Position numbers and translations under genes: made by a program
In this document: piece by piece, positions 1 to 64,000 of the stretch
Position numbering within the stretch: position 1 is the first letter of the stretch
Layout: each line of letters begins with the position of its first letter
Source of the DNA: Candidatus Spongiisociaceae bacterium
Lineage (GTDB): Bacteria > Actinomycetota > Acidimicrobiia > Spongiisociales > Spongiisociaceae
Reading direction: 5' to 3'
Length of the DNA stretch: 64,000 nucleotides
Assembly: GCA_965262915.1 (NCBI GenBank)
Contig: OZ253564.1
Span: 2,208,001-2,272,000, forward strand
The notes under the pieces: generated by a model
What the model saw: the letters and a program-made list of their open reading frames with translations, nothing else
What the model was told of the DNA's origin: nothing
Databases searched by the model: none

Positions 1-21
1 GGCACCTGGCACCTGGCAACC
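1..21. repeat. Heptamer tandem repeat (GGCACCT)n, cut by the window edge
   Basis: ggcacct-ggcacct-ggcaacc just past the BtpA stop; the reverse-complement unit (aggtgcc) recurs near 56121-56134. Confidence 0.5.
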
Positions 22-23
22 GG

Positions 24-794
24 TCAGCGTGCGGCTTTGACCAGCGCGGCGGCCCTCGTGGGATCCACCGGCCGGTGGACATCCCCCATCTCTTTGATGT
101 CCGTTCCCACGATCACGCCTTCAACCACGCCGGCCAAGCCTGCGAGACGGTCCGCGGTGACACCGGATCCCACCAGGAGCCTGGCACCCGGCACCGCCGC
201 CCTCACCCGCTGGATCAGTGCCCACTCGGCCGGCCGCCCGGTGGCCGGCCCTGACACGATCAGTGCGTCGGCCATGGCCCGGTACCGGAGATCGGCTGCC
301 GCCTCCTCGATCCTCAGTCCAGGCGGGGGAGTGGCGTGCTTGACGAACACGTCGGCCAGCACGTCGATTTCTGGGCCGATCGAAGCCTTCAACCGGGTGA
401 GGTGAGCGGCCTTCCCCTCTATGAGCCCCTGATCCGTGTACATGGTGCCCGAGAGGACGTTGACGCGGATGAACCGGGCCTCGCACGCCGCGGCAATCGA
501 CAGCGCGGCGATGGCATCGTTGCGCAAGACATTGACGCCGACCGGCAGATCGACCGCGTCCCGGATCGCCGCCACCACCCGCGCCAGGGCTGCCACGGTG
601 GTATCAGGGACATCGTCGGGAAAGTAGGGAACGTCGCCGTAGTTCTCCACCAGGACGGCGTCGAAGCCCGCGTTCTGCAGGGTGGTCGCATCGTCGACCG
701 CTCGCCGGACCACCCGTCCCATGGGAGGCCGGTAACGCGGGGAACCCGGGAGGGCCCCCACGTGGACCATCCCGATGAGTTGGAGGGATGCCAT
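24..794 (-). CDS. BtpA/SgcQ family TIM-barrel protein
   Basis: IGMVH..LPGSP, ENYGDVPY, GVNVLRND, ADVFVKHA motifs. Confidence 0.9.
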   Translation of the reverse strand: MASLQLIGMVHVGALPGSPRYRPPMGRVVRRAVDDATTLQNAGFDAVLVENYGDVPYFPDDVPDTTVAALARVVAAIRDAVDLPVGVNVLRNDAIAALSIAAACEARFIRVNVLSGTMYTDQGLIEGKAAHLTRLKASIGPEIDVLADVFVKHATPPPGLRIEEAAADLRYRAMADALIVSGPATGRPAEWALIQRVRAAVPGARLLVGSGVTADRLAGLAGVVEGVIVGTDIKEMGDVHRPVDPTRAAALVKAAR

Positions 795-1531
795 CAGTAG
801 ATGCGCATCACCTGCAGGGCCGCCTCGGCTTCCTCGCCCTTGACGATCAGGTTCTCGGCATCATCGGGGTGGAGTCGCTGTACTGCTACTCGGCAAATCT
901 CGCCCGCCGGGCCGCGGATGACCTGGCCGGTGCCCTCGGGGCCGACGGTGTACTTGGCGTACAAGGGACCGATTCCCTCGATGCGGACCGGAACCTCGTA
1001 CTCGTAACCGGCCTGCTCGAATGCCCAGGGAAGGGTCTTCTGGGTGAGCACGACGATGTGGCGCAGGCGGTCCGTGTCCTGTGACTCCTCGCCGATGGCG
1101 GCATGGATGTCGAGCCCGTGCGCCCATGTCTCGGCCAGCCGCAGGGTGGCGAAGCTACGGGCCGACATCTCGCTGAAGAACCAGGGAACCCTGTCGCGGG
1201 CCGAGGCGTGACTCAGGGCGTCGACCACCGTGGCCCTGCCGAGGCGCCACCACTCGATGACGTCCTGGGGACGCATCTGCCGTCCTCGCTCGACACCGGA
1301 CTGGGTGAAGTCGTCGAACGTCTCGTAGTCGTCGACGTCGTCGATCATCGATCCGTCTTCCGCCAAAGCGTTATAGGCGTACTCCTCAGTGTGGGCGAGA
1401 TGGGAGATCGTGTCGCGGATGTCCCACTCCTCGGAGGGGGTGAGCGCGGTCCAATTGCGTACCTTCACGCGCTGGAGGCACTGGTCGAGTTGTTGCTGTT
1501 CCGCTACCAGATCGGACAGTATTTCCCGCAC
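794..1531 (-). CDS. Maleylpyruvate isomerase family (MDMPI/DinB-like) mycothiol-dependent enzyme
   Basis: TPSEEWDIRDTISHLA and ETWAHGLDI metal-binding His motifs; 1-nt overlap with the BtpA gene. Confidence 0.85.
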   Translation of the reverse strand: MREILSDLVAEQQQLDQCLQRVKVRNWTALTPSEEWDIRDTISHLAHTEEYAYNALAEDGSMIDDVDDYETFDDFTQSGVERGRQMRPQDVIEWWRLGRATVVDALSHASARDRVPWFFSEMSARSFATLRLAETWAHGLDIHAAIGEESQDTDRLRHIVVLTQKTLPWAFEQAGYEYEVPVRIEGIGPLYAKYTVGPEGTGQVIRGPAGEICRVAVQRLHPDDAENLIVKGEEAEAALQVMRIY

Positions 1532-1742
1532 CCGCGTTAGTCTACTATGCCCGATCCGCCACTAATCCGGTTCCGGGAGATTATTGAGACGAGCGATAGC
1601 CCGGGTGTTGAATCTTCGAGGCAGTTCGGCCGCCCCGGCACGGTTCTCCTCCGGGTATCCACCGCATCCACAACCGGGTGACCCACTGACCGCGGGATCC
1701 ATGGTGACCTTTCCCGTACCGGCCCACTCCGCGGACCTTCGC

Positions 1743-2816
1743 TCAGTTGGGGAGCGGCCGGGGTAGCGGACCCTCGAATCCGGGCGTTGGGTACACGAAG
1801 CCGTTTAGCCGGTCGAAGAGGCGACGCAGCCGCCCGACGCTCCGCCGGTTGAAGGCCAATCCCACCCGTGCACAGTCGAGAGCGTCCCCATCGCGGACTT
1901 CGCTCTCGTGGGGATCGACCCGTTCGATACGACCTACGGTGACAATATCGGCGAACTCCTCGTTGAGCATGCCGATCTGGCGGTCGGTGGGTGCGTGTCT
2001 GAGGCGGATGATCAGCCGGCCCTGGACGTATCGCTGGGAGTGGTAGTTGGCATAGAACCGGCATATCTCGTCGGCTGCCTCGTCGACGTCTCCGGTGATC
2101 CTGTACAGGTCGAGGTCCTCGGGGCTGATCATGCCGTGCCCGAGCAGGCGCTCGCTCACGAACCGCTGCCATGCGGGCCAGTAGGAGTCCCCGGACTCCA
2201 TGAGGACGATCGGTTGGATGGGCGCCTTTCCGGTCTGGACCAGCGTGAGCAACTCGAATGCTTCGTCCATGGTGCCGAAGCCGCCGGGGAAGATGGCGAA
2301 GGCATGCGATTCCTTGACGAAGCCGAGCTTGCGGGTGAAGAAGTACTTGAAGTTGATGAGCCGGCTGTCGGGGACGTAGGGGTTGGCATGGGCCTCGAAC
2401 GGGAGCCGGATGTTGACGCCGAAGGAGCCCTCGCGGCCTGCCCCGCGATTGCCGGCCTCCATGATCCCCGGGCCTGCGCCGGTGACCACCATCCATCCCC
2501 GGCGTCTCCACATGTGCCGGGCGAAATCATGAGCAAGCCGGTAATCCGGATGGTCGGGTGCCGTCCGGGCCGACCCGAAGATGGTGACCTTGGGTAGGTC
2601 GGCGTAGGCCCGGAACACCCTCGACGAATAGCGCATCTCCTTGAGTGCGCTGTTGAAGAGCTTCAACTCCCCGCGGTCGGGCCGGTCGCGGTGGAGCTTC
2701 AGGGCCGTGGTCATCAACTCGGCGATCAGATCCGGGTTGCTACCGTCCCCGGCCCGGCGGATGAGGTCGGCGATCCTGCGGTCGAGGTCCGCGTTTCCCA
2801 TTTCGTATCGGGCCAT
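1743..2816 (-). CDS. LOG family nucleotide 5'-monophosphate nucleosidase (long form)
   Basis: FGSART, TGAGPGIMEA, FKYFFTRK, PGGFGTMDE; start taken at MARYEMG (2816). Confidence 0.9.
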   Translation of the reverse strand: MARYEMGNADLDRRIADLIRRAGDGSNPDLIAELMTTALKLHRDRPDRGELKLFNSALKEMRYSSRVFRAYADLPKVTIFGSARTAPDHPDYRLAHDFARHMWRRRGWMVVTGAGPGIMEAGNRGAGREGSFGVNIRLPFEAHANPYVPDSRLINFKYFFTRKLGFVKESHAFAIFPGGFGTMDEAFELLTLVQTGKAPIQPIVLMESGDSYWPAWQRFVSERLLGHGMISPEDLDLYRITGDVDEAADEICRFYANYHSQRYVQGRLIIRLRHAPTDRQIGMLNEEFADIVTVGRIERVDPHESEVRDGDALDCARVGLAFNRRSVGRLRRLFDRLNGFVYPTPGFEGPLPRPLPN

Positions 2817-2942
2817 GGCCGGTAGAGTAACGGGGTCCTGTCCCTCGGGAGATCGAGACGGCATTGTTCTTCCCGGCTCGGACCGTCGGGGATCCCGGAC
2901 TCCTTTCCGGCTACCTGCTCGGCCTGCGATGATGCTTCCCAT

Positions 2943-5135
2943 ATGAACATCGAATTCGACGGAACCGAGGTTGCGTTCGACGAGGGCGACTCGGTGTTCA
3001 CCGCCGTGTGGCGGGCCGGGTTGCGACCCTGGGGCGGATGTCTGTGCGCGGAGGGGGACTGTCCCTACTGCCTGATCACCGTGGACGGTATCTCGTACCG
3101 GCGCGCCTGCCGGACACCCGCCGAGGACGGTGTGTCTGCTGTCTCCCATCCCGGCGACGGTTACCCACCCCTGCCGTCGGGTCACGGGGAGACGGAGGTC
3201 GGCTTCGAGATGATCCACTGCGACACGGTCGTGATCGGGCAGGGCCGTTCGGGTAGGGCGGCTGCTTCGAGAGCAAGGGAGCAGGACCGCCGGGTGGTCA
3301 CCCTCGACTCACGAATGGGGCGCCACGCGGTGGGCGTGTACCCGGGTCCCGAAGTGGTCGCCCGGACCCCGAAAGGCATGGCCCGGATCTTCTGCGTCGA
3401 CGTCGTGGTCGCTACCGGTGTGGTCGAGGTCCAGCCGGTCTGCCCGGGTAACCAACTGGCCGGCATATTGACCAAGCGGGCGTCCGAGCGGCTGGCGGCT
3501 GCTGGAGTCGGGCTGGGGAGGGCGGTGGCGGTCGGTTCTCCCCCGGAGGGGGTCGAGTGCGAGCGGTCCGAGGGAAGGCTGGTGCGGTTCGAGGGGGGAG
3601 GATCGGTCCGGGCGGTGGTGACGGCCGATGACCACACGGGTGTCGAACGCGTCTATCACTGCGACACCGCGGTGGTGGGGTTGGGCACCGGGCCGCGCGA
3701 CACTCTCGCCCGGATGGCATCGGGTATCCCAGGCGTGCGGACGGCGGGAGGCGCGGCCGGCGATCTCGAGCAGCCGCCCGTTCCGGAGGTGGGCATCGTC
3801 TGTCCGTGCTCGGGTGTCACCGTGGACGATCTGCATTCCGTGTGGGACCGGGGATTTCACGAGTTGGAGCTGATCAAACGGTCCACATTGGCCGGAACCG
3901 GTGTGTGCCAGGGTGCGGTGTGCATGCCGCACGTTCGCAGTTTCGTAGCCGCCGGCGATGCGGAATTGCCGCCATCCTTCACAGCGCGCCCGGTGGCCAC
4001 CCAGATCACTATGGGGGAGGCGGCAGCCGGTTGGTACCACCCCGCCGATCGCCGGACCGCCCTCCACGAGCAGCATCTGGCGTTGGATGCCACGATGGAG
4101 CGGGTCGGCGGTTGGTACCGGCCCTGGACCTACGGTGATCCCGACGGCGAGTACTGGGCGGTGCGGGGCATGGTGTCGATCTGCGACGTGAGCACCCTGG
4201 GCAAGTTCCTCGTCTCGGGTCCGGACGCGGTGGAGTTCCTGGAGCGTACCTACCCGACCCCCATCGCCACCATCCGGCCCGGTCGAGCCAAGTACGTGCT
4301 GGCACTCGACGAGCGGGGTTATGTCTTCGACGACGGAATCGTGTGCCGGGAGGCCGAGACCCGGTTCTTCCTCACCTTCAACTCGGCGGGGGCCGACCAC
4401 GCGGAGATGTGGTTGCGTGATTGGGCCGAGACGTGGCGGATGGACGTCCGGATCCTTGACCGGACCGCCTCGTGGGGGGCGATCAACGTCACGGGTCCGT
4501 TGTCCGACGAGCTCCTCGCCAGAGTCGGGGTGACCGATCCGCCGTCCTTCATGAGCCATAGACCGATGGAGGTGGCCGGCGTGGCCTGCCGGGTGCTACG
4601 GCTGAGCTTCACTGGCGAGCGCTCCTACGAGCTTCACCACCAGGCAGGAGACTCGGTCCGTTTGTGGTCATCCCTGATGGAAGGGGGGAGCCGCCTCGGG
4701 GTACGGCCCCACGGCCTGGAAGTGCTGGAGGAGCTGCGCCTCGACAAGGGCCACATCCTGGTGGGGGTGGACAGTCTCCCCGACTCCACCCCTCGCCGTC
4801 TGGGTCATGACTGGGCGGTTCGGATGGACAAGGGGGATTTCGTCGGCCGCCGAGCGGTGTCCAGGACCTCGCGGTCGCCCTTGGACAAGCTCCTGGTGGG
4901 CCTGGAGATGGAAGGCTCGCCCCCTCCGCGCGGCGCCATCATGCGGGTGGGAGGGGACTATGCGGGATTCGTGACCTCCGGCGCCCGCTCCCGGGTGCTC
5001 GACAAGTCGATCATGCTGGCCTGGCTGTATGCGATCGACGACAGGTTCGCTGATGAGGTCGCCGTCGACGGACGGACCGCCCGGCGGGTCCCGCTGCCCT
5101 TCTACGACCCGGAGCACACCCGTGCCCGTGGCTGA
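2943..5135 (+). CDS. Sarcosine-oxidase alpha-like subunit (2Fe-2S + FAD/NAD fold + BFD-like Fe-S + GcvT domains)
   Basis: N-terminal CLCAEGDCPYC; CPC...CQGAVC; GcvT motifs DVSTLGKF, DDG, SFTGERSYELH, LRLDKGH. Confidence 0.85.
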   Translation: MNIEFDGTEVAFDEGDSVFTAVWRAGLRPWGGCLCAEGDCPYCLITVDGISYRRACRTPAEDGVSAVSHPGDGYPPLPSGHGETEVGFEMIHCDTVVIGQGRSGRAAASRAREQDRRVVTLDSRMGRHAVGVYPGPEVVARTPKGMARIFCVDVVVATGVVEVQPVCPGNQLAGILTKRASERLAAAGVGLGRAVAVGSPPEGVECERSEGRLVRFEGGGSVRAVVTADDHTGVERVYHCDTAVVGLGTGPRDTLARMASGIPGVRTAGGAAGDLEQPPVPEVGIVCPCSGVTVDDLHSVWDRGFHELELIKRSTLAGTGVCQGAVCMPHVRSFVAAGDAELPPSFTARPVATQITMGEAAAGWYHPADRRTALHEQHLALDATMERVGGWYRPWTYGDPDGEYWAVRGMVSICDVSTLGKFLVSGPDAVEFLERTYPTPIATIRPGRAKYVLALDERGYVFDDGIVCREAETRFFLTFNSAGADHAEMWLRDWAETWRMDVRILDRTASWGAINVTGPLSDELLARVGVTDPPSFMSHRPMEVAGVACRVLRLSFTGERSYELHHQAGDSVRLWSSLMEGGSRLGVRPHGLEVLEELRLDKGHILVGVDSLPDSTPRRLGHDWAVRMDKGDFVGRRAVSRTSRSPLDKLLVGLEMEGSPPPRGAIMRVGGDYAGFVTSGARSRVLDKSIMLAWLYAIDDRFADEVAVDGRTARRVPLPFYDPEHTRARG

Positions 5136-5529
5136 TCGGTTCGAGCGCCTGGCCGCCACCAGGGTCGTGGCCGACCCGGCGGCTCTCGATGCGGTGGAGG
5201 CTCCGGAAGGCGGTTACGTGATGCGGCCGGCGCCGGACGATCTCCTGGTGCTGCCCGCCGTCAGCCGGATCGATGTTGCCGACCACCATGCCATCATCGA
5301 GCCTGAAGAGGGGTTCTCCGGAGCGTGGTTCGACGAACCGGAGTGGCCTCGGTTGCAAGCGGTTTGTGGGTGGCAGTTCCCCCGGCGCCGTCCGGCCTTC
5401 GCCCAAGGCCACATCGCTGGCATACCGACCAAGCTGTTCTTCACCGAGGGCCGGCTGCTGGTCCTGGTTCCGACGGTTGTGGCACACCATCTGGCCGACC
5501 GCCTCCAGACCGGCGGTCGGCAGGTATGA
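5128..5529 (+). CDS. Putative sarcosine-oxidase gamma-like subunit
   Basis: Coupled between the alpha and beta genes; RPAPDDLLV and FAQGHIAGIP; GTG start estimated. Confidence 0.55.
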   Translation: MADRFERLAATRVVADPAALDAVEAPEGGYVMRPAPDDLLVLPAVSRIDVADHHAIIEPEEGFSGAWFDEPEWPRLQAVCGWQFPRRRPAFAQGHIAGIPTKLFFTEGRLLVLVPTVVAHHLADRLQTGGRQV

Positions 5530-6740
5530 ACGAGTTCATCGAAGCCCATATAGCTCTCACCTGGCAGGATCTGCGGTCTTCGTACGACGTGGTGATCGTG
5601 GGGGGAGGCGGCCACGGTCTCTCGACCGCCTATCATCTCGCAACCCGGCATGGCATCACCAACGTTGCGGTACTGGAACGCGGCTACATCGGATCCGGCA
5701 ATTCCGGTCGCAACACGACGGTCATCAGAGCCAACTACGGCATTCCCGAGGCGGTCCGGTTCTACCAGCGGAGCGTCGATCTCTATTCCAGACTGGAGGA
5801 GGAGACGGGGCGCTGGATAATGCACGATCGCAAGGGCCTGCTCTGGCTGGTCCACGGCGTGCCGGGTACGCGCAACGAGCGGGCCCGCTCGATCATCAAC
5901 CAGGCCTTCGGAGCGGACACCGAGTACGTGACGGCTTCGGAGGTAGGCGAGATCTGCCCGGAGGTGGATCTGAATGCAGGGGGCGGCGAGTACCGCGTTC
6001 TGGGTGGTTCCTACAGCCCCCACGCCGCTACCGCCCGCCACGACCGGGTGGTATGGGCGCTGGCCGAGGGCGCCATGAAGCGGGGCGTGCACGTTCACCA
6101 GCGCACCGCGGTGACCGGGCTCATCAAGTCCGGGAACCGGGTCACGGGAGTACTCACCGACCGGGGACCGGTGTCGGCGGGCATCGTGGTGAGCGCTGTG
6201 GGGGGCCACGTGTCGTCGCTGGCTGCCATGGCCGGCGTGCGGTTACCCATCCGAACCCACCCGCTGCAGGCGTTCGTCACCAACCATTACGCCCGGGCCT
6301 TCCGTCCCATAGTCGCATCGGTGGATCTGGGCTTCTACGTCAGCCAGACTGCCCGGGGAGAGATGCTGGTGGGTGGCGGAATCGACCTGCAGCCGAGCTA
6401 CTCGTACCGTTCCAGCTACGAGTTCCTTTCCTTCTGCTCCCTGTCCGCGGTCACCCTGCTGCCGTTCCTTCGTGACCTCAAAGTCCTGCGCCAGTGGACG
6501 GGGGTGTGTGATATGCCGATCGATATGTCCCCGATCATGGGACGGACCGGAGTGGACGGGTTCCTGGTCACCACCGGCTGGGGAACCTGGGGTTTCAAGG
6601 CGATTCCCGCAGGGGGCGAGCAGATGGCGGAGTTGATCGCCACCGACCGTACCCCCGAGCTGATCGCCCCGTTCTCCCTGAGCCGGTTCAAGTACGATCG
6701 GCTGATGTTCGACCCCGGCTCGACGGGAACCACGCACTGA
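5526..6740 (+). CDS. soxB: Sarcosine oxidase beta-like FAD-dependent subunit
   Basis: YDVVIVGGGGHGLSTAYHLA, GNSGRNTTVIRANY, GWGTWGFKAIP. Confidence 0.85.
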   Translation: MNEFIEAHIALTWQDLRSSYDVVIVGGGGHGLSTAYHLATRHGITNVAVLERGYIGSGNSGRNTTVIRANYGIPEAVRFYQRSVDLYSRLEEETGRWIMHDRKGLLWLVHGVPGTRNERARSIINQAFGADTEYVTASEVGEICPEVDLNAGGGEYRVLGGSYSPHAATARHDRVVWALAEGAMKRGVHVHQRTAVTGLIKSGNRVTGVLTDRGPVSAGIVVSAVGGHVSSLAAMAGVRLPIRTHPLQAFVTNHYARAFRPIVASVDLGFYVSQTARGEMLVGGGIDLQPSYSYRSSYEFLSFCSLSAVTLLPFLRDLKVLRQWTGVCDMPIDMSPIMGRTGVDGFLVTTGWGTWGFKAIPAGGEQMAELIATDRTPELIAPFSLSRFKYDRLMFDPGSTGTTH

Positions 6741-6967
6741 TGGTCCTGCGCCTGGCGTGCCCCCACTGCGGTCCCCGCCCGGTCACCGAATGGGTCTACG
6801 CAGAGGCGCCCGATCCGCCCGACCACCTCACCGACCCCGACGAGCGGGACGTGGACCGCGGGTTCATGATCGGAAACACGGAGGGCGCCAACCAGGAGCG
6901 CTGGTTCCACGCCGGGGGCTGCCGCCGCTGGCACACCATCAGGAGGGATACCACCCTCGACCACTGA
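6740..6967 (+). CDS. soxD: Sarcosine oxidase delta subunit
   Basis: CPHCGPR...ERWFHAGGCRRW zinc motif. Confidence 0.9.
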   Translation: MVLRLACPHCGPRPVTEWVYAEAPDPPDHLTDPDERDVDRGFMIGNTEGANQERWFHAGGCRRWHTIRRDTTLDH

Positions 6968-7004
6968 GCGGGCGGACCGGTGCGTGTCCCCTCTCGCCCA
7001 GACC

Positions 7005-7032
7005 GTCATACGCAGTATTCTTCGTGTATGAC
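7005..7032 (+). promoter_or_regulatory. Inverted repeat, probable TA autoregulatory operator
   Basis: GTCATAC-N14-GTATGAC overlapping the antitoxin ATG; TATTCT -10-like hexamer in the spacer. Confidence 0.55.
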
Positions 7033-7279
7033 AGTATTGAGTTTTCGGATGGCGGCTGAAGAGATAGCCGAGGTGGGCCGTTGGGCAGACCGGCTGGGCG
7101 TCGGGAGGTCGGAGTTCATACGCGAGTCGCTGCGCCGCCATCTCAGGTGGCTGGCGTCGGCGGAGGACGCTGATCGGTGGGAAGAGGAGCCGCTGAGCGC
7201 AGGGGAGTCGGCGCTTGCAGAGATCGCCGACTGGGGAGTGGCAGAGGATTGGTCGGATTGGGACGATGAGACAAGGTGA
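7028..7279 (+). CDS. Ribbon-helix-helix (CopG-like) antitoxin
   Basis: MTVLSFRM...GVGRSEFIRESLRRHL, acidic C-terminus, overlaps the toxin gene. Confidence 0.8.
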   Translation: MTVLSFRMAAEEIAEVGRWADRLGVGRSEFIRESLRRHLRWLASAEDADRWEEEPLSAGESALAEIADWGVAEDWSDWDDETR

Positions 7280-7574
7280 GATCTGGTTCGCGGCTACTCC
7301 CGGCGGAGACCGTCCGGTTCTCGTGCTGACCCGCGATCCGGTTGCCGACCGTATCGGTTCCGTGGTGGTGGCATCGCTCACCAGGACCCGGCGCGGTCTC
7401 GTGTCGGAGTTGTTCTTGACTGCGCACCGGGACGGGATACCCACGGACTGCGTGGTGAACTTCGACAACATCCACACGATCCCGCGCTCGGCCCTCCGCC
7501 GTTTCGTCGCGCAGCTGCCCTCGGATCGGATCATCGAAGCCTGCAGGGTCCTCCGCGACGCCTTGGGGTGTTGA
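7266..7574 (+). CDS. mazF: PemK/MazF family endoribonuclease toxin
   Basis: MRQGEIWF...RPVLVLTRD...VASLT...VVNFDNIHTI. Confidence 0.9.
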   Translation: MRQGEIWFAATPGGDRPVLVLTRDPVADRIGSVVVASLTRTRRGLVSELFLTAHRDGIPTDCVVNFDNIHTIPRSALRRFVAQLPSDRIIEACRVLRDALGC

Positions 7575-7578
7575 ACTT

Positions 7579-8493
7579 CTACGAGATCCCGGCCACCAGC
7601 GACCGGCACACCCCGTCGAGGATGTCGTGGCCGGTCACGGTGATCTCACTCAGCCCGAGAATCCGAAGCGAGGTCTCGGCCACGACGGTGCCGCCGACGA
7701 TGATCGGCGCCCGTTCGGGGTTGAGGGAGGGAATGGCCCGCTTCTCCCCCAGGGTGAGCGAGCCCAGCCACGTGACCATGGCCTCCACGTCCGCGAGGCG
7801 CAGGGTGGCTCCTTCCACTGCCGGGGAGTCGTAGGTGTCGAGGCCGAGGTGCATGGCGGCCAGGCTGGTCCAGGTCCCGGCCGTTCCCATCGCTTTGTCT
7901 CGGCGCGGCAGGTCCGCGGCTCCCATCACACGGGAGGCTTCCCGGCGGGCTGCCGCGAGGTCGCCGGGGGTGGCGGGATGGTTCGGCAGGCATCGCTCGG
8001 TGAGCCGGACGGATCCGATGTCGGTCGACACCCCTCCCTGGTCGGTGACGATCTCGGTGCTTCCTCCACCGACATCGACCACGACCGTGGCGGCGGGGTC
8101 GGGAGCGGATCCGGTTGCTCCGGCGAACACGAGGACCGCCTCCTCCTCGCCTCCGATGATGTCGGGCCGGAACCCCAGGGCGCGCCGGGCTGCCTCGACG
8201 AGCTCGTCCCGGTTGGCGCCGTCGCGCGCCGCCGAGGTCGCCACCGCCCTGGCCGCCTGCACACCCGACTCCCTGATCCGGCTGCCATAGACCGCCAGGA
8301 CGCGGGTGGTGCGCTCCATGGCTCCTGCTGACAGCCGCCCCGAAGTGTCCACGCCCCTACCCAGACCGGTTACCGTCTCGATGCGCTCCACGTCCACGAG
8401 CCCGACCTCGGTCACGTCGGCGATCAGGAGGCGGGTGGAGTTGGTGCCCATGTCCACCGCCGCGACCCGTGTCGCGGCGCGGCGTGCGCTCAA
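7579..8493 (-). CDS. ppx: Ppx/GppA exopolyphosphatase (short Ppx2 type)
   Basis: AAVDMGTNSTRLLI, ATSAARD, GEEEA, DVGGGSTE; TTG start overlaps the MoxR stop. Confidence 0.9.
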   Translation of the reverse strand: MSARRAATRVAAVDMGTNSTRLLIADVTEVGLVDVERIETVTGLGRGVDTSGRLSAGAMERTTRVLAVYGSRIRESGVQAARAVATSAARDGANRDELVEAARRALGFRPDIIGGEEEAVLVFAGATGSAPDPAATVVVDVGGGSTEIVTDQGGVSTDIGSVRLTERCLPNHPATPGDLAAARREASRVMGAADLPRRDKAMGTAGTWTSLAAMHLGLDTYDSPAVEGATLRLADVEAMVTWLGSLTLGEKRAIPSLNPERAPIIVGGTVVAETSLRILGLSEITVTGHDILDGVCRSLVAGIS

Positions 8494-9497
8494 GAGTCGA
8501 ATGCCGGCGCGGCAGGCCCCTTGCGGACGCAAGCCGCCCACACCGTTTCGTAGTGGTCGACGTCGTAGGAGTCGATGTGGGGGAGCACCATCATCTCCCA
8601 TGCGCGCCGCAGCGGGTCCTTGCGGGTGCCGAACATCATCAGGCCGGCAGGGATCCGGTCCAGCACGGTACGCAGGCTGATCGGGGTCTCGACCCGGGTG
8701 CCCGGGTCGGTGGAGAGGAACGAGCTGTTGATCTCGGTGGCCAGGCGGCTGATGTGCTTGACGTAGGGGTCTCGCATCGAGGGATAGCGGCGGACCAGCA
8801 TCGCCTCGATCTCCGAGGAGTCGGGGAACTCCTTTTCCCAGATCACCCACCGGTCGGCGAAGGCCTTGTTGAGGGTCTGGGTGCCGGCGTAGTCGCGCAG
8901 GTCGGTCGGGTTCATGGTTCCGAAGAGGCGCACGTCGTCGCGCAGGGCGACGGACTCGCCGGTGGGGAGGTCGAGGGCCGAGTAACGGTCCAGCAGTCCG
9001 TGGAGGGCGAAGAGGGTCTCGGCGCCCGCCGCGTTGAGCTCGGAGAGGTTGACCAGCGCCGGTCCCCGGAGCGCCCGGGTGATGTCTCCGTCCTCCCAGC
9101 GGCTCTCGGTGCCGCCCATACCGTCCCCGTAGAGCTTCACCGAGCCGATGAGGGTGATGTCCCGTACCTCACCGGTGAGAGGCACCCGGTAGTAGGGGAG
9201 CCGGAGGAGGGCGGCGAACTGCTCGATGTCGTGGTCCTTGCCGGTTCCCATGTGACCCCGTACCGCCAGGTGGAGAGGAACGGTCCCCTCGGGCTTCTCC
9301 CGGCGGATCTTCTCCACTTGGGCGAACCGGTAGAGCATTCCCACGTCGACGTAGTTGGGGTCCGGTTCGGGGATCTTGGCGACGCGCTGGTGATGGTCCC
9401 GCAACCCCACCTCGGGCACCACGAGGGTTTCGAGCTCGATGGGCCGGCCCGCCCCGGTCGGGTCGGTGAAGGTGACTGCTCGCGGGCGTTCAGGCAC
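8490..9497 (-). CDS. MoxR/CbbQ/NorQ-type AAA+ ATPase
   Basis: GHMGTGKD Walker A, WEDGDITRA, TMNP..YAGTQTLNKAFADRW. Confidence 0.85.
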   Translation of the reverse strand: MPERPRAVTFTDPTGAGRPIELETLVVPEVGLRDHHQRVAKIPEPDPNYVDVGMLYRFAQVEKIRREKPEGTVPLHLAVRGHMGTGKDHDIEQFAALLRLPYYRVPLTGEVRDITLIGSVKLYGDGMGGTESRWEDGDITRALRGPALVNLSELNAAGAETLFALHGLLDRYSALDLPTGESVALRDDVRLFGTMNPTDLRDYAGTQTLNKAFADRWVIWEKEFPDSSEIEAMLVRRYPSMRDPYVKHISRLATEINSSFLSTDPGTRVETPISLRTVLDRIPAGLMMFGTRKDPLRRAWEMMVLPHIDSYDVDHYETVWAACVRKGPAAPAFDS

Positions 9498-11610
9498 TGC
9501 GGCGCTCCGCGGGTCGGATGGTCGGGCTTTGTCGCGCGCTTTCCCGTCCGGCACGGGACCACCAGGTGTCCTCCCCGTGCAGGGCCAGCCCGCGGCAGAG
9601 CGCCATCCTGACCCCCGCCACCATCGAGTTGGCCAGCTCGTCGGGCCGCGAGATCACCTGGTGGTAACGGTAGGCGGCGACGACGGTGTCGTCCCCCACC
9701 CCGATCCCCAGTACCGTGGTGCCATTCCCGTCCACCTCCTCGACCGATCGGGCCAGCGCCTCCACTGATCCCCGGGTCATCCCGTCGGCCAGCACCACCA
9801 GTACCCGCACATGAGCGCCGTGGTTGGCGAGGCGCTCGGCGGCGTAGGTGACGTTGAACTCGTCGACGTTGGCGGCCTTCTCGAAGAGCGACACCGGCGG
9901 CGTCTCCCTGGGCGCCCGGCGGGCCTCGAGGCCGGCCTCTCCGGTCTTGGCCGCGGTCCAGAATAGCCCTGCCAGGACATCGTCGGACCGCCTCCACGGT
10001 TCGTTGAAACTCGAGAGCAGGTAGTGGTTGACCGTCGAGGTGAGCCGGTCGGCGGCCGTGCCGTGGGACTGCCGCAACTCGCTGATGGCCGCGGTCCGGC
10101 GGCGCGAGTAGGTCCACTCGGTGTCGTCGACACGGGCCGCGAACGCCCTGTTGAAGAGGGCCACCTCGAAGTCGACCTGGAGTTCGTTGCACATGGCCGC
10201 CAGCGTCCAAGCCCCCAACATTGCGGCGGCCAGGCCCCACGGACGCCGGTCGCGGGGCGCCGCAAGGCGGCGGGGTTGCAGCATGGACGCCGAACCGTCC
10301 ACCAGCACGCTCACCGCATACGACCGGCGCGTCGAGATGGAGCGGCGTTCGAACATGCGCTCGTATAGGCCGCCTCCGAGCAGGAGCGCCGCGTGAGGTG
10401 AGAGGTCTCCCGCGTCGAACCCCGACCGCAGGCCGCGCCGTTGGTTGGCCACGAACAGGGGATAGAGCTCGCCCGACACATGGCGCTGGTCGACACTCCA
10501 CTCACGGGCTGCTTCCTCCAGGGCTGTCCTACCACGGGCCGCGAAGCGACGGAACGGTTCGGGTACCCTGCCCACCGCCAGCTTTCCGCTCTGGCCGGTC
10601 GGCAGGTACACGACAGGGGCCTGGCTGACCCTGAGCAGCTGGTCCGTACCCTCGCCCGATGCCCGGTCCAGCTCGGCCGGTCTGCCGTTCGGGCCGGTCT
10701 GCCGCTCGGCCCCGCGGCGGGTCTCGCGGTAGCGCTCCGCGTCCTGGACGATCGGCGAGAACAGGCGCACCCGGTCGAGCCCCTCCGTCATCGCCTCAGC
10801 CTGGGCCTCCTCACGCTCGCGTTGCCTCGAGGGTTGCTCGTCGGGTCGGCTCCCGTAGACGAGACCGTGTACCTCGGCGACCGTCAGCAGCCGCATCGCC
10901 AGGTCGGCCACTTCCCAGGGGTCGTCGGCTGCAGCAGCCTTCTCGAGGATTCCCATGGCGTCGCGCCAGGCGGCGCCGGAGCGGGCGTCGAGGCGGCGCT
11001 CGAGTAGGCCGTCGTCCAGATACCCGCCCACCGTCATGAAGCACGCCACCGCGAAGCGGGCGAGCGGGCCGTGACGGCTCAGGGCGCCTGTGAGGGAGGC
11101 CCGGTAGAGATCCTCGAGAACCGAGCGGGCGCCCGGATAGTACGCCAGGCCCTGCCGTTCCTGGCGGGCGTCCTCGATGGCGAAGAACAGCGCCTCTGCC
11201 GGTGGACCACCCGCCCGGTCCAGAGCTTCGAGAAGGGTGAGCTCTTCCTCAGCGGGAGAATCGGCGCTGTCCGGTAGCCAGTCGCCGGGGAGGGATCGGC
11301 GCTCATCGAAGTCCGACGAGACCAGATGCACGACCTCGTGGAGGGCGGAAGCCAGAGCCGTCTCCTCGGGTGTCACCGGCGCCCGCCGGCCGTAGGCGGC
11401 CTGGAACAGGCCGGGGTCGATCACCACCTCGTGTTCGGAGGCCCGGCTCGAAGCGCCCAGCACCACGCGCAACTCCTCCTGTCCGGTCAGCGTGCGAGCC
11501 ACTCTGGTGACGGCGCTCGCCACGCGCTGGTAGCGCTCCACGACCGCCTCGATGGCCCGCCCCTCCGGAGGGAGGATCTCGGTGAGGAGCGATCTATCCC
11601 TTGGTACCAC
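9490..11610 (-). CDS. vWA-domain protein (CobT/NorD-like) with N-terminal HExxH
   Basis: ALHEVVH, IEDARQE, VLVDGSASM MIDAS, VVLADG, GIGVG. Confidence 0.8.
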   Translation of the reverse strand: MVPRDRSLLTEILPPEGRAIEAVVERYQRVASAVTRVARTLTGQEELRVVLGASSRASEHEVVIDPGLFQAAYGRRAPVTPEETALASALHEVVHLVSSDFDERRSLPGDWLPDSADSPAEEELTLLEALDRAGGPPAEALFFAIEDARQERQGLAYYPGARSVLEDLYRASLTGALSRHGPLARFAVACFMTVGGYLDDGLLERRLDARSGAAWRDAMGILEKAAAADDPWEVADLAMRLLTVAEVHGLVYGSRPDEQPSRQREREEAQAEAMTEGLDRVRLFSPIVQDAERYRETRRGAERQTGPNGRPAELDRASGEGTDQLLRVSQAPVVYLPTGQSGKLAVGRVPEPFRRFAARGRTALEEAAREWSVDQRHVSGELYPLFVANQRRGLRSGFDAGDLSPHAALLLGGGLYERMFERRSISTRRSYAVSVLVDGSASMLQPRRLAAPRDRRPWGLAAAMLGAWTLAAMCNELQVDFEVALFNRAFAARVDDTEWTYSRRRTAAISELRQSHGTAADRLTSTVNHYLLSSFNEPWRRSDDVLAGLFWTAAKTGEAGLEARRAPRETPPVSLFEKAANVDEFNVTYAAERLANHGAHVRVLVVLADGMTRGSVEALARSVEEVDGNGTTVLGIGVGDDTVVAAYRYHQVISRPDELANSMVAGVRMALCRGLALHGEDTWWSRAGRESARQSPTIRPAERRSA

Positions 11611-11671
11611 AACCCTTTATTGTTGCATACGGTCGCCGACCGGAGGAGTCGCTCCCGAGAGTCTATCCTCA

Positions 11672-11770
11672 GGAGGGTGCTCAGAAACGGTCAACTGGTT
11701 GGCCCGTCATCCGCCCACGTGGCATTTTGTCGTCGACCGCCGGGCCAACCGGGGTTATCGACCACCCCCC
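11672..11770. mobile_element. MITE-like element, copy 1
   Basis: GGAGGGTGCTCAGAAAC...GTTATCGACCACCCCCC imperfect TIRs; clearly similar to 25357-25456. Confidence 0.65.
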
Positions 11771-12595
11771 TCAGGCCACCACGATCGCCAGCAGGGCAAC
11801 CACGCCCAGGCCGTACACCGCCAGTGCCCGCAGCACCGGGGCTCTGGGACCGTAGGGGATCCGCTGCCACATCGAAACGATGATCATCCCCGCCACCAGA
11901 CCGCCCACATGCGCTTCCCAGGCGATGCCGGGGACGAGGAGCGGCAGGGCCAGGTTGATGGCAAGGAGGAGGAGAAGGCGACGGAACTGGGCGCCTCCGT
12001 GGGGGGTATGGCGTAGCGGGTAGGTCCCGATCAGCACCGCTCCGAACAAGCCGAAGATGGCGCCGGACGCTCCCACGGCCCCTCCGTCGGAGAGGTACTG
12101 GAAGGCGACGGCCCCCGAGACGGCCGAGGCTAGGTAGAGCCCGACGAAGGACACCGTGCCCACCTGCCGCTCCAGCCGCGGTCCGAACAGGTACAGGGCG
12201 TACATGTTGAACACTATGTGCAGCACCGATCCGCGGGAGTGCAGGAACGCCGCCGTGACGGCCCGCCACCATTCCCCGTACCGGACGGCCTCGGTGATAT
12301 GGGCGTAGTCGATAGTGAACTGCACGTTCTGCCGCTGTACCAGGTAGGCGACTACCGAGACCACCATGATGACCAGCACCGCTGGCGTGATCCCGGTGGC
12401 GAGCCGCCGGGCGTTCACCACCCTGGTGGCCCGGCTACCGCGACTGCAGTCGGGACACCGCTGCCCGACGGGAGAGTCGTGCGAGCAGAACGGGCAGATC
12501 GGCTTGTCACAGCGCGAGCACCTCAGGGAGGTGCTTCGATCCGGGTGCCGGTAGCACCGCATCGAATCGGAGGGCGACACCGTTCCGCTGTCCAT
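11771..12595 (-). CDS. Rhomboid intramembrane serine protease with N-terminal zinc finger
   Basis: CYRHPDR..CSRCDKPICPFC; WWR, HIVFNM, GASGAIFG, AHVGG. Confidence 0.92.
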   Translation of the reverse strand: MDSGTVSPSDSMRCYRHPDRSTSLRCSRCDKPICPFCSHDSPVGQRCPDCSRGSRATRVVNARRLATGITPAVLVIMVVSVVAYLVQRQNVQFTIDYAHITEAVRYGEWWRAVTAAFLHSRGSVLHIVFNMYALYLFGPRLERQVGTVSFVGLYLASAVSGAVAFQYLSDGGAVGASGAIFGLFGAVLIGTYPLRHTPHGGAQFRRLLLLLAINLALPLLVPGIAWEAHVGGLVAGMIIVSMWQRIPYGPRAPVLRALAVYGLGVVALLAIVVA

Positions 12596-12770
12596 CCGCC
12601 CCATTCTACGAGGTCGGCGGACCATTGATACCGGGTGCCGGAAGCCGGGGCGACCCGTGCGGATGCGCACGGGGGTACCCTCAGGATTCCTATGGGCGCC
12701 GACACCCCGGAGGCGGAGGTACGTCCGTGCCCGGCACTCTATGATGAACGGGACGAGCGGCTGGTATACG

Positions 12771-14165
12771 ATGTTCACCGAGATGCGTGTACGCAACTTC
12801 AAGTCCTGGGAGGACAGCGGACTGATCCGGCTGGCGCCCGTTACCGGGCTCTTCGGAACCAACAGCTCGGGCAAGACGAGCCTCCTTCAGGCCTTGCTGC
12901 TTCTGAAGCAGACCACCGAGTCAGCCGATCGGAAGCAGGTGCTCAACCTCGGAGACAAACGGTCTCCTACGTCTTTGGGTCTAATCGGAGACGTGATACA
13001 CGGTCACGATTCGAAGTCACGTCTCGAATTCGAGTTCTCGTGGCGCAGCATGGAGCCTGTCGAGGCTTCCGACCCTGCCAATCCGGGGTCCAACCTTTTC
13101 AGCGAATCCGAGCTGTCTTTTCGTACACTTGTTGCAGTCCGGAACGGGACACAACGCGTCGAGGAGTTCGCATACAAGACAGGTGCTGCGCGGGTCGAAT
13201 TCTCTCGCCGACAAAGACAGAAGCGTAAGAGCCCGGAGTACGATCTGAAGGCGACCGTAAACGGCGATACCGGCTACCTGAAGCGGATCCAGGGTCGGGC
13301 GTGGGGTCTACCGCCGCCCGTCAAGTGCTACGGCTTCCCCGACGAGGCATTCGCCTACTTCCAGAACTCTGCTTTCGTCAACGCGTTCGAGTTGGCGCTC
13401 GAGCGACAGTTCGGCAACTCGTTGTTCTATCTCGGTCCGCTACGCCAGAACCCGGCCCGCTCATACCGGTGGCAAGGCTCGACTCCTTCTAGCGTCGGAG
13501 CGGAGGGTGAGCGCGCAATCGAGGCACTCCTGGCATCCGGGCGCCGACCGAGGAAGGAATGGATCGCGCGGGAACTCAAGTCGAACGGGCACGCCAAGAA
13601 GCTGTTCCTTGTCGAGGACGTGGTGTCTCAATGGCTTCGGGAGATGAAGCTGGTTCGATCCTTCTACCTGGAGCGAATAGCCGAAGATGCCGATATCTAC
13701 CGAGTACGGATCAAACGCTCGTCCGATTCGGCCGAGGTCCTGCTTCCTGACGTGGGATTCGGTGTATCGCAGGTGCTCCCCGTCCTCGTTCTTCTCGCCT
13801 GTGTTCCCAAGACTTCGGTGGTGATACTCGAACAGCCGGAACTGCACCTTCACCCGGCGGTACAAGCCGCGCTGGCCGACGTCATCCTCGAGACCGCACG
13901 CGTGGGTCGTGCCCAGGTCATCGTTGAGAGCCATAGCGAGTACTTACTGAGGAGGCTCCAACGCAGGGTTGCCGAGCGTGCGGTCTCGAAGGAGGACATC
14001 GCGCTGTATTTCTGCGATCACGATGATCGTCGATCGAGTATCGAACGTCTCGATCTCAACATGTTCGGTCAGATCGACAACTGGCCATCCGGATTCTTCG
14101 GTGACCCCATCGGGGAAGCGGTTGCGATGGTCGAAGCAGGGGCGAAACGTGCAGCAATCCCATGA
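12771..14165 (+). CDS. ABC-type AAA ATPase (AAA_21/AAA_15 with DUF3696-like C-terminus)
   Basis: VRNFKSW, GTNSSGKTS, DVGFGVSQVLP, LEQPELHLHP, ESHSE, WPSGFF. Confidence 0.85.
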   Translation: MFTEMRVRNFKSWEDSGLIRLAPVTGLFGTNSSGKTSLLQALLLLKQTTESADRKQVLNLGDKRSPTSLGLIGDVIHGHDSKSRLEFEFSWRSMEPVEASDPANPGSNLFSESELSFRTLVAVRNGTQRVEEFAYKTGAARVEFSRRQRQKRKSPEYDLKATVNGDTGYLKRIQGRAWGLPPPVKCYGFPDEAFAYFQNSAFVNAFELALERQFGNSLFYLGPLRQNPARSYRWQGSTPSSVGAEGERAIEALLASGRRPRKEWIARELKSNGHAKKLFLVEDVVSQWLREMKLVRSFYLERIAEDADIYRVRIKRSSDSAEVLLPDVGFGVSQVLPVLVLLACVPKTSVVILEQPELHLHPAVQAALADVILETARVGRAQVIVESHSEYLLRRLQRRVAERAVSKEDIALYFCDHDDRRSSIERLDLNMFGQIDNWPSGFFGDPIGEAVAMVEAGAKRAAIP

Positions 14166-14644
14166 GGCATTCTGTGATCGACACCAATGTTTTGGTTGTC
14201 GCGAGCGGTCGCGCCGATCACGCGGACGACACGTGTCGCCTCCGTTCTGCGAGAGCTCTACTCGAAGTGGAGAGGAAACGCTCGCTCGTGCTGGATTGGG
14301 GCTGGGAAATCCTCCGGGAGTATTCGAGACACGTGAGCGTCGTTGGCGAACCTGAGGCAGGGGACCGCTTCTTCCAATGGGCGGCCTCATCCGCCCACAT
14401 ACGCCGTGTCAGTATCAACGAACACCCCGATCGCGCCTACCGCGAATTCCCGAGCGACCCACGGCTCGAGCGATTCGACTGGAGTGCTCGCAAGTTCGTG
14501 GCTGCGACGGTCTCGTCGGGCACGGAAGATACCGAACTGGTCAACGCTGTCGACTCCGACTACTCCCTCCATCGGACCGCTTTGAAGGACGCAGGCGTGT
14601 CGGTGAACGAACTATGTCCGAGTCTGATTGAAAGAACCCGGTAG
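14162..14644 (+). CDS. PIN-like domain protein coupled to the AAA ATPase
   Basis: VIDTNVLVVA N-terminal PIN motif, EILREY, NAVDSDY; ATGA overlap. Confidence 0.6.
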   Translation: MRHSVIDTNVLVVASGRADHADDTCRLRSARALLEVERKRSLVLDWGWEILREYSRHVSVVGEPEAGDRFFQWAASSAHIRRVSINEHPDRAYREFPSDPRLERFDWSARKFVAATVSSGTEDTELVNAVDSDYSLHRTALKDAGVSVNELCPSLIERTR

Positions 14645-14700
14645 CGGGTGTCGAGCATACTCGGCTGGAGGGTGCTTCTCGCCCTGTACCATCGTCCTCC

Positions 14701-15951
14701 GTGCAGGTAGAGGTTTCGAGTACGTCCACCGGGATGACGGTGGTCACCGAGTCCGTTCCGGGAGTCCGGTCGGTGGCCATTGGGTGCTGGGTGGACACGG
14801 GGAGCCGTGACGAGCGTCCCAACGAGGCGGGGGCCGCCCATTTCCTGGAGCACCTGCTCTTCAAGGGTTCGGAGAGGCTGTCGGCCCGCGACATCTCCGA
14901 GACGTTCGACGCCATCGGAGCGCAGAGCAACGCGTTCACGTCCAAGGAGTACACGTGTTTCTGGGCGCGGATGCTCGACAGCGAGCTCAGCACCGGTCTC
15001 GAGCTGCTCGCCGAGATGCTCCAGCGTCCGGCCTTCCGGCCCGACGAGATCGACTCCGAACGGCGGGTGGTGATCGAAGAGATAAACATGAACGAGGACG
15101 ATCCTTCCGATGTAGCGGTGGAGACCTTCATCAGAACCATGTTTCTCGGACACCCGTTGGGGCTTCCGGTGCTGGGAACCCGCGACTCCATCGGGGACAT
15201 GAGCCGTGACGACATCGACGGGTACTGGCGACGCCGGTACGGATCAGGAACGGTTGTGGTGGCGGTGGCGGGAAACACGGAACACCGCCGCGTATCGGAT
15301 CTGGTGCAGGAACTGTTCGACTCGTGGAGTGCCGGGGACGGCAGCCACGACCTGGCGCCGCCGGCGATCGAATCGCGGGTGCAGGTGGTCCGGAGGGATA
15401 CCGAGCAGATACATCTCGTCTACGGAGGGGAGTCGATCAACAGGACCGACGACGCCCGGTTGGCCGACGGGGTGCTCCATCACATCCTGGGCGGTGGAAT
15501 GTCGTCACGCCTGTTCCAGAAGATCCGGGAGGAGCGCGGCCTGGCGTACGCGGTCCACAGCTTCTCGATGCGCTTCGCGGAGACGGGCGCATGGGGGGTC
15601 TACGTGGGGACCACTCCGGCCACGGCCCACACCGTGATGGAGATCCTCACCGAGGAGATCGAGCGCATGATGTCGGAGGGGGTCACCGAAGCCGAGTTGG
15701 AGCGGGCCAAGGGCCACATGCGGGGTGGGCTGGCCCTGTCCATGGAGGACACCAACACCCGCATGATCCGTCTGGGCCGCAACCAGATCTTCGGCCTGCC
15801 GAACCTGTCCCTCGACGAGCGGCTGGCCCGCATCGAGTCGATCACGAGGTCCGACATCGCGGAGAGCGCCAACCGCGTCATGGAGGGTCCCCGCGTCATG
15901 GGGGCGGTGGGACCGTTCGAGAGCGGTGAGTTCGAGGGGTACCTGACATGA
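14701..15951 (+). CDS. M16 family zinc peptidase
   Basis: HFLEHLLFKG inverted zinc motif, NAFTSKE, SSRLFQKIREERGLAY. Confidence 0.95.
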   Translation: MQVEVSSTSTGMTVVTESVPGVRSVAIGCWVDTGSRDERPNEAGAAHFLEHLLFKGSERLSARDISETFDAIGAQSNAFTSKEYTCFWARMLDSELSTGLELLAEMLQRPAFRPDEIDSERRVVIEEINMNEDDPSDVAVETFIRTMFLGHPLGLPVLGTRDSIGDMSRDDIDGYWRRRYGSGTVVVAVAGNTEHRRVSDLVQELFDSWSAGDGSHDLAPPAIESRVQVVRRDTEQIHLVYGGESINRTDDARLADGVLHHILGGGMSSRLFQKIREERGLAYAVHSFSMRFAETGAWGVYVGTTPATAHTVMEILTEEIERMMSEGVTEAELERAKGHMRGGLALSMEDTNTRMIRLGRNQIFGLPNLSLDERLARIESITRSDIAESANRVMEGPRVMGAVGPFESGEFEGYLT

Positions 15952-16718
15952 TATCGGTGGGCATCTCCGGAGCGCCGGGCCGGATGGGCCGCCTCTCCCT
16001 GGCCGCCCTGCTCCCTCTGGATGACCTTTCGGTAGGAGGCCTCTATGGCCCGGGCCACGATGGTGAGGAAATCCTGGGCCATACCTGCTCGGGGGACGCC
16101 GAGGCGCTCGGAGGATGCGACGTGATCCTGGAGTTCACCAATCCCGGGGTCGCCCCGTCCAACGTGAGCCGCTGGAGGTCGTTCGACGCCCACGTGGTCA
16201 TCGGCACGTCCGGGTACGACACCGGACGGCTTGCCGCGCTCGAGGACGAGTGGGCCGGCGCTACCCGCAGGTGCCTGGTGGTACCGAACTTCTCGATCGG
16301 CGCGGTCCTGATGATGCAGTTCGCCGAGCTGGCGGCGCCCCACTTTCCCTCGGCTGAGATCATCGAGTTGCACCACGAGGACAAGCCGGATGCTCCGTCG
16401 GGCACTTCGCTCAATACGGCTGCCCGCATGGGATCGGCCCGCAGGAGAGCCGCGGTGGAGCCTCACGGGCGCGGGGGGGAGTCGGTGCCCGGCGCCCTGG
16501 GTGCGCAGGTGGAGGGGGTGGCGATCCATTCCGTGCGAGCCCACGGTTTCGTCGCCCACCAGGAGGTGATACTCGGCGGAACCGGCGAGTACCTGACCAT
16601 CCGCCACGACACCACCGACTATGCCGCCTTCACGCCCGGCATCGTCCTGGCGCTGCGAACGGTGCCGTCGCTGGAGAGGGCCGTGACGGTAGGACTCGAA
16701 TCGATCCTGGGTATCTGA
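15948..16718 (+). CDS. dapB: 4-hydroxy-tetrahydrodipicolinate reductase
   Basis: GAPGRMG, PNFSIG, ELHHEDKPDAPSGT. Confidence 0.95.
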   Translation: MISVGISGAPGRMGRLSLAALLPLDDLSVGGLYGPGHDGEEILGHTCSGDAEALGGCDVILEFTNPGVAPSNVSRWRSFDAHVVIGTSGYDTGRLAALEDEWAGATRRCLVVPNFSIGAVLMMQFAELAAPHFPSAEIIELHHEDKPDAPSGTSLNTAARMGSARRRAAVEPHGRGGESVPGALGAQVEGVAIHSVRAHGFVAHQEVILGGTGEYLTIRHDTTDYAAFTPGIVLALRTVPSLERAVTVGLESILGI

Positions 16719-16904
16719 CCGGCAATACCGCCGGTCTGTCTGTGAAATCGCGGCGTGGCATGGCCGGAGGCGGCGTTCCTCGCAAAGGCCCGCCGACGAA
16801 GGCGTACCCGCAGCGGTACGGCTGCGGCGTAGCCTCTAAGCTTGGGGAGGATCCGGGCTCGGCTTGTACACCCCGGACGCTACGAACCGTGGAAGGAAGG
16901 GAAC

Positions 16905-17786
16905 ATGGGCCCGTTCGGTGGGTTGCTCACCGCCATGATCACCCCGTTCGCCGCCGACGGATCGGTCGACTACGACCGGATGGCGCGCCTCGCCAAGCAC
17001 CTGGTGAACAACGGGCACGACGGTCTGCTGGTGACCGGGACGACCGGCGAATCCCCCACCCTCACCGATGCCGAGAAGCTGGCTCTGTACTCGACGGTTG
17101 TCGAGGCGGTGGGCCACAAGGCGGCGGTGGTGGCCGGCACCGGAACCTACGACACCCATCACTCCATCGAACTGTCGGTACGCGCCGCGGAGTTGGGGGT
17201 GGACGGGCTGATGGCGGTGACCCCTTACTACTCCAGGCCGCCCCAGCACGGCCTGTTAGCCCACTTCACGGCCATAGCGGACGCCACCGACCTGCCACTG
17301 ATCGTATACAACATTCCCGGCCGTACCGCCCGGTTGATCGAAGCCGAGACCCTGGCGGAGATGGCCGATCATCCCAACATCGCCGCCACCAAGGACGCCG
17401 TGGGCGACCTCGAGTACACCAAGGCCAGCCTCGAGTTGCTCCCCGACGACTTCCTCCTGTATTCGGGTGACGACTCGGCAACCCTTCCGATGCTCGAGCT
17501 CGGGGGTGTCGGTGTGATCTCGGTGGCCGGCCATTTCGCGGGACGGCAGATCAAGCGGATGATCGAGGCGCACGACGCCGGGGATGCCGCCGAGGCATGG
17601 CGCCTCCACGACGGCTTGACACCGCTGTTCGACGCCTGTTTCGTCGAGCCCAACCCGATGCCCACCAAGGCCGGTCTCAATGCATTGTGGGAGCCGGTCG
17701 GTGATCCGAGGCTTCCGTTGGTGCCGGCCTCGTCGGATACACGTGACGCGGTGGTGGCCGCGGTAGGGGCGGCGCAGGAGTTGTGA
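16905..17786 (+). CDS. dapA: 4-hydroxy-tetrahydrodipicolinate synthase
   Basis: TAMITPF, GTTGESPTL, YNIPGRT, KDA, SGDD. Confidence 0.95.
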   Translation: MGPFGGLLTAMITPFAADGSVDYDRMARLAKHLVNNGHDGLLVTGTTGESPTLTDAEKLALYSTVVEAVGHKAAVVAGTGTYDTHHSIELSVRAAELGVDGLMAVTPYYSRPPQHGLLAHFTAIADATDLPLIVYNIPGRTARLIEAETLAEMADHPNIAATKDAVGDLEYTKASLELLPDDFLLYSGDDSATLPMLELGGVGVISVAGHFAGRQIKRMIEAHDAGDAAEAWRLHDGLTPLFDACFVEPNPMPTKAGLNALWEPVGDPRLPLVPASSDTRDAVVAAVGAAQEL

Positions 17787-19435
17787 GCGTCCGAGTCACA
17801 TTTCTCGGCGGTCTCGGCGAGATCGGCCGGAATTGCGCCGCCATCGAGATCGACGGCCGGATCGCGCTGATCGACTGCGGTCTCATGTTCCCCGAAGAGG
17901 ACATGTGGGGGGTGGACCTCGTGCTGCCGGACTGGCGGTGGCTGCTCGAGCGCCGCGAGGACATCCGATGCGTGGTGCTGACCCACGGACACGAGGATCA
18001 CATGGGCGGGCTGGGGTACTTCTTGGAGGAAGTACCGGTTCCGGTCTTCGGGACCCGCTTGTCGTTGGCCATCGCAGCGGGACGGGTGGACGAGATGCGT
18101 GTCGACAAGGACTTCCGCCCGATTCCTGACGGTCGATGGGTGATGGAGGGGCCTTTCACCTTCCAGCTCATCCCGGTATCCCATTCGGTGCCGGAGGGGA
18201 GCGGGGTGGTGTTCGACACGCCGGAGGGCCTGATCGTCCACACCGGGGACTTCAAGCTCGATCCCACTCCCGTGGACGGCCGGCGTACCGACCTTCCCAC
18301 CTTCGCCCGATACGGTCGCGAGGGGGTTCGCCTGCTGCTCTCGGATTCGACCAATGCAGAGCGGGAGGGTGTCGTCCCGTCGGAGAAGTCCCTCGGACCG
18401 TCGATCCGGGCCATCGTCCAGCAAGCCCCCGGCCGGGTCATAAGCACCTGCTTCTCGAGCCATCTCCACCGGGTCCAGCAGCTGGCCGATGCCGGCCTGG
18501 ATTCCGATCGTTACGTGAGTTTCATCGGCCGGTCCATGGAGCGCAACGTCCGGATCGGGCTCGACCTGGGTGTCCTCCACCTGCCTCAGGAGCGCGTACT
18601 CAAGATCGGGGAGGCGATGGACGTGCCCCACGACGAGGTCATGATCGTCACCACCGGGTCACAGGGCGAACCTTTCTCGGCCCTTTCCCTCATGGCCGCC
18701 GGCCGGCACCGGTGGGTCAAGCTGGACCAGACGGATACGGTGCTCATCTCGGCTAGGCCGATTCCCGGTAACGAGACGGCCGTCTCGCGGGTCATCTCCG
18801 ATCTGACCCGGAGCGGGGCCAGGGTGTTCCACGGGCGAAACGCGAACGTCCACGTCTCCGGGCACGCCACCGCCGAGGAACTCAAGACCTTCCTCAACGT
18901 GGTACGTCCCTCCACCCTCGTGCCCGTACACGGCGAGTACCGCCACCTCAGCGCCCACGCCGATCTCGCCGAGGAGATGGGGGTACCCGAGGTACTGGTG
19001 CTCGAGGACGGCGACGCGGTGATCCTCGAAGACGGGCTCACCCGGGTGGAGCGCGACTCGGTCCCGGCGGGATACGTGTATGTCGACGGCGCCGGTGTCG
19101 GAGATATCCGCGAGTCGCTGCTGCGGGAGCGTGCCCGGTTGGGGGACGACGGGGTGGTGGTCGTATCCCTGACCCTCGATCCGGACACCCGCAGGCTGGT
19201 CGGTACGCCCCGACTGATCAGCCACGGGTTCACGGACGATGCGTCGATGGTGCTGGACGAAGTGGCCGGGGCGGTCCGGGCCGCCGCTGCGGAGGATCGT
19301 CGTCGATTCGGGAAGGACGCTGCCGCGGCTGTCCGGCAGGTGGCCCGCAAGGTGATCAAGGCCGAGACGGGTCGCCGTCCGGTGATCCTGCCGATGATCG
19401 CCGGTCTCGAACAGAGCCGCCGCCGGCGCCGGTAG
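17783..19435 (+). CDS. rnj: Ribonuclease J
   Basis: GGLGEIGRN, THGHEDH, HTGDFK, TGSQGEP, HVSGH, PVHGE. Confidence 0.97.
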   Translation: MSVRVTFLGGLGEIGRNCAAIEIDGRIALIDCGLMFPEEDMWGVDLVLPDWRWLLERREDIRCVVLTHGHEDHMGGLGYFLEEVPVPVFGTRLSLAIAAGRVDEMRVDKDFRPIPDGRWVMEGPFTFQLIPVSHSVPEGSGVVFDTPEGLIVHTGDFKLDPTPVDGRRTDLPTFARYGREGVRLLLSDSTNAEREGVVPSEKSLGPSIRAIVQQAPGRVISTCFSSHLHRVQQLADAGLDSDRYVSFIGRSMERNVRIGLDLGVLHLPQERVLKIGEAMDVPHDEVMIVTTGSQGEPFSALSLMAAGRHRWVKLDQTDTVLISARPIPGNETAVSRVISDLTRSGARVFHGRNANVHVSGHATAEELKTFLNVVRPSTLVPVHGEYRHLSAHADLAEEMGVPEVLVLEDGDAVILEDGLTRVERDSVPAGYVYVDGAGVGDIRESLLRERARLGDDGVVVVSLTLDPDTRRLVGTPRLISHGFTDDASMVLDEVAGAVRAAAAEDRRRFGKDAAAAVRQVARKVIKAETGRRPVILPMIAGLEQSRRRRR

Positions 19436-19502
19436 TGCCGGATAGCCGTCGGGCGCAGGGTCGTTGAGTGGTCCGGGTCGTTGGTGTAATGTTACTCGGC
19501 AC

Positions 19503-21980
19503 ATGACCAAGGGGACATCCACCCGTGGGGGCACGGGGCGGAGGCGGGTGTCACAGGTACATGGGAACAAGGCCGGACTCGATAGGCGCGGACCGCGACC
19601 GGCCGGGCGCGGGCAGCCCCGGGCGGGCGGCTCCGCGGGTCGCAACACGTCCGGACCCAAGGGCGGCGGCCGACCCTCCGGGCCCGAGCGGACGAGGAGC
19701 CGGTCCGGGCGGTCCCGGTCGGCCTTGACCCAACGCTCGGCCGAGCAAGGGCGCGAGCGGCGTTCGCGGCCCTTCCTCACCATGGTTTACGAGCGCATCC
19801 GGTTCGGGATCGGACGCCAGACCCACGACCGGATAGGCCTGTGCCTCACATCCGCGGGGCTGCTGATCGTCCTGGCCTTCTTCGAAGGTTCCGGGCCGGT
19901 GGGACGATGGACGCTCGACGGTCTCCGCTTCCTGGTAGGCGTGTGGGCCTATGGCTTCCCCGTCATCCTGATAGCGCTCGGCGGCGCCCTGATCCTGGGG
20001 CGTTACCGCGATGACTTCCGCCGGGTCCTGTTCGGGGCGGTCCTCTGGTTTGTCGGTTCGCTGACCCTCTTCCACCTGATCACGGGAAGCGTGTCACTGG
20101 CCGGGAACATCGAGATCGTGAAGCAGAGGGGAGGAGCCATCGGTTCGCTGATCGCCTTCCCGCTGCATCGCCTCCTGGGATTCTGGGGTGCGTTCCTGAT
20201 CATCGCGGCCATCACCGGCGCCGGCGTCATGATCGTTGTGGGCGCCTCGTTGCGCGAGGTGCTGATAGCGGCCGGCGAGCTGGTGACCTATTTGGTGAGG
20301 CAGGTCAAGGCCAAGGCGGCTGCGGCGCGGGTGCGCAGGGAGGTATCACCTGCCCGGCGACGCCGTCCCTCCTCGGGGGACCGGCGCTCTCCGCCTGTGG
20401 AGCAGAGACCCCCTCCTCCTGCCGCGCCGGCTCCCAAGGCCCCGCAAAAGCCACCCCCGCCTTCTCCCCGCCCGGCCCGACCCCGCAAGCAGCAGGTCAG
20501 CCGGCGGGCCGCGCCACGGACGGATGGGGATGGCGCCGGGTACCGGCTTCCCCCCGTCGAGTTGCTGCAGAAGGGTCAGAGCGAAGGTCAGAGTCGCCGG
20601 ATGCTGGAGGAAACGGCTCGCCAACTCGAGGCCACGCTGCGCGATCACGCGGTGAACGCCCGTCTCACCAACATCGTGCCGGGTCCGACGGTGACCCGTT
20701 ACGAGATCGAGCTGGCGCCAGGGGTGAAGGTGTCGCGGATCACCAGCCTCGCAGGCGACATCGCCTACGCGCTGGCGACACCGGATGTGCGACTGCTGGC
20801 TCCGATTCCGGGAAGGTCGGCGATCGGCGTCGAGGTTCCGAACCGCGTTCGCCGCCTGGTCACGCTCGGCGATGTCCTCGCTTCCCCCGATGCGGCCGAG
20901 GAGTCCCATCCGCTGGTGGTGGGTCTGGGTGCGAGCATCTCGGGAAGGCCGGTGCTGCTCAACCTGGGGGAATTGCCCCACGTGCTGATCGCCGGCGCCA
21001 CCGGGGCCGGTAAGTCCTCCTGCATCAACTCCATCGTCACCTCCCTGCTGGTACGCGCCTATCCGGACGATGTACGCCTGATCATGGTCGATCCCAAGCG
21101 GGTGGAACTCGGCCAGTACAACGGAGCTCCCCACCTGCTCACGAAGGTGATCACCAAGCCCAAGAAGGCGTTGGACGCTCTCCAGTGGGCGGTGGCCGAG
21201 ATGGATCGGCGCTACGATCTGCTTGCCGACGCGGGCGTGCGGGACATCCAGGGTTACCGGGGAAAGTTCGACTCCGGCCGGCTCCCCGACAACCGCTTCG
21301 ACCGGTTTCCCTATCTCGTGGTCCTCATCGACGAGTTGAACGATCTCATGATGGTTGCGGGCCGCGACGTGGAGACCGCCATCGTGCGGATCGCCCAGAT
21401 GGCCCGGGCGGTCGGTATCCATCTGGTGATCGCCACCCAGCGACCGTCGGTCAATGTGATCACCGGTGTGATCAAGGCCAACATCCCGAGCCGATTGGCC
21501 TTCTCGGTGGCGTCCCAGACCGATTCGCGCGTGATCATCGACACGGTGGGCGCCGACAAGCTCATAGGTATGGGTGACATGCTGGTGGTGACCGCGCGTG
21601 AACCGCGCGCCAACAGGGTCCAGGGCGCATGGGTGAGCGAGGAGGAGATCGCCGCGGTGGTGGATTGGGTCAAGGGCCAGAAGGCGGCCGATTACCGGCA
21701 GATCGCCGAGGAGGTGGCTGTCGAGCGGCAGGCTGCTGCCGAGGAGGTCGACGGGGGGGACGCCGATCTGGTGCGACGGGCTCACGAACTCGTGGTCCGG
21801 TCCCAGCTGGGTTCGACGTCGATGCTCCAGCGCAAGCTTCGGATCGGATTTGCCCGGGCCGGTCGCATCATGGACATCCTCGAGCAGAGGGGGATAGTGG
21901 GCCCGTCCGAGGGCTCGAAGGCCCGTGAAGTACTGGTGACGATCGAGGACCTGGAAGCCGAGGCCACACTGCCGTCGTGA
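19503..21980 (+). CDS. ftsK: DNA translocase FtsK
   Basis: TM N-terminus, GATGAGKS, IDELNDLMM, ATQRPS, gamma domain STSMLQRKLRIGFARAGR; start uncertain. Confidence 0.95.
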   Translation: MTKGTSTRGGTGRRRVSQVHGNKAGLDRRGPRPAGRGQPRAGGSAGRNTSGPKGGGRPSGPERTRSRSGRSRSALTQRSAEQGRERRSRPFLTMVYERIRFGIGRQTHDRIGLCLTSAGLLIVLAFFEGSGPVGRWTLDGLRFLVGVWAYGFPVILIALGGALILGRYRDDFRRVLFGAVLWFVGSLTLFHLITGSVSLAGNIEIVKQRGGAIGSLIAFPLHRLLGFWGAFLIIAAITGAGVMIVVGASLREVLIAAGELVTYLVRQVKAKAAAARVRREVSPARRRRPSSGDRRSPPVEQRPPPPAAPAPKAPQKPPPPSPRPARPRKQQVSRRAAPRTDGDGAGYRLPPVELLQKGQSEGQSRRMLEETARQLEATLRDHAVNARLTNIVPGPTVTRYEIELAPGVKVSRITSLAGDIAYALATPDVRLLAPIPGRSAIGVEVPNRVRRLVTLGDVLASPDAAEESHPLVVGLGASISGRPVLLNLGELPHVLIAGATGAGKSSCINSIVTSLLVRAYPDDVRLIMVDPKRVELGQYNGAPHLLTKVITKPKKALDALQWAVAEMDRRYDLLADAGVRDIQGYRGKFDSGRLPDNRFDRFPYLVVLIDELNDLMMVAGRDVETAIVRIAQMARAVGIHLVIATQRPSVNVITGVIKANIPSRLAFSVASQTDSRVIIDTVGADKLIGMGDMLVVTAREPRANRVQGAWVSEEEIAAVVDWVKGQKAADYRQIAEEVAVERQAAAEEVDGGDADLVRRAHELVVRSQLGSTSMLQRKLRIGFARAGRIMDILEQRGIVGPSEGSKAREVLVTIEDLEAEATLPS

Positions 21981-22131
21981 TGGGCCGGTCGGCTGCGCGA
22001 CACACGCGCTCCAGTCGACGACCGGGCGGATCACGAGGAGTGACTCTCATGACCGGCGTGGGTGCGCCGGCGCGGTCACGAATCGAACCTGCGGAGGGTG
22101 TACGGCAGATCCGTCGTACCATGGAGGCCTG

Positions 22132-23319
22132 ATGGCTTACGTTTTCGAACTTCCAGACATAGGCGAGGGTCTCACCGAGGCGGACATCGTTCGCTGGCAC
22201 GTACCCGTGGGTAGCTCCGTGGAGTTGGACCAGGTTCTGGTCGAGGTCGAGACCGCCAAGGCCGTGGTCGAGATTCCCTCGCCGGCCGCGGGGACCGTCC
22301 TGCACCACGGGGCTACCGAGGGCGTCACGCTGACGGTCGGTTCCGTCCTGGCCGTGATCGGCGAAGCCGGGGAGTCGTGGCGAGGTCGCGATGGGGCGCC
22401 CGGCGCTATCGCGGCCGGTCCGGTTCCGGCGGCGGCCGGTGTCGCATCTCCCTCGCAGGATCGGAGGACCCGGGCCGGCGGAGGCCGGGTGCAGGCGTTG
22501 CCCGTGGTGCGGAAGCTGGCCCGGGAACACGGCATCGAACTGTCCGGGATGGCGGGGACGGGTCCCGGGGGGCGTATAACCAGGGACGATATGATGGCGG
22601 CGGTGGCCGGTCGTCCGAAGGCGCCACCGGCGGCCCGGCCCGAGCAACGGGTGCGCCTCTCCATGCTGCGTCGCACGATCTCCGAACACATGAGTGCCTC
22701 TTGGCGGGAGATCCCCCACGTGACCATCTTCCACGATGCCGACGCCTCCCGGTTGCTGGCGGTCCGGCGAGCCCTGGCCAAGCGGCACCAAGCGGACATC
22801 CCCGTCGAGGCCCTGATCGTCAAGGCGCTGGTGCCCGTGATACAGCATTTCCGCGAGTTCAACGCCACTCTCGACGGTGAGGAACTGGTACTCCACCCAT
22901 CCTTCGATGCCGGCATCGCAGTCGACACCGACGACGGGTTGCTGGTCCCGGTGATCCGGGAGGCGGAGAAGTCGGGTCTGCTCGGGTTGGCCCAGGCGGT
23001 CAGGGACCTCGGTACCAGGGGCAAGGCCCGCACCCTGGCGGCCCATGAACTGACCGGGGCCACCTTCACGATCTCCAACTTCGGGGCCCTGGGCGGGGGC
23101 CGCGGAACTCCGATCATCCCGACCGGCACGACCGCCATCCTGGCAATCGGGCGAGCGTCCGATACGCCCGTGGCGAGAGACGGGGTGGTTGCCATAGCGC
23201 CGATGATGCCGCTCTCGCTGGCGTTCGACCACCGGGTGATCGACGGAGGCTCGGGCCAGCGGTTCATCTCGATGCTGGTCGAGAATCTTGAGGAGCCTGC
23301 CCTGTTCCTGGCCGACTGA
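22132..23319 (+). CDS. 2-oxoacid dehydrogenase E2 (dihydrolipoamide acyltransferase)
   Basis: Lipoyl domain LPDIGEG/VETAKA, E3-binding GTGPGGRI, DHRVIDG. Confidence 0.92.
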   Translation: MAYVFELPDIGEGLTEADIVRWHVPVGSSVELDQVLVEVETAKAVVEIPSPAAGTVLHHGATEGVTLTVGSVLAVIGEAGESWRGRDGAPGAIAAGPVPAAAGVASPSQDRRTRAGGGRVQALPVVRKLAREHGIELSGMAGTGPGGRITRDDMMAAVAGRPKAPPAARPEQRVRLSMLRRTISEHMSASWREIPHVTIFHDADASRLLAVRRALAKRHQADIPVEALIVKALVPVIQHFREFNATLDGEELVLHPSFDAGIAVDTDDGLLVPVIREAEKSGLLGLAQAVRDLGTRGKARTLAAHELTGATFTISNFGALGGGRGTPIIPTGTTAILAIGRASDTPVARDGVVAIAPMMPLSLAFDHRVIDGGSGQRFISMLVENLEEPALFLAD

Positions 23320-23383
23320 CCTGCCGCCGGGGAGGATGGACATCGGGTGTCGGGGAGCCGATGCCGGTCCGGGATCGGCCGTC

Positions 23384-24025
23384 TCAGCCGGTTGCATCCT
23401 TCTCGTAGGTGACCGAGGTGACCAGCCGGTCCTCCGGGATCCGGTAATAGGCGCGCAGGACGGCTTCGGAGTCCTCCGAAAGGTGGTACCCCGCCTTCTC
23501 CAGAATTCCGCGGGCCTTGTAGTTGGCGGCGTAGGTACCGATGACTATGCGTGCGGTTGGCGGTAGACGTTCCTCCACGTGGCGGAGCAGGGCCGAGGCG
23601 ATGCCCTGACGCTGGTATCGGGGCAGCACGTACGCGTGTCGCATCAGCACGACCCCCCTGATCGGCTCGCTGCCCATCACCCCCACCAGTTCCCCGGCCA
23701 CGAATGCTCCCCACCAGGTCATGCGTTCGGCTTCGGCTTCCCAGGCCGTCTCGTCCATCTCGGGGTCGTGGAGGTCCTCGGGCGGGAGGAACTCCCGGTA
23801 CCACGCGGCGGCTGCGTTGATCACCTCCACCGCCTGTCGGCGGTCACCGGATGTGAGCCGGCGGATGGTGAGCCGGTCGCTGGTGCATGGTGATGGTGGG
23901 GAGGTGATGGACAGTTTCCTTGTCAGGGCGGACGGTATCGACAGGTGTACCTGGTTGGTCTCGCTCCCGAGCCTAATGCCGGCGCCGGTAGCCGAGTGGA
24001 TGGAAGTCGGCTGTGTACGGTCCAT
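23384..24025 (-). CDS. GNAT family N-acetyltransferase (start uncertain)
   Basis: RHAYVLPRYQRQGIASALL acetyl-CoA motif in the C-terminal ~160 aa. Confidence 0.75.
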   Translation of the reverse strand: MDRTQPTSIHSATGAGIRLGSETNQVHLSIPSALTRKLSITSPPSPCTSDRLTIRRLTSGDRRQAVEVINAAAAWYREFLPPEDLHDPEMDETAWEAEAERMTWWGAFVAGELVGVMGSEPIRGVVLMRHAYVLPRYQRQGIASALLRHVEERLPPTARIVIGTYAANYKARGILEKAGYHLSEDSEAVLRAYYRIPEDRLVTSVTYEKDATG

Positions 24026-24113
24026 CAGCCGGGATTCCGTGCCGAGCCTATTCAGCCGCCTAAACTCAGGTCGGTTGGGAGTACCGGACGCTGCTGGGAA
24101 GGCGGAACTCAGA

Positions 24114-25172
24114 ATGGCCGGAATCGTACATATCGTAGGAACAGGGACCATCGGCGAGCCCTTGATCGGGCTCATGGCCGACAACCAGGCCGCTTTCGGG
24201 ATCGACGAGGTCACGTTCCACAAACGGACCCCGCTGCTGGCAGAGCGGGGCAAGGTGAACGACCTGGTCCGGCGCGGAGCCCGCCTCTCGGTCGACGCCG
24301 ATCGCTGGAGCGATTTCGAGGAGTTGGGTCATGCGCCCAAACTAGAGGCGTGGGAAGCCATCGAGCGGGCAACGGTGGTGATCGACTGCACACCCGCGGG
24401 CAACGAGAACAAGGAGAAGTACTACCGTCACGCCTCCGATGTCACCGGGTTTCTCGCCCAGGGTTCGGAGTTCGGCTTCGGGAAGATGTACGCCCGGGGA
24501 ATAAACGACGAGGCGCTGGATCGCGACGAGGACCGCTTCCTTCACATCGTCTCGTGCAACACGCACAACATCGCGGTGCTGCTCAAGACCCTAGGATTCG
24601 ATGCGGACGGGACCAACCACGTGGCCGAGGGGAAGTTCCTCTGCATCCGCCGGGCCAACGACATCAGCCAGGAGGGCGGTTTCATCCCCGCTCCCCAGGT
24701 GGGGACCCATCCCAAGGGCCGTTTCGGCACCCACCATGCGAAAGACGCCCATCATCTGTTCCAGACCCTGGGCCAGGAGCTGGACCTGTTCTCCTCGGCC
24801 CTCAAGGTGAACAGCCAGTACATGCACGCCCTGCACTTCGAGATCGCCCTCGACCGCGACATAACCGTCGAGGAGGCCCAAGACCGGCTCGAGGCCAACC
24901 CGCGCGTGGCGATCACCTACAAGCGGTCTGCTGGCCAGATCTTCTCGTTCGGCCGCGACCACGGTTACTTCGGGCGGATACTCAGCCAGACGGTCGTGCC
25001 GGTCGAGACCATGGTGGTTCGGGGCGGTAACCGGATCGTGGGTTTCTGCTTCACCCCCCAGGACGGCAACCCGATGCTCTCCACGGTTGCCGCCACCCTC
25101 TGGTACCTGCACCCCGGCGGGTTCGATCACCGGCTCGCCGTGCTACGGCGTTACTTCTTCCCTGAGATCTGA
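24114..25172 (+). CDS. Archaeal-type (class II) GAPDH-like dehydrogenase
   Basis: VHIVGTGTIG, VIDCTP, QGSE, IVSCNTH, RRAND, THHAKDA. Confidence 0.7.
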   Translation: MAGIVHIVGTGTIGEPLIGLMADNQAAFGIDEVTFHKRTPLLAERGKVNDLVRRGARLSVDADRWSDFEELGHAPKLEAWEAIERATVVIDCTPAGNENKEKYYRHASDVTGFLAQGSEFGFGKMYARGINDEALDRDEDRFLHIVSCNTHNIAVLLKTLGFDADGTNHVAEGKFLCIRRANDISQEGGFIPAPQVGTHPKGRFGTHHAKDAHHLFQTLGQELDLFSSALKVNSQYMHALHFEIALDRDITVEEAQDRLEANPRVAITYKRSAGQIFSFGRDHGYFGRILSQTVVPVETMVVRGGNRIVGFCFTPQDGNPMLSTVAATLWYLHPGGFDHRLAVLRRYFFPEI

Positions 25173-25290
25173 ACCGCCAGGGAACCTTCGGAGAATCATC
25201 GGATCGGATGCCCACCTGCCGACCTGCGTCGCCGACCATCCGGTATCGGACGGTGCCCGGTTGCCTGCAGTAGATCCTGGCGGCCCGACC

Positions 25291-26943
25291 ATGGCGGTGC
25301 CGGGATCCCGACGTAGCGTCGCCGGAGGATTGGCGCGGCGCCGTCCGGCTGCCCGAGGAGAGTGCTCGAAAACGGGCAGATGGTCGGCCCGTCGTCCGCT
25401 GACGTGGCATCTCGTCATCGACCGTCGGGCCAACCGGGGGTTTTCGACCACCCTCCTCGTGGCGATGCTGGCTGCCGTGATGTTGGCGGCTGCCGTGGCC
25501 GCTGGCGCCCGGGCGGATGACGAGGACGGTTTCGCCGACATCACCGGAGCCGGTGTTCATGCCCCCGCCATAGAGATCCTCGATGCTCTGGGTAGTCTCG
25601 ACGGCACCGAGTGCGCCTCCGGGCGGTTCTGTCCTTCCGAACCTCTGCGGCGTTGGGTGATGGCGGTATGGCTGGTGCGGGCACTCGACGGTACGGACCC
25701 TGAACCGGGCGACTCCGGTGACTTCGTGGACATCCCTGCCGGGGCGTGGTGGGCGGGCCACGTGGACCGGCTGGCCGAGTTGGGGATAACCAAAGGATGC
25801 GCCACCGGTCCCACCAGGTATTGCCCGTCCGAGACCGTGACCCGCGGGCAGATGGCGACCTTCCTCAAGAGGGCCTTCAGCATCGAAGCTACCCGACCCG
25901 GCGGATTCACCGACATCGCCGGCAACGTCCATGCCGGCAGCATCGATGCGCTGGTGGCTGCCGACATCACCGCCGGATGCGCCACCGATCCGGCCCGTTA
26001 CTGCCCGGCGGCGCCTGTCGATCGGGGGCAGATGGCGACCTTCCTGGCGCGGGCTCTGGGTCTCGTGCCCTCTGCCGCATTCGCCGATGACGTGGAGAGA
26101 CACGGAATCGGTCACCTGGTGTCCAGCTATACGACCTACCACAAGTGCTGCGCCTCCCGGGTGACCAATATCCAGTTGTTCGCCGACAAGGTCGATGGCG
26201 CGATAGTGCCGCCCGGTGGACGGTTCAGCCTCAACCGGCACGTCGGGAAGCGAACCTCCGCCGAGGGGTTCCTTCCCGCCGGTACTCTCGTGAAGGGAGA
26301 GTTGGTGAACACCGTGGGAGGTGGGGTGAGCCAGTTCGCCACCACCTTCTACAACGCCATGTTCTGGGGCGGCTACCGAGACGTGGCCCACAAGGCTCAC
26401 AGCTTCTACTTCTCCCGCTATCCCGAAGGCATAGAGGCCACCATCAACTGGCCCGACGTGGACCTGGTCTTCAGCAACGACACGTCCGGATACGTGCTGA
26501 TCGGTACCGAGTACACCGACACGTCCATCACTGTGAAGTTCTACGGCGATAACGACGGCCGGATCGTGGTCGGGGACTGGAAAGCCGGGAAGGGCAGCAT
26601 GGAGGTGATCTCCGAGGGAGGATCGGAGGCTCGGGTGGTGACCGCCGAGGTCTCGGACCGTTTCAACTGGGTGGGTGCGCCCAGATCCCTGACTCGAGGG
26701 AATCCGGATCTGGCCTACGGCGAGGAGAAGCGGGTCCAGTCGGCCCTGGCGGGCTGGACGGTCCGGGTGACGCGCACCATCGACCGCGGAGGACGGAAGA
26801 CCATCCAGCGCTGGACCGTCCGGTACGTACCGCGACGGGAGATCAACGAGGTCCACCCTTGCGTGCTGTCCGGCACCTGTCCGGAGGAGGAGCCGCCCGG
26901 GACGGACGATCCTCCCCCCGGCGGGTCCGACGGTCATCTCTGA
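25291..26943 (+). CDS. Secreted SLH-domain + VanW-domain protein
   Basis: Signal peptide ending in ARA-DD; SLH repeats (VTRGQMATFL, VDRGQMATFL); VanW GGGVSQFATTFYNA; start uncertain. Confidence 0.85.
   Translation: MAVPGSRRSVAGGLARRRPAARGECSKTGRWSARRPLTWHLVIDRRANRGFSTTLLVAMLAAVMLAAAVAAGARADDEDGFADITGAGVHAPAIEILDALGSLDGTECASGRFCPSEPLRRWVMAVWLVRALDGTDPEPGDSGDFVDIPAGAWWAGHVDRLAELGITKGCATGPTRYCPSETVTRGQMATFLKRAFSIEATRPGGFTDIAGNVHAGSIDALVAADITAGCATDPARYCPAAPVDRGQMATFLARALGLVPSAAFADDVERHGIGHLVSSYTTYHKCCASRVTNIQLFADKVDGAIVPPGGRFSLNRHVGKRTSAEGFLPAGTLVKGELVNTVGGGVSQFATTFYNAMFWGGYRDVAHKAHSFYFSRYPEGIEATINWPDVDLVFSNDTSGYVLIGTEYTDTSITVKFYGDNDGRIVVGDWKAGKGSMEVISEGGSEARVVTAEVSDRFNWVGAPRSLTRGNPDLAYGEEKRVQSALAGWTVRVTRTIDRGGRKTIQRWTVRYVPRREINEVHPCVLSGTCPEEEPPGTDDPPPGGSDGHL
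25357..25456. mobile_element. MITE-like element, copy 2
   Basis: GGAGAGTGCTCGAAAAC...GTTTTCGACCACCCTCC TIRs (15/17). Confidence 0.7.
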
Positions 26944-27020
26944 ACCGGTGGGGCGGCGAGGTCCGTACGGATTCACCGGTCCCGGCTGCCGGTTACCGAA
27001 CGCATCCCGAACAGGTTAAG

Positions 27021-28835
27021 CCTGAATCCACCGGTAGATATCCTGTGGTTGGGGGTGGATAGACGCGGAAAGTGCCTCTGATCTGGGACAATAGCCATAC
27101 GAAACATGTGTATTGGCCCGGAGTCAGGAGGCACTTCCTGTGAGTGGAGTATTGCAGAATATCGACCGGTATGAGGTGGTTTTCGATGATGAGGGGCTGG
27201 TGGCCGACGCGGGGTTGTTGGCGGCCGGGACGTTGATGGACCGTTTGGGGTTGGAAGATGTGGTGGATGGGACGGTGCGGTTGGAGGGCCGGGTGGGTGG
27301 CGCGCATCCGGGTCGTAAGGTGTGTACGGTGGTAGCTGCGATGCTGGTGGGCGGCTCTCATATTGATCATGTGGGTCGGCTCCGGGCGGGTTCCACCGAT
27401 CGGGTGTTGCCCCATGCGGTGATGGCCCCGTCCACTGTGGGGACCTTTCTGCGTTCGTTCACCTGGGGTCATGTACGCCAGTCGGGGGAAGGTGTTGACC
27501 TTGGCGCTGGGTCGTGCGTGGCGGGCGGGCGCGGGTCCCGGTAAGGGACCTGTGACCGTTGATTTGGACTCGACGATCTGTGCGGTGTCGGGCAAGACCA
27601 AACAGGGGGCCGCTTTCGGTTACACCAAGGAGTTGGGTTATCACCCGCTGTTGGCGTTCCGAGCCGATACGGGGGAGGTGGTCGGTGCCCGTCTGCGTGC
27701 AGGAGGGTCGCAGCGGGGTGTGGTCCATTTCGTCGGGGAGACGATCCGGCGTGTGCGACGGGCCGGGGCCAGGGGCCCGGTGAGCGTGCGGGCCGATTCG
27801 GGGTTCTGGTCCTATGCCCTCTTGGCCGCCCTCGACCACCTCGGGGTGGGATGGTCGATCACCACCCAGGTGAATGCCAAGGTCAGGACACTGATCAGCA
27901 ATATCGACAAAGACGCCTGGGCTCCCATCGTCTATCCCCGGGGCGGCGAAGCACAAGTGGGGGAAACCGTCCTGGAGATGACCAACCCCAAGAAACGGTC
28001 GCAGCGGCGCCGGGTCCGTCTCGTGGTGCGCCGCACCCGCTTGGTCGGTTCCCAAGCCCAGCTGTTCCCCGACTGGCGGTACCACACCTTGGTCACCAAC
28101 CTGGACCTAGCCGCGGTCGAAGCCGACCGGCACCACCAACCCGGGGCCGGACAAGACGACACCGGTCACCAACCCCGCGGCGAACAAGACACCGAAGTGG
28201 CCGAACTGTCGGCGGTAGAGATCGGTGACAACCCTGGGGAGGCGCACAGCCCGCTGCCCGCGGTCGAAGCCGACCGGTACCACCGCCGCCACGCCACATG
28301 CGAACTCGCCATCCGCGACCTCAAAGACTCCGGGGGTCTCGCTCACCTACCTTCCGGCGTCTTCGCAGCTAACGCCGCCTGGCTGCTGTGCGCCGCCCTA
28401 GCGCATAACCTCTACCGCCAGATAGCCCTCCTCGGGGGTACGCATCGGGCTGGGCGGCTGGTCTGTGGACGTACTATCCGTACCCGACTGTTCGGGCTCC
28501 CTGGACGGGTCGTGAACCATGGCGGACGCCGCCTCGTGCGTCTACCCGCCCGATGGCCCTGGGCCGGCACCTACCTAACCACCCTCACTAACCTCCGGGC
28601 GCTGCCCCAACTCAGCTAACCCGGCCCGACGGACCCCTCACAACCATAGCCAACCACCCAAACCCCAGCCACACACGCCCGAAACAACACCAACCAGCCT
28701 CCAACACCACCTAACCCACCAAACCACACCCACCACAGCCCTAAAAAACCCCCAAAACCAACCAGCCCCAACCCCTCAACCTCCCACCAACCGCACCCCG
28801 GACCACCCCCCGGGGAGGCCGTCGGTGGATTCAGG
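27021..28835 (+). mobile_element. IS1380 family insertion sequence
   Basis: Perfect TIRs CCTGAATCCACCG / CGGTGGATTCAGG, flanked by TTAAG / CTTAG. Confidence 0.9.
27140..28619 (+). pseudogene. IS1380 transposase, frameshifted near 27485
   Basis: LVADAGLL..APSTVGTFLRSF in one frame; DLDST, GYHPL, RADSGF, ELAIRDLK, FAANAAWL in the next; G-run at the shift; AGGAGG RBS. Confidence 0.88.
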
Positions 28836-28851
28836 CTTAGACTGACCATCC

Positions 28852-30219
28852 ATGACAGTGCGCCCGGCCCCGACAGTACACATCACGACGCTCGGATGCT
28901 CGAAGAACCAGGTCGACTCCGAGAAGGTGGAGGCGATGCTGTACGAGGCAGGTTACCGCCGGGCGGGTTCGGCCGAGGGGGCGGACGTGGTGATGGTCAA
29001 CACGTGTGCCTTCATCGAAGCGGCCCGCCGCGAGTCGGTGGAGACGATCCTCGACGTGGAACATGCCAAGGCCGACGATGCCCGTCTGGTGGTGATGGGT
29101 TGCATGGCGCAGCGTTTCGGCGCCGAGTTGGAGGAGGCTCTGGACGACGTGGACGCGGTGGTGGGTCTCGATCGCTACGGAGAGCTGGTGGGGATCCTCG
29201 ACTCCATGACCCCCTGGACGCCGGTGCGGCTGGGGCGCCCTCCGAGTATGGACATCCTCCATCTGGTCGACCGACCCGCGCCGACCCTCCCTTACGCGTA
29301 CGTGAAGGTGGCGGAGGGCTGCGACAAGACGTGTGCCTTCTGTGCCATCCCGCTGATCCGCGGCCCGCAGCGGTCACGTCGTCCCACCGAGATCCGCGAT
29401 GAGATCGCCGGCCTCTGCGAAGCGGGTGTTTCCGAGATCGTGCTGGTCGCCCAGGACCTGGCCGCCTACGGACGGGACATCGGGGTCCGGTCGCGAAACA
29501 CCATCGTCGATCTGCTGCGGTTCGTCTCGGACGCGGAGGGTCTGGCCAGGTTGAGGCTCCTCTACCTCTACCCGACCGAGATCCGTCCCCCGCTCATCGA
29601 GGAGATCGTCTCGAACCCCAAGTTGGCCCCATACTTCGATCTCAGCCTCCAGCACGCCTCCCGCCGGCTGCTCCGCTCCATGCGGCGGCCGGGTAGCACC
29701 ACCTCCCATCTGCGCCTGATCGAACGGATCCGCACCTCGGAGCGGGAGGCGGCTCTCCGGTCGTCGTTCATTGTCGGTTATCCGGGTGAGACCGAGGACG
29801 ATGTGGATGAACTGGTCGAGTTCCTCATCCAGGCGGATCTCGACTGGGCGGGATTCTTTCCCTACTCGCCGGAGGTGGGCACAGGCGCGGTCGACCTGCC
29901 GGGACGGATCGATCCTGCCGAGGTAGCGGTCCGGGTCCGGGAACTCACCAGCGTCCAGGATGCGATCACCTCCCGGCGCAACGCTGAGCAGGTCGGCCGG
30001 ACGCACACGGTTCTGGTGGACCAGGTGGAGGACGGCGTGCCGGTGGGAAGGTCCTACCGGGAGGCGCCCGACATCGATGGTCTGATCTGCCTGGATTCCG
30101 GCTCTCCCGGCGAGTGGGTGGATGCCGAGATCACGGGGAGCTACGAGACCGATCTGGTAGCGGAGGTACGGGGGCCTGCCTATGCGGGCGGTCCGGTGAG
30201 AGCGAGGAGGTCGGCGTGA
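28852..30219 (+). CDS. rimO: Ribosomal protein S12 methylthiotransferase
   Basis: TLGCSKNQVDSE, NTCAFI, EGCDKTCAFCAIP, APDIDG. Confidence 0.95.
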   Translation: MTVRPAPTVHITTLGCSKNQVDSEKVEAMLYEAGYRRAGSAEGADVVMVNTCAFIEAARRESVETILDVEHAKADDARLVVMGCMAQRFGAELEEALDDVDAVVGLDRYGELVGILDSMTPWTPVRLGRPPSMDILHLVDRPAPTLPYAYVKVAEGCDKTCAFCAIPLIRGPQRSRRPTEIRDEIAGLCEAGVSEIVLVAQDLAAYGRDIGVRSRNTIVDLLRFVSDAEGLARLRLLYLYPTEIRPPLIEEIVSNPKLAPYFDLSLQHASRRLLRSMRRPGSTTSHLRLIERIRTSEREAALRSSFIVGYPGETEDDVDELVEFLIQADLDWAGFFPYSPEVGTGAVDLPGRIDPAEVAVRVRELTSVQDAITSRRNAEQVGRTHTVLVDQVEDGVPVGRSYREAPDIDGLICLDSGSPGEWVDAEITGSYETDLVAEVRGPAYAGGPVRARRSA

Positions 30220-31463
30220 TCGTCGAGGTGGTGGCGGTGGGAACCGAGTTGCTGCTCGGCCAGACGGTCAACACGAACGCGGCCTACCTGGGGGAGAGGC
30301 TCGCGGAGTTGGGTCTCGATGCCCACCACCAGGTGGTGGTGGGCGACAACCACCACCGCATGGTCGACACGATCCGGACGGCGATGGACCGGGCCGATGC
30401 GGTCATCATCAGCGGCGGGCTCGGTCCCACCCAGGACGACATCACCCGCGAGGCGATCTGCGAGGCAACCGGGAGGGGCATGCTCTTCAGCGAGGAACAC
30501 GCCTCCGTACTGCGGGCCTTCTGGCGCAAGCTCGGGAGGGAGTTTCCCGAGAGCAATCTCTGCCAGGCCGAGTACCCGGAGGGTTCCGAACAGCTGCCCA
30601 ACCGGCGCGGGACCGCCCCCGGCCTGTTCCTCGACCACGGCGGGACCCTGATCTTCGCCCTTCCCGGTGTTCCGGCCGAGCTCCACCAGATGATCGATGA
30701 ACACGTGGTGCCGCGGTTGCGGGCGGCGACCGGGGCCGCCGAGGTACTGGTGAGCAGGGTGCTGCGGACCTGGGGATACGGCGAGTCGGCCGTGGCCGAC
30801 CTCCTCGACGACCTGTACCACGCCTCCTCCAATCCGTCGATGGCCTTCCTGGCCTCGGCCGGCGAGGTGAAGGTGCGCCTGTCGGCCAAGGCAGGCACGG
30901 ATGCGGAGGCACGGTCGATGATCGATCCGGTCGAACGGGAGGTGAGGCGACGCATGGGGGCCGCGGTGTTCGCCACCGACGACCAGAGCCTCGAGCAGAT
31001 CCTCCTCGAGGAACTCCGGGTCAGGAAGTGGACGATCGGGACCGCCGAATCGTTGACCTCCGGGATGCTCGCCGCCCGCCTGAGCCTGCTCCCCGGTTCG
31101 TCGGAGGTCTTCCGAGGGAGTGTCATCGCCTATGCAGCCGACCTCAAGCGGAGCATCCTCGGGGTACCCCGAGAGGTGATCGATGCCCACGGGGTGGTCA
31201 GTGCGGAGACCGCCGTGGCGATGGCCGAGGGGGCCGCTCGGGCCTTGGGGGTCGATGTGGTGGCGGCGTTGACGGGCGTGGCCGGCCCGGAGGCGCTGGA
31301 GCACCCCCCGGGTTCGGTCTTCGTAGCCGTGCGGACGCCCCTCGCCACCAGGTCCAGGTTCCTGAGGATGCCCGGCGATCGGGAGCGCGTCCGGGCCTAC
31401 ACAACCACCACCGCCCTCCAGTTGACCCGGCTGGCAGTGATCGGCGAGTGGTGGAAGGAGTGA
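30216..31463 (+). CDS. cinA: Competence/damage-inducible protein A
   Basis: VGTELLLG, GGLGPTQDDIT, AESLTSG, TGVAGP. Confidence 0.95.
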   Translation: MIVEVVAVGTELLLGQTVNTNAAYLGERLAELGLDAHHQVVVGDNHHRMVDTIRTAMDRADAVIISGGLGPTQDDITREAICEATGRGMLFSEEHASVLRAFWRKLGREFPESNLCQAEYPEGSEQLPNRRGTAPGLFLDHGGTLIFALPGVPAELHQMIDEHVVPRLRAATGAAEVLVSRVLRTWGYGESAVADLLDDLYHASSNPSMAFLASAGEVKVRLSAKAGTDAEARSMIDPVEREVRRRMGAAVFATDDQSLEQILLEELRVRKWTIGTAESLTSGMLAARLSLLPGSSEVFRGSVIAYAADLKRSILGVPREVIDAHGVVSAETAVAMAEGAARALGVDVVAALTGVAGPEALEHPPGSVFVAVRTPLATRSRFLRMPGDRERVRAYTTTTALQLTRLAVIGEWWKE

Positions 31464-32005
31464 TGCCCGGATCCGGGGATAGGTACTTCGTCGCCATTCC
31501 GCTAACGGCCGAGGCCCGGTTGGCTTTCGATGATTGGCGGGCCGGGCTGCACCTGCCGGGCCGGTTGGTCCCGCTGCAGAATCTCCATGTGACGTTGAGG
31601 TTCGTGGGTCCGGCCGGACAGGTCGAGCGGGAGAGGATCGTCGCCGCTCTCGACACGGCGGAGCTCGGCGGCTGCTTCTCCTTCCGGATCGGCGGCTTGG
31701 GCGGGTTCCCGAAGTTGTGGAAAGCCACGGTGGCCTGGGCGGCGCTCGAGGGGGATGGGGGGAAGGTTTCCGAGTTGGCAGGAGTGGTGGACGAAGCGGT
31801 GGCGTCGGCCGGGTTCGGCTACGAGGAACGACCTTTCCGGGGCCATCTCACCCTGGCCCGGATCCGTCCTCCGCGTGACCTGCGAGGGCCGGCCGCCCGA
31901 TGCCCTGCGGGGATCGACGTTCCGGTCACCGAGGTGGTCTTCTACCGGAGCCGCACGAGGGGCCGCTCCGTTGTCTACGACCCGTTGGAGCGCTTCCCGG
32001 TATAG
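31463..32005 (+). CDS. thpR: RNA 2',3'-cyclic phosphodiesterase
   Basis: Two HxT motifs (LHVTLRF, GHLTLAR) between cinA and recA. Confidence 0.9.
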   Translation: MPGSGDRYFVAIPLTAEARLAFDDWRAGLHLPGRLVPLQNLHVTLRFVGPAGQVERERIVAALDTAELGGCFSFRIGGLGGFPKLWKATVAWAALEGDGGKVSELAGVVDEAVASAGFGYEERPFRGHLTLARIRPPRDLRGPAARCPAGIDVPVTEVVFYRSRTRGRSVVYDPLERFPV

Positions 32006-32044
32006 GAGGGTGCTCAGGAATCCCCTGTTGGTGCAGCGGCCGAC
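32005..32044. mobile_element. Partial MITE-like element, copy 3
   Basis: GGAGGGTGCTCAGGAATCCCCTGTTGGTGCAGCGGCCGAC resembles the reverse complement of the right half of copies 1 and 2. Confidence 0.5.
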
Positions 32045-32061
32045 CCTCGGGTACTTTACTC

Positions 32062-32075
32062 CGAACATCTGTTCG
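32062..32075. promoter_or_regulatory. LexA SOS box upstream of recA
   Basis: CGAAC-ATCT-GTTCG matches the Gram-positive GAAC-N4-GTTC box. Confidence 0.9.
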
Positions 32076-32277
32076 TGTAATGTGGAAACAACATTCATCA
32101 ACAGATAACATGGATGTAATCGGATGTGTGTAGTTCGGTGTCCGGGGCAGGCGCCCCAAAGCCGGGATGTACCGAGCGAGGAGGAGTTCACGGTTCTGTC
32201 ACAGCCGGCCCTTACCTTGTGGAGAAGGAAACGCCACAAGTACGAGCCCGTCGGCTCGACAAGACGAAGGAGCGACC

Positions 32278-33420
32278 ATGAAGGAACGACATCAGGCCCT
32301 CGACACCACCATGTTGCAGATCGAGCGACAGTTCGGCAAGGGCTCCATCATGAAGCTGGGCGCGAGCTCCCACCAGAAGATCGAGCATATCTCGACCGGT
32401 GCGCTGTCTCTGGACCTGGCGCTGGGTATCGGGGGAGTGCCCCGCGGGCGCGTCGTCGAGGTGTACGGGCCGGAGTCGAGCGGCAAGACGACCCTGGCCC
32501 TGCACATCGTGGCCGAGGCCCAACGCAACGGGGGGATCGCCGCGTTCGTGGATGCCGAGCACGCCTTGGATCCCGTTTACGCGAAGGCCGTAGGGGTGGA
32601 CATCGACGAGTTGCTGATCTCCCAACCCGATACCGGGGAACAGGCACTGGAGATCACCGACATGCTGATCCGATCAGGCGCGCTCGATGTGGTGGTGGTG
32701 GACTCGGTGGCTGCGCTGGTGCCCAGGGCCGAGCTCGAAGGTGAGATGGGCGATCACCATGTCGGCCTTCAGGCCCGGCTGATGTCGCAGGCTCTTCGCA
32801 AGCTGACTGCCAACATCAGCCGCTCGAAGACTACGGCGATCTTCATCAACCAGCTCCGCGAGAAGATCGGGGTGATGTTCGGCTCACCGGAGGTCACAAC
32901 GGGCGGCCGGGCGTTGAAGTTCTACTCCAGCGTGCGCCTGGACATCCGGCGAATCGAGTCGATCAAGGTCGGCCGGGAACAGATCGGTAATCGAGTGAGG
33001 GTCAAGGTCGCCAAGAACAAGTTGGCGCCTCCCTTCCGCTTAGCCGAGTTCGACATCATGTTCGGTCAGGGCATCTCCTGGGAGGGCAGCCTGCTCGATG
33101 TGGCGGTCAGTGTCGGCATCGTCAAGAAGGCCGGCGCCTGGTATACATTCGACCGCGATCAACTCGGTCAGGGACGCGAGAAGGCCAAGCGGTTCCTGCG
33201 GGACAACCCCGGGTTGGCGATGCAACTCCAGGCCAGGGTGCTCAAGGCGGTGGGGATCACCGCCACCGAGGAGTCCGAGAAGGCGGTGCCCAAGTCCAAG
33301 GCGGTGCCCAAGTCCAAGGCGGTGCCCAAGTCCAAGGCGGTGCCCAAGTCCAAGGCGGTGCCCAAGTCCAAGGCGGTGCCCAAGCCCAAGTCGGGTTCCG
33401 GCAGGAAGCCCCACGCATAG
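32278..33420 (+). CDS. recA: Recombinase RecA with Lys-rich repeat tail
   Basis: [33 protein letters not shown]; AGGAG RBS. Confidence 0.99.
33280..33387 (+). repeat. 18-bp tandem repeat x6 encoding KAVPKS
   Basis: aaggcggtgcccaagtcc x5 plus one variant. Confidence 0.95.
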
Positions 33421-33578
33421 AAGGAGGAGACGACCGGCCGCCCCGGACGGTCTGACGGTGTGATCCGGTTCTGCGATCCTCCATCTCACCGGTAACCTGG
33501 CGTTTTGCTCGACGGCCTCGTCGGGTGGAATCTGCGGCAAAATGGTTCGATGATCTGCCCTACAGGAGCTTTCGGGTA

Positions 33579-34619
33579 ATGCCTACCGAATACCAGAACA
33601 GACCGGGTCGGAAGCGGCCTCGACGAACGCCCGGTTCCTCGGCCCGGCCCGGCGGCGGACCGCCAGGAGGGGGTCGTCGCGGCTCGAGCCGAGGTCCGGG
33701 ACGTAGACCGGCTAGAGATCAGCGGCGCCGCAAACCCGGTGGCAAGCCGGATCGGAACCCGGATCGAAATCGGGCTCGGAAGGCGGCCGGCCGGCCGGGT
33801 GGTAAGCCCGGCCGGGAGGGTGACAGGAGGTCGGGCGGGAAGTCCAGGAACAAATCAGGCCGTGGGTCGGGTGGCCGGTCCCCTCGGAGTGCGGCCGGTG
33901 GCAGGCCGGGCCGCAGGCCGCCGAGGCAACCGGACCGGAAAGCCCCCCACACGGGTGTGGGACCGGACAACCTGCCCGCTTGGTTGCGGGAAGACGTCCT
34001 CCGGGTTACCCGTAAGGATCGGCAGGCAGCAGCCCTGCGGCTTCTCTCCCAGGCCGTGGATGCCTACGGTGACGGTGAGTTCGGAACCGCCTACTACAAG
34101 CTGACCAAAGTCAAGGAACTCAGTCCCCGGGCCCCGGCCGTTCGGGAGTTGCTCGGGCTCAGCGCATACCGGATCCGGAAATGGAACGAGGCGCTGTCCG
34201 AGTTGCGGGCCTACCGTCGTCTGACCGGTAAGACCTTCAACATGCCCGTGGAGCTGGACGCGCTGCGAGCCTTGAAGCGAGGCGCCGGCGTCGAGAACAC
34301 CTGGGAGCGGTTCCTCGAGTTGGGCGGTAATGACCCGACCGATGCCGAGGCACGGGTCGTCTTCGGTTCCTACCTCTTGGACCAGGGTCGGGCGGCCGAT
34401 GCATGGAAAGTGACCGGACCGACCCGGCTTCCCCGGGACTCCAAGCCCTACGAGTTGAGGCGTTGGTTCGTGGCCGCCCGGGCCGCACTGGCCCTCGGTG
34501 AGGCGGATGCGGCAGGCAAACTCGTTGCAGCCGTCCGGCGGGGTGATCCTGACATGCCCGGCCTCGAGGACCTCACCGCCCGCATCGACGAGGAGAGAGG
34601 CCGTTCTCCGTCACGTTGA
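33579..34619 (+). CDS. Hypothetical protein, Arg/Gly-rich N-terminus and TPR-like C-terminus
   Basis: VRELLGLSAYRIRKWNEALSELRAYRRLTG helical repeat. Confidence 0.75.
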   Translation: MPTEYQNRPGRKRPRRTPGSSARPGGGPPGGGRRGSSRGPGRRPARDQRRRKPGGKPDRNPDRNRARKAAGRPGGKPGREGDRRSGGKSRNKSGRGSGGRSPRSAAGGRPGRRPPRQPDRKAPHTGVGPDNLPAWLREDVLRVTRKDRQAAALRLLSQAVDAYGDGEFGTAYYKLTKVKELSPRAPAVRELLGLSAYRIRKWNEALSELRAYRRLTGKTFNMPVELDALRALKRGAGVENTWERFLELGGNDPTDAEARVVFGSYLLDQGRAADAWKVTGPTRLPRDSKPYELRRWFVAARAALALGEADAAGKLVAAVRRGDPDMPGLEDLTARIDEERGRSPSR

Positions 34620-35039
34620 TCAGGCCCGGACCCTCTCCCCACAATCCACCAACCGCACGCAGGAGAGAGCCTCACGTCAGGGCACATGATCCGTCTGGCT
34701 GTGCCTCGGGGAGAGGCGGTGACCTTCTCCTCGACGGGGGAGTGGACGAGGGAGGGAGAAGCGTAGGAAGCGGGGGGATCGGTCGGTCATTCCTATCGAC
34801 GCGGATCGGTGGATCCGGCCTTACCTGGCTCCGGCGTGCTCGTGTCCCTGTTCGCAGGCCGGCGAGAAAGCTGTCTGCCCCGAAGTTCCGGTATCCACCT
34901 CTCGACATGTGGAACCAAACCCGGGCTGACCGAAGAGCGATGGGATCTCCTTGGCGCTCTCGCTCGTTGTCGGGCATCTCAGGGAACGGTTCGAAGTAGG
35001 TCCGGGAGTCGGAGCGCCGCCCGTCGTGTGCGGTGTCTT

Positions 35040-35315
35040 CTACTCCGTCACCCTGTTGAGAATCGCCAACGCTTGCTCACCTGCGTCGGCATAGATGACC
35101 AATTCCGCCATAGCCCTACGCTCGCTTTCCACATCCGGACTATCACTCAGTATGGACAAGACGCGATGGGCATTGGCGTAGCCGACCTTTACGGCTATCT
35201 CACTGGCCGCCTTCGCCCGATTTCCTATCCGCATCACCTCCGAGAGCGCTATGCGCGCCTCGATCAACGTTTCCCGCACTTCGGCAGCTTCCAATACGAG
35301 ATTGCGTTCCGCCAT
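35040..35315 (-). CDS. Hypothetical protein
   Basis: 91-aa helical ORF with GAAAGG RBS. Confidence 0.5.
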   Translation of the reverse strand: MAERNLVLEAAEVRETLIEARIALSEVMRIGNRAKAASEIAVKVGYANAHRVLSILSDSPDVESERRAMAELVIYADAGEQALAILNRVTE

Positions 35316-35601
35316 GACTCGATCTGCCTTTCCCCTCAACCGCCTTACCCCCCATGATACGGGGATCCGATCGGCCGAATTAACGGTCCTGGGCGAACTG
35401 TTCGACTTGATGTCGATAACGGTCCGTCGAGCATCGTCCTGGTGTGCCGAGCGGATAGCTCAGAGCGGTGTCGACGAGTACAAGTTTCCCTCCGAAGGCT
35501 ATGACAGAGAGGGAATGTTAGTGCTAACCAGCCTTACCTGTCACAGACCCCCTTTATATTGATACACATCCGCGCTTCCCCATCAAGTGAAGGAGCTGGA
35601 C

Positions 35602-35955
35602 ATGTCCAAGAACCACACAACCGTAACCTGCGAAGAGGCCCCGGCGGCGGACCGCAACGAGGTGATCCTGCGAGGGAAGCTCGCCACGGCGCCCGAGCAC
35701 CGCAGCTTCGGGTCGGGTGCATCGCTGGCCCGTCTCCTGGTGACCATCCGCCTGACCGCTCCCAACCGGACCGATGTCCTGCCGGTCACCGTCTGGGAGC
35801 CGGACCGCGAGCTGATCAACGCCATACGGGGGGTGCCCGTCGAGGTGATCGGGCAGATCCACCGGCGTTTCTGGACCGACGCCGAGGGTCGCCACAGCCG
35901 GGTGGAGGTGGTCGCCACCTCGGTCGAGTTGGGTGAGGCGCACACCGGGGATTGA
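35602..35955 (+). CDS. Short single-stranded DNA-binding protein paralog
   Basis: NEVILRGKLATAPEHR, VEVIGQIHRRFW, SRVEVVA OB-fold; AGGAG RBS; no acidic tip. Confidence 0.8.
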   Translation: MSKNHTTVTCEEAPAADRNEVILRGKLATAPEHRSFGSGASLARLLVTIRLTAPNRTDVLPVTVWEPDRELINAIRGVPVEVIGQIHRRFWTDAEGRHSRVEVVATSVELGEAHTGD

Positions 35956-36061
35956 GATGACCGGGCGCGGCTGGGAATCGTGTCCGGCCCGATGGGAAAG
36001 AGGCAGATGCCAACGTTCGGTCGGCGGCCGGGCACGATTCACGCTGCGGGATAATGGGGCG

Positions 36062-36820
36062 GTGTGGCCCCGTGTCAGCCTTCGCTGGATCCTGTTCTCG
36101 GTCCTGGTGGTGTTCGTCACCGTCGCATGCGTGGTGCTGGGGTTCTGGCAGTTCGGGAGGCTGGAGGAGCGCCGGGCCTCCAACGCGGTGGTAGGCAGCA
36201 GGCTGGGTCGGGATCCGCTGGCGCTGGCCCACATCCGGGAGGCACTGCAACCCCAGCAAGGTGTGGTAGCCGATCCTTCCGATTACGAGTTCACGCGCGT
36301 CGCCGCCCGTGGCATGCTGGTCGACGAGGGGAGGGTACTGGTCCGTTCGCAGGTGGTCGACGGTCAGGCGGGCACCCATGCGGTGTTCCCGCTCGACCTC
36401 GGAGACGGCGCCGCGGTGCTGGTGAACGTGGGGTGGTTCCCTCTCGGGATCGACCCGGGTCCGGTGGCGAGCCTCTTCGGGTTATCGGGCCGGGTCGAGT
36501 TGGTCGGGCTGCTGCGCGCCGATCAGCAGCGTCCCGCCTTCGGCCGAAGGGAACCGGAAGGGCGCCTCGAGACCGTGGCCCGGATCGACGTGGGACGTAT
36601 CCAGGAACAGGTCGATCTCCCTCTCCTGCCGTTCTGGATCCAACTCACCGAACCGGATGACCCGGACCGATTGCCCGTGTCGGCGCCCCTACCGTCGGTG
36701 GACGAAGGACCCCACTTATCCTACGCCGTGCAGTGGTTCTCCTTCGGATCGATCGCCATGCTGGGTTACGTGGCCCTGATGCGGAAGGAACTCAGGCCCG
36801 GCCGCCGGAGGGACCGGTAG
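36062..36820 (+). CDS. SURF1 family protein
   Basis: LGFWQFGRL, LVNVGWF, HLSYAVQWFSF. Confidence 0.9.
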   Translation: MWPRVSLRWILFSVLVVFVTVACVVLGFWQFGRLEERRASNAVVGSRLGRDPLALAHIREALQPQQGVVADPSDYEFTRVAARGMLVDEGRVLVRSQVVDGQAGTHAVFPLDLGDGAAVLVNVGWFPLGIDPGPVASLFGLSGRVELVGLLRADQQRPAFGRREPEGRLETVARIDVGRIQEQVDLPLLPFWIQLTEPDDPDRLPVSAPLPSVDEGPHLSYAVQWFSFGSIAMLGYVALMRKELRPGRRRDR

Positions 36821-37310
36821 GAAGGTCGATCGCCAAGCCTTCGATCACCTGCACCGAGGCCATCCGTCCGAAGACCTCGGGATCGACGTAAATCTTGGTC
36901 GAACGGTTGCCGCCCCCCACCAGAATCTCGTCGAGGGCAACCACGCGCGCATCCACGTAGACGGGGAGGTCGTCGGGCAGCCCGAACGGTGTGACCCCGC
37001 CCGTCTCCATCCCGGTCAGTTCGGAAGTCAGGTCGGGCGAAGCGAAGGACAGCTTCTTGACGCCCAACAAGCCCCGCACCCGACGGTTGACATCCAGCCG
37101 GGTGGTGGCCAGCACCACGCACACCGCGTTGCGTCCGCGCGGGCGCTTCGAGGCTACGAGGATCGCGTTGGCGGACTGTTCCACCGGGTAGCCGTAATGG
37201 GCGCAATAGGCCGCGGTATGGGTGAACGCAGGATCGATGTCGACCACCCTGAACGTGGCGTCCAGGGCGGAGAGGGTGTCGTGCACCCTGCGGGCGGTGT
37301 CGGTGTCCAT
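36792..37310 (-). CDS. YbaK/EbsC family aminoacyl-tRNA editing protein
   Basis: LSFAS, TGMETGGVTPFG, GGGNRSTK. Confidence 0.85.
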   Translation of the reverse strand: MDTDTARRVHDTLSALDATFRVVDIDPAFTHTAAYCAHYGYPVEQSANAILVASKRPRGRNAVCVVLATTRLDVNRRVRGLLGVKKLSFASPDLTSELTGMETGGVTPFGLPDDLPVYVDARVVALDEILVGGGNRSTKIYVDPEVFGRMASVQVIEGLAIDLPTGPSGGRA

Positions 37311-37408
37311 GGCGTAACCCCAATGGTGGCACAACGCGTCGGGTCGGCCCAGACGGCATGGGGGTCCGCAGGTATGAACTACAGGTACGGGCGTGCGATA
37401 CTCGTGGC

Positions 37409-37612
37409 ATGCCCATCGATCCCATCCTGTTAGACATACTCGTGTGTCCGCTCAGCAAGGCGCCGTTGAGAGAGATCGACGGGGCTCTGGTCTCCACCGA
37501 CCCCGGAACCAGGATGCGCTACCGGATCGACGGCACTATCCCGGTCATGTTGGTGGAGGAGGCGGAGCAGATGACCGAGGAGGAGTGGAAGGCGGTGATG
37601 AGCGGTGGCTGA
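37409..37612 (+). CDS. Trm112 family protein
   Basis: LLDILVCPLSKAPL...YRIDGTIPVMLVEEA. Confidence 0.9.
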   Translation: MPIDPILLDILVCPLSKAPLREIDGALVSTDPGTRMRYRIDGTIPVMLVEEAEQMTEEEWKAVMSGG

Positions 37613-37961
37613 TCGGGGAAACGACACCATCTTCGGGATGATCCTGAGGGGCGAGATCCCGGCCGACATCGTGTACGAGGACGACCTGGCCATCGCATTC
37701 CGGGACATCGCCCCGCAGGCCGATGTCCATGTGCTGGTCATCCCTCGGGAGGCTATCCCGAGTCTGGCACACGCCACAGCCGACCACGCAGCCCTGCTGG
37801 GGCACCTTCTCGGTGTCTGCGCGGCGGTAGCCTCCCAGGAGGGCATCGCCGAGTCCGGATACCGGGTGGTGACCAACATCGGCCGCCACGGTGGCCAGTC
37901 GGTCGATCACCTCCATTTCCATGTGCTCGGAGGGCGTGCGATGGGTTGGCCTCCCGGGTGA
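37605..37961 (+). CDS. HIT family nucleotide-binding protein
   Basis: DIAPQA, GQSVDHLHFHVLGGR, WPPG. Confidence 0.95.
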   Translation: MADRGNDTIFGMILRGEIPADIVYEDDLAIAFRDIAPQADVHVLVIPREAIPSLAHATADHAALLGHLLGVCAAVASQEGIAESGYRVVTNIGRHGGQSVDHLHFHVLGGRAMGWPPG

Positions 37962-38017
37962 TCCGAACCCGCCTCTTCGGTCCGGATCCCGACGGCGCTC
38001 GCATCCCTTTCAGGTAC

Positions 38018-40075
38018 ATGGTGGCGGCGGCCGGCGCTCTTCTCCTGATGGTGGTCGCCTGCGGAAGCGACACCGAGGAGCAGGCGCCTCCCACCACCGC
38101 ATCGCTCTCCACGTCCGGTCCGCCCACCACCCTCTCGACGGTCGACACGACCCTTCCCTCCCCGGTGGAGGACGAGACCGGCGACCCGGCGCCCGTGACG
38201 TCTTCCGAGGACACCGCACCTCCGAGCGCCGTCGTGGAACGGTACGAACCCGAGTTCACACCCGGGAGCTGCCCCTTCCAGCCGCCATCCGGCACCGATC
38301 CCGTGTGCGGGTATCTTTCCGTCCCCGAGAACCGGGAGAATCCAGCCGGGCGGCAGGTCCGGCTGGCCGTGGCGATCTTTCCGGCTCGGTCGACCGAGGC
38401 GTACCCGCCGATCGTCTACCTGGAGGGGGGACCGGGTGGCGAAGCACTCGAAGCGATCCCCTTCACCTACGAGGACCGGTTCTCGTTCCTCGACGCCGAG
38501 CGGACACTCGTCATGTTCGACCAGAGGGGAGTGGGATACTCTGACCCGGCTCTGTCCTGCCACGAGTTGGTGGACCTCGCCTACGAGCTGCTGGACGAGG
38601 ATCTCTCGGCCGAAGAAGTGGTCGCCCGGGAGGTGGCGGTACTCGACCGGTGCCGGGAACGCTGGGTGGATGACGGGACCGATCTCGCCCATTACAACAG
38701 CTCCGCATCGGCGGCCGACGTGGCCGACCTGCGGGTGGCTCTCGGGTACGACGAGTGGGACCTCTACGGGGTCTCCTACGGAACCCGCCTCGCCTTGACC
38801 GTCATGCGGGACCATCCTGAGGGGGTTCGCAGCGTCATCCTCGACTCCACCTATCCGCCTGAGATCGACGGGGTGGCCCTGATCGTCCCCAACGCCGCCC
38901 GCGCTTTCGACGAGCTCTTCGGGGCCTGCGCCTCCGATCCGATGTGCAACTCTACGTACGGCGACCTCGAGTCCCTCCTGTTCAGCCTGGTGGAGCAGCT
39001 GAACGCCTCACCTGCGGAGCTGTGGGTACTCGATTTCCTGAACTTTGGGGGTTATCCGGCCCTGCTGGATGGGGACTCCATGCTGGGCTTGGTGTTCCAG
39101 AGCCTGTATTCGGAGGTCCTCCTCCCGGGGATCCCCAAGTTGATAGCCGATGCCCGGGAGGGCCACTTCTTCAACGCCCAGACGCTGATGTCGTACTTCC
39201 TCACCAACGAGGCCTTCTTCTCGGCCGGGCAGTTCCTGTCGGTCATGTGCCACGAAGAGGTCCCCTTCTCGGATCCCGCCTCGGTGAGGAGTGGTCGGGA
39301 CGAGAACCCTCGTCTGGCACCCCTTGTGGACGGAGCCCTGGTCCAGTCGGAGTACGCCTTCGACTTCTGTTCGGGATGGGGCGCCGGGGTCGCCGATTCC
39401 ATCGAAGCCGAGCCTGTCTCGAGCGACATTCCCACTCTGGTGATGGCCGGCCGCTTCGATCCCATAACCCCGCCGGACTACGGGCGGAGGGTTGCCGATC
39501 GTCTGGACAACCGGTGGTTCGTGGAGTTCCCCACTCTCGGACACGGCGTAGCGGCCGTAGAAGGTTGTCCCCGTTCCGTCACCCTGGCCTTCCTCGCAGA
39601 TCCGCACGCCGCGCCCGACCGATCGTGCGTGGCCGGGATGCCGGCGATCGACTTCGACGTATTCGCTCCCTCCGATGAGGTCGCACTCGTCGAGGACCGG
39701 ATTCTCCAGTACACCGTGCTCGTGCCCGAGGGATGGTCCGGGCAGAACGGTTATTACCAGAGGGGATTGGGCAGCGACGCCACCGCCCTGTTGATAGTTC
39801 CGGGAGCTGCCGGTCTGGGTGATCTGGTCCTCACCGGAGTGGCCCGGGCGTGGACCGGGGTCGGGATCGAGGAGTCGGAGGAAGTCGAGTTCGGGGATCG
39901 GGTCTGGCGCAGGTTCTCGGCGGCTGCGGGCAGCGTGTCGCTGGAGGCCGCCCTCTACGAAGGACGGTCGTCGTCGATCGTCGTCGCCCTGGTCTCGGAT
40001 CCCCGGGAGACCCCCCATCTGGTCGACCAGGTGCTGCTCCCAGCCCTGGAGAGCTTCGGACCGGTCGCTGGCTGA
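38018..40075 (+). CDS. TAP-like alpha/beta hydrolase lipoprotein
   Basis: Lipobox VVAC, GGPGG, DQRGVG, GVSYG nucleophile, DPITP, GH. Confidence 0.85.
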   Translation: MVAAAGALLLMVVACGSDTEEQAPPTTASLSTSGPPTTLSTVDTTLPSPVEDETGDPAPVTSSEDTAPPSAVVERYEPEFTPGSCPFQPPSGTDPVCGYLSVPENRENPAGRQVRLAVAIFPARSTEAYPPIVYLEGGPGGEALEAIPFTYEDRFSFLDAERTLVMFDQRGVGYSDPALSCHELVDLAYELLDEDLSAEEVVAREVAVLDRCRERWVDDGTDLAHYNSSASAADVADLRVALGYDEWDLYGVSYGTRLALTVMRDHPEGVRSVILDSTYPPEIDGVALIVPNAARAFDELFGACASDPMCNSTYGDLESLLFSLVEQLNASPAELWVLDFLNFGGYPALLDGDSMLGLVFQSLYSEVLLPGIPKLIADAREGHFFNAQTLMSYFLTNEAFFSAGQFLSVMCHEEVPFSDPASVRSGRDENPRLAPLVDGALVQSEYAFDFCSGWGAGVADSIEAEPVSSDIPTLVMAGRFDPITPPDYGRRVADRLDNRWFVEFPTLGHGVAAVEGCPRSVTLAFLADPHAAPDRSCVAGMPAIDFDVFAPSDEVALVEDRILQYTVLVPEGWSGQNGYYQRGLGSDATALLIVPGAAGLGDLVLTGVARAWTGVGIEESEEVEFGDRVWRRFSAAAGSVSLEAALYEGRSSSIVVALVSDPRETPHLVDQVLLPALESFGPVAG

Positions 40076-40211
40076 TCAGTTTGCATTCGGTGTGCGTCGC
40101 GTCGGGGTCGCCGCATTGACCGCCGGTGCCATGCCGGGCCGGGCCGAACACGGACCGGGGTTATGCCACGGTTCCGGAGACGAGCCCCCGGACGGAGAAC
40201 CCCGTCCAACC

Positions 40212-41357
40212 ATGTCCACACCCCAACGCTGGAGGCGGAGTTCCCGTCGCGCCGGATACCGGAGATCGGTACTGCTGGCCGTTCTCCTGCTGGCCGCCGC
40301 CGCCTGCGATCTGGGACAGACCGAGCCGGAAGGACCTCCGGACCCGGTGTGCGCGGCGGGCCAGATCGACGGGGAGGTGATCCTGCTGGGTCGACCGGAC
40401 CAGATGTCCCCCGTAGCGATCGATCAGTTCGAGCGGCGATACGGGGTCGATGTGGTGGAACTCTTCTACGAGAGCGAGGACGATCTACTGTCCCGGGTCA
40501 CAGCGGGAGCGGACGCTTTCGATGTCGTCCTGCTCACCGACTACCAGGCCGAGGTCCTCTGGCGCGGGCGGCAACTGTTCCCGCTCGATCCCATCGCGCT
40601 ACCCGGGCGGGTCAACCTCGATCCGAAGTTCGTCCACCCGCCGGATAGTCCGGATGATCCGGACGTGTTCTACTCCATTCCCCTGGTCTGGGGCACGGTG
40701 GGTATCGGATTGAACGTCAACGTGGTGGGAGAGGACGCGGAGCAGAGTTGGGGGTTGGTCTTCGACACCTACCGGGCATGGATCTACGCGGGCCGGGTTT
40801 CCCTGCTCGGAGAGGGCCGCCAGGTACTGGCGGCGGCGATGCTCTACCTCGGATACTCCCCCAACGTGGCCGACCGGATTCCGGTCAGGGAGGCTGTGGA
40901 GCTGGTGGCGAATGCAAGGGCGCATCTGCGCGGCTTCGAGTCCGAGAGGTACGCCCTCGACCTGGTTGAGGGGGTGTTGGACGTAGCCCACGGCAGGTCG
41001 GATGCTTTCGTCGAGGCCCTGCCTCGCCACTCCGGCGACTTCCGATACGTGATTCCCCAGGAAGGGGCCATCATCTGGGTGGACTCCATGGCGGTTCCCA
41101 TCACCTCCCTGCATCCGTGCAGCGCCCATTCGTTCATCGATTTCGTTCTGGAACCGGGGATCGCGGCCGAGGTGGCGAACTATGCCGGGGTGGCGACCCC
41201 GAATACGGCGGCCGGCGAGTACATCCTCCCGGAGTTGGCGGCCAATCCGGGTATATACCCTCCGGCGGAAGTACGTGACCGTCTGGAGATCCTGATCTAC
41301 ACGGAGGAACTCGACAGGCTGTACGCGGAGGAGTTCATCCACCTCGATCCGTCCTGA
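40212..41357 (+). CDS. PotD-like polyamine ABC substrate-binding lipoprotein
   Basis: Lipobox AAAC, FERRYGVDV, WGTVGI, PQEGAIIWVDSMAVP. Confidence 0.85.
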   Translation: MSTPQRWRRSSRRAGYRRSVLLAVLLLAAAACDLGQTEPEGPPDPVCAAGQIDGEVILLGRPDQMSPVAIDQFERRYGVDVVELFYESEDDLLSRVTAGADAFDVVLLTDYQAEVLWRGRQLFPLDPIALPGRVNLDPKFVHPPDSPDDPDVFYSIPLVWGTVGIGLNVNVVGEDAEQSWGLVFDTYRAWIYAGRVSLLGEGRQVLAAAMLYLGYSPNVADRIPVREAVELVANARAHLRGFESERYALDLVEGVLDVAHGRSDAFVEALPRHSGDFRYVIPQEGAIIWVDSMAVPITSLHPCSAHSFIDFVLEPGIAAEVANYAGVATPNTAAGEYILPELAANPGIYPPAEVRDRLEILIYTEELDRLYAEEFIHLDPS

Positions 41358-41403
41358 CCCCCGCGGCCATCGGGACTCGGCCGCCGACGGGTATGCTGAC
41401 CGG

Positions 41404-42159
41404 GTGGTCGCCACGGTTCCCAAGCTTCGAGCCGCCCTCAAGAATCGCGCTCCCAACCTGGCGGTCGAGCGCAGGCTGTGGGAGGCGGGGAACGGTGTTG
41501 TGGTGGGGGTCGACGAGGTGGGTAGGGGAGCGTGGGCGGGACCGCTGACCGTAGGCGCAGCGGTGGTCCCGAAGGACCGGCGCATCTACAAGCTGCGCGA
41601 TTCGAAGATGCTGACGGAGGCCGAGCGGGAGGCAATCTTCGAGCGGGTGGCGGGCTGGTGTACGCACTGGGCGGTCGGGCATGCCGGCCACGACGAGTGC
41701 GACCGGCTCGGGATGTCGGAGGCGCAGCGCCTAGCGGCCCGGCGGGCGCTGGACGGCCTGGGCGTCGCACCCGACCGGGTCCTCGTCGACGGCAGGTGGG
41801 ACTTCGTCGGTGGTGGCCGCACGATCCGCCTGGTAGGAGGCGACGCCACGTCGGTCTCCATTTCGGCTGCCTCGATACTGGCCAAAGTGGTTCGCGACCG
41901 GATCATGCGGTCGCTCTCCGCCGACTACCCGAACTACGGGTTCGAGTCCAACAAGGGTTATCCCTGCCCCCGGCACAAAGCGGCCCTGCACGCCTGGGGT
42001 CCATCGTGCATCCATCGCCGCAGCTGGGTGTTCATGGACTACCTACCCTGGACCGGGATCCCCCGCTACATCCGGCCGGAGCCCCAGGGCGTCCTATTCG
42101 ACGAGCCGGAGGGAGGTGGCCGGCCCGTGGATCGTGTAGCCGACTCGGGAGGCAGGTAA
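41404..42159 (+). CDS. rnhB: Ribonuclease HII
   Basis: GVDEVGRGAWAGP, DSK, DG, AASILAKVVRD, NKGY. Confidence 0.95.
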   Translation: MVATVPKLRAALKNRAPNLAVERRLWEAGNGVVVGVDEVGRGAWAGPLTVGAAVVPKDRRIYKLRDSKMLTEAEREAIFERVAGWCTHWAVGHAGHDECDRLGMSEAQRLAARRALDGLGVAPDRVLVDGRWDFVGGGRTIRLVGGDATSVSISAASILAKVVRDRIMRSLSADYPNYGFESNKGYPCPRHKAALHAWGPSCIHRRSWVFMDYLPWTGIPRYIRPEPQGVLFDEPEGGGRPVDRVADSGGR

Positions 42160-42166
42160 CGGGGGG

Positions 42167-42988
42167 TCACCCGTCACCGGCAACCGGGTGTCGGTTCTCG
42201 TCCACGAAGGCGGCAATGGCGTCGATCACGGGATCGGGCTGCTCCGTCATCATTGTGTGACCGGCGCCTTCGATCATCATCTCTCGCACATCCTCCAGGT
42301 TGTGGCGGAGCGGCTCGGCGGCTCGACGCGCGGTCATCACATCCAACGATCCGCTGATCAGCAGGGAAGGACAGCCGACCCTGGCGGCGGCCTCGGCGCC
42401 TCCCCGGTAGTTGTTGCAGGCGTGCAGATCCGTGGCGAGCACACCCGGCCGTGACCGTTCCCACAGCCGGATGGTCGACCCCATCATCCACACCCCAGGA
42501 GTCTGGTGCCCGCCGAGATGGGAGCGCCGTCCATGGCTCCAAGAGGCCAGCAGCTCGTAGGCGATGTGGTCGCCCGCCTCGGCGGCCGCCAGGAGGGCCG
42601 GATGAACGGGGATCGATGCGGCTCCGCCCACCATGGTCAGGGTGGATGCGATGCCCGGGTGCCGGGCCGCGGTTTCCAGGGCGATCAGACTGCCCATCGA
42701 GTGGCCCACCAGATGGGCAGTCCCGTAACCGGCTGTTACCACCAGGCTCGCCACCCAGTCGGCGTACCTCTCGATCGAGCAGAGAGGGGTTCCCTCCGAC
42801 CCTCCGTGGCCGGGAAGATCGACGGCCAGGACCGAGAAACCGTGGTGGGAGAAGTAGCGGGTCTGGAGCTGCCACGCGGTCTTGTCAAGACCGGAGCCGT
42901 GCAGGAACACCATCAGCGGCTTCCCGCGATCCACAGGACGACCGCCGGTCGTGGCGGAAACGGCGGCGCCGTCGACCGTGAGCCGCAC
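42167..42988 (-). CDS. Alpha/beta hydrolase
   Basis: FLHGSG, DLPGHG, GHSMG, GAGH; directly downstream of the sulfhydrylase. Confidence 0.9.
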   Translation of the reverse strand: MRLTVDGAAVSATTGGRPVDRGKPLMVFLHGSGLDKTAWQLQTRYFSHHGFSVLAVDLPGHGGSEGTPLCSIERYADWVASLVVTAGYGTAHLVGHSMGSLIALETAARHPGIASTLTMVGGAASIPVHPALLAAAEAGDHIAYELLASWSHGRRSHLGGHQTPGVWMMGSTIRLWERSRPGVLATDLHACNNYRGGAEAAARVGCPSLLISGSLDVMTARRAAEPLRHNLEDVREMMIEGAGHTMMTEQPDPVIDAIAAFVDENRHPVAGDG

Positions 42989-42993
42989 GCTTC

Positions 42994-44286
42994 CTACCTC
43001 CTCGAGGCCCGCAGGGCAGCGGCGAGATCTCCGATCAGATCGGAGGGGTCCTCCAACCCGACCGAGAGGCGGATCAGGTCCTCGCCCACTCCGGCCCTCT
43101 CCAGTTGTCCGGCGTCCATGGTGGAATGGGTGGTGGAGGCCGGGTGGATGACCAAGGATTTCGCGTCACCCACGTTGGCGAGATGGGAGAAAACCTGCAG
43201 GCGTTCGATGAACCGTCTACCGGCTTCCCGGCCGCCCTCGATCCCGAAGGCGAAGATCGCTCCGCACCCGTCGGGCATCAATCGTGCCGCCCGATCATGG
43301 TCGGGATGGTCGGGCAGCTCCGGATAGCTGATCCAGGCCACCTCGGGTCGTCCGTCCAGGAACTCGACGACCTGGCGCGTGTTCTCGATGTGCTTCTGCA
43401 TCCGGATCGACAGCGTCTCGGTGCCCTGCAGGATGTAGAAGGCGTTCTGGGGAGCCAGCGGCGCCCCGAAGTCCCGCAGCCCCTCCACTCGAGCCCGGAT
43501 GATGAAGGCCTGTGTACCGAACTCCTCGGTGAACCGCAGGCCGTGGTAGCTGGGATAGGGTTCGGTAAGGGTCGGGAAACGTCCGGAGGCCTCCCAGTCG
43601 AACGTTCCGCCGTCGATCAGCGCTCCGCCGATCGCCACCCCGTGCCCACCGATGAACTTGGTGATCGAGTGATAGATCAGATCCACGCCCCACTCGAACG
43701 GTCTGAACAGGTAAGGAGTGGCGAACGTGTTGTCGAGCATGAAGGGCACCCCGGCTTCATGGGCGATCTCGGCCACCGCTGCCACGTCCATGATCTCCAG
43801 GCCGGGATTCCCCAGGGTCTCGCCGAACACCAGGCAGGTCTCGGGACGTATTGCCTCCCGGAAGCCGTCCGTGTCCCTCGGATGCACGAACGTGGTGGTG
43901 ATCCCGAAGCGGGGGAGGGTGATGGCCAACAGGTTGTTGGACCCTCCGTAGAGCGAGGAGGACGAAACGATGTGGCCCCCGCTGCCCATCAGGGTGGCGA
44001 TCCCCAGGAACATGGCGGACATGCCCGATGCGGTGGCGATGGCCCCCACCCCTCCTTCCAGCGCCGCCAGCCGCTCCTCGAGGGCCGCCACGGTCGGGTT
44101 GGAGATCCGGCTGTAGATGTGCCCCTGCCGTTCCAGGTTGAACAGCCCGGCCGCGTGCTCGACATCCCGGAACACGTAGGAAGTGGTCTGGTAGATCGGA
44201 ATAGCCCTCGCCCCGAAGTCCGAGTCCGGATGGTGCCCGGCGTGGACGCTGAGCGTGTCGAACTTGAGGAATCTGGGATCAACCAT
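42994..44286 (-). CDS. metY: O-acetylhomoserine sulfhydrylase (aminocarboxypropyltransferase)
   Basis: PIYQTTSY, YSRISNPT, DNTFATPY, HSITKFIGGHG, LANVGDAKSL. Confidence 0.9.
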   Translation of the reverse strand: MVDPRFLKFDTLSVHAGHHPDSDFGARAIPIYQTTSYVFRDVEHAAGLFNLERQGHIYSRISNPTVAALEERLAALEGGVGAIATASGMSAMFLGIATLMGSGGHIVSSSSLYGGSNNLLAITLPRFGITTTFVHPRDTDGFREAIRPETCLVFGETLGNPGLEIMDVAAVAEIAHEAGVPFMLDNTFATPYLFRPFEWGVDLIYHSITKFIGGHGVAIGGALIDGGTFDWEASGRFPTLTEPYPSYHGLRFTEEFGTQAFIIRARVEGLRDFGAPLAPQNAFYILQGTETLSIRMQKHIENTRQVVEFLDGRPEVAWISYPELPDHPDHDRAARLMPDGCGAIFAFGIEGGREAGRRFIERLQVFSHLANVGDAKSLVIHPASTTHSTMDAGQLERAGVGEDLIRLSVGLEDPSDLIGDLAAALRASRR

Positions 44287-44402
44287 GAGGCTCCTAGGCG
44301 CGAGCGCTAGCCTAGCCACCGGTCAGACCAGCGAGTGAACCGGCGACTTATATCGAGTCGTGGCTGTCACCCAGATTGTGGACTATCACCGAGAGACGAG
44401 GC

Positions 44403-44681
44403 ATGAGCACCACAGCCACGGCGCCGGGGGACAATGAACCCTTGCCCACCGAGGCGAGTCAACCTCAAAGATCGATCGAGCGGACATTCGCGGCCGGCGT
44501 GTGGCAGGAAGGCGAGTGGTACGTGGCCCAAGCGCTGCAGATCGACGTAGCAAGTCAGGGAGAGACGGTCGAGAGCGCCCTCACCAACCTCCGCGAGGCC
44601 CTGGAGCTTCACTTCGAGCCGCCCACTCCCACCGTATCTCCGCAGGTTCACAGCATCCGCGTGAAGGTTGCCGCGGCATAG
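44403..44681 (+). CDS. hicB: HicB family antitoxin
   Basis: WQEGEWYVAQ...VASQGETVESALTNLREALELHFE. Confidence 0.85.
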   Translation: MSTTATAPGDNEPLPTEASQPQRSIERTFAAGVWQEGEWYVAQALQIDVASQGETVESALTNLREALELHFEPPTPTVSPQVHSIRVKVAAA

Positions 44682-44766
44682 GCCACTCCCGCATCGTGAA
44701 GTCGAGCGTAGGTTGTGAGCGGCAGGATTCGAAAAGGACCGCCAACGAGGAAGCCACCGCAAGCTT
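44668..44766 (+). pseudogene. hicA: HicA toxin remnant
   Basis: Manual translation LPRHRPLPHREVERRL*AAGFEKDRQRGSHRK; in-frame TGA at 44716 before the GSH motif. Confidence 0.7.
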
Positions 44767-44944
44767 GGACCGTCAACACAACTCATCCCAAGACGCTGGA
44801 CTCAACGTTGAGCCCCCCGGGGGTAGTCGTAGGCGGCCACGTCCGGCGCGCGTCGACCTCGAGACGGATCTCGTCTCGGTCCTCCCTAGGGATCCGATCG
44901 ACCCGGCCGGATTCTTCACAATTTCTGCTATCTTCATAGTCGTT

Positions 44945-45994
44945 GTGAAGAAGGATCCATTAGTAAAGATAGAAGGTAGGTTCACAGCCGAAGCCTTGCG
45001 GATCTTGCGCGCGATCCCTGGTATCGATGTTGATGTTATCGCAGAGCCGGCCGGCTTCGACCGTGGCGTCGACGCGCTCGTGAGGTTCGCAGGGACCGAG
45101 GCATGTGTCGCGATCGAGTTCAAGACTCGTGCCAACGCCGCGACCGCTTGGCACCTCGTCAACATCGCCCGGTTTCGTCCCGAGCTTCCATTGGTGCTCA
45201 TCACCGCCGAAACCACGGCCGACGCTCGGCGGATTCTCTCGGAGCATGACATCGCGTTCATTGATGGGCTCGGCAACGTACACATCGAACTGCCGGGACT
45301 GCTCTTTCACGTCACGGGGACCGGCCGGCCGACCCGCGCCCCGGCGCCGAGCCGCCTAGCGGGCAAAGCCGGCCTGGTCGCCCAAGCCCTACTGCTAGAT
45401 CCCGAGAGGGCATGGCGGATCAAAGACCTCGCGGAACAGACCGCCGTCTCGAGCGGCCTGACTCACCGCGTGCTGGCACGCCTCGAAGTTGAAGGCATCG
45501 TCAGCACCAAGGGTGCCGGTCCCCACCGGACGCGCCACGTCACGGATCCCACCGCGCTGCTGGATCTGTGGACCGAGGAAAACGTCGACAAACCAGTCCG
45601 CACCCGCGGCTACCTGCTGGCCCAGACGCCCCGGCAACTCATCACCGGACTCGGCGAGCGCCTCGACGGCGCCGGTATTGATTATGCGCTGACCGGATCC
45701 GCCGCCGCCAGCATCGTCGCGCCCTTCGTGACCACTATCACCGTCACCGAGGTATGGGTTGCCGCGGCAACCGACCCCCTAGAGTTCTTCGAGCGTACGC
45801 CGGTGACCCCGGTCACCGAGGGCCACAACGTCACGTTCCTGCAGGCCGGTACCGACGCACCGCTAGCTTTTCGCCAACGATCCGGTGGTCTTTGGATCGT
45901 CAACCGGTTCCGGCTCTACGCCGATCTCCGACGTGACATGCGCCGCGGGGTCGAGCAAGCGGATCATCTACGACGAGAGGTCATGAGGTTCTGA
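44945..45994 (+). CDS. AbiEi-like type IV antitoxin / winged-helix regulator
   Basis: FIDGLGN, HTH (IKDLAEQTAVSSGLTHRVL), YALTGSAAA, LYADL..RGVEQA; start uncertain. Confidence 0.75.
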   Translation: MKKDPLVKIEGRFTAEALRILRAIPGIDVDVIAEPAGFDRGVDALVRFAGTEACVAIEFKTRANAATAWHLVNIARFRPELPLVLITAETTADARRILSEHDIAFIDGLGNVHIELPGLLFHVTGTGRPTRAPAPSRLAGKAGLVAQALLLDPERAWRIKDLAEQTAVSSGLTHRVLARLEVEGIVSTKGAGPHRTRHVTDPTALLDLWTEENVDKPVRTRGYLLAQTPRQLITGLGERLDGAGIDYALTGSAAASIVAPFVTTITVTEVWVAAATDPLEFFERTPVTPVTEGHNVTFLQAGTDAPLAFRQRSGGLWIVNRFRLYADLRRDMRRGVEQADHLRREVMRF

Positions 45995-46847
45995 TGCGCG
46001 ACCACCACACCGCCTACGACCATTACGTAACAGCCCGCTGCGAAAGAGTATTGCTCACACTTCTCGGCGACGTGGGCCCTTGGAGCGAGCGCATCTACCT
46101 CGCCGGCGGCCTCGCACCCCGCTACGTCGTCGGTCGGCTCCCCGCTGGAGCCAGAGCACATGTCGGCACTACTGATGTGGACCTGATCATCGGACTCGCC
46201 CTTGGCGACGAAGCTCCAGAGACCTACCGCACTCTCCACAACAATCTCAACAGAGCAGGCTTCAAACAGACCAAACCCAGTTTTCGATGGTCCCGAACGG
46301 TCGATGATGCCGGTGTCTACGTCGAATTCCTCTGCGAGACCGATCAGGTCGACCCGGGAGCCATCTACCGCCCGAAAGGAGGCACGGGCTCCAAGGTCGA
46401 CGCCTTCAACGTCCGCGGTGCCCAACTCGTCACGCGGGACTACATCGAACGCGCGATCGAAGGAGACCGACTCGACACGGCGGCCGCTCCACGGTGACAG
46501 TTCGCGTCGCCGGGCTGCTCCCTTACACGGTTCTGAAGATTCTCGCGTTCCAGGACCGCCACGAGAACAAGGACGCCTACGACCTCGTCTTTGTGATCGT
46601 CAACTACGCCGGCGGCCCAACCGCAGCCGGACGTGCTAGTGCTGCCAGCCCGATTGCCGGCCACCCCCAAGTCACCGAGGCTATCGACCTCCTCTTCGCA
46701 CGCTTCGCCGACGCAGACCACGACGGACCCCACGCCTACGCATCGTTCTTGGCGGACCCTGACGACGACGAGGCCAAGGCCCGGCTCCGCAACGAAGCCG
46801 TTGCAGCAATCGACCAGTACCTCGCCGGCTTCCAGGCGCAGATGTAA
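45994..46847 (+). pseudogene. AbiEii-like nucleotidyltransferase toxin, split by a frameshift near 46477
   Basis: LAGGLAP, GTTDVDL in ORF1; LKILAF..KDAYDL in ORF2; reading across gives DRLD-GGRSTVTVRVA. Confidence 0.7.
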
Positions 46848-46856
46848 ACGCGGACA

Positions 46857-47060
46857 ATGGACAGCACAGGACACGCACTAGTCATCCTCGGCGCTGTGGT
46901 AGCGGTCGCTTCGCTTTCGCTAAGAATACGGGCGGATAAGCGAGCAGAACCGAAGGAGCGTCGTCAAGACCCGCTCCTGTTGTCTTTGCGCCTGCGCGAC
47001 GCAGCCACCGAACTCGTCGGCGATGCCAATATAGGATCTGGAGGTTCTCGCTGCTCGTGA
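46857..47060 (+). CDS. Small hypothetical membrane protein
   Basis: ATG 10 nt after the preceding stop; hydrophobic N-terminus. Confidence 0.3.
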   Translation: MDSTGHALVILGAVVAVASLSLRIRADKRAEPKERRQDPLLLSLRLRDAATELVGDANIGSGGSRCS

Positions 47061-47131
47061 CCAATCAGTCCGATTGCGAGAACTCTGTCGTCCACGCCCG
47101 ATGCCGAATCTCGTACCGAACGTCCGGTAGC

Positions 47132-47176
47132 CACACCCGTAACGTTCACACCCGTAACGTTGACATCTGTAACGTT
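47132..47176. repeat. 15-bp tandem repeat x3
   Basis: cacacccgtaacgtt, cacacccgtaacgtt, gacatctgtaacgtt. Confidence 0.8.
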
Positions 47177-47310
47177 GACGTCCCTGTTTACGCAGGCCAT
47201 GGCGACAATCTCTGTGTGCGTGTTGGTTAACGCAAAGGATCGTGGACCGTATCCGTGATTTGTTCGGACGGTTCGCCTGTCGGGTGACGCCACTACCCAC
47301 CCACGTCTGA

Positions 47311-48594
47311 TCACGGGGCAGGGCCGTCGCGGGGGTGGGTTTGGTAGCCGTCGGGGGTTCGTCGGACTACGAGGTTGCTGGTTTCGAGCCATTTGTGGTG
47401 GCGGCGGCAGGCGGCGACGAGGTTGGCGATGTCGGTGCGTCCTCGGTCGCGATGCCATTCCTCCATGTGGTGGAGTTCGCATCGGTGCATGGGAGCGCAG
47501 CATTCGAAACATCCCCCGTCCCTAACGGTCACCGCCAGGCGTTGGGCGGCGTTCGCCAGGCGCTGCTTGCGGCCTAGCCAAAGGGGACGGCCCATCCGGT
47601 CGAAGACCATCCCCGCCAACTCGGTGTCCGGGCTGAGCGTTTCGAGTATCCGGCGGGGTACGGGGCCGACTCCGACGATCTCGCAGTGCCCGTTGGGGTT
47701 GGTGCCGTCGACCACGCCGTACGGAGCGACGAGGATGACCTGGGTGGAGGCCTTGGCCTTCACGCCAACGGTCTCGCCTATGAACTCGCCGGTGACCGCA
47801 TCGCGGTTGGTGAGCAACTCGAACACCACATCAACGAGACGCTGCTTCGGGGTACGGATTTCATCCGGGTCGCGGTCGTCGGCGCCGTCTCGGCGTAGGT
47901 GACGCATGTAGTGGCTGTCCACGGCTTGGCGGACGTGTTCGAGCTGGGGGCCGGGGAGTTTGGCCATGAGCACTCCGAGCCCTGTGTCCTTCTCCACCCA
48001 GAGTTTGGCTTCTCGGGCCCGCCGCTGACGTTCGAGAGGGTCTACGCCCGCTTCGATCAGCTTCTGGTTGGACCATTTCCGGGTGTGCCGGTCGAAGCTA
48101 TCGGGCAGGAGTTGGTCGGCAGCCTCGATCAGGCTGTCGTCGGCTTCCACAGCTTCGGGACCGACCTTCTCCGCGGCGTTTGCGAGAGCGTTGACGTGAT
48201 CTGCGGTGATTTCACCGGTCGCGAACCGCTCCCTGACTTTGGGCATTTCCGAGAGCTGGCGTGCTACCTTGGCTATCCGCTTGGATTCGCGCCCGGGTAG
48301 CCGCGCTCCCTGCCGCAATACCTCCGCCGGGTCGGTGTCGGAGTCCGAAGCAGACACCTGGCGGGTCACATCGCACATCAGGGACGTGACCACCGATTGC
48401 ATCTGGCCTAACAACCCGAGAGTCCGGTCTGCGTCGGGCCGGGACATCGGACCGATCTCGACTTGGTTCAACTCCCCGAGCGCGGCAGTGATCCGATCGG
48501 CTGGGTCGCTGTGGGAGCCATTCGACGCCTCGAGGGTTGCGCCGCCGACGCCGACGCTGTCTCCGAAGAGAGCGAACACATGTTCGTTGTCCAT
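47311..48594 (-). CDS. DUF222 / HNH endonuclease (13E12-repeat-like)
   Basis: PLWLGRKQRLA..QRLAVTVRDGGC..C..CELHH..W..GRTDIANL..CRRHH. Confidence 0.9.
   Translation of the reverse strand: MDNEHVFALFGDSVGVGGATLEASNGSHSDPADRITAALGELNQVEIGPMSRPDADRTLGLLGQMQSVVTSLMCDVTRQVSASDSDTDPAEVLRQGARLPGRESKRIAKVARQLSEMPKVRERFATGEITADHVNALANAAEKVGPEAVEADDSLIEAADQLLPDSFDRHTRKWSNQKLIEAGVDPLERQRRAREAKLWVEKDTGLGVLMAKLPGPQLEHVRQAVDSHYMRHLRRDGADDRDPDEIRTPKQRLVDVVFELLTNRDAVTGEFIGETVGVKAKASTQVILVAPYGVVDGTNPNGHCEIVGVGPVPRRILETLSPDTELAGMVFDRMGRPLWLGRKQRLANAAQRLAVTVRDGGCFECCAPMHRCELHHMEEWHRDRGRTDIANLVAACRRHHKWLETSNLVVRRTPDGYQTHPRDGPAP
48573..48586. promoter_or_regulatory. LexA SOS box inside the 5' end of the DUF222/HNH gene
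   Basis: CGAAC-ACAT-GTTCG. Confidence 0.8.
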
Positions 48595-48600
48595 GATGTA

Positions 48601-48630
48601 GTTATACCAAACGCCTGTGACAAATGTCAA
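48601..48630 (-). promoter_or_regulatory. Sigma-A-type promoter, probably leaderless
   Basis: TTGACA-N18-TATAAC with extended -10 TG; 6 nt to the ATG at 48594. Confidence 0.7.
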
Positions 48631-48692
48631 CCCCTACATATCGGCAACCTATAATATCAGTGATCAAGAACTGACCAATTGAATCCGCATAC

Positions 48693-48863
48693 TCAATCGG
48701 TGTTTGTCATGTTCGCGGTGGGATCTGCTGGTTTGAACCGGCCACCGAACCGTCGGGTGCCTTCTCCGCTGCGAGCATCGAAGCCGCGAGCCTGGTTGCG
48801 GTAGGTGCCGGCCCACAGCGACTGGGCCTCGACGCGAGCTACCGAATCGTGGGTCGGAACCAC
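48693..48863 (-). pseudogene. Truncated RES-domain toxin
   Basis: Manual translation ...TYRNQARGFDARSGEGTRRFGGRFKP then stop after 56 aa; follows the Xre/MbcA antitoxin. Confidence 0.7.
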
Positions 48864-48868
48864 TCATC

Positions 48869-49204
48869 TCAGGCAGTAACGCCCTCACCGACGGCCAGAA
48901 ACAGATCGATCACGCGCTTGTAGTGGCCGGCAGCGACCAGATCGAGGGGCTTCTCGTAACCGAGATCGCGGTTGGGGGAACGCATCCAGAACCGTGCAGC
49001 GTCGTCGCGCATGACGCGGCGGGTAAGGTCGATCACCGCCCGGAGCTCGAGTAGCCGCTCTTCGGCGTGGCGGCGAGGAGCTGTTTCCTGGGAGCGCCAA
49101 CGGGCGACGCTGCGCGGGTTGGTCTCGCTAACCCGCGCCAGGTCGGCGGTGTCGACGACACGTCCTTCGTAGAGGTGATCCAGAAGAGTTGCGAGGGCCC
49201 TCAT
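48869..49204 (-). CDS. Xre/MbcA/ParS family antitoxin
   Basis: HTH plus WMRSPNRDLGYEKPLDL toxin-binding motif; GGAGG RBS. Confidence 0.88.
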   Translation of the reverse strand: MRALATLLDHLYEGRVVDTADLARVSETNPRSVARWRSQETAPRRHAEERLLELRAVIDLTRRVMRDDAARFWMRSPNRDLGYEKPLDLVAAGHYKRVIDLFLAVGEGVTA

Positions 49205-49301
49205 GTGCGATCGTCCTCCTAGGGTGTAGTAGCACGTCGTGTATTTGTCGTCCTATACGTCCCCAACAAGGTAAAGGGGCTCATCGATGCTCCTATGGTT
49301 G

Positions 49302-50531
49302 TCAAATCGATGATGGGGCGGTTTGGTGGGTGTGCAGCCAGTTCTGGTATCGGGTGGCGAGGTGGTGGTTGTGGTCTCGGCCGTGTTCGAGTGCTGAGAT
49401 GCGATTGGGGTGGGTTCCGACGGCTTGGGCGGTCTGGGTGAGGGTGATGCCGCGTTGTTGGCGTCGGGTGCGTAGGCGGGCGCAGTTCGGGGTTGGGTGC
49501 GGGTTGGTGAGGAGCCGGTAGATTTCTCGGGCGATGTGCCGCTTGAGGCAGCGGATGATCTCCTTTTTCTTCTTGCCCTCGGCCTTGCGTCGTGCCACGT
49601 AGGCTTTGGTGGCGGCGTCGGTGCGCATCCGGGTGGTAGCGATCCGCCATAGCGCGTTGTTGGCTTGGCGGTTGCCGCCCCGGTTGAGACGATGCCGAAG
49701 GGTTCGTCCTGATGACGCCTGGACGGGGCTGGCGCCGCACAGCGCCGCGAAAGACCGTTCCGATTTCATTCGCTTGGGGTTGTCGCCGGCGGCGACCAAC
49801 AACGCGGCGGCTGTGTCAGGACCGACACCTTCTGTGGCCAGCAGGGCCGGGTTGGCCTGGGCGCAGAGACGCCGGATCTCGGCTTCGAGTTGGGCGATCT
49901 CTACGTCGAGAGCCTGATACCGGCGGGCCAAATGCTGTAGGGCACGCTTCGCATACGCGGTGGTGGTGTGGTCTGTGCCGGGTCGGAACCGGGCACAGGT
50001 TTTGACCCGTGCTTTGAGATTCATGCCCTTTAGCTGGTGTTTTAGCGGCTCGGGAGCTGTTACGACCAGCGCATGTATCTGGTTAGCGGCCTGGGTGCGG
50101 GCCTTGACCGCGGAGCGGCGCACCACCCACAGCATCCGTATGCACTCGACCGGGCCCACACCGGACTTGGGAACCGCGGTTGCTTCGCCCGAGGCAGCTG
50201 CCCGAGCTGCCGCCTCGGCGTCGACGCTGTCGGTCTTGCCGCCCTTCTGGCGGCGTAGTTGGCGGTTGGGGCGGTTGACCTCCACCACCTCGATGTTCAT
50301 CTCGGTCAGGTAACGGGCCAGGCCGGCGCCGTAACTACCCGTTCCTTCCACCCCAACCCGAACCAACTGTCCCCGCGACTCGAACCAGGTGACCATTCGC
50401 CGATAACCGGATTCCTCCACCGCGAAAGACTCCGATCCCAGTACCCGCCCGACGCCATCCACCACCGCTGCTACGTGGACGTCCCGATGGGTGTCAACCC
50501 CACCGTAGATAATCTGGTCTGCTTCTCCCAT
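49302..50531 (-). CDS. IS110 family recombinase with C-terminal XRE-like HTH
   Basis: DEDD residues (GVDTH, GVEGTG, KTDSVDA), EGVGP, ASSG serine, RGGNRQAN; GAGGAG RBS. Confidence 0.95.
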   Translation of the reverse strand: MGEADQIIYGGVDTHRDVHVAAVVDGVGRVLGSESFAVEESGYRRMVTWFESRGQLVRVGVEGTGSYGAGLARYLTEMNIEVVEVNRPNRQLRRQKGGKTDSVDAEAAARAAASGEATAVPKSGVGPVECIRMLWVVRRSAVKARTQAANQIHALVVTAPEPLKHQLKGMNLKARVKTCARFRPGTDHTTTAYAKRALQHLARRYQALDVEIAQLEAEIRRLCAQANPALLATEGVGPDTAAALLVAAGDNPKRMKSERSFAALCGASPVQASSGRTLRHRLNRGGNRQANNALWRIATTRMRTDAATKAYVARRKAEGKKKKEIIRCLKRHIAREIYRLLTNPHPTPNCARLRTRRQQRGITLTQTAQAVGTHPNRISALEHGRDHNHHLATRYQNWLHTHQTAPSSI

Positions 50532-50559
50532 GATGCTCTTCTCCTCTAGGGGATAGAAT

Positions 50560-50748
50560 CATTTCCGATCCCCGGACCCGTGTGCGGTTGGACAGGCCAC
50601 TCACGGTGGAGAAGTTGAAGGCTCCTATTAGGTCACATCCGCCCCGGGTCACGGGCGTCACGCCCCAGGCCGGGAACGGGCCGACAGATCGATGAAAAGG
50701 CACAAGGCCAGATTTCAGTTGGGTCAGACCCGCCCTAGCCCAGGAACC
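50560..50748 (-). ncRNA. Putative bridge RNA of the IS110 element
   Basis: Two loops, each with two guide-like segments matching the target (ACTGAAATC, TCATCG) and donor (ATAGGAGC, TGAGTG); ends approximate. Confidence 0.75.
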
Positions 50749-50767
50749 CTCCAATTATGAGTGGATT

Positions 50768-52049
50768 TCAGTGGGGAGTGACGGTGGCCAATAGGTCCCA
50801 GTTGGGTTTCCCGGCGTAGAGAAGGGCGCGGATTCGGTAGTTCGCGAAGTTGGGTAACCCGAACGCTGCTCGTTTGATCCGTTTGATTAGGTTGTTGAGG
50901 GCTTCGGTGGGTCCGTTGGTTACCTTCGAGATGTGCCAGTTGGTGATCTGGGGGGTCCAGCGGGCGATGGTACGTCCGAGCTTGTTGATCTCGGGTGGGC
51001 AGGATTCGTCCTGGAGGTCGTCTGCGAGCCCGAGGGTGTATCGGAGAGCAAGGACCGGACTTTCGATCCCGTAGATGCCTCGTACCGTTTCGGTTGCGTG
51101 CCAGGCGGTGCGTACCTCGCCGTGGGGGTCACCGGCATCGAGGAGACCACGCAGCCGTGTTTGACCGCGGTCGCTGATCCTCTCATGGGCGGCGGTGAGG
51201 AGGCGGCGTATCCGATACAGCGGGTCATCCTTGCGGCCTCGATGCCCGAGGGTTTCGTTCTGGGTGCGGCGTCGTACTTCGTCGAGTCGCTGGTTGGCCA
51301 AGCGGATGACGTGGAAGGGGTCTGCTACCTGCACAGCGTTCGGCAACACCCTGTCGTACGCCTTCCGATAAGGCCCTGACATGACCCGACACCGCCCAGC
51401 GGATCCCGTCGAGCCACTCGGGGGGCTGTGACCGGAACCACGACACCGCGCTATCAGCCGTTCTACCACCGACTATGTCGAACCGGCTGGTGGCCTCCCA
51501 CATCGACGACAGAAGTGCACCAAACCTTGGTGCGCCACCGGCCTTTCCGCCAGAACAACGCGTCTCGTCGATGCCCACAGCTCCGACCTCGCCTATCCGA
51601 TCGGTGTCGGCCCCCAGGAGTGCATCGCCCCAGCGGACGACCTCATTGTTCACCGTATGCCAATCACAACCCAACTCCGAGGCGACCTCGTCGACCGAAC
51701 GGCCCCGCCCACCCACCCCGACGGTCACCCACCGGGCCGCTCTCGATGTCAACAACGCCCGTTCGGGACCAATCGTGGGGTCTTGTTCGATGAACGATCT
51801 GATCTCACAGTCGGGGTTCGGGCACGTCCAACGGCGTTTCCGCCACCGCAGCCGAACCGGACGGCCGAACGCCGGTAGATCCACCAACACAACCGTTCTG
51901 TGACCCTTGGACCACACCGGGCCACCACACGCCACACACAACGGGCGGGCCTTGCGGGACCCGATCACCACCCCAAGCGGTGCACCCTCGCCCGAGTCGT
52001 TGATCCCTACCAGATCAACGTCGCCCAGGCCTACCAACAACTCGCACAT
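50768..52049 (-). pseudogene. ISL3 transposase with multiple frameshifts
   Basis: MCELLVGL, DLPAFGRPVRLRWRKRRWTC, GIDET in one frame; DPFHVI, TNGPTEALNNLIKRIKR in another. Confidence 0.9.
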
Positions 52050-52461
52050 GCGCGCAGGGATCAGCTTCCACAGGGGTCCTCCTGCCTCGGATGTCTTTTC
52101 TCAGCACCCGATTATGGAGGACCCCCCATCACTTCTGGTGGATTACCACTCCCCCTAGCAGATCCCCGACTCCCCACTCATTTCCGAAGAGCCGGTAAAG
52201 GGGGACATGCACGGTTGGGGGCGGAGCGGCCATCTCTAACCTTTTCCCAGTAGCTGGCCGGGCCCACTCAGTAGAATCGGTCCTGACCTCGCGGATGCTT
52301 CGGTAGCGACTGGAATCATGCCGGAACAACCAGTAGCCACGACGGGGCTCTGGCTCGTTCATTGACATAGATCCGAGTGAAGACCAGCCGCCGCCGCCAT
52401 CGCCAATAGACTGACCGGACAATCATGGGAACTTCGGAGGAGCGCGGTGCGTCCAAGTTGT

Positions 52462-53424
52462 ATGAAGAGAACTAACGCACAACCCAACCCGATAAGCCGG
52501 CTTGCCGCGAGCGTTCTCGCCGTGGCCGGTGTAATGGCCCTCGCAGCGTGCTTCGGCGGCAACGACAGCGAAGAGAGAGCGCCGGCGACCACCGCCGCGA
52601 TGGCTGTCGTATCCATGAAGGAGGACGATGCGGGATTCGTCGTCACGGGCGAAGACCGGCTGGAGCAGTATTCGAGCGGCGGGTTCGACATCGGGGTCAT
52701 CGGGCGCGATGTCATCATCGAGATGCGGGTCCTGGTCAGCAGCGACAACATCCAACGTACGGTCGCATCGATCATGGCCAACGTATCGGCGTTAGGTGGT
52801 GGTGTCGCCTACTCGAACATCGACTACGGCGACCGGACCGACGGCCACGACGACGGTTTTGCCATGCTCGTGGTGAAGGTTCCACCTGGAGGCATCGACC
52901 AGTTGCTGGCTGGACTCGACGACACCGGCACCGTGCATTCGATCAGCCAGAGTGCGCAAGATGTCACCGAGCAATTGGTAGATCTCGACGTCAGGATCAG
53001 GAACGTACGGGAAAGTGTCGCAAACGTTCGAGAGTTCATGGATCGCACCGAGAACCTCAAAGATCTCGTGGTTCTGGAGGGAGAATTGACCCGCCGCCAG
53101 ACCGACCTCGAACGACTCGAGGCACAGCAGCGCAATCTCAGCGACCGGGTTGCACTATCGACCGTGACGATCGACATCGTGCCGGCCGCTTCGGTGGGCG
53201 GGGAGGACTCCGACACGATCGGTGATGCCTTCAGTACCGGTTGGGACGTCTTCGTCGCAGTTCTCTACAGGACCGGTTTCGTGCTCGCGGTGCTCGCTCC
53301 GTTCCTTGTCGTCGCAGCGCTGGTGGCACTCCTCGTGAGGTTCGTGGTGCGCCGCCGCAGGGCCACGACCGGAACCGCACCCCCAACACCCCCCGCGGTC
53401 GAACGGACTGAGGAGTCCGGTTAG
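52462..53424 (+). CDS. DUF4349 domain lipoprotein
   Basis: Lipobox LAAC, QDVTEQLVDLDVRI coiled coil, VALSTVTI, C-terminal TM. Confidence 0.85.
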   Translation: MKRTNAQPNPISRLAASVLAVAGVMALAACFGGNDSEERAPATTAAMAVVSMKEDDAGFVVTGEDRLEQYSSGGFDIGVIGRDVIIEMRVLVSSDNIQRTVASIMANVSALGGGVAYSNIDYGDRTDGHDDGFAMLVVKVPPGGIDQLLAGLDDTGTVHSISQSAQDVTEQLVDLDVRIRNVRESVANVREFMDRTENLKDLVVLEGELTRRQTDLERLEAQQRNLSDRVALSTVTIDIVPAASVGGEDSDTIGDAFSTGWDVFVAVLYRTGFVLAVLAPFLVVAALVALLVRFVVRRRRATTGTAPPTPPAVERTEESG

Positions 53425-53514
53425 AGATGACGAACCCGTGAGCCGTACCCGCCAAGCACGAATGTCCCGGGCCGGTCGATCTCTTGGCATGCAGAGCGGT
53501 ACGCTCCGGACAAC

Positions 53515-54294
53515 ATGACTGAGGTATCCGTTGTCTACCCGGGCGAGGACCGCGCCCTGATCACCATCGAGCGGCCGCGCACGCTCAACTCGCTCGACAT
53601 CGCAACGCTCACCGCTCTGGGAGAGGCGGCCGGGGAGGTGGCGGACCGGCCGATGCTCAAGGTGGTGGTCGTTCGGGGGAGTGGTCGGGCGTTCTCGTCG
53701 GGAGTCGATCTGAGCCTGCTCGGAGGTGGTGACGGAGCCGATCCCAGAGTGGTGGGCGAGGTGGGCCGCACCATGATCGAGGCCTTCGATTCGGTCCCGG
53801 GGGTTACGGTCGCCGCGATGCGGGGAGCGGTGGTGGGAGGTGGCCTGGTACTGGCTGCGGCGTGCGATATGCGTGTGGCAGCCGATGACACCTACTTCTC
53901 GATTCCCGAGGTGGATCTGGGACTCTCGGTGGGGTGGGGAGGCATACCCCGGCTGGTCCGCGAGCTGGGGCCGGCTCTGACCCGGGATCTGGTGATGACC
54001 TGCCGACCTTTCACCGCGCAGGAGGCCAAGCACGCCGGATTCCTCAACCGGGTGGTGCCCGATTCGGACCTCGATCGAACTGTCGACGATCTGGTGGATT
54101 CGCTGTGTGGTAAGCCCGGTGCTGCCCTCCGGGCCGTGAATCGTAGCGTGGCCGAGGCAGCCGAGGAGATGCTGGCGGCGCGGGGGCGGGTGGCCGAGGC
54201 CGAGATCCTCGCCGCTGTCTCCTCCGACCCCGAAAGTCGGAGGGCGGCGGCCGGCTACATCGCCGACCACCGGAGGTCCAGAGGCTCAGAGTGA
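53515..54294 (+). CDS. Enoyl-CoA hydratase/isomerase
   Basis: FSSGVDL, GAVVGGG, CDMRVA, PEVDLG. Confidence 0.92.
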   Translation: MTEVSVVYPGEDRALITIERPRTLNSLDIATLTALGEAAGEVADRPMLKVVVVRGSGRAFSSGVDLSLLGGGDGADPRVVGEVGRTMIEAFDSVPGVTVAAMRGAVVGGGLVLAAACDMRVAADDTYFSIPEVDLGLSVGWGGIPRLVRELGPALTRDLVMTCRPFTAQEAKHAGFLNRVVPDSDLDRTVDDLVDSLCGKPGAALRAVNRSVAEAAEEMLAARGRVAEAEILAAVSSDPESRRAAAGYIADHRRSRGSE

Positions 54295-56040
54295 GGCGGC
54301 GTCGATGGCGAACAGATCGCCAGAACCCGCCTTCACCGCGGGGAGGAACCCGGTGGCGGTGGGCAGAACCTGCTCCAGATAGAACCGGGCGGTGACCTGC
54401 TTCGGGTGGTTCCCCAACCTGGCCGCGGCCAATCCCGCCTCGGCCATCATGGCTCCTCCCATCACGATCCCGAACATGGTGCAGAATGGACTGGCCCCGG
54501 CCAGTTGATGGTTGGGATCGCCGGACCGCGACAGCAGGTGGTCGGTCCCCTCCGTCAACGTGTCCAGCGCCACCGAAAGCGAACCCGCTGCCTGGTCCCA
54601 CCCGAGCTCGTGAAGGCGATCCACCGCGAGGCGCAGGGAGTCGATGTAGCGGCGGACGAACCTTCCGCCGTCGATGGGCAGCTTGCGCATCACCAAGTCG
54701 ATCGACTGGATGCCGTTGGTGCCCTCGTAGATGGGTGCGATGCGGGCATCCCTCCAGTGCTGGGCGGCCCCGGTTTCTTCGATGTAGCCCATTCCTCCGT
54801 GCACCTGGATCCCCACCGAGGCGACCTCCACGCCCAGGTCCGTACACCATGTTTTGGCCACCGGCGTGAGCAGGGCCAGGCAGTTGGCGTGCCAGGTCCG
54901 CTCCTGGTCCGTTCCGGCATGCTTGGCAAGGTCCTGGTGCATTGCGGCCCGGTACAGAAGTGCACGCATCGCTTCGGTGTTGGAGCGCATGGTCAGCAGC
55001 ATCCGTCGCACGTCGGGGTGGTCAATGATCGGCGAACTCTCCGAGGCGCCTACCGCCCGCCCTTGCCGGCGCTCTCGAGCATATGCGGATGCCTGCTGGT
55101 AGGCCCCCTCGGCCACCGCCATCCCCTGGACCGCCACCGAGATACGGGCGGTGTTCATCATGGTGAACATGTTCCCCATGCCGCTGTTCACGCTCCCGAG
55201 CAGGAAGCCGATCGCCCCCCCGGTGTCGTCGCCGTAGGCCATCACGCAGGTGGGCGCGGCGTTTATCCCGAGCTTGTGCTCCAGGGACACGACCTTGAGG
55301 TCGTTCGCTTCTCCCGGTTCGCCGTTCGCGTCGGGTAGGAACTTGGGAACGATGAACATCGATATTCCCTTGGATCCCAGGGGGGATCCCGGAGCCCGGG
55401 CCAGCACTAGGTGGACGACGTTGGAGGACATGTCGTGGTCGCCGTAGGTGATGAAGATCTTGGTGCCGGCAAGCCGGAAGGTACCGTCACCGGCCGGAGT
55501 AGCCCGCATGGAGAGCGCGCCCACGTCGGATCCGGCGTGCGGTTCGGTGAGGTTCATAGCGGCCGACCATTCGCCCGTGATCAGCTTGGGCAGGTAGGTC
55601 TCCTGCTGCTCCTTGGTGCCATGGGCTGCGAGAGTGGTGACTGCCCCTGCGGTGAGCAGTGGGCAGTTGCTGAAAGCGAGGTTGGCCGCGGCGAACATCT
55701 CCTCGAAAGCCACTCCGACGACCCTGGGCATCTGGTGGCCGCCCCACTCGACTGGAGCGTCGATCCCCCCCCATCCAGCGTTTACAAACGTCTTGTAAGC
55801 CTCCTTGAATCCGGACGGAGAACGTACCCGGCCGTCGACAATCGATGAACCTTCAAGGTCTCCGGTCCTGTTCAGAGGCGCTACGAGATCTTGGACGAAC
55901 CGGGCTCCCTCGTCCAGCACCGCCGACACCAGATCCGGTTCTGCGTGCCGGAAAGCCTCGAGAGAGACCAGATCGCCGAGCCGTCCGATGTGTTCGAGAA
56001 CGAAGCGGATGTCTTCGAGGGGGGCGGAGTACCCGAACAT
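54286..56040 (-). CDS. Acyl-CoA dehydrogenase
   Basis: MNLTEPHAGSDVG, GTKIFIT, EHKLGI, QVHGGMGY, IYEGTNGIQ. Confidence 0.93.
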   Translation of the reverse strand: MFGYSAPLEDIRFVLEHIGRLGDLVSLEAFRHAEPDLVSAVLDEGARFVQDLVAPLNRTGDLEGSSIVDGRVRSPSGFKEAYKTFVNAGWGGIDAPVEWGGHQMPRVVGVAFEEMFAAANLAFSNCPLLTAGAVTTLAAHGTKEQQETYLPKLITGEWSAAMNLTEPHAGSDVGALSMRATPAGDGTFRLAGTKIFITYGDHDMSSNVVHLVLARAPGSPLGSKGISMFIVPKFLPDANGEPGEANDLKVVSLEHKLGINAAPTCVMAYGDDTGGAIGFLLGSVNSGMGNMFTMMNTARISVAVQGMAVAEGAYQQASAYARERRQGRAVGASESSPIIDHPDVRRMLLTMRSNTEAMRALLYRAAMHQDLAKHAGTDQERTWHANCLALLTPVAKTWCTDLGVEVASVGIQVHGGMGYIEETGAAQHWRDARIAPIYEGTNGIQSIDLVMRKLPIDGGRFVRRYIDSLRLAVDRLHELGWDQAAGSLSVALDTLTEGTDHLLSRSGDPNHQLAGASPFCTMFGIVMGGAMMAEAGLAAARLGNHPKQVTARFYLEQVLPTATGFLPAVKAGSGDLFAIDAASL

Positions 56041-56053
56041 GTCCCCGATGATA

Positions 56054-56144
56054 GGTCAGGGGTCAGGGGTCAGGGGTCAGGGGTCAGGGGTCAGGGGTCA
56101 GGGGTCAGGGGTGAGGGGCCAGGTGCCAGGTGCCAGGCACCTGG
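56054..56144. repeat. Heptamer tandem array (GGTCAGG)x8 decaying into TGCCAGG units
   Basis: Eight perfect units 56054-56109, then ggtgagg, ggccagg, tgccagg x2, cacctgg. Confidence 0.95.
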
Positions 56145-57296
56145 CTAGATCTGGTCTAGTGCCTGTGCGAGGTCGTCGATCAGGTCCTCCACATCTTCCA
56201 AGCCCACGGAGATACGCACCAGACCGTCGGTGATGCCCACTCTGAGCCGCTCCTCCTCCTCCACGTCGGCGTGGGTCATGGTGACGGGATGGGTGACCAG
56301 CGACTCCACCGAACCGAGGTTCTCGGCCAGCGTCCACACGCGCAGCGACCGCATCAGTTCTTTGCCGGCCTCGACCCCGCCCTCCACCTCGAACCAGGCC
56401 ATGGCGCCGAAGCCCGAGGCCTGCTTGGCGGCAAGCGCGTGCTGGGGGAAGGAGTCCAGTCCGGGGTAGGTCACGGTGGTGACCTTGGGGTGTGCTTGGA
56501 GGAACTCGGCCACCGCCAGCGCATTGGACGACTGGCGGTCCATCCGCTCGCTGAGGGTCTTGCTGCCCTGAAGGGTCAACCAGGCGACCATCGGCGACAT
56601 GATCATCCCGGCCGCGTTCTGGACGAAGCCGATAGCTTCCGACCGCTCCTCGTCCCGGCACACCACCGCGCCACCGACGGTGGCGTTGTGGCCGTCGAAG
56701 TACTTGGTGGTGGAGTGCACGACCAGGTCGGCGCCCAGTTGCAGCGGACGCTGGAAATAGGGGGTGAGAAAGGTGTTGTCGACCGCGTGGGGTATGCCTC
56801 GGGAGGTGGCGATCTCCGAAACCCCGGCGATGTCGGTGTACTTGAGGGTGGGGTTGGCGGGGGTCTCCGTGAAGATCAGGCGGGTGCGCCGGTTGACGGC
56901 GGAGGCCACCTCGTCGAGGTCGGACGTGTCGGCGAAGGTGAAGTCCACCCCGAACCGGGAGAAGACCTTGGTCGCCAGACGGTAGGTGCCTCCGTAGGCG
57001 ACGTCGCTGATCACGGCGTGGTCTCCGGCATTCAGCAGGGCCAGGAACAGCCCGTTGGTAGCAGCCATACCGGTGGCGAACGCCCAGGCGGAGTGGCCGC
57101 CCTCCAGGACGGCGAGGCGCTCCTGCAAGGCCGAAACGGTGGGGTTGGCCGATCGCGAGTACGAGTAGCCCTTCGCCATGTAGGCGTCCACCGACGGCTG
57201 CACGAAGGTGGTCGACTGGTGGATCGGCGTGAGGATGGCGCCGGTGGTCGGATCGGGTACGACACCCGCGTGGATCTGGTCGGTTCTGAAGCCCAT
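56145..57296 (-). CDS. Cystathionine gamma-synthase/lyase family PLP enzyme
   Basis: YSRSANPT, ETPANP, DNTFLTP, HSTTKYFDGH, AENLGSVESL. Confidence 0.9.
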   Translation of the reverse strand: MGFRTDQIHAGVVPDPTTGAILTPIHQSTTFVQPSVDAYMAKGYSYSRSANPTVSALQERLAVLEGGHSAWAFATGMAATNGLFLALLNAGDHAVISDVAYGGTYRLATKVFSRFGVDFTFADTSDLDEVASAVNRRTRLIFTETPANPTLKYTDIAGVSEIATSRGIPHAVDNTFLTPYFQRPLQLGADLVVHSTTKYFDGHNATVGGAVVCRDEERSEAIGFVQNAAGMIMSPMVAWLTLQGSKTLSERMDRQSSNALAVAEFLQAHPKVTTVTYPGLDSFPQHALAAKQASGFGAMAWFEVEGGVEAGKELMRSLRVWTLAENLGSVESLVTHPVTMTHADVEEEERLRVGITDGLVRISVGLEDVEDLIDDLAQALDQI

Positions 57297-57369
57297 AAAC
57301 CTCCGTTTGCGCGGCGTCAGGTTACCGCGACGGAGTGGCTACCGATCCCCGTCTGTAGAATGAACGAGC

Positions 57370-58380
57370 GTGGGGGCACGGAGCGGGACCGCGATAACGA
57401 CCACAGAGATGCATACGGGGGGCGAGCCCGTCCGTATCGTCGAGTCCGGGTACCCGCCGGTACCGGGCGACACCATCCTCGAGAAGCGCCGGTACGTGAG
57501 GGAGAACCTGGATCACCTCCGGCGGGTTCTCATGCACGAGCCCCGCGGCCATTTCGACATGTACGGGGTGATCCAGGTGGAACCCGACCTTCCGGAGGTG
57601 GACCTGGCTGTGCTGTTCATGCACAACGAGGGATACTCGACCATGTGCGGTCACGCCACCATCGCGCTGGGGCGGTATGCCGTGGACCGCGGGTTGGTTA
57701 CCAAGGTCGAGCCAGAAACCAGGGTAGTGATCCAGTGTCCGTGCGGACCGGTAACCGCCTTCGTGGAAGTTCGGGACGGGGTAGCCGGGAGGGTCCGGTT
57801 CCGGAGCGTGGGAGCCCTCGCCTTTGCCCTCGACCATAAAGCAAAAGTTAAAGGTTATGGTTCTGTCCGTTATGACATCGGATATGGGGGCGCCTTCTAC
57901 GCGGTGGCGGAGGCGTGGCAATTCGGTCTCGACGTAGGCACGTCGAAGGTCCGAGAACTGGTCGCCGCAGCCACCGGCCTGACCGCGGCTGTGCGGCGTG
58001 ATCTGGTCCTGACGCATCCGGACCATGAGGACCTGGCGGATCTGTACGGCTCGGTCCTGACCGACGGGGTGGAGGGTGCCGGGACGTCCGTCAACATCTG
58101 CGTATTTGCCGACTCGCAGGTCGACCGCAGTCCCACCGGATCCGGCGTGACTGCCCGCATGGCCCTCAGGTACGCCCGTAACCAGGTGATGATCGGAGAG
58201 GAGCGCACCTTCGAGAGCGTGGTGGGTTCCACCATGACCGGCAAGGTCGTTGCCGAGCAGACGGTCGGAACTCTCCCGGCCGTAACCGTAGAGGTAGGCG
58301 GGAGGGCTTACTACACCGGAAGCGCTGCCTTCCTCGTGGAACCCGACGATCCATTCGCGGCCGGATTCCTGGTTAGTTGA
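57370..58380 (+). CDS. Proline racemase family, probable trans-3-hydroxy-L-proline dehydratase
   Basis: HTGGEPVR, EPRGH, STMCGH (Cys) and DRSPTGSG (Thr). Confidence 0.8.
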   Translation: MGARSGTAITTTEMHTGGEPVRIVESGYPPVPGDTILEKRRYVRENLDHLRRVLMHEPRGHFDMYGVIQVEPDLPEVDLAVLFMHNEGYSTMCGHATIALGRYAVDRGLVTKVEPETRVVIQCPCGPVTAFVEVRDGVAGRVRFRSVGALAFALDHKAKVKGYGSVRYDIGYGGAFYAVAEAWQFGLDVGTSKVRELVAAATGLTAAVRRDLVLTHPDHEDLADLYGSVLTDGVEGAGTSVNICVFADSQVDRSPTGSGVTARMALRYARNQVMIGEERTFESVVGSTMTGKVVAEQTVGTLPAVTVEVGGRAYYTGSAAFLVEPDDPFAAGFLVS

Positions 58381-58410
58381 TCAACCCGCCTGGAGGTATG
58401 GGGATGCGGG

Positions 58411-58623
58411 TCAACCGTCTTTCGACTTGAAGGAGTCGGTGTAGTTCTTGTGAGCCTTGGTGATCAGCCGGTATACATGGCTGTTGCCCGCAGTGTTAGG
58501 GCCCCTCCCTTGAACGTGGGTAGCTTCGTCCACGGTCTTGAGGAAGGAGTCCAAGGACTCGTTGTTAGCGGTCCAAGGCTTGCGGGGACTGAACAAAAGC
58601 CGCAGGAAGTTGCGAAGACTCAT
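58411..58623 (-). CDS. Small hypothetical protein
   Basis: 70-aa ORF with AAAGGA RBS, lower GC. Confidence 0.4.
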   Translation of the reverse strand: MSLRNFLRLLFSPRKPWTANNESLDSFLKTVDEATHVQGRGPNTAGNSHVYRLITKAHKNYTDSFKSKDG

Positions 58624-58663
58624 CTGTAGAATTCCTTTCGCGGTTCGAGTACGAGTGCACTGC

Positions 58664-59137
58664 TCATGGCTGGCTTACCCGGGCCAGTTCGGCCTCCAGG
58701 TGGACCTGCATGGGTTGTCCCACGGCCGCCATCCCCAGCCGGTAACGCATGGCGTCGCCCACGACGTCGAGTTCCCTCATCGCCTGTGAGACCTCGACCG
58801 CGGTCCCCGACAGTCCGACCAGGCTGGTCCGGAAGTCGACCCGGTTGTCACGCACCTCCCCGGTGTGGACCTCCACGATGCCGGTTGGCTGGGCTATCAC
58901 CAACTCCGCCTTTCCGTGTCCTGCCGGACGGATGTAGCCGGTCTCGGCATGAAGCGGCTCGCCCTCGCCCCCGGCCCGGCGGGTCCGCTGGCGGTAGGCG
59001 ATGAAGGGCTTGCCGGGACCGGGGGTGTAGGTGGCCTCCTCAAAGTACTCGAAGGGTTTGATGGTTGGATAACACCCCTTACCCCGGCCCTTCCAGACGC
59101 CGATCAGGAATGCCAGAGAGGCCAGGTCGGGATGCAT
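58664..59137 (-). CDS. Nitrobindin / FABP-like (DUF1794) heme-binding protein
   Basis: LIGVWKGRGKGCYPTI, PLHAETGYIR, HLEAEL. Confidence 0.88.
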   Translation of the reverse strand: MHPDLASLAFLIGVWKGRGKGCYPTIKPFEYFEEATYTPGPGKPFIAYRQRTRRAGGEGEPLHAETGYIRPAGHGKAELVIAQPTGIVEVHTGEVRDNRVDFRTSLVGLSGTAVEVSQAMRELDVVGDAMRYRLGMAAVGQPMQVHLEAELARVSQP

Positions 59138-59145
59138 CCGGTCCA

Positions 59146-59790
59146 CTACCCGGTCGGGACCTCGCACGACACGCCGGTGCCGCGCAGCCCGCAATAGCCG
59201 AAGGGGTTCTTGCCCAGGTACTGCTGGTGGTAGTCCTCCGCGTAGTAGAAATCGGGTGCCTCCCGGATCTCGGTGGTGACCGGTCCCTTGCCTACCGCCG
59301 CCAAGCCCCGCTCGTAGGAATCCTTGCTGGCCTCGGCCAACCTGCGCTGGGTCTCGGTGGTCCAGTAGATGGCCGACCGGTACTGGGTACCGCGGTCGTT
59401 ACCCTGTCGCATCCCCTGGGTCGGGTTGTGCTCCTCCCAGAACCTCTTGAGCAACATCCCGTAGGGAACCACGTCCGGGTCGTAAACGATCAGCACAGCC
59501 TCGGTATGCCCGGTGTGGCCCGAGCACACCTCGGAGTAGGTCGGGTTGGGGGTGAAGCCCCCCTGGTAGCCGGCCGCGGTGGTATGGACCCCGGGGATCT
59601 GCCAGTAGATCCTCTCCACGCCCCAGAAGCACCCCATGCCGAAGTAGGCGACCTCCATGTTGGGGGGGAACGGGGGGGTGATCGGCCGGCCGTGGACGAA
59701 GTGAGGCTCGGGATCGAGGATGCCGGTCCCCCTACCCGCCGGAGCCGCGTCGGCCGATGGCAGCCTTTCCTTCGTAGTCCGACCAAACAT
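59146..59790 (-). CDS. msrA: Peptide-methionine (S)-S-oxide reductase
   Basis: [29 protein letters not shown]. Confidence 0.97.
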
Positions 59791-59916
59791 CTAGTTCCCC
59801 TTCCTAGTTCCTACCAGGCACAACACTATTGCGGGTGATCTGTTCCCGGAAACGGGCCACGTCCGGGGCGGGTTAGCCTTGGCCCGTATCGACAACGAAT
59901 CGGAGGCGATCCCCAG

Positions 59917-60762
59917 ATGCGGGTTGGCGTCAGCATTTTCCTAACCGACAAGTCCATCCAGCCGGTCCACCTCGGTGAGGAGTTGGAGGCTCGGGGTTTC
60001 GAGTCCCTGTGGGTGGCGGAGCACAGCCATATCCCCACCAGCCGCAGGACACCCTGGGCCAACAGGCGCAACGCTCCTCCGCTGCCGGAGGAGTACTGGA
60101 GAACCCACGATTGCTTCGTGGCCCTGTCGGCGGTGGCGGCTACGACCAAGCGGCTCCGGATCGGGACCGGGATCACCCTTGTGGCACAGCACGATCCGGT
60201 CTGGCTGGCGAAGCAGGTCGCCTCGCTGGATGTGATATCCAACGGGAGGTTCGAGTTCGGGATCGGGTACGGGTGGAACCGCGAGGAGATGGCCAGCCAC
60301 GGGGTCGACTACCGGACGCGTTACCAACTGCTCCCCGAGAAGATCGGCCTGATGAAGGCCCTCTGGACCCAGGAGCGCGCCTCCTACAGCGGGAAGATGG
60401 TGCATCTCGAGGAGAGCTGGGCCTGGCCCAAGCCCGTTCAGAAGCCCCATCCGCCCATCGTCATGGGAAGCATGGGAGGTCCCAAGGCCTTCGCCGCCAT
60501 AGCCGAATTCTGTGACGGATGGATGCCGGTGCGGCCCCGCAACCTGGGTCAGGGGATCGCTACGTTGCACGGCTACCTCGAGCGCGCCGGACGGGACCCG
60601 TCGGAGGTGGAACTCTCGGTCTATATGGCGCCGGCGGATCCGGAGAAGTGGAAGGAGTGGGAAGCGCTCGGCGTCTCGCGGGTCATGATCGGTCTCCCCC
60701 ACGCTCCGGCGGAGGTCATAGTGCCGCTGCTCGACAAGTACCAACCCTTGATCGACGCCTGA
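59917..60762 (+). CDS. LLM class (probably F420-dependent) oxidoreductase
   Basis: WVAEHSHIP, LRIGTG, GIGYGWN, PKPVQKPHPP. Confidence 0.9.
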   Translation: MRVGVSIFLTDKSIQPVHLGEELEARGFESLWVAEHSHIPTSRRTPWANRRNAPPLPEEYWRTHDCFVALSAVAATTKRLRIGTGITLVAQHDPVWLAKQVASLDVISNGRFEFGIGYGWNREEMASHGVDYRTRYQLLPEKIGLMKALWTQERASYSGKMVHLEESWAWPKPVQKPHPPIVMGSMGGPKAFAAIAEFCDGWMPVRPRNLGQGIATLHGYLERAGRDPSEVELSVYMAPADPEKWKEWEALGVSRVMIGLPHAPAEVIVPLLDKYQPLIDA

Positions 60763-60933
60763 GGCGTCGCCGGTGGACATCGAGATGCGGGGGAGTCCCC
60801 CGAATGAGTGCCGGCCGGCTCATCCTGATGGGGTGCGCGAGTGCAGGAGGCGGGGAAACTCCGTCACCACTCGGAAGGCCTCGTGGTCGCAGCGGGGTAC
60901 GATCAAAGCGCCGCCTGACAGAAAAGGAACGGG

Positions 60934-61209
60934 ATGAGCTATCAGGGCTACCTTCGTGTCATAGATGCGAACGGGAACATCCTCGATGTGGCCGAGGCGT
61001 CGCTCGGCCACATCGAGCATCCCGGTCACCGCTGGGGAGGGACGTTGGTCGTCTGGGCCGGAGGCGCCCTGGACGGCAAGACCATGCCGGTCGAACTCGA
61101 GGTTCCGGGTGAGTTCCGCGCCTCGGCGCTCCTCGTGCCCGGTCCTATACAGGGCCGCCGACGCCAGATGACCGTTCTCGGCGCCGGCGCCTCACCCTTC
61201 GGGGTCTGA
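60934..61209 (+). CDS. Hypothetical protein
   Basis: 91-aa beta-rich ORF, AAGGA RBS, ends GAGASPF. Confidence 0.6.
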   Translation: MSYQGYLRVIDANGNILDVAEASLGHIEHPGHRWGGTLVVWAGGALDGKTMPVELEVPGEFRASALLVPGPIQGRRRQMTVLGAGASPFGV

Positions 61210-61232
61210 ACTCCGGGTCTCTTAACCCCGGG

Positions 61233-61736
61233 TCAGGGAAGGTTCCACGCCCCCGATCCGTCGCCCGATACGGCGTCCGCCAGTGAGCGGGCAGAGTGCA
61301 TGACCGCGCTCACCACAGCCAGTACCAGGACGGCGTTCATGATGAGCTTCGACAGCAGTGGAAGGGACTGGACCAGGGCCGGCACCTTGGTGGCAGCCGT
61401 GTAGAGGATGGCCAACGTCGCCCAGGTCATCATCGCCGAGACTATGAAGAAGACCGGCTTCGAAGCGCCTGCCCCTCCGGCCATACCCTTGTAGATCAGC
61501 GGAGCGAGGAGCATCATCAAACCGAGGCCGAACAGCAGTGCGGTCGACATGTCCGCGCTGACAAAGGTCAGGACCAACGCCAGGATGACCGCGCTGGAGG
61601 ACGCCCAACTTCCCGAGAAGGACCACACCATCGGACCGACGGTTCCCTGCCATTCGCCCTCGGAATCGCGTACGGCCGCGTAAGCCACGAGTAAAGCCAG
61701 CAAGCCGCTGATGATGATCATCGAGTTCGTGTCCAT
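61233..61736 (-). CDS. Hypothetical multi-pass membrane protein
   Basis: About five hydrophobic segments; GGGAG RBS before MDTNS. Confidence 0.65.
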   Translation of the reverse strand: MDTNSMIIISGLLALLVAYAAVRDSEGEWQGTVGPMVWSFSGSWASSSAVILALVLTFVSADMSTALLFGLGLMMLLAPLIYKGMAGGAGASKPVFFIVSAMMTWATLAILYTAATKVPALVQSLPLLSKLIMNAVLVLAVVSAVMHSARSLADAVSGDGSGAWNLP

Positions 61737-61900
61737 GGATGCGCTCCCTGCTTCGCGTTCCGGTTCCGGCGCGGGACCGCCCGGAGGCCAGCCCCGCTTC
61801 GTCTCTTCTGACCGCTGAGCCGGCACAGGCGTTACTCAGCCGGACAGGTGAACAGCGAGATCGGTTCCCACCCCCACTCGCGCTGCCTATATTCTCTCCC

Positions 61901-62545
61901 GTGGACGTCGATGCGCCACGCAGCGCCGAACAGCGAGTGCAGTGGGTTTACGGCGCACGCTCGGCCGCCGAAAGCCGCCGGCGCTATGACCAGTGGGCAC
62001 CGCAATACGAGCAGGACCTGGTCGATACCTACGGTTACCGGTTACCCGACACGATCGCCGAGGACTTCGCCCGCTGGGTGACGCCTCCCGCGACCGTACT
62101 GGACGCCGGGGTCGGTACCGGGTTGGTGGGCGCCTGCCTGGCCGACCTCGGTTTCAGGGACCTGGTGGGCCTCGACAACTCGCCGGCGATGCTGGCGGAA
62201 TCCGCCCGCAAGGGTATCTACCGGGCCTTGCACGAGATGACGCTCGGCCAACCCTTGGGGTTCGACTCCGCCATCTTCGACGCGGTCATTTCCGCCGGCA
62301 CCTTCACCGAGGGTCACGCTCCGGCCTCCGGCCTGCGGGAGTTGGCCCGGGTCACCCGCCCGGGAGGCCACGTGGTTGTCGGGATCCGGCCCGACATAAT
62401 CGAGTCGCACGGGTTTGCCGAGATCATTGACGAACTGGCCGCGACCCGGGTCTGGGTGGTGGTAGATCGCACCGAGCCCCGTGTGGCGATGGAGAAGCTG
62501 GAGTCCTACGTGCGGGTGGAGACGTGGTGCTTCCGGATTCTCTGA
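61901..62545 (+). CDS. Class I SAM-dependent methyltransferase
   Basis: YDQWA, LDAGVGTGLVG, FDAVISAG, RPGG. Confidence 0.88.
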   Translation: MDVDAPRSAEQRVQWVYGARSAAESRRRYDQWAPQYEQDLVDTYGYRLPDTIAEDFARWVTPPATVLDAGVGTGLVGACLADLGFRDLVGLDNSPAMLAESARKGIYRALHEMTLGQPLGFDSAIFDAVISAGTFTEGHAPASGLRELARVTRPGGHVVVGIRPDIIESHGFAEIIDELAATRVWVVVDRTEPRVAMEKLESYVRVETWCFRIL

Positions 62546-62610
62546 GGGTTCGGTCCTGATCCCCTTCCTAGAGCGTGTCCCTCCTTGGTACATTCATACG
62601 GATGGATAGC

Positions 62611-64000
62611 ATGGTTCTCGCAGCCTCCGACACCGGCGACCTGGCCATTCTCTCGACCGAGGTGACCCTGGTCGGTCTGTTGGCGATAGCTGCCGCGGTG
62701 GCGATGCTGGTCTCGCGGATCAAGGTGCCGTTCACCGTGGCACTGGTGCTGGTGGGCCTCGCCCTCTCGTTCACCACCGCCTTCGACATCCATCTCTCGA
62801 AGGAACTGATCCTCGGGGTGCTGGTCCCCCCGCTGGTGTTCGAGGCGACCATGCACCTTCAATGGCACCGCCTCAAGACCGACCTGGTGTCGATCCTCAC
62901 CCTGGCGATCGGCGGCACCCTAATAGGAACCTTCCTCGTCGCGGTTCTCGTACGTCCCTTCGTGGATGTGCCGTGGCCGGCAGCCCTCGCCTTCGGGGCT
63001 CTCGTCTCGGCGACCGATCCGGTGGCCGTCATCGCCCGTTTCCGGTCACTGGGTGTCGACAAGCGACTGACCACCCTCGTGGAGGGTGAGAGCCTGTTCA
63101 ACGACGGCGCCGCCATCGTCATCTTCGGCCTGGCGGCGGCGGGAAGCACGGGCTTCACCGTCGGAGGCGCCATCGGCGAGTTCCTCCAGGTGTCCGTGGG
63201 CGGTCTGGCGGTGGGCGCGGTGTTCGGATACCTGGTGTCCAGGGTCCTGCTCAAGCACCTGGACGACCACCTGCTGGAGACGGCCATAACGTTGGCTCTG
63301 GCCTTCGGTTCGTACGTGGTGGCCGAGAAGCTGCATGTCAGCGGGATTCTGGCGGTGGTGGCGGCGGGGATCATCGTCGGTGAGGTGGGCCTCGAGAACA
63401 CATCGCCCACCACCCGCCTGAGCTTGGAGAGCTTCTGGGAAGTGCTGTCGTTCATCGTCAACGCGTTCGTATTCCTGCTGATCGGACTGCGGATCGACAT
63501 CGCCCAGATGTCCCACCACGTGCCCGCCATCCTGGTGGCGGTGGTGGCCATCCTGGTGGCCAGGGCGGTGATCGTCTACGGGACCTCCTTCGTGCAGAAC
63601 CGCATCTCCGCCACCCGCTACCTCCCGCGCGGTTTCCAACACGCGGTCTACTGGGGGGGCCTGCGGGGTGCGGTGAGCCTCGCCCTGGCGCTCACGCTGC
63701 CGTTCGCGTTCGACAGCAGGACTGCCGAGGTCCTCCAGGTGATGACCTTCGGCGTCGTTCTGTTCACCCTCCTGGTCCAGGGCACCACCATCAAGCGGCT
63801 GCTCGATCTGGTGGGTATATCCCGCCCTTCGGCCACGGCGTTGGAGCAGCAGCGGCGCCAGGCCCGGTTCTTCGCAGCCTGGGGAGGCCGGCAGGAACTC
63901 CGCCGCCTCCATCAGGAGGAGGCGGTGCAGCCTTACATGTGGCAGACCCTCGACGATCTGTACCGGGACGAGCTGGAGGAATGCCGGGCGTCCCTGGGTC
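62611..64000 (+). CDS. CPA1 family Na+/H+ antiporter (runs off the window end)
   Basis: Manual translation: PFTVALVLVG, ATDPVAV, EGESLFNDG, WGGLRGAVSLAL. Confidence 0.92.
   Translation, partial: MVLAASDTGDLAILSTEVTLVGLLAIAAAVAMLVSRIKVPFTVALVLVGLALSFTTAFDIHLSKELILGVLVPPLVFEATMHLQWHRLKTDLVSILTLAIGGTLIGTFLVAVLVRPFVDVPWPAALAFGALVSATDPVAVIARFRSLGVDKRLTTLVEGESLFNDGAAIVIFGLAAAGSTGFTVGGAIGEFLQVSVGGLAVGAVFGYLVSRVLLKHLDDHLLETAITLALAFGSYVVAEKLHVSGILAVVAAGIIVGEVGLENTSPTTRLSLESFWEVLSFIVNAFVFLLIGLRIDIAQMSHHVPAILVAVVAILVARAVIVYGTSFVQNRISATRYLPRGFQHAVYWGGLRGAVSLALALTLPFAFDSRTAEVLQVMTFGVVLFTLLVQGTTIKRLLDLVGISRPSATALEQQRRQARFFAAWGGRQELRRLHQEEAVQPYMWQTLDDLYRDELEECRASLG

Follow-up and report, generated by a model that had tools for sequence, protein, structure and literature searches.

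How does one insertion sequence come to lie inside the terminal inverted repeat of another, and what selects so narrow a site? The question is raised by a locus at positions 49270-52201 of the window, i.e., the whole stretch of 64,000 nucleotides that we analysed from the genome of a Candidatus Spongiisociaceae bacterium, in which an IS110-family element interrupts an ISL3 element. The original prediction for this locus was made from the sequence alone, and its claims are taken up below where the respective results are given.

Structure of the Locus

The IS110-family element (1,477 bp; 49287-50763, minus strand) sits 9 bp inside the right inverted repeat (IRR) of the ISL3 element. It is complete and has neither inverted repeats nor a duplication of its own: its ends read CACTCATAATTGG... 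and ...CCATAGGAGCAT, and a comparison of its first 20 nt with the reverse complement of its last 20 gave agreement at 4 of 20 positions, with no inverted repeat between the ends. The outer 9 bp of the ISL3 right repeat (49278-49286, minus strand; GGCTCATCG on the plus strand), the inner 6 nt of which (CGATGA, minus strand) constitute the right target, are severed by the insertion from the inner 16 bp (50764-50779, minus strand), which hold the left target and the ISL3 stop codon. This stop codon (TGA; 50768-50770, minus strand) is 4 nt from the IS110 boundary, within the 4-5 nt given by the original prediction, and the IS110 element has the same orientation as the ISL3 transposase gene.

Cutting out exactly 1,477 bp regenerates the sequence of uninterrupted ISL3 ends (...GAAATCCGATGAGCC), IS110 having inserted without a target duplication. 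The restored right repeat (GGCTCATCGGATTTCAGTGGGGAGT, after deletion of 49287-50763) agrees with the reverse-complemented opposite end (GGCTCTTCGGAAATGAGTGGGGAGT) at 21/25 positions, which reproduces the predicted value; this opposite end is the 25-bp left inverted repeat of ISL3 (52169-52193, minus strand), which is not used by IS110 and, by reading, has 3 mismatches to the left target guide described below. Both elements are bracketed by identical 8-bp target-site duplications (TSDs; GGTAAAGG), one beside the right inverted repeat at 49270-49277 and the second at 52194-52201, as had been claimed. The junctions and the uninterrupted copies confirm the prediction that IS110 had inserted precisely into the terminal inverted repeat of an ISL3.

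Host ISL3 Copies and Their Decay

The host was assigned to the ISL3 family by its domains, its terminal inverted repeats (21/25) and the 8-bp duplications found in most copies, a length that we take to be typical of the family. Its transposase gene (50768-52049, minus strand) is decayed and falls into two ORF pieces, 51225-52049 and 50768-51469 (both on the minus strand), across which the Pfam domains DDE_Tnp_ISL3, Zn_ribbon_ISL3 and HTH_Tnp_ISL3 were recognised. Relative to intact copies of 445-451 aa, it contains four insertion events (+1, +2, +1 and +1 nt), and the gene is thus truly broken, in accordance with the earlier description of this transposase as decayed.

The genome contains 24 long uninterrupted ISL3 copies, 16 of which end in ...ACTGAAATCCGA[T/A]GAGCC (one of them with the last base changed to T), and uninterrupted copies with the right end expected by the original prediction therefore exist. 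A perfect 8-bp duplication across the composite has been kept in 10 of the 13 interrupted copies for which both ends were found. An ORF of at least 405 aa is retained in 4/14 interrupted versus 16/24 uninterrupted copies. However, 10 of these 16 are identical copies from one recent burst, and with the burst counted once the ratio is 4/14 versus 7/15, so that the contrast in decay between interrupted and uninterrupted copies is weak. A split right repeat probably stops ISL3 from moving, and immobilisation of ISL3 by the IS110 insertion is plausible.

The IS110 Recombinase

The recombinase gene (49302-50531, minus strand) encodes a protein of 409 aa in which Pfam identified an N-terminal DEDD RuvC-like domain (DEDD_Tnp_IS110, PF01548; E 1.2e-23, 84.1 bits versus a cut-off of 29), a C-terminal Transposase_20 domain (PF02371; E 1.7e-19) and a C-terminal XRE-type helix-turn-helix (HTH) at residues 351-386 (27.6 bits versus a cut-off of 27). 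A phmmer search matched it to the IS621 transposase (8wt6_A; E 9.5e-12): the stretches GVDTH, VEGTGSYG and KTDSVDA align with the corresponding stretches of IS621, and ..SPVQASSGRTLR.. aligns with ..TPRRYESGSSVR.. in the region of the Ser-Gly motif, the choice of the aligned serine that is catalytic being our assumption. Upstream of the gene lies a non-coding leader of 231 nt, and 3' of the reading frame just 18 nt, stop codon included, remain to the end of the element. Nine copies of this IS110 at 99.1% identity or above are present in the genome, and the recombinase ORF is intact in all eight full copies of lineage A. The ISL3 guide is carried by two IS110 lineages that are ~80% identical to each other.

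Bridge RNA and Its Guides

From a seven-lineage alignment and its consensus fold, a bridge RNA gene with target and donor loops was located in the 231-nt left end, at about positions 22-186 of the element (50578-50742, minus strand), and a covariance model built from the alignment detected 38 loci in this genome. In the consensus fold a conserved 12-bp stem closes an internal loop that has target guides on both sides. On its 5' side the target loop carries the left target guide ACTGAAATC (50711-50719, minus strand), which repeats the 9 nt of ISL3 immediately left of the insertion (9/9). On its 3' side it carries the right target guide TCATCG (50690-50695, minus strand), the reverse complement of CGATGA, the 6 nt with which ISL3 resumes to the right of the insertion (6/6), which gives 15/15 for the target guides against the ISL3 end. 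The left donor guide ATAGGAGC (50621-50628, minus strand) is identical to the element's own right end ...ATAGGAGC(AT), and the reverse complement (CACTCAC) of the right donor guide GTGAGTG (50598-50604, minus strand) matches its own left end, CACTCA. The consensus fold supports the target loop well, and the donor guides were recognised from their sequence; a clean donor loop was not recovered in the RNAalifold consensus, which counts against the bridge-RNA reading. An Rfam scan of 49200-52300 yielded no match to a bridge-RNA family; its sole match, to radC inside the recombinase gene, was below threshold and was dismissed as chance. Contigs from RNA libraries give a weak hint of transcription of the leader, and stretches of the recombinase gene without cover in these libraries were not taken as evidence.

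The guides of six further IS110 lineages in this genome are different, and those of each lineage match its own flanks at 14-15 of 15 positions. When guides were compared with flanks across the seven lineages, the diagonal of the matrix gave 14-15/15 and the off-diagonal fields a mean of 7.3 and a maximum of 11. The full match of the target guides to the ISL3 end and the covariation of guides with flanks support the original prediction of an RNA-guided element. Alternatively, the protein itself might pick the site, e.g., by reading the ISL3 repeat with its C-terminal HTH, for which the domain at residues 351-386 would be a candidate, and the matches in the leader would then be incidental. However, seven lineages with similar proteins and similar ends use seven different sites, and in each of them a pair of short leader segments varies together with the flanks, as described for IS621 and ISEc21; a site chosen by the protein is therefore very unlikely.

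The joined ends of the element (GCAT-C-ACTCAT) and the target (AAATC-C-GATGA) share one nucleotide, C; a two-nucleotide core would have to be TC on the donor side and CC on the target side. The position of the left guide with respect to the crossover differs by 1 nt among lineages: in A/B, e24 and e30 the left guide directly adjoins the right guide, and in C, e23, e25 and e28 the two overlap by 1 nt. We also considered that the true target might be ACTGAAATCGATGA, with a single C, the usual double-C ends being immune. This was rejected because the left repeat has the doubled base too, because 16 diverse hosts would all need to be rare variants, and because the guides of lineage C fit a one-C circle. 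Joining the ends also brings TTGACA (49300-49305, minus strand), 17 nt and CATAAT of the left end (50754-50759, minus strand) into one line, the predicted -35 and -10 boxes of a promoter that would exist only in the joined-end circle.

Repeated and Independent Use of One Site

Sixteen of the 17 loci that carry this guide (two lineages) lie in ISL3 copies at the same nucleotide and in the same orientation, whereas one element with the ISL3 guide (g3663633-3665110) is found at an unrelated site; the expectation that all copies would lie in ISL3 right repeats thus holds with one exception. A search of the genome with a 20-nt pattern of the left junction (at most 2 mismatches) gave 16 occurrences, compared with none for the reversed pattern used as a control, a recurrence that is far beyond chance. 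Vacant 15-nt target sites number 12 exact matches and 6 with one mismatch, so about half of the matching ISL3 sites are filled, and the target is multicopy, as had been proposed. At 4 of 15 right junctions the sequence reads CGAAGA, with one mismatch to the guide; a further 6 copies have the variant ...AACGCG..., which is not used.

Within lineage A, the IS110 copies are 99.3-100% identical to one another, whereas their ISL3 hosts are mostly 88-94% alike (one pair reaches 98.6%), and two IS110 copies that are 100% identical occupy hosts that are 94.0% alike; these near-identical elements in divergent hosts indicate that the insertions were independent. If ISL3 and IS110 instead formed a two-gene composite transposon that moves as a unit, the shared junction would have been inherited, and the ISL3 duplication kept at the outer ends, together with the retained outer 9 bp of the right repeat, would be in keeping with such a unit. 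Against this stand not only the divergent hosts of near-identical IS110s but also the converse situation, in which near-identical hosts (98.0-98.8%) hold IS110s of different lineages. Moreover, a duplicated composite was not found in the genome, the repeat is uninterrupted in the 24 ISL3 copies without IS110, and all ten of the identical, recently spread ISL3 copies are uninterrupted, and we regard movement as a unit as highly improbable.

A single ancient insertion might also have been passed from one ISL3 copy to another by homologous recombination or gene conversion. The ISL3 copies would provide long homology for this on one side of the insertion, but the other side offers just 9 bp; two IS110 lineages ~80% identical share the same site, and each composite has its own duplication, which makes this explanation even less credible than a composite unit. 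Finally, although the metagenome-assembled genome, built from long reads, is one contig with ~5.9% estimated contamination and very many repeats, mis-joining of repeats during assembly can hardly be entertained, because the 16 loci each have unique flanks and matching duplications, the same junctions occur in a separate Acidimicrobiia metagenome-assembled genome (L001), and a contig of run X3 spans a unique flank, the duplication, the repeat tip and 17 nt of IS110. A joint 49269>52194 that skips the whole composite (runs X1 and X13) was not accepted as an empty allele, as one of its sides comprises just 20 letters.

Distribution in Other Genomes and Plasmids

Among relatives, the left-junction pattern was present in 2 of 60 genomes besides its own, both with stubs, most of these genomes being fragmented. 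A covariance-model search of 150 genomes of the same order gave bridge-RNA-like matches in 25 other genomes, a tally that includes G032, and 27 loci, those of G032 excluded, were parsed. The ISL3-1 guide was found in none of the 27 parsed loci from these 150 genomes; six of the 27 had no recognisable motif, and several sit downstream of an IS110-type gene. A metagenome scan with the exact target-loop pattern gave no matches, the pattern being strict and its result no measure of rarity. Seven neighbourhoods of plasmid relatives were inspected: one relative lies within the transposase gene of an IS30, one shortly beyond that of an IS256 and one near another IS110 gene, and four have no annotated transposase beside them in PLSDB, the annotation of which is incomplete. 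In most of the distant plasmid relatives the parser recognised no guides.

Proposed Mechanism and Implications

The locus as a whole is very probably explained by a bridge-RNA IS110 element that underwent site-specific integration in the right inverted repeat of a resident ISL3; its anatomy, the repeated use of one site, and the match and covariation of guides with flanks are observations. Bridge RNAs of IS110-family elements have been described (PMC11208160), and in IS110-type elements a seekRNA is encoded upstream of the gene (PMC11187229). By analogy, the target loop (ACTGAAATC and TCATCG) would pair, to the left and to the right of the crossover, with the two strands of the ISL3 end, and the donor loop (ATAGGAGC and GTGAGTG) with the element's own joined ends. 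The DEDD/serine recombinase would then carry out strand exchange between the circle and the ISL3 end, with no duplication, at a point that lies 4 nt beyond the ISL3 stop codon and 9 bp from the tip. The circular intermediate, the junction promoter (TTGACA-17-CATAAT) and the chemistry of these steps are inferred from the published mechanism of IS621.

Once inserted, the element might profit from its position, in that read-through from the ISL3 transposase gene would supply RNA and recombinase for later excision. For IS621, read-through transcription has been reported to suffice for excision, and an upstream terminator to block it (PMC13626964). We consider such feeding of IS110 excision by the host gene possible, although somewhat doubtful; by reading, the other lineages are not co-oriented with the host transposase gene, which weakens read-through as a general rule. 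More tentatively still, the genome may hold a guild of IS110 lineages reprogrammed against different mobile elements, which would disable their hosts by splitting repeats and so form a natural and evolvable transposon brake guided by RNA; we rate this as unlikely. The targets of such a guild, each an end or a transposase gene, would be ISL3-1, three sites in ISL3-2 (the second ISL3 element of the genome), an IS3-like element, another IS110-type gene and a 2.2-kb element, and as a further part of this unlikely scenario the ISL3-1 specialists, just past the host stop, would couple their expression by read-through to transcription of the host transposase.

With seven related elements, seven guide pairs and seven verified targets, the genome represents a clean natural experiment on the reprogramming of bridge-RNA guides, and its variant sites (CGAAGA used, ...AACGCG... 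unused in the 6 copies) may show the tolerance of the guides. Two testable ideas are raised: elements of this type may hold other insertion sequences in check, and they may exploit the transcription of the host element. For annotation, the IS110 insertion explains many ISL3 copies of this genome that apparently have no right end.

Comparison with Known Systems

Like IS621 (E. coli, bridge RNA) and ISEc21 (seekRNA), the element combines a DEDD domain with a serine recombinase and has a long upstream leader that encodes a two-loop RNA. In these two elements, too, the left guide repeats the top-strand sequence of the left target and the right guide is the complement of the right target; donor guides correspond to the element ends, inverted repeats and duplication are lacking, and a joined-end promoter is predicted. 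However, the target here is the end of another insertion sequence, whereas theirs is a REP repeat; the protein, with 409 aa, has an added C-terminal HTH compared with the chain of 328 residues in the solved IS621 structure, to which its similarity goes no further than E 9.5e-12; the published model of IS621 has an identical CT dinucleotide core at both boundaries, whereas a single C is shared here; and the sequence and stem details of the RNA differ from those of IS621 and ISEc21, with no Rfam match.

It is already established that the ends of other transposons can serve as targets of IS110-family elements. The literature searched contained no description of such an element in an ISL3 repeat, and ISL3 as a host is apparently unreported; the short list of transposons living in the ends of other transposons would now include the ISL3 family and the Acidimicrobiia. 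Partridge and Hall in 2003 reportedly described IS4321 and IS5075, both of the IS1111 group, within the 38-bp terminal repeats of Tn21-family transposons, and the original prediction had aptly chosen these for comparison. As reported for those elements, the IS110 described here occupies the terminal repeat of another transposable element at a constant position and in a constant orientation, all 16 ISL3-borne copies lying at the same nucleotide and in the same orientation. Yet IS1111-type elements are characterised by inverted repeats in a subterminal position and by non-coding sequence that follows the gene, neither of which is present here: the leader lies upstream, 18 nt follow the reading frame, and the ends lack an inverted repeat. 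PF01548 and PF02371, the absence of terminal repeats and duplication, the upstream leader and the co-varying guides are features that place the element in the IS110 group.

IS1383 is said to insert in the inverted repeats of IS1384 in Pseudomonas putida (Muller, Lauf and Herrmann, 2001). It is thus reportedly likewise an IS110-family element that specifically targets the inverted repeat of another insertion sequence; however, its host IS1384 is listed in the IS5 family, not ISL3, and the organism is a proteobacterium. In a supplementary table IS1383 groups with ISEc11-like sequences. IS1383/IS1384 is a closer precedent for the locus described here than IS4321/IS5075.

An IS110 element inside the right inverted repeat of an ISL3 element

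Read on the minus strand, the pair in the window begins with an 8-bp duplication, GGTAAAGG, followed by the ISL3 left inverted repeat (52169-52193) and the broken ISL3 transposase gene. The ISL3 right inverted repeat comes next in two pieces, 16 inner bp (50764-50779) and 9 outer bp (49278-49286), on either side of an IS110 insert of 1,477 bp (49287-50763), and a second, identical copy of GGTAAAGG closes the pair. The original prediction of an IS110 lodged precisely in an ISL3 terminal repeat stood in its particulars: identical 8-bp duplications bracket both elements, deleting the IS110 from the sequence restores a right repeat that matches the left one at 21 of 25 positions, the insertion point lies 4 nt from the ISL3 stop codon, and the transposase gene has decayed, with four small insertions relative to intact copies. 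Pfam placed the 409-aa ORF of the insert in the IS110 family (DEDD_Tnp_IS110, E 1.2e-23; Transposase_20, E 1.7e-19) and the two adjoining ORF pieces in the ISL3 family. The recombinase (49302-50531, minus strand) also carries a C-terminal XRE-type helix-turn-helix (residues 351-386), with a Pfam score barely over the cut-off, which is absent from the solved IS621 protein (a 328-residue chain).

Two further features of the region were recorded. The first 7 nt of the IS110 left end (50757-50763), CACTCAT, recur in the ISL3 left repeat (52169-52193) as read on the minus strand (CCCCACTCATTTCC); this may be coincidence, as every IS110 lineage has that end regardless of its host. About 65 nt downstream of the ISL3 is a gene for a 111-aa protein (48869-49204, minus strand) with an Xre/MbcA/ParS antitoxin C-terminal domain; no toxin-sized ORF follows this gene, the next one encoding a DUF222 protein (47311-48630, minus strand).

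Copies and occupied sites

The genome comprises 5.06 Mb in a single contig (C1). A whole-genome BLAST search revealed nine IS110 copies at least 99.1% identical (lineage A, which includes that of the window) and a second lineage, B, about 80% identical to A, and a covariance model of the leader detected 38 leader loci, 17 of which share the same ISL3 guide. With one exception, the other copies also lie in ISL3 right repeats: 16 of the 17 guide-sharing loci have the arrangement ...CACTCCCCACTGAAATC / element / CGA(T/A)GAGCC, and all 16 are oriented as the ISL3 transposase gene. The 20-nt left junction occurs 16 times in the genome, against no occurrence of a reversed control. Among 38 long ISL3 matches, 14 end at the insertion point and 24 continue through it; two more ISL3 copies, both truncated, also hold an IS110. 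The uninterrupted copies mostly end, as anticipated, in ...ACTGAAATCCGA(T/A)GAGCC followed by an 8-bp duplication. Vacant 15-nt target sites are still present (12 exact, 6 with one mismatch), and CGAAGA, with one mismatch to the right guide, was found at 4 of 15 right junctions.

The single exception is a lineage B element (C1:3663633-3665110) that carries the ISL3 guide but occupies an unrelated site, aaagaaccc/caccgcc, directly beyond an ORF whose C-terminal sequence presumably resembles IS1182. At 7 of 7 positions the left half of this site agrees with the left guide of lineage C, which bears another guide; the element may have been guided in trans by the RNA of another lineage, or its leader may have been exchanged later.

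Outside this genome, a separately named assembly labelled Acidimicrobiia has an identical recombinase, and the same junctions occur in a named Acidimicrobiia metagenome-assembled genome. Contigs from public sequencing runs offer hints only: one (run X3) leads from unique flank across the duplication and the tip of the repeat and reaches 17 nt into the IS110, too short for formal bridging; a joint omitting the whole composite appears in two runs, one side of it having only 20 letters; and RNA-library contigs of about 92% similarity span the leader with its bridge-RNA region (50584-50771) but only one short, loose-ended stretch (49570-49797) of the IS110 gene proper, although such libraries can contain DNA.

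Guide sequences and their covariation with the flanks

In an alignment of the 5' non-coding ends from seven IS110 lineages of this genome, invariant blocks of the leader (GGTCTGAC, TGGC, GCCTT, GATCTGTCG, TAGGAGC, and TGAGTG) alternate with short variable segments. In the element of the window, the first variable segment (ACTGAAATC) is identical to the 9 nt left of the insertion point, and the 6 nt on the other side are the reverse complement of the second (TCATCG). Of two further segments, ATAGGAGC matches the right end of the element itself and GTGAGTG its left end. In the consensus fold the two target guides face each other across an internal loop, which is closed by a 12-bp stem (three pairs of which show changes on both sides) and contains a small inner hairpin. 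This arrangement has the architecture published for the IS621 bridge RNA (PMC11208160) and the ISEc21 seekRNA (PMC11187229). The seven lineages have seven different guides, each of which fits the flanks of its own element in 14-15 of 15 positions, compared with a mean of 7.3 and a maximum of 11 for wrong pairings. This covariation is the strongest support for the putative RNA guidance, and upholds the earlier proposal that the ISL3 end is targeted in this way. Joining of the element ends gives a predicted junction promoter (TTGACA-17 nt-CATAAT), of a kind described for the IS110 family in a paper on IS621 excision (PMC13626964).

At least six further IS110 lineages in the genome have the same end sequences but different guides, and they too reside inside other mobile elements (e.g., C1:541942-543405, 544755-546218, 2007816-2009345, 4996136-4997597, 962732-964217, 713844-715373, and 642089-643613). 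Three of their sites belong to a second ISL3-family element: the tip of its terminal repeat (four copies), a position about 25 nt deeper in that repeat, and its stop-codon end. The others lie in an IS3-like element, some 7 nt from the end, within the 3' portion of another IS110-type transposase gene, and in a repeat found at the ends of a roughly 2.2-kb element. The closest plasmid relative (55% amino acid identity), on plasmid pREL1 of Rhodococcus erythropolis PR4 (NC_007491.1, 222854-229073), splits an IS30-family transposase gene, shares the conserved leader blocks, and has a right guide, CCTTGG, complementary to its flank CCAAGG; five matching places exist in NC_007491.1.

Order of the insertions

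Lineage A copies are mutually 99.3-100% identical, whereas their ISL3 hosts are mostly only 88-94% alike; two 100% identical IS110 copies occupy hosts that are 94.0% alike, and hosts 98.0-98.8% alike hold IS110s of different lineages. Among the 13 composites with both ends found, the ISL3 duplication is perfect (8 bp) in ten, matches at 6 of 8 positions in one, and does not match in two. The retained duplications and the contrast in identity show that the ISL3 came first and the IS110 later, many times, and the IS110 insertions were therefore independent of one another. Spread by recombination among ISL3 copies is ruled out by these independent arrivals and by the shortness of the homology on one side, just 9 bp, and a composite transposon moving as a unit is ruled out by the order of events itself.

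The left target of the IS110 overlaps the ISL3 stop codon inside the right repeat, a sequence needed by the transposase, and ISL3 would thus have little freedom to escape the guide by mutation. The IS110 always lies immediately downstream of the ISL3 transposase gene, in the same direction. For IS621, excision needs no more than read-through into the leader and is lost when a terminator stands upstream (PMC13626964); transcription running on from the ISL3 gene could likewise supply the integrated IS110, an idea that we put forward only tentatively and consider rather doubtful, because the other IS110 lineages here are not co-oriented with their hosts.

Crossover register and aberrant sites

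In IS621 both boundaries carry the same CT core, but here only a single C is common to the joined ends and the target. The left and right guides overlap by one base in some lineages and abut in others, including that of the window. From sequence alone the cleavage points can be placed only approximately. One uninterrupted ISL3 copy with an intact 451-aa ORF (C1:306070-307506) has a right repeat one C short, ACTGAAATCGATGAGCC, which would suit both guides if they overlapped by one base as in other lineages. In related genomes, locus L003 (G007:C23:6952-9971) has the first 55 nt of IS110, left guide included, fused to GATGAGCC in an ISL3 right repeat, and locus L005 (G027:C104:28095-29812) has about 20 nt of the IS110 left end, then GTGAGCC, likewise within an ISL3 right repeat. 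The single-C end and the L003 scar may be footprints of aberrant recombination, which in the L003 and L005 stubs may have occurred at guide-encoding DNA.

Consequences for ISL3

The insertion puts 1.5 kb between the terminal 9 bp of the ISL3 repeat and the remainder, which should block normal end recognition and may immobilise the ISL3. Consistent with blocked end recognition, the IS110 is absent from all ten members of a recent burst of identical ISL3 copies, and none of the interrupted copies is matched by an identical one. An ORF of at least 405 aa is retained in 4/14 interrupted versus 16/24 uninterrupted copies, a contrast that becomes weak (4/14 versus 7/15) when the burst is counted once.

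Six ISL3 copies whose right repeat has ...ACTGAAACGCGATGAGCC, which departs from the left guide at its final two positions (e.g., C1:479336-480775, 1601850-1603289, and 3227218-3228657), are free of IS110. Their left repeat has matching changes, and their reading frame is split in all copies (into 247+239 aa in five of them and 239+209 aa in one), so that this sublineage either spread while broken or uses a programmed frame change. The lack of IS110 in these few and related copies fits the intolerance of core mismatches published for the bridge RNA system (PMC11208160). The reverse conflict also occurs: at C1:4175386-4178302 an ISL3 of the active lineage of identical copies, with its own 8-bp duplication GGTTTGGT, is inserted in a lineage A IS110, 25 bp from its right end, and this IS110 itself lies within the repeat of an older, 5'-truncated ISL3.

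Comparison with known systems

IS110 insertion in the ISL3 right repeat is confirmed, and its interpretation is supported, immobilisation excepted. The mechanism class is that of the IS110 bridge RNA/seekRNA systems. Precedents exist for the specialisation of IS110-family elements on terminal repeats of other transposons: IS1383 reportedly inserts in the terminal repeats of IS1384, and IS4321/IS5075 are said to do so in those of Tn21-family transposons. IS1384 is placed in the IS5 family in one published table. The name "ISL3" and any ISL3 target are absent from the accessible portions of the 2024 bridge RNA and seekRNA papers, the supplementary files of Durrant et al., or a 2026 preprint on IS110 loci, and our literature search found no report of an IS110 element in an ISL3 repeat, although a catalogued example may exist in ISfinder, which lay outside that search. 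Beside these systems, the value of the present genome lies in an unusually rich natural set of guide/target covariation and in the guild of IS110 lineages, spread over the whole genome, whose targets are other insertion sequences.

Follow-up and report, generated by a model that had tools for sequence, protein, structure and literature searches.

An active-looking IS110-group element with a predicted bridge RNA, inserted in the inverted repeat of an ISL3 insertion sequence

We analysed a 64,000-nucleotide stretch of a Candidatus Spongiisociaceae bacterium (assembly GCA_965262915.1, contig OZ253564.1, positions 2,208,001 to 2,272,000; hereafter the window) and found two insertion sequences of different families, one interrupting the other (Table 1). 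The outer one is an ISL3 copy. Members of the ISL3 family typically have GGCTC ends and generate an 8-bp duplication. Here, Pfam matches to PF01610 (5e-41), PF14690 and PF13542 (the domains DDE_Tnp_ISL3, Zn_ribbon_ISL3 and HTH_Tnp_ISL3) identified a DDE transposase, the GGCTC-type 25-bp terminal inverted repeats agree at 21 of 25 positions, and the whole element is flanked by the 8-bp direct repeat CCTTTACC (52201-52194 and 49277-49270), all as in that family.

The inner element interrupts the right inverted repeat of this ISL3 copy at 9 bp from the ISL3 tip. Its bounds coincide with the exact end bases of nine copies in the genome (99.1-100% identity), the state before its insertion could be read from empty target sites, and at each junction one C is common to the element and the target. 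A non-coding left end of 232 nt (50763-50532) precedes the recombinase gene, the right end has only 15 nt (49301-49287), and long terminal inverted repeats are absent, which is the organization of the IS110 group. The recombinase also has the two domains of this group, an N-terminal DEDD domain (PF01548, 1.2e-23, aa 11-156) and a Tnp domain with a catalytic serine (PF02371, 1.7e-19, aa 230-312). When aligned to IS621 (8wt6_A), residues D13, E62, D101, D104 and S274 coincide with its catalytic residues. In addition, the protein has a C-terminal tail matching PF13560 (3.6e-06, aa 351-386).

Table 1. Features of the nested insertion sequences and of the predicted bridge RNA (positions within the window)
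Feature	Position	Strand	Basis or remark
Host ISL3, main part	50764..52193	minus	left repeat GGCTCTTCGGAAATGAGTGGGGAGT from 52193
ISL3 transposase	52049-51225 and 51469-50768	minus	two overlapping ORFs; Pfam
Last 9 bp of ISL3 right repeat	49278..49286	minus	separated from the rest by the IS110 insertion
Target left half ACTGAAATC	50764..50772	minus	includes ISL3 transposase stop TGA (50770-50768)
Target right half CGATGA	49281..49286	minus	followed by GCC, tip of ISL3 right repeat (49280-49278)
IS110-group insertion sequence	49287..50763	minus	1477 bp between flanks; bounds from copies and empty sites
Recombinase gene, 409 aa	49302..50531	minus	DEDD (RuvC-like), Transposase_20 (Ser), C-terminal HTH_31/HTH_3 tail
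-10-like box CATAAT	50754..50759	minus	at element left end
-35-like box TTGACA	49300..49305	minus	in right end, overlaps recombinase stop codon
Predicted bridge RNA body	50584..50745	minus	5' end placed from the -10 box, 3' end from where the donor-loop stem stops
Target-binding loop	50672..50735	minus	RNAalifold and pair counts
Target-loop closing stem GGGCGGGTCTGAC / GTCGGCCCGTTCCC	50735-23 with 50685-72	minus	RNAalifold and pair counts
Inner hairpin GGC-cttgt-GCC of target loop	50709-07 with 50701-699	minus	RNAalifold and pair counts
Left target guide (LTG) ACTGAAATC	50711..50719	minus	same sense as left flank 50772-50764, 9/9
Right target guide (RTG) TCATCG plus constant AT, TCATCGAT	50688..50695	minus	pairs with CGATGA (49286-49281) and the element's terminal AT
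Donor-binding loop	50584..50642	minus	closing stem 50642-32 with 50593-84
Left donor guide (LDG) ATAGGAGC	50621..50628	minus	same sense as element right end 49296-49289, 8/8
Right donor guide (RDG) TGAGTGG	50597..50603	minus	complements C and CACTCA at left junction, 7/7

The leader upstream of the recombinase gene contains four guide segments in the order LTG, RTG, LDG and RDG, which lie within two stem-closed internal loops. The left guides are of the same sense as, and the right guides antisense to, the target in the first loop and the joined element ends in the second. The RTG matches the target at 6/6 positions, or at 8/8 if the AT that ends the element is counted, and in the RDG TGAGTG (50603-598) pairs with CACTCA (50763-58), while an extra G (50597) pairs with the C at 50764. 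The LDG match stops at eight contiguous bases, the next three (CTT vs ATC) containing a mismatch and a G-U wobble. At locus L016, the LDG and the right end are both ATAGAAGC. Mononucleotide shuffling of the 226-nt leader (20,000 replicates) gave the 9-mer match 14 times, the 8-mer match 40 times and the two 6-mer matches 985 and 1170 times; all four never occurred jointly (0/20,000). An initial annotation had recovered the whole of this bridge RNA, and its target and donor as well, from the raw sequence without tools, and this reading was right: the guides, the hairpin and the closing stem were read back from the window with every string and coordinate exact to the base. It had assigned 6 nt to both the RTG and the RDG, whose places are correct but which are longer by two bases and one base, respectively. 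The guide order of IS621 that it recognized agrees with the layout described in Durrant 2024, and the recombinase is of the corresponding DEDD/Ser type.

We then compared the guides with the flanking sequences of other copies. Of 31 anchored target loops in the genome, 30 could be parsed, and these formed 7 guide classes. The LTG matched its own flank at 9/9 positions in 24 of 30 copies and the RTG at 6/6 in 18 of 25. Scored class by class within this genome, the seven classes gave 13-15/15 for cognate and 4-11/15 for non-cognate combinations; occupied sites were present for all seven classes and empty sites for five. The LTG of the window class is one base out of register relative to those of classes C, D2, E1 and E3. 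Outside this set, 29 loci were examined, two from genome contigs and the rest from an order-wide search; 14 were parsed, whereas the anchor-based parser failed on 15. One of the parsed loci (L014) was assigned a wrong right end and scored 3/6 automatically vs 6/6 by eye, and the automatic numbers were kept. Together with the seven classes these loci provided 21 entries and 20 unique guide sets, with a mean cognate score of 13.45/15 vs 6.17 for non-cognate pairs; the observed sum was reached in 0 of 20,000 permutations. Covariation of guides with flanks across homologues, which the initial annotation had suggested as a check, was run and is present both in the genome and at 14 loci of other genomes in the order. 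One genome offers, on one scaffold, seven target loops with their landing sites, a built-in reprogramming series and a useful ground truth for the rules that govern guide length, register and core tolerance.

The 15-bp target (9 + 6) read by the window guides is ACTGAAATCCGATGA. This sequence, already proposed as the natural target, was found uninterrupted at 16 further ISL3 ends, and 16 ISL3 ends were occupied. The same base of the ISL3 right repeat was used by 16 of the 17 copies carrying the window guides; the site of the remaining copy agrees with them at only 7/15 positions. The left ISL3 repeat, which had been said not to match the guides, gave 11/15 at its best 15-bp placement, and all 16 ISL3-borne copies were indeed in the right repeat. 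A 14-bp target containing one C (ACTGAAATCGATGA, the strict 7+2+5 arrangement of IS621) was rejected as the usual site, since two Cs are present at 16 empty ISL3 ends and a single C at only one. Here, an IS110-group element uses the inverted repeat of another insertion sequence as a landing pad. Such a location spares host genes and would be expected to disable the ISL3 copy, whose right repeat it divides. A narrow literature search found no description of an IS110-family element targeting an ISL3 repeat, and the family may already be among the thousands of orthologues tabulated with Durrant 2024.

Comparison of empty and occupied sites revealed a single invariant C common to both junctions. 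The base preceding this C is T in the donor (TC) and C, A or T in the targets (CC here, AC or TC in other classes), and the full core dinucleotide thus appears not to be common to the donor (TC) and the target (CC) of the window element. The LTG and RDG carry the target-type core base in 5 of 7 classes, and the RTG carries the donor-type base in all seven. The 3' neighbour of the RTG core guide is complementary to the donor (A) but not to the target (T), in agreement with the handshake rule (Hiraizumi 2024, PMC11208158).

The layout could belong to a bridge-RNA element of which this copy, or the whole class, is immobile, so that the matches record a past insertion. Several class B sisters (81% identity) are frameshifted, with tblastn matches split at approximately aa 296 in four copies, and the transposase of the window's own ISL3 host is itself in two ORFs. 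However, eight of the nine near-identical copies encode an identical intact 409-aa ORF, the catalytic residues are intact, and L010, in another assembled genome, has a 100%-identical protein, the same guides and the same junctions. The ISL3 hosts of the near-identical copies share just 85-94% identity with the ISL3 copy in the window; because these hosts have diverged, the nine copies represent separate insertions. We consider immobility very unlikely, and a bridge-RNA element that, judging from these copies, appears to have been recently active is the preferred reading.

The folding of the leader was assessed in a covariance-model alignment of 33 relatives. In this alignment, which was fitted to the model and includes the sequences from which the model was built, 94.5% of cells were paired vs 85.6% in shuffles, and 15 of 25 pairs showed compensatory change on both sides; the observed values were reached in 0 of 500 shuffles, and slid controls were only 32-48% paired. 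Helices 1 and 2 of the target loop (95.8% and 99.1% paired, 8/13 pairs changed on both sides) and helix 4 of the donor loop (86.7%, 6/9 pairs) all contributed, on the same model-fitted basis. Two stem-closed internal loops, the target-binding one 5' of the donor-binding one, are thus present in the 33-sequence alignment fitted to the model, and in the alignment across classes the target loop is variable and the donor loop conserved. As a single sequence, the leader folded no better than its shuffles (z = -1.53), and its minimum-energy structure differs from the two-loop fold. The donor-loop structure given by RNAalifold for 10 sequences was discarded: the donor loop was mis-folded, with the left terminus paired to the RDG, and only the target-loop stem was found. 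The structure was read by eye in its place and then checked on the larger alignment. A search of Rfam 15 (E up to 1) over 48500-52500 detected no bridge-RNA family, its sole match being a chance radC hit in the coding region. In the alignment, a segment of ~55 nt on the 5' side of the target loop forms a GC-rich hairpin in classes C and D; this segment, and with it the 5' stem-loop, is missing in classes A, B and E. The 5' stem-loop belongs to the published consensus of 103 orthologues (Durrant 2024, PMC11208160) and is no defining feature of the mechanism.

These helices also bear on a purely DNA-level explanation, namely site-specific recombination without RNA, in which the internal matches would be att-like arm or DNA pairing sites that co-vary with the targets. 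All the observations are of DNA sequence, no promoter was found in the integrated state, and the pairing of the left terminus with the RDG by RNAalifold is what any model of end-to-internal complementarity would give. However, guide loops closed by helices in which 15/25 pairs changed on both sides are the signature of a folded single strand, and the same-sense left and antisense right guides are exactly those of the IS621 RNA, on which recombination was shown to depend by experiment (Durrant 2024, PMC11208160). Moreover, the recombinases have no added DNA-reading domain that varies with the target; the same HTH tail is found in all 7 classes. Recombination without RNA is therefore highly improbable, and a bridge RNA remains the preferred explanation of the guide matches.

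Joining of the element ends would create a sigma-70-like promoter, TTGACA-17 nt-CATAAT, that is absent unless the ends are joined. At the sequence level, such a joined-end promoter was predicted in 5/7 classes (TTGACA, 17 nt and CATAAT, CATACT or CATAGT) and in 0/7 integrated states, and an automated scan of the locus in its integrated form detected no promoter-like or terminator-like sites. A 154-nt contig from a sponge metatranscriptome library covers 50580-50723 with no differences at a depth of 3.8. The four RNA-type runs searched consist of contigs, from which transcript start, end and strand are not readable, stretches of the element without cover there carry no weight, and such libraries can hold DNA; this single low-depth contig weakly suggests expression of the predicted bridge RNA. 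That the leader is mainly a 5' UTR with a cis-regulatory role in the recombinase mRNA (attenuator or translational control), with the guide-like matches being secondary, would fit the GGGGAT...ATCCCC hairpin directly 5' of the GAGGAG ribosome-binding site and the co-transcription of leader and gene expected from a junction promoter, but has a negligible probability, as it leaves unexplained why 15 loop bases change with both flanks in 20 guide sets.

On the evidence of its anatomy and junctions, the empty and occupied sites, the covariation of guides with flanks and within stems, and the conserved catalytic residues, we regard 50763..49287 as a genuine, active-looking bridge-RNA element of the IS110 group that works like IS621 (probability roughly 0.9). 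In the proposed mechanism, the element would leave as a circle, in which TTGACA of the right end is joined to CATAAT of the left end. The resulting promoter would drive a bridge RNA of roughly 160 nt as well as the recombinase mRNA. This RNA, presumably bound by the recombinase, would fold into the two stem-closed internal loops, the first of which (LTG ACTGAAATC and RTG TCATCGAT) would read ACTGAAATCCGATGA in ISL3 right inverted repeats, while the second (LDG ATAGGAGC and RDG TGAGTGG) would read the element's own joined ends. The DEDD/Ser recombinase would then cleave and exchange strands at the invariant C. Insertion would occur 9 bp from the ISL3 tip, just past the transposase stop codon and always in the same orientation as the transposase gene. 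RNA production, RNA-protein binding, the circle, the promoter and the cleavage positions are the parts that we infer.

Several observations might further point to an interacting community of bridge-RNA elements, in which shared donor ends, parasitism by a second lineage and product-type core bases are combined; we propose this joint reading tentatively and think it somewhat doubtful. At least 7 guide classes have the same donor ends, and with donor ends common to all classes the RNA of any class could move the circle of any other. One class-A/B-type copy lies at a site that fits class C guides at 13/15 positions and its own at only 7/15, and two copies with an RNA gene interrupted by a 1.5-kb insertion are still at separate, cognate class-E1 sites. 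The second lineage (X, 1484 bp), a distant one within IS110, carries guide loops that match the donor-guide sequence of the first, and was found inserted in the donor-binding loop of three host copies and in the right end of a fourth. If true, one bridge-RNA element would here parasitize another through RNA guidance. Similarly, the RTG and RDG of the family would, if the reading is true, carry the core base of the recombinant junction and not that of the substrates, extending the handshake principle into the core, and a junction-type base in these guides would bias the reaction toward insertion. Swapping of the RNA module between classes A and B was also considered and dropped; the leader (88-89% identity) and the coding region (79%) did not differ strikingly.

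The closest known system is IS621 of Escherichia coli, whose bridge RNA carries LTG, RTG, LDG and RDG in two internal loops (Durrant 2024, PMC11208160). The window element shares with it the DEDD and Ser recombinase with aligned catalytic residues, the long non-coding left end 5' of the gene and very short right end, a target loop that precedes the donor loop, an LTG that is 9 nt long and same-sense, an antisense RTG with a corresponding LDG and RDG, and a variable target loop with a conserved donor loop. A promoter that would be rebuilt at the joined ends and a putative handshake-type base beside the RTG, predicted to pair with the donor rather than the target, are further similarities. On the other hand, protein identity is low (phmmer E 9.5e-12), and IS621 (326 aa) lacks the 60-aa C-terminal HTH_31 tail of the window recombinase; a narrow literature search, which included one preprint, found no description of a C-terminal HTH on IS110 recombinases. 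The 5' stem-loop ahead of the target loop is seen in classes C and D but is lacking in the window class. The target spans 15 bp (9 + 6), the donor and target apparently share only the second core base (C) in the window family, and the window RTG carries a donor-type core base, with target-type bases in the LTG and RDG. Finally, IS621 targets a REP element, whereas the window element targets the end of another insertion sequence.

Two other groups resemble the window element in their choice of site. Certain IS1111-group elements, likewise of the DEDD family, land specifically, and in one orientation, in a terminal inverted repeat that belongs to a different mobile element. However, this group is described as having subterminal inverted repeats and a guide RNA located 3' of the gene (Siddiquee 2024, Durrant 2024), unlike the window element, whose RNA lies upstream of the gene as in the IS110 group and whose host is ISL3. 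For ISPpu10, ISPa11 and ISPpu9, which belong to the IS110 family, the landing sites are described as repeated extragenic palindromes; like the window element, they use a multi-copy genomic repeat that offers many 'safe' sites per genome. In contrast, the repeat used in the window belongs to a transposable element, and the number of sites grows with the spread of that element. Bridge RNAs were predicted in 85.7% of catalogued IS110 elements (Durrant 2024, PMC11208160). The initial annotation had proposed an intact bridge-RNA recombinase variant with an identified natural target; intactness and target hold, but 'variant' says too much: the family is large and this is one of its ordinary members. 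It is a relative of IS621 of high-GC, actinobacterial type (Acidimicrobiia) and leaves the known mechanism unchanged.

We identified an ISL3 copy that carries an IS110-family element in its right inverted repeat, 9 bp from the ISL3 tip. This assignment was based on Pfam domains, the ISL3 repeats and the bracketing direct repeat. Read along the minus strand (51000 to 49100), the 3' end of the ISL3 transposase is followed by the 1477-bp IS110 block, then by CGATGAGCC and then by CCTTTACC. Once the block was taken out, the 25-bp ISL3 repeats were identical at 21 positions, and the 8-bp direct repeat CCTTTACC was present on both sides of the whole ISL3. ORFs flanking the block contained Zn_ribbon_ISL3, HTH_Tnp_ISL3 and DDE_Tnp_ISL3 domains. 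The IS110 element has the same orientation as the ISL3 transposase gene and begins 5 bp past its stop codon; the insertion left the transposase ORF whole and split off the last 9 bp of the right repeat, which should disable this ISL3 copy. The transposase itself is encoded by two overlapping ORFs, 52049-51225 (zinc ribbon and HTH) and 51469-50768 (DDE domain), so this copy carries a frameshift, either through decay or as the usual condition of this ISL3. Immediately beyond the ISL3, we detected a DUF222 protein (3.8e-14) and an ORF whose C-terminal domain is of the Xre/MbcA/ParS antitoxin type (1.1e-07).

Positions of the IS110 element, its ISL3 host and related features (window coordinates unless marked otherwise)
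Feature	Position	Strand	Basis or remark
ISL3 left repeat start	52193		
ISL3 transposase stop TGA	50770-50768	minus	sequence read
IS110 block, 1477 bp	50763-49287	minus	sequence read
CATAAT, window copy	50759-50754	minus	sequence
Recombinase ORF, 409 aa, sole long ORF of the block	50531-49302	minus	ORF call
DEDD_Tnp_IS110	aa 11-156		Pfam 1.2e-23
Transposase_20	aa 230-312		Pfam 1.7e-19
C-terminal HTH_31/HTH_3	aa 351-386		Pfam 3.6e-06 and 1.7e-05
TTGACA, window copy	49305-49300	minus	sequence
Antitoxin-domain ORF and DUF222 protein	48869-49204 and 47311-48630	minus	domain matches
Transposase gene hosting class C elements	genome 715372 and 1730357 regions; L045:288-1106	minus	Transposase_20
Second lineage X, 1484 bp	genome 3638544-3640027, 4420452-4421935, 287302-288785, ~290125-291608		locus L042 holds the first
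Loci with downstream scaffold	L029, L030, L037		covariance model, E 6.8e-07 to 1.8e-12
Further loci with downstream scaffold	L031, L033, L034, L036, L038, L039, L041		by eye

The best Protein Data Bank match of the recombinase was the IS621 transposase (8wt6, E 9.5e-12). Residues D13, E62, D101, D104 and S274 align to D11, E60, D102, D105 and S241 of IS621 (the 8wt6 chain numbering is offset by two), whose roles have been described (Hiraizumi 2024, PMC11208158). In contrast to the IS621 recombinase, the window's protein has a C-terminal XRE-type HTH tail (49302-49496, aa 346-409), which is kept in all seven guide classes of the genome. Relatives of at least 66% identity align to approximately residue 401-409 and therefore keep this tail, whereas most of those near 50% identity end near residue 345, before it. 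The tail might bind DNA at the element ends or repress a junction promoter.

The initial annotation had proposed a two-loop bridge RNA with left and right target guides (LTG, RTG) and donor guides (LDG, RDG). All of its strings and coordinates proved correct when read back from the window; both right-hand guides are longer than it had stated. RTG complementarity extends over TCATCGAT (50695-50688), whose partner is the right flank plus the terminal AT of the element, and RDG is TGAGTGG (50603-50597). Shuffling the 226-nt leader (from the 5' non-coding end) 20,000 times reproduced the left-flank 9-mer on 14 occasions, the right-end 8-mer on 40 and the two 6-mers on 985 and 1170; the four matches never occurred jointly.

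The genome (5.06 Mb, single contig, 64% G+C) has nine copies of the element at 99.1-100% identity, seven full-length copies at ~81% and many more distant ones (BLAST). The 409-aa protein is the same in eight copies. Among 16 full-length copies, 15 share the ISL3 left flank and 14 the ISL3 right flank. The ISL3 hosts have only 85-94% identity with the window ISL3; the near-identical IS110 copies are therefore separate, recent arrivals. A whole-genome regular-expression search on the invariant loop scaffold found 31 target loops, 30 of which were parsed into seven guide classes (A/B, C, D1, D2, E1, E2, E3). The window's guides (class A/B) were present in 17 parsed copies, all but one at the same base of the ISL3 right repeat. 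The remaining six classes had different 9-nt LTGs and 6-nt RTGs, each matching their own flanks. LTG matched its flank at 9/9 positions in 24 of 30 copies (8/9 in three, 7/9 in two, 5/9 in one), and RTG at 6/6 in 18 of 25 (5/6 in six, 2/6 in one). Class by class, diagonal scores were 13-15/15 and off-diagonal scores 4-11/15.

One intact class-B copy (genome 3665110-3663633, locus L044) carries the window's guides at a non-ISL3 site. This site matches its own guides at 7/15 positions (5/9 + 2/6) and those of class C at 13/15 (8/9 + 5/6). The copy could have been guided in trans by the RNA of another class, an action suggested in 10.64898/2026.08.14.744561, or could be an off-target "half-match" insertion, as reported in 10.64898/2026.08.31.748434. 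Two of the three class C elements lie inside the 3' part of another IS110-family transposase gene (Transposase_20, 4.6e-22). At genome ~4462320-4466852, a class-D1 left end and RNA gene are followed by an ISL3, a class-B element located in the right repeat of this ISL3, and the D1 coding part. An oppositely oriented ISL3 truncates a class-A copy (4175386-4176836) by 25 bp at the 3' end; thus, ISL3 also lands in IS110.

Recombinase matches (E <= 1e-40) were detected in 88 of 301 sampled genomes of the same order, a tally that takes in the genome of the window and two unpublished ones, G004 and G196. A metagenome-assembled genome recorded as Acidimicrobiia encodes a 100%-identical protein, and this copy shares the guides and junctions as well; an 82% relative occurred in a genome recorded as Candidatus Spongiisociaceae. 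At least 8000 relatives were present in the protein database; the best 120 of these were 69-100% identical, nearly all unnamed metagenome proteins, and PF13560 was listed for several of them (e.g., P0001-P0004). Covariation of guides with flanks across homologues, which the initial annotation had put forward as a check, was borne out: the seven genome classes and 14 external loci match their own flanks. These 14 loci were those handled by the parser among 29 examined and, with our seven classes, gave 21 entries, among which 20 guide sets were unique. Cognate scores averaged 13.45/15 (minimum 11) and non-cognate scores 6.17 (maximum 14); the observed cognate sum, 269/300, was reached by none of 20,000 permutations. 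On the donor side, the right end and LDG of locus L016 (genome G190) both had ATAGAAGC in place of ATAGGAGC, a co-variation between element end and guide.

Uninterrupted targets were present in the genome for five classes. The class A/B target, ACTGAAATCCGATGA or ...GAAGA, was found at 12 + 4 ISL3 ends, and CGCGAAAACGTGGG, GGTGAAATCCTTGG, CCGGGAAACCCGGGG and CCTCGTAACATGAC at 3, 6, 9 and 2 sites, respectively; a separate pattern count found the full class-A target at 16 empty ISL3 ends and 16 occupied ones. Comparison of empty and occupied sites revealed that, in all classes, the two junctions have one C in common. This C is always preceded by T (donor-derived) at the right junction; at the left junction, the preceding base (C, A or T) is that of the target. 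If the core had two bases as in IS621, the donor core would be TC and the target core NC. RTG ends in GAT, which pairs with the donor-type ATC, in all seven classes, and the target-type base is carried by LTG and, in five of seven, by RDG. The LTG 9-mer includes the shared C in classes C, D2, E1 and E3, and stops one base short of it in A/B, D1 and E2. The 9-mer is always followed by U, which could wobble-pair opposite the partner of the shared C. According to the handshake rule (Hiraizumi 2024, PMC11208158), bases 3' of RTG and RDG pair with non-cognate DNA; this was obeyed at RTG, where the next base pairs with the donor A and not the target T.

RNAalifold (10 sequences) recovered the inner GGC/GCC hairpin of the target loop as well as the stem closing this loop. 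A 25-pair covariance model (13 in the target-loop stem, 3 in the inner hairpin and 9 in the donor-loop stem) gave 33 matches in 39 sources. In the alignment of these matches, which was fitted to the model with training sequences included so that the figures lean toward the structure, standard pairs occupied 94.5% of 770 cells (85.6% in shuffles) and changes on both sides occurred in 15 of 25 pairs (6.9 in shuffles). None of five pairing measures was reached by any of 500 shuffles, and pairing fell to 32-48% when the 3' partners were shifted by 1-3 columns. Across classes, the donor loop is nearly invariant and the target loop variable, a pattern published for the family (Durrant 2024, PMC11208160).

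No sigma-70-like promoter or intrinsic terminator was found in the scanned integrated locus. When the element ends were joined in a script, TTGACA, 17 nt and CATAAT/CATACT/CATAGT appeared in five of seven classes, and this pattern was absent from all seven integrated states. A promoter from joined ends is described for IS621 and relatives (Durrant 2024, PMC11208160). Since the element and the ISL3 transposase gene share one orientation, read-through is another possible RNA source. Four RNA-type public runs were compared with 49200-50950: a 154-nt contig from a sponge metatranscriptome library corresponded to 50580-50723 with no difference (depth 3.8), and another run gave a contig inside the recombinase coding region. 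The former is a weak hint of expression; RNA libraries can include DNA, and contigs reveal neither ends nor strand.

A second, distant IS110-family lineage (X) was found on the opposite strand. Its ORF (L042:221-1441, minus strand) contains PF01548 (4.3e-35) and PF02371 (5.4e-09). X splits the donor-binding loop of three first-lineage elements between ATAG and GAGCC of LDG, with a 3-bp TAG duplication, and a third X form interrupts a fourth such element at its right end (ATAGGAG|...). The X leader has a loop both arms of which match X's own flanks, and 85%-identical sister copies have different arms, which match a different repeated target, CAGGTGYCAG|TAGGTGYCAGG. X looks like a bridge-RNA element programmed against the donor-recognition sequence of another.

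The element most likely behaves as an IS621-type bridge system: its anatomy, junctions and empty sites, the covariation of its guides and stems, and its conserved catalytic residues were observed, and its activity would involve a circle intermediate, a putative junction promoter, a predicted RNA bound by the recombinase, and exchange of strands at the C common to both junctions. We found every defining feature of an IS110-group bridge system that can be examined in sequence, with two exceptions. Only a C is common to donor and target, so an identical core dinucleotide as in the IS621 type may or may not be present, and the published consensus 5' stem-loop is absent in the window's class but present in classes C and D. 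As an additional observation, the GTCTGAC...CTGTCG loop scaffold of ~52%-identity relatives lies downstream of their recombinase gene, the arrangement described for the IS1111 group. In the IS1111 branch, IS4321 and IS5075 reportedly target Tn21-family repeats. Insertion into an inverted repeat that belongs to another mobile element therefore has a precedent, making this element a further example of an established type, in which the density of evidence within one genome, and not the mechanism, is unusual.
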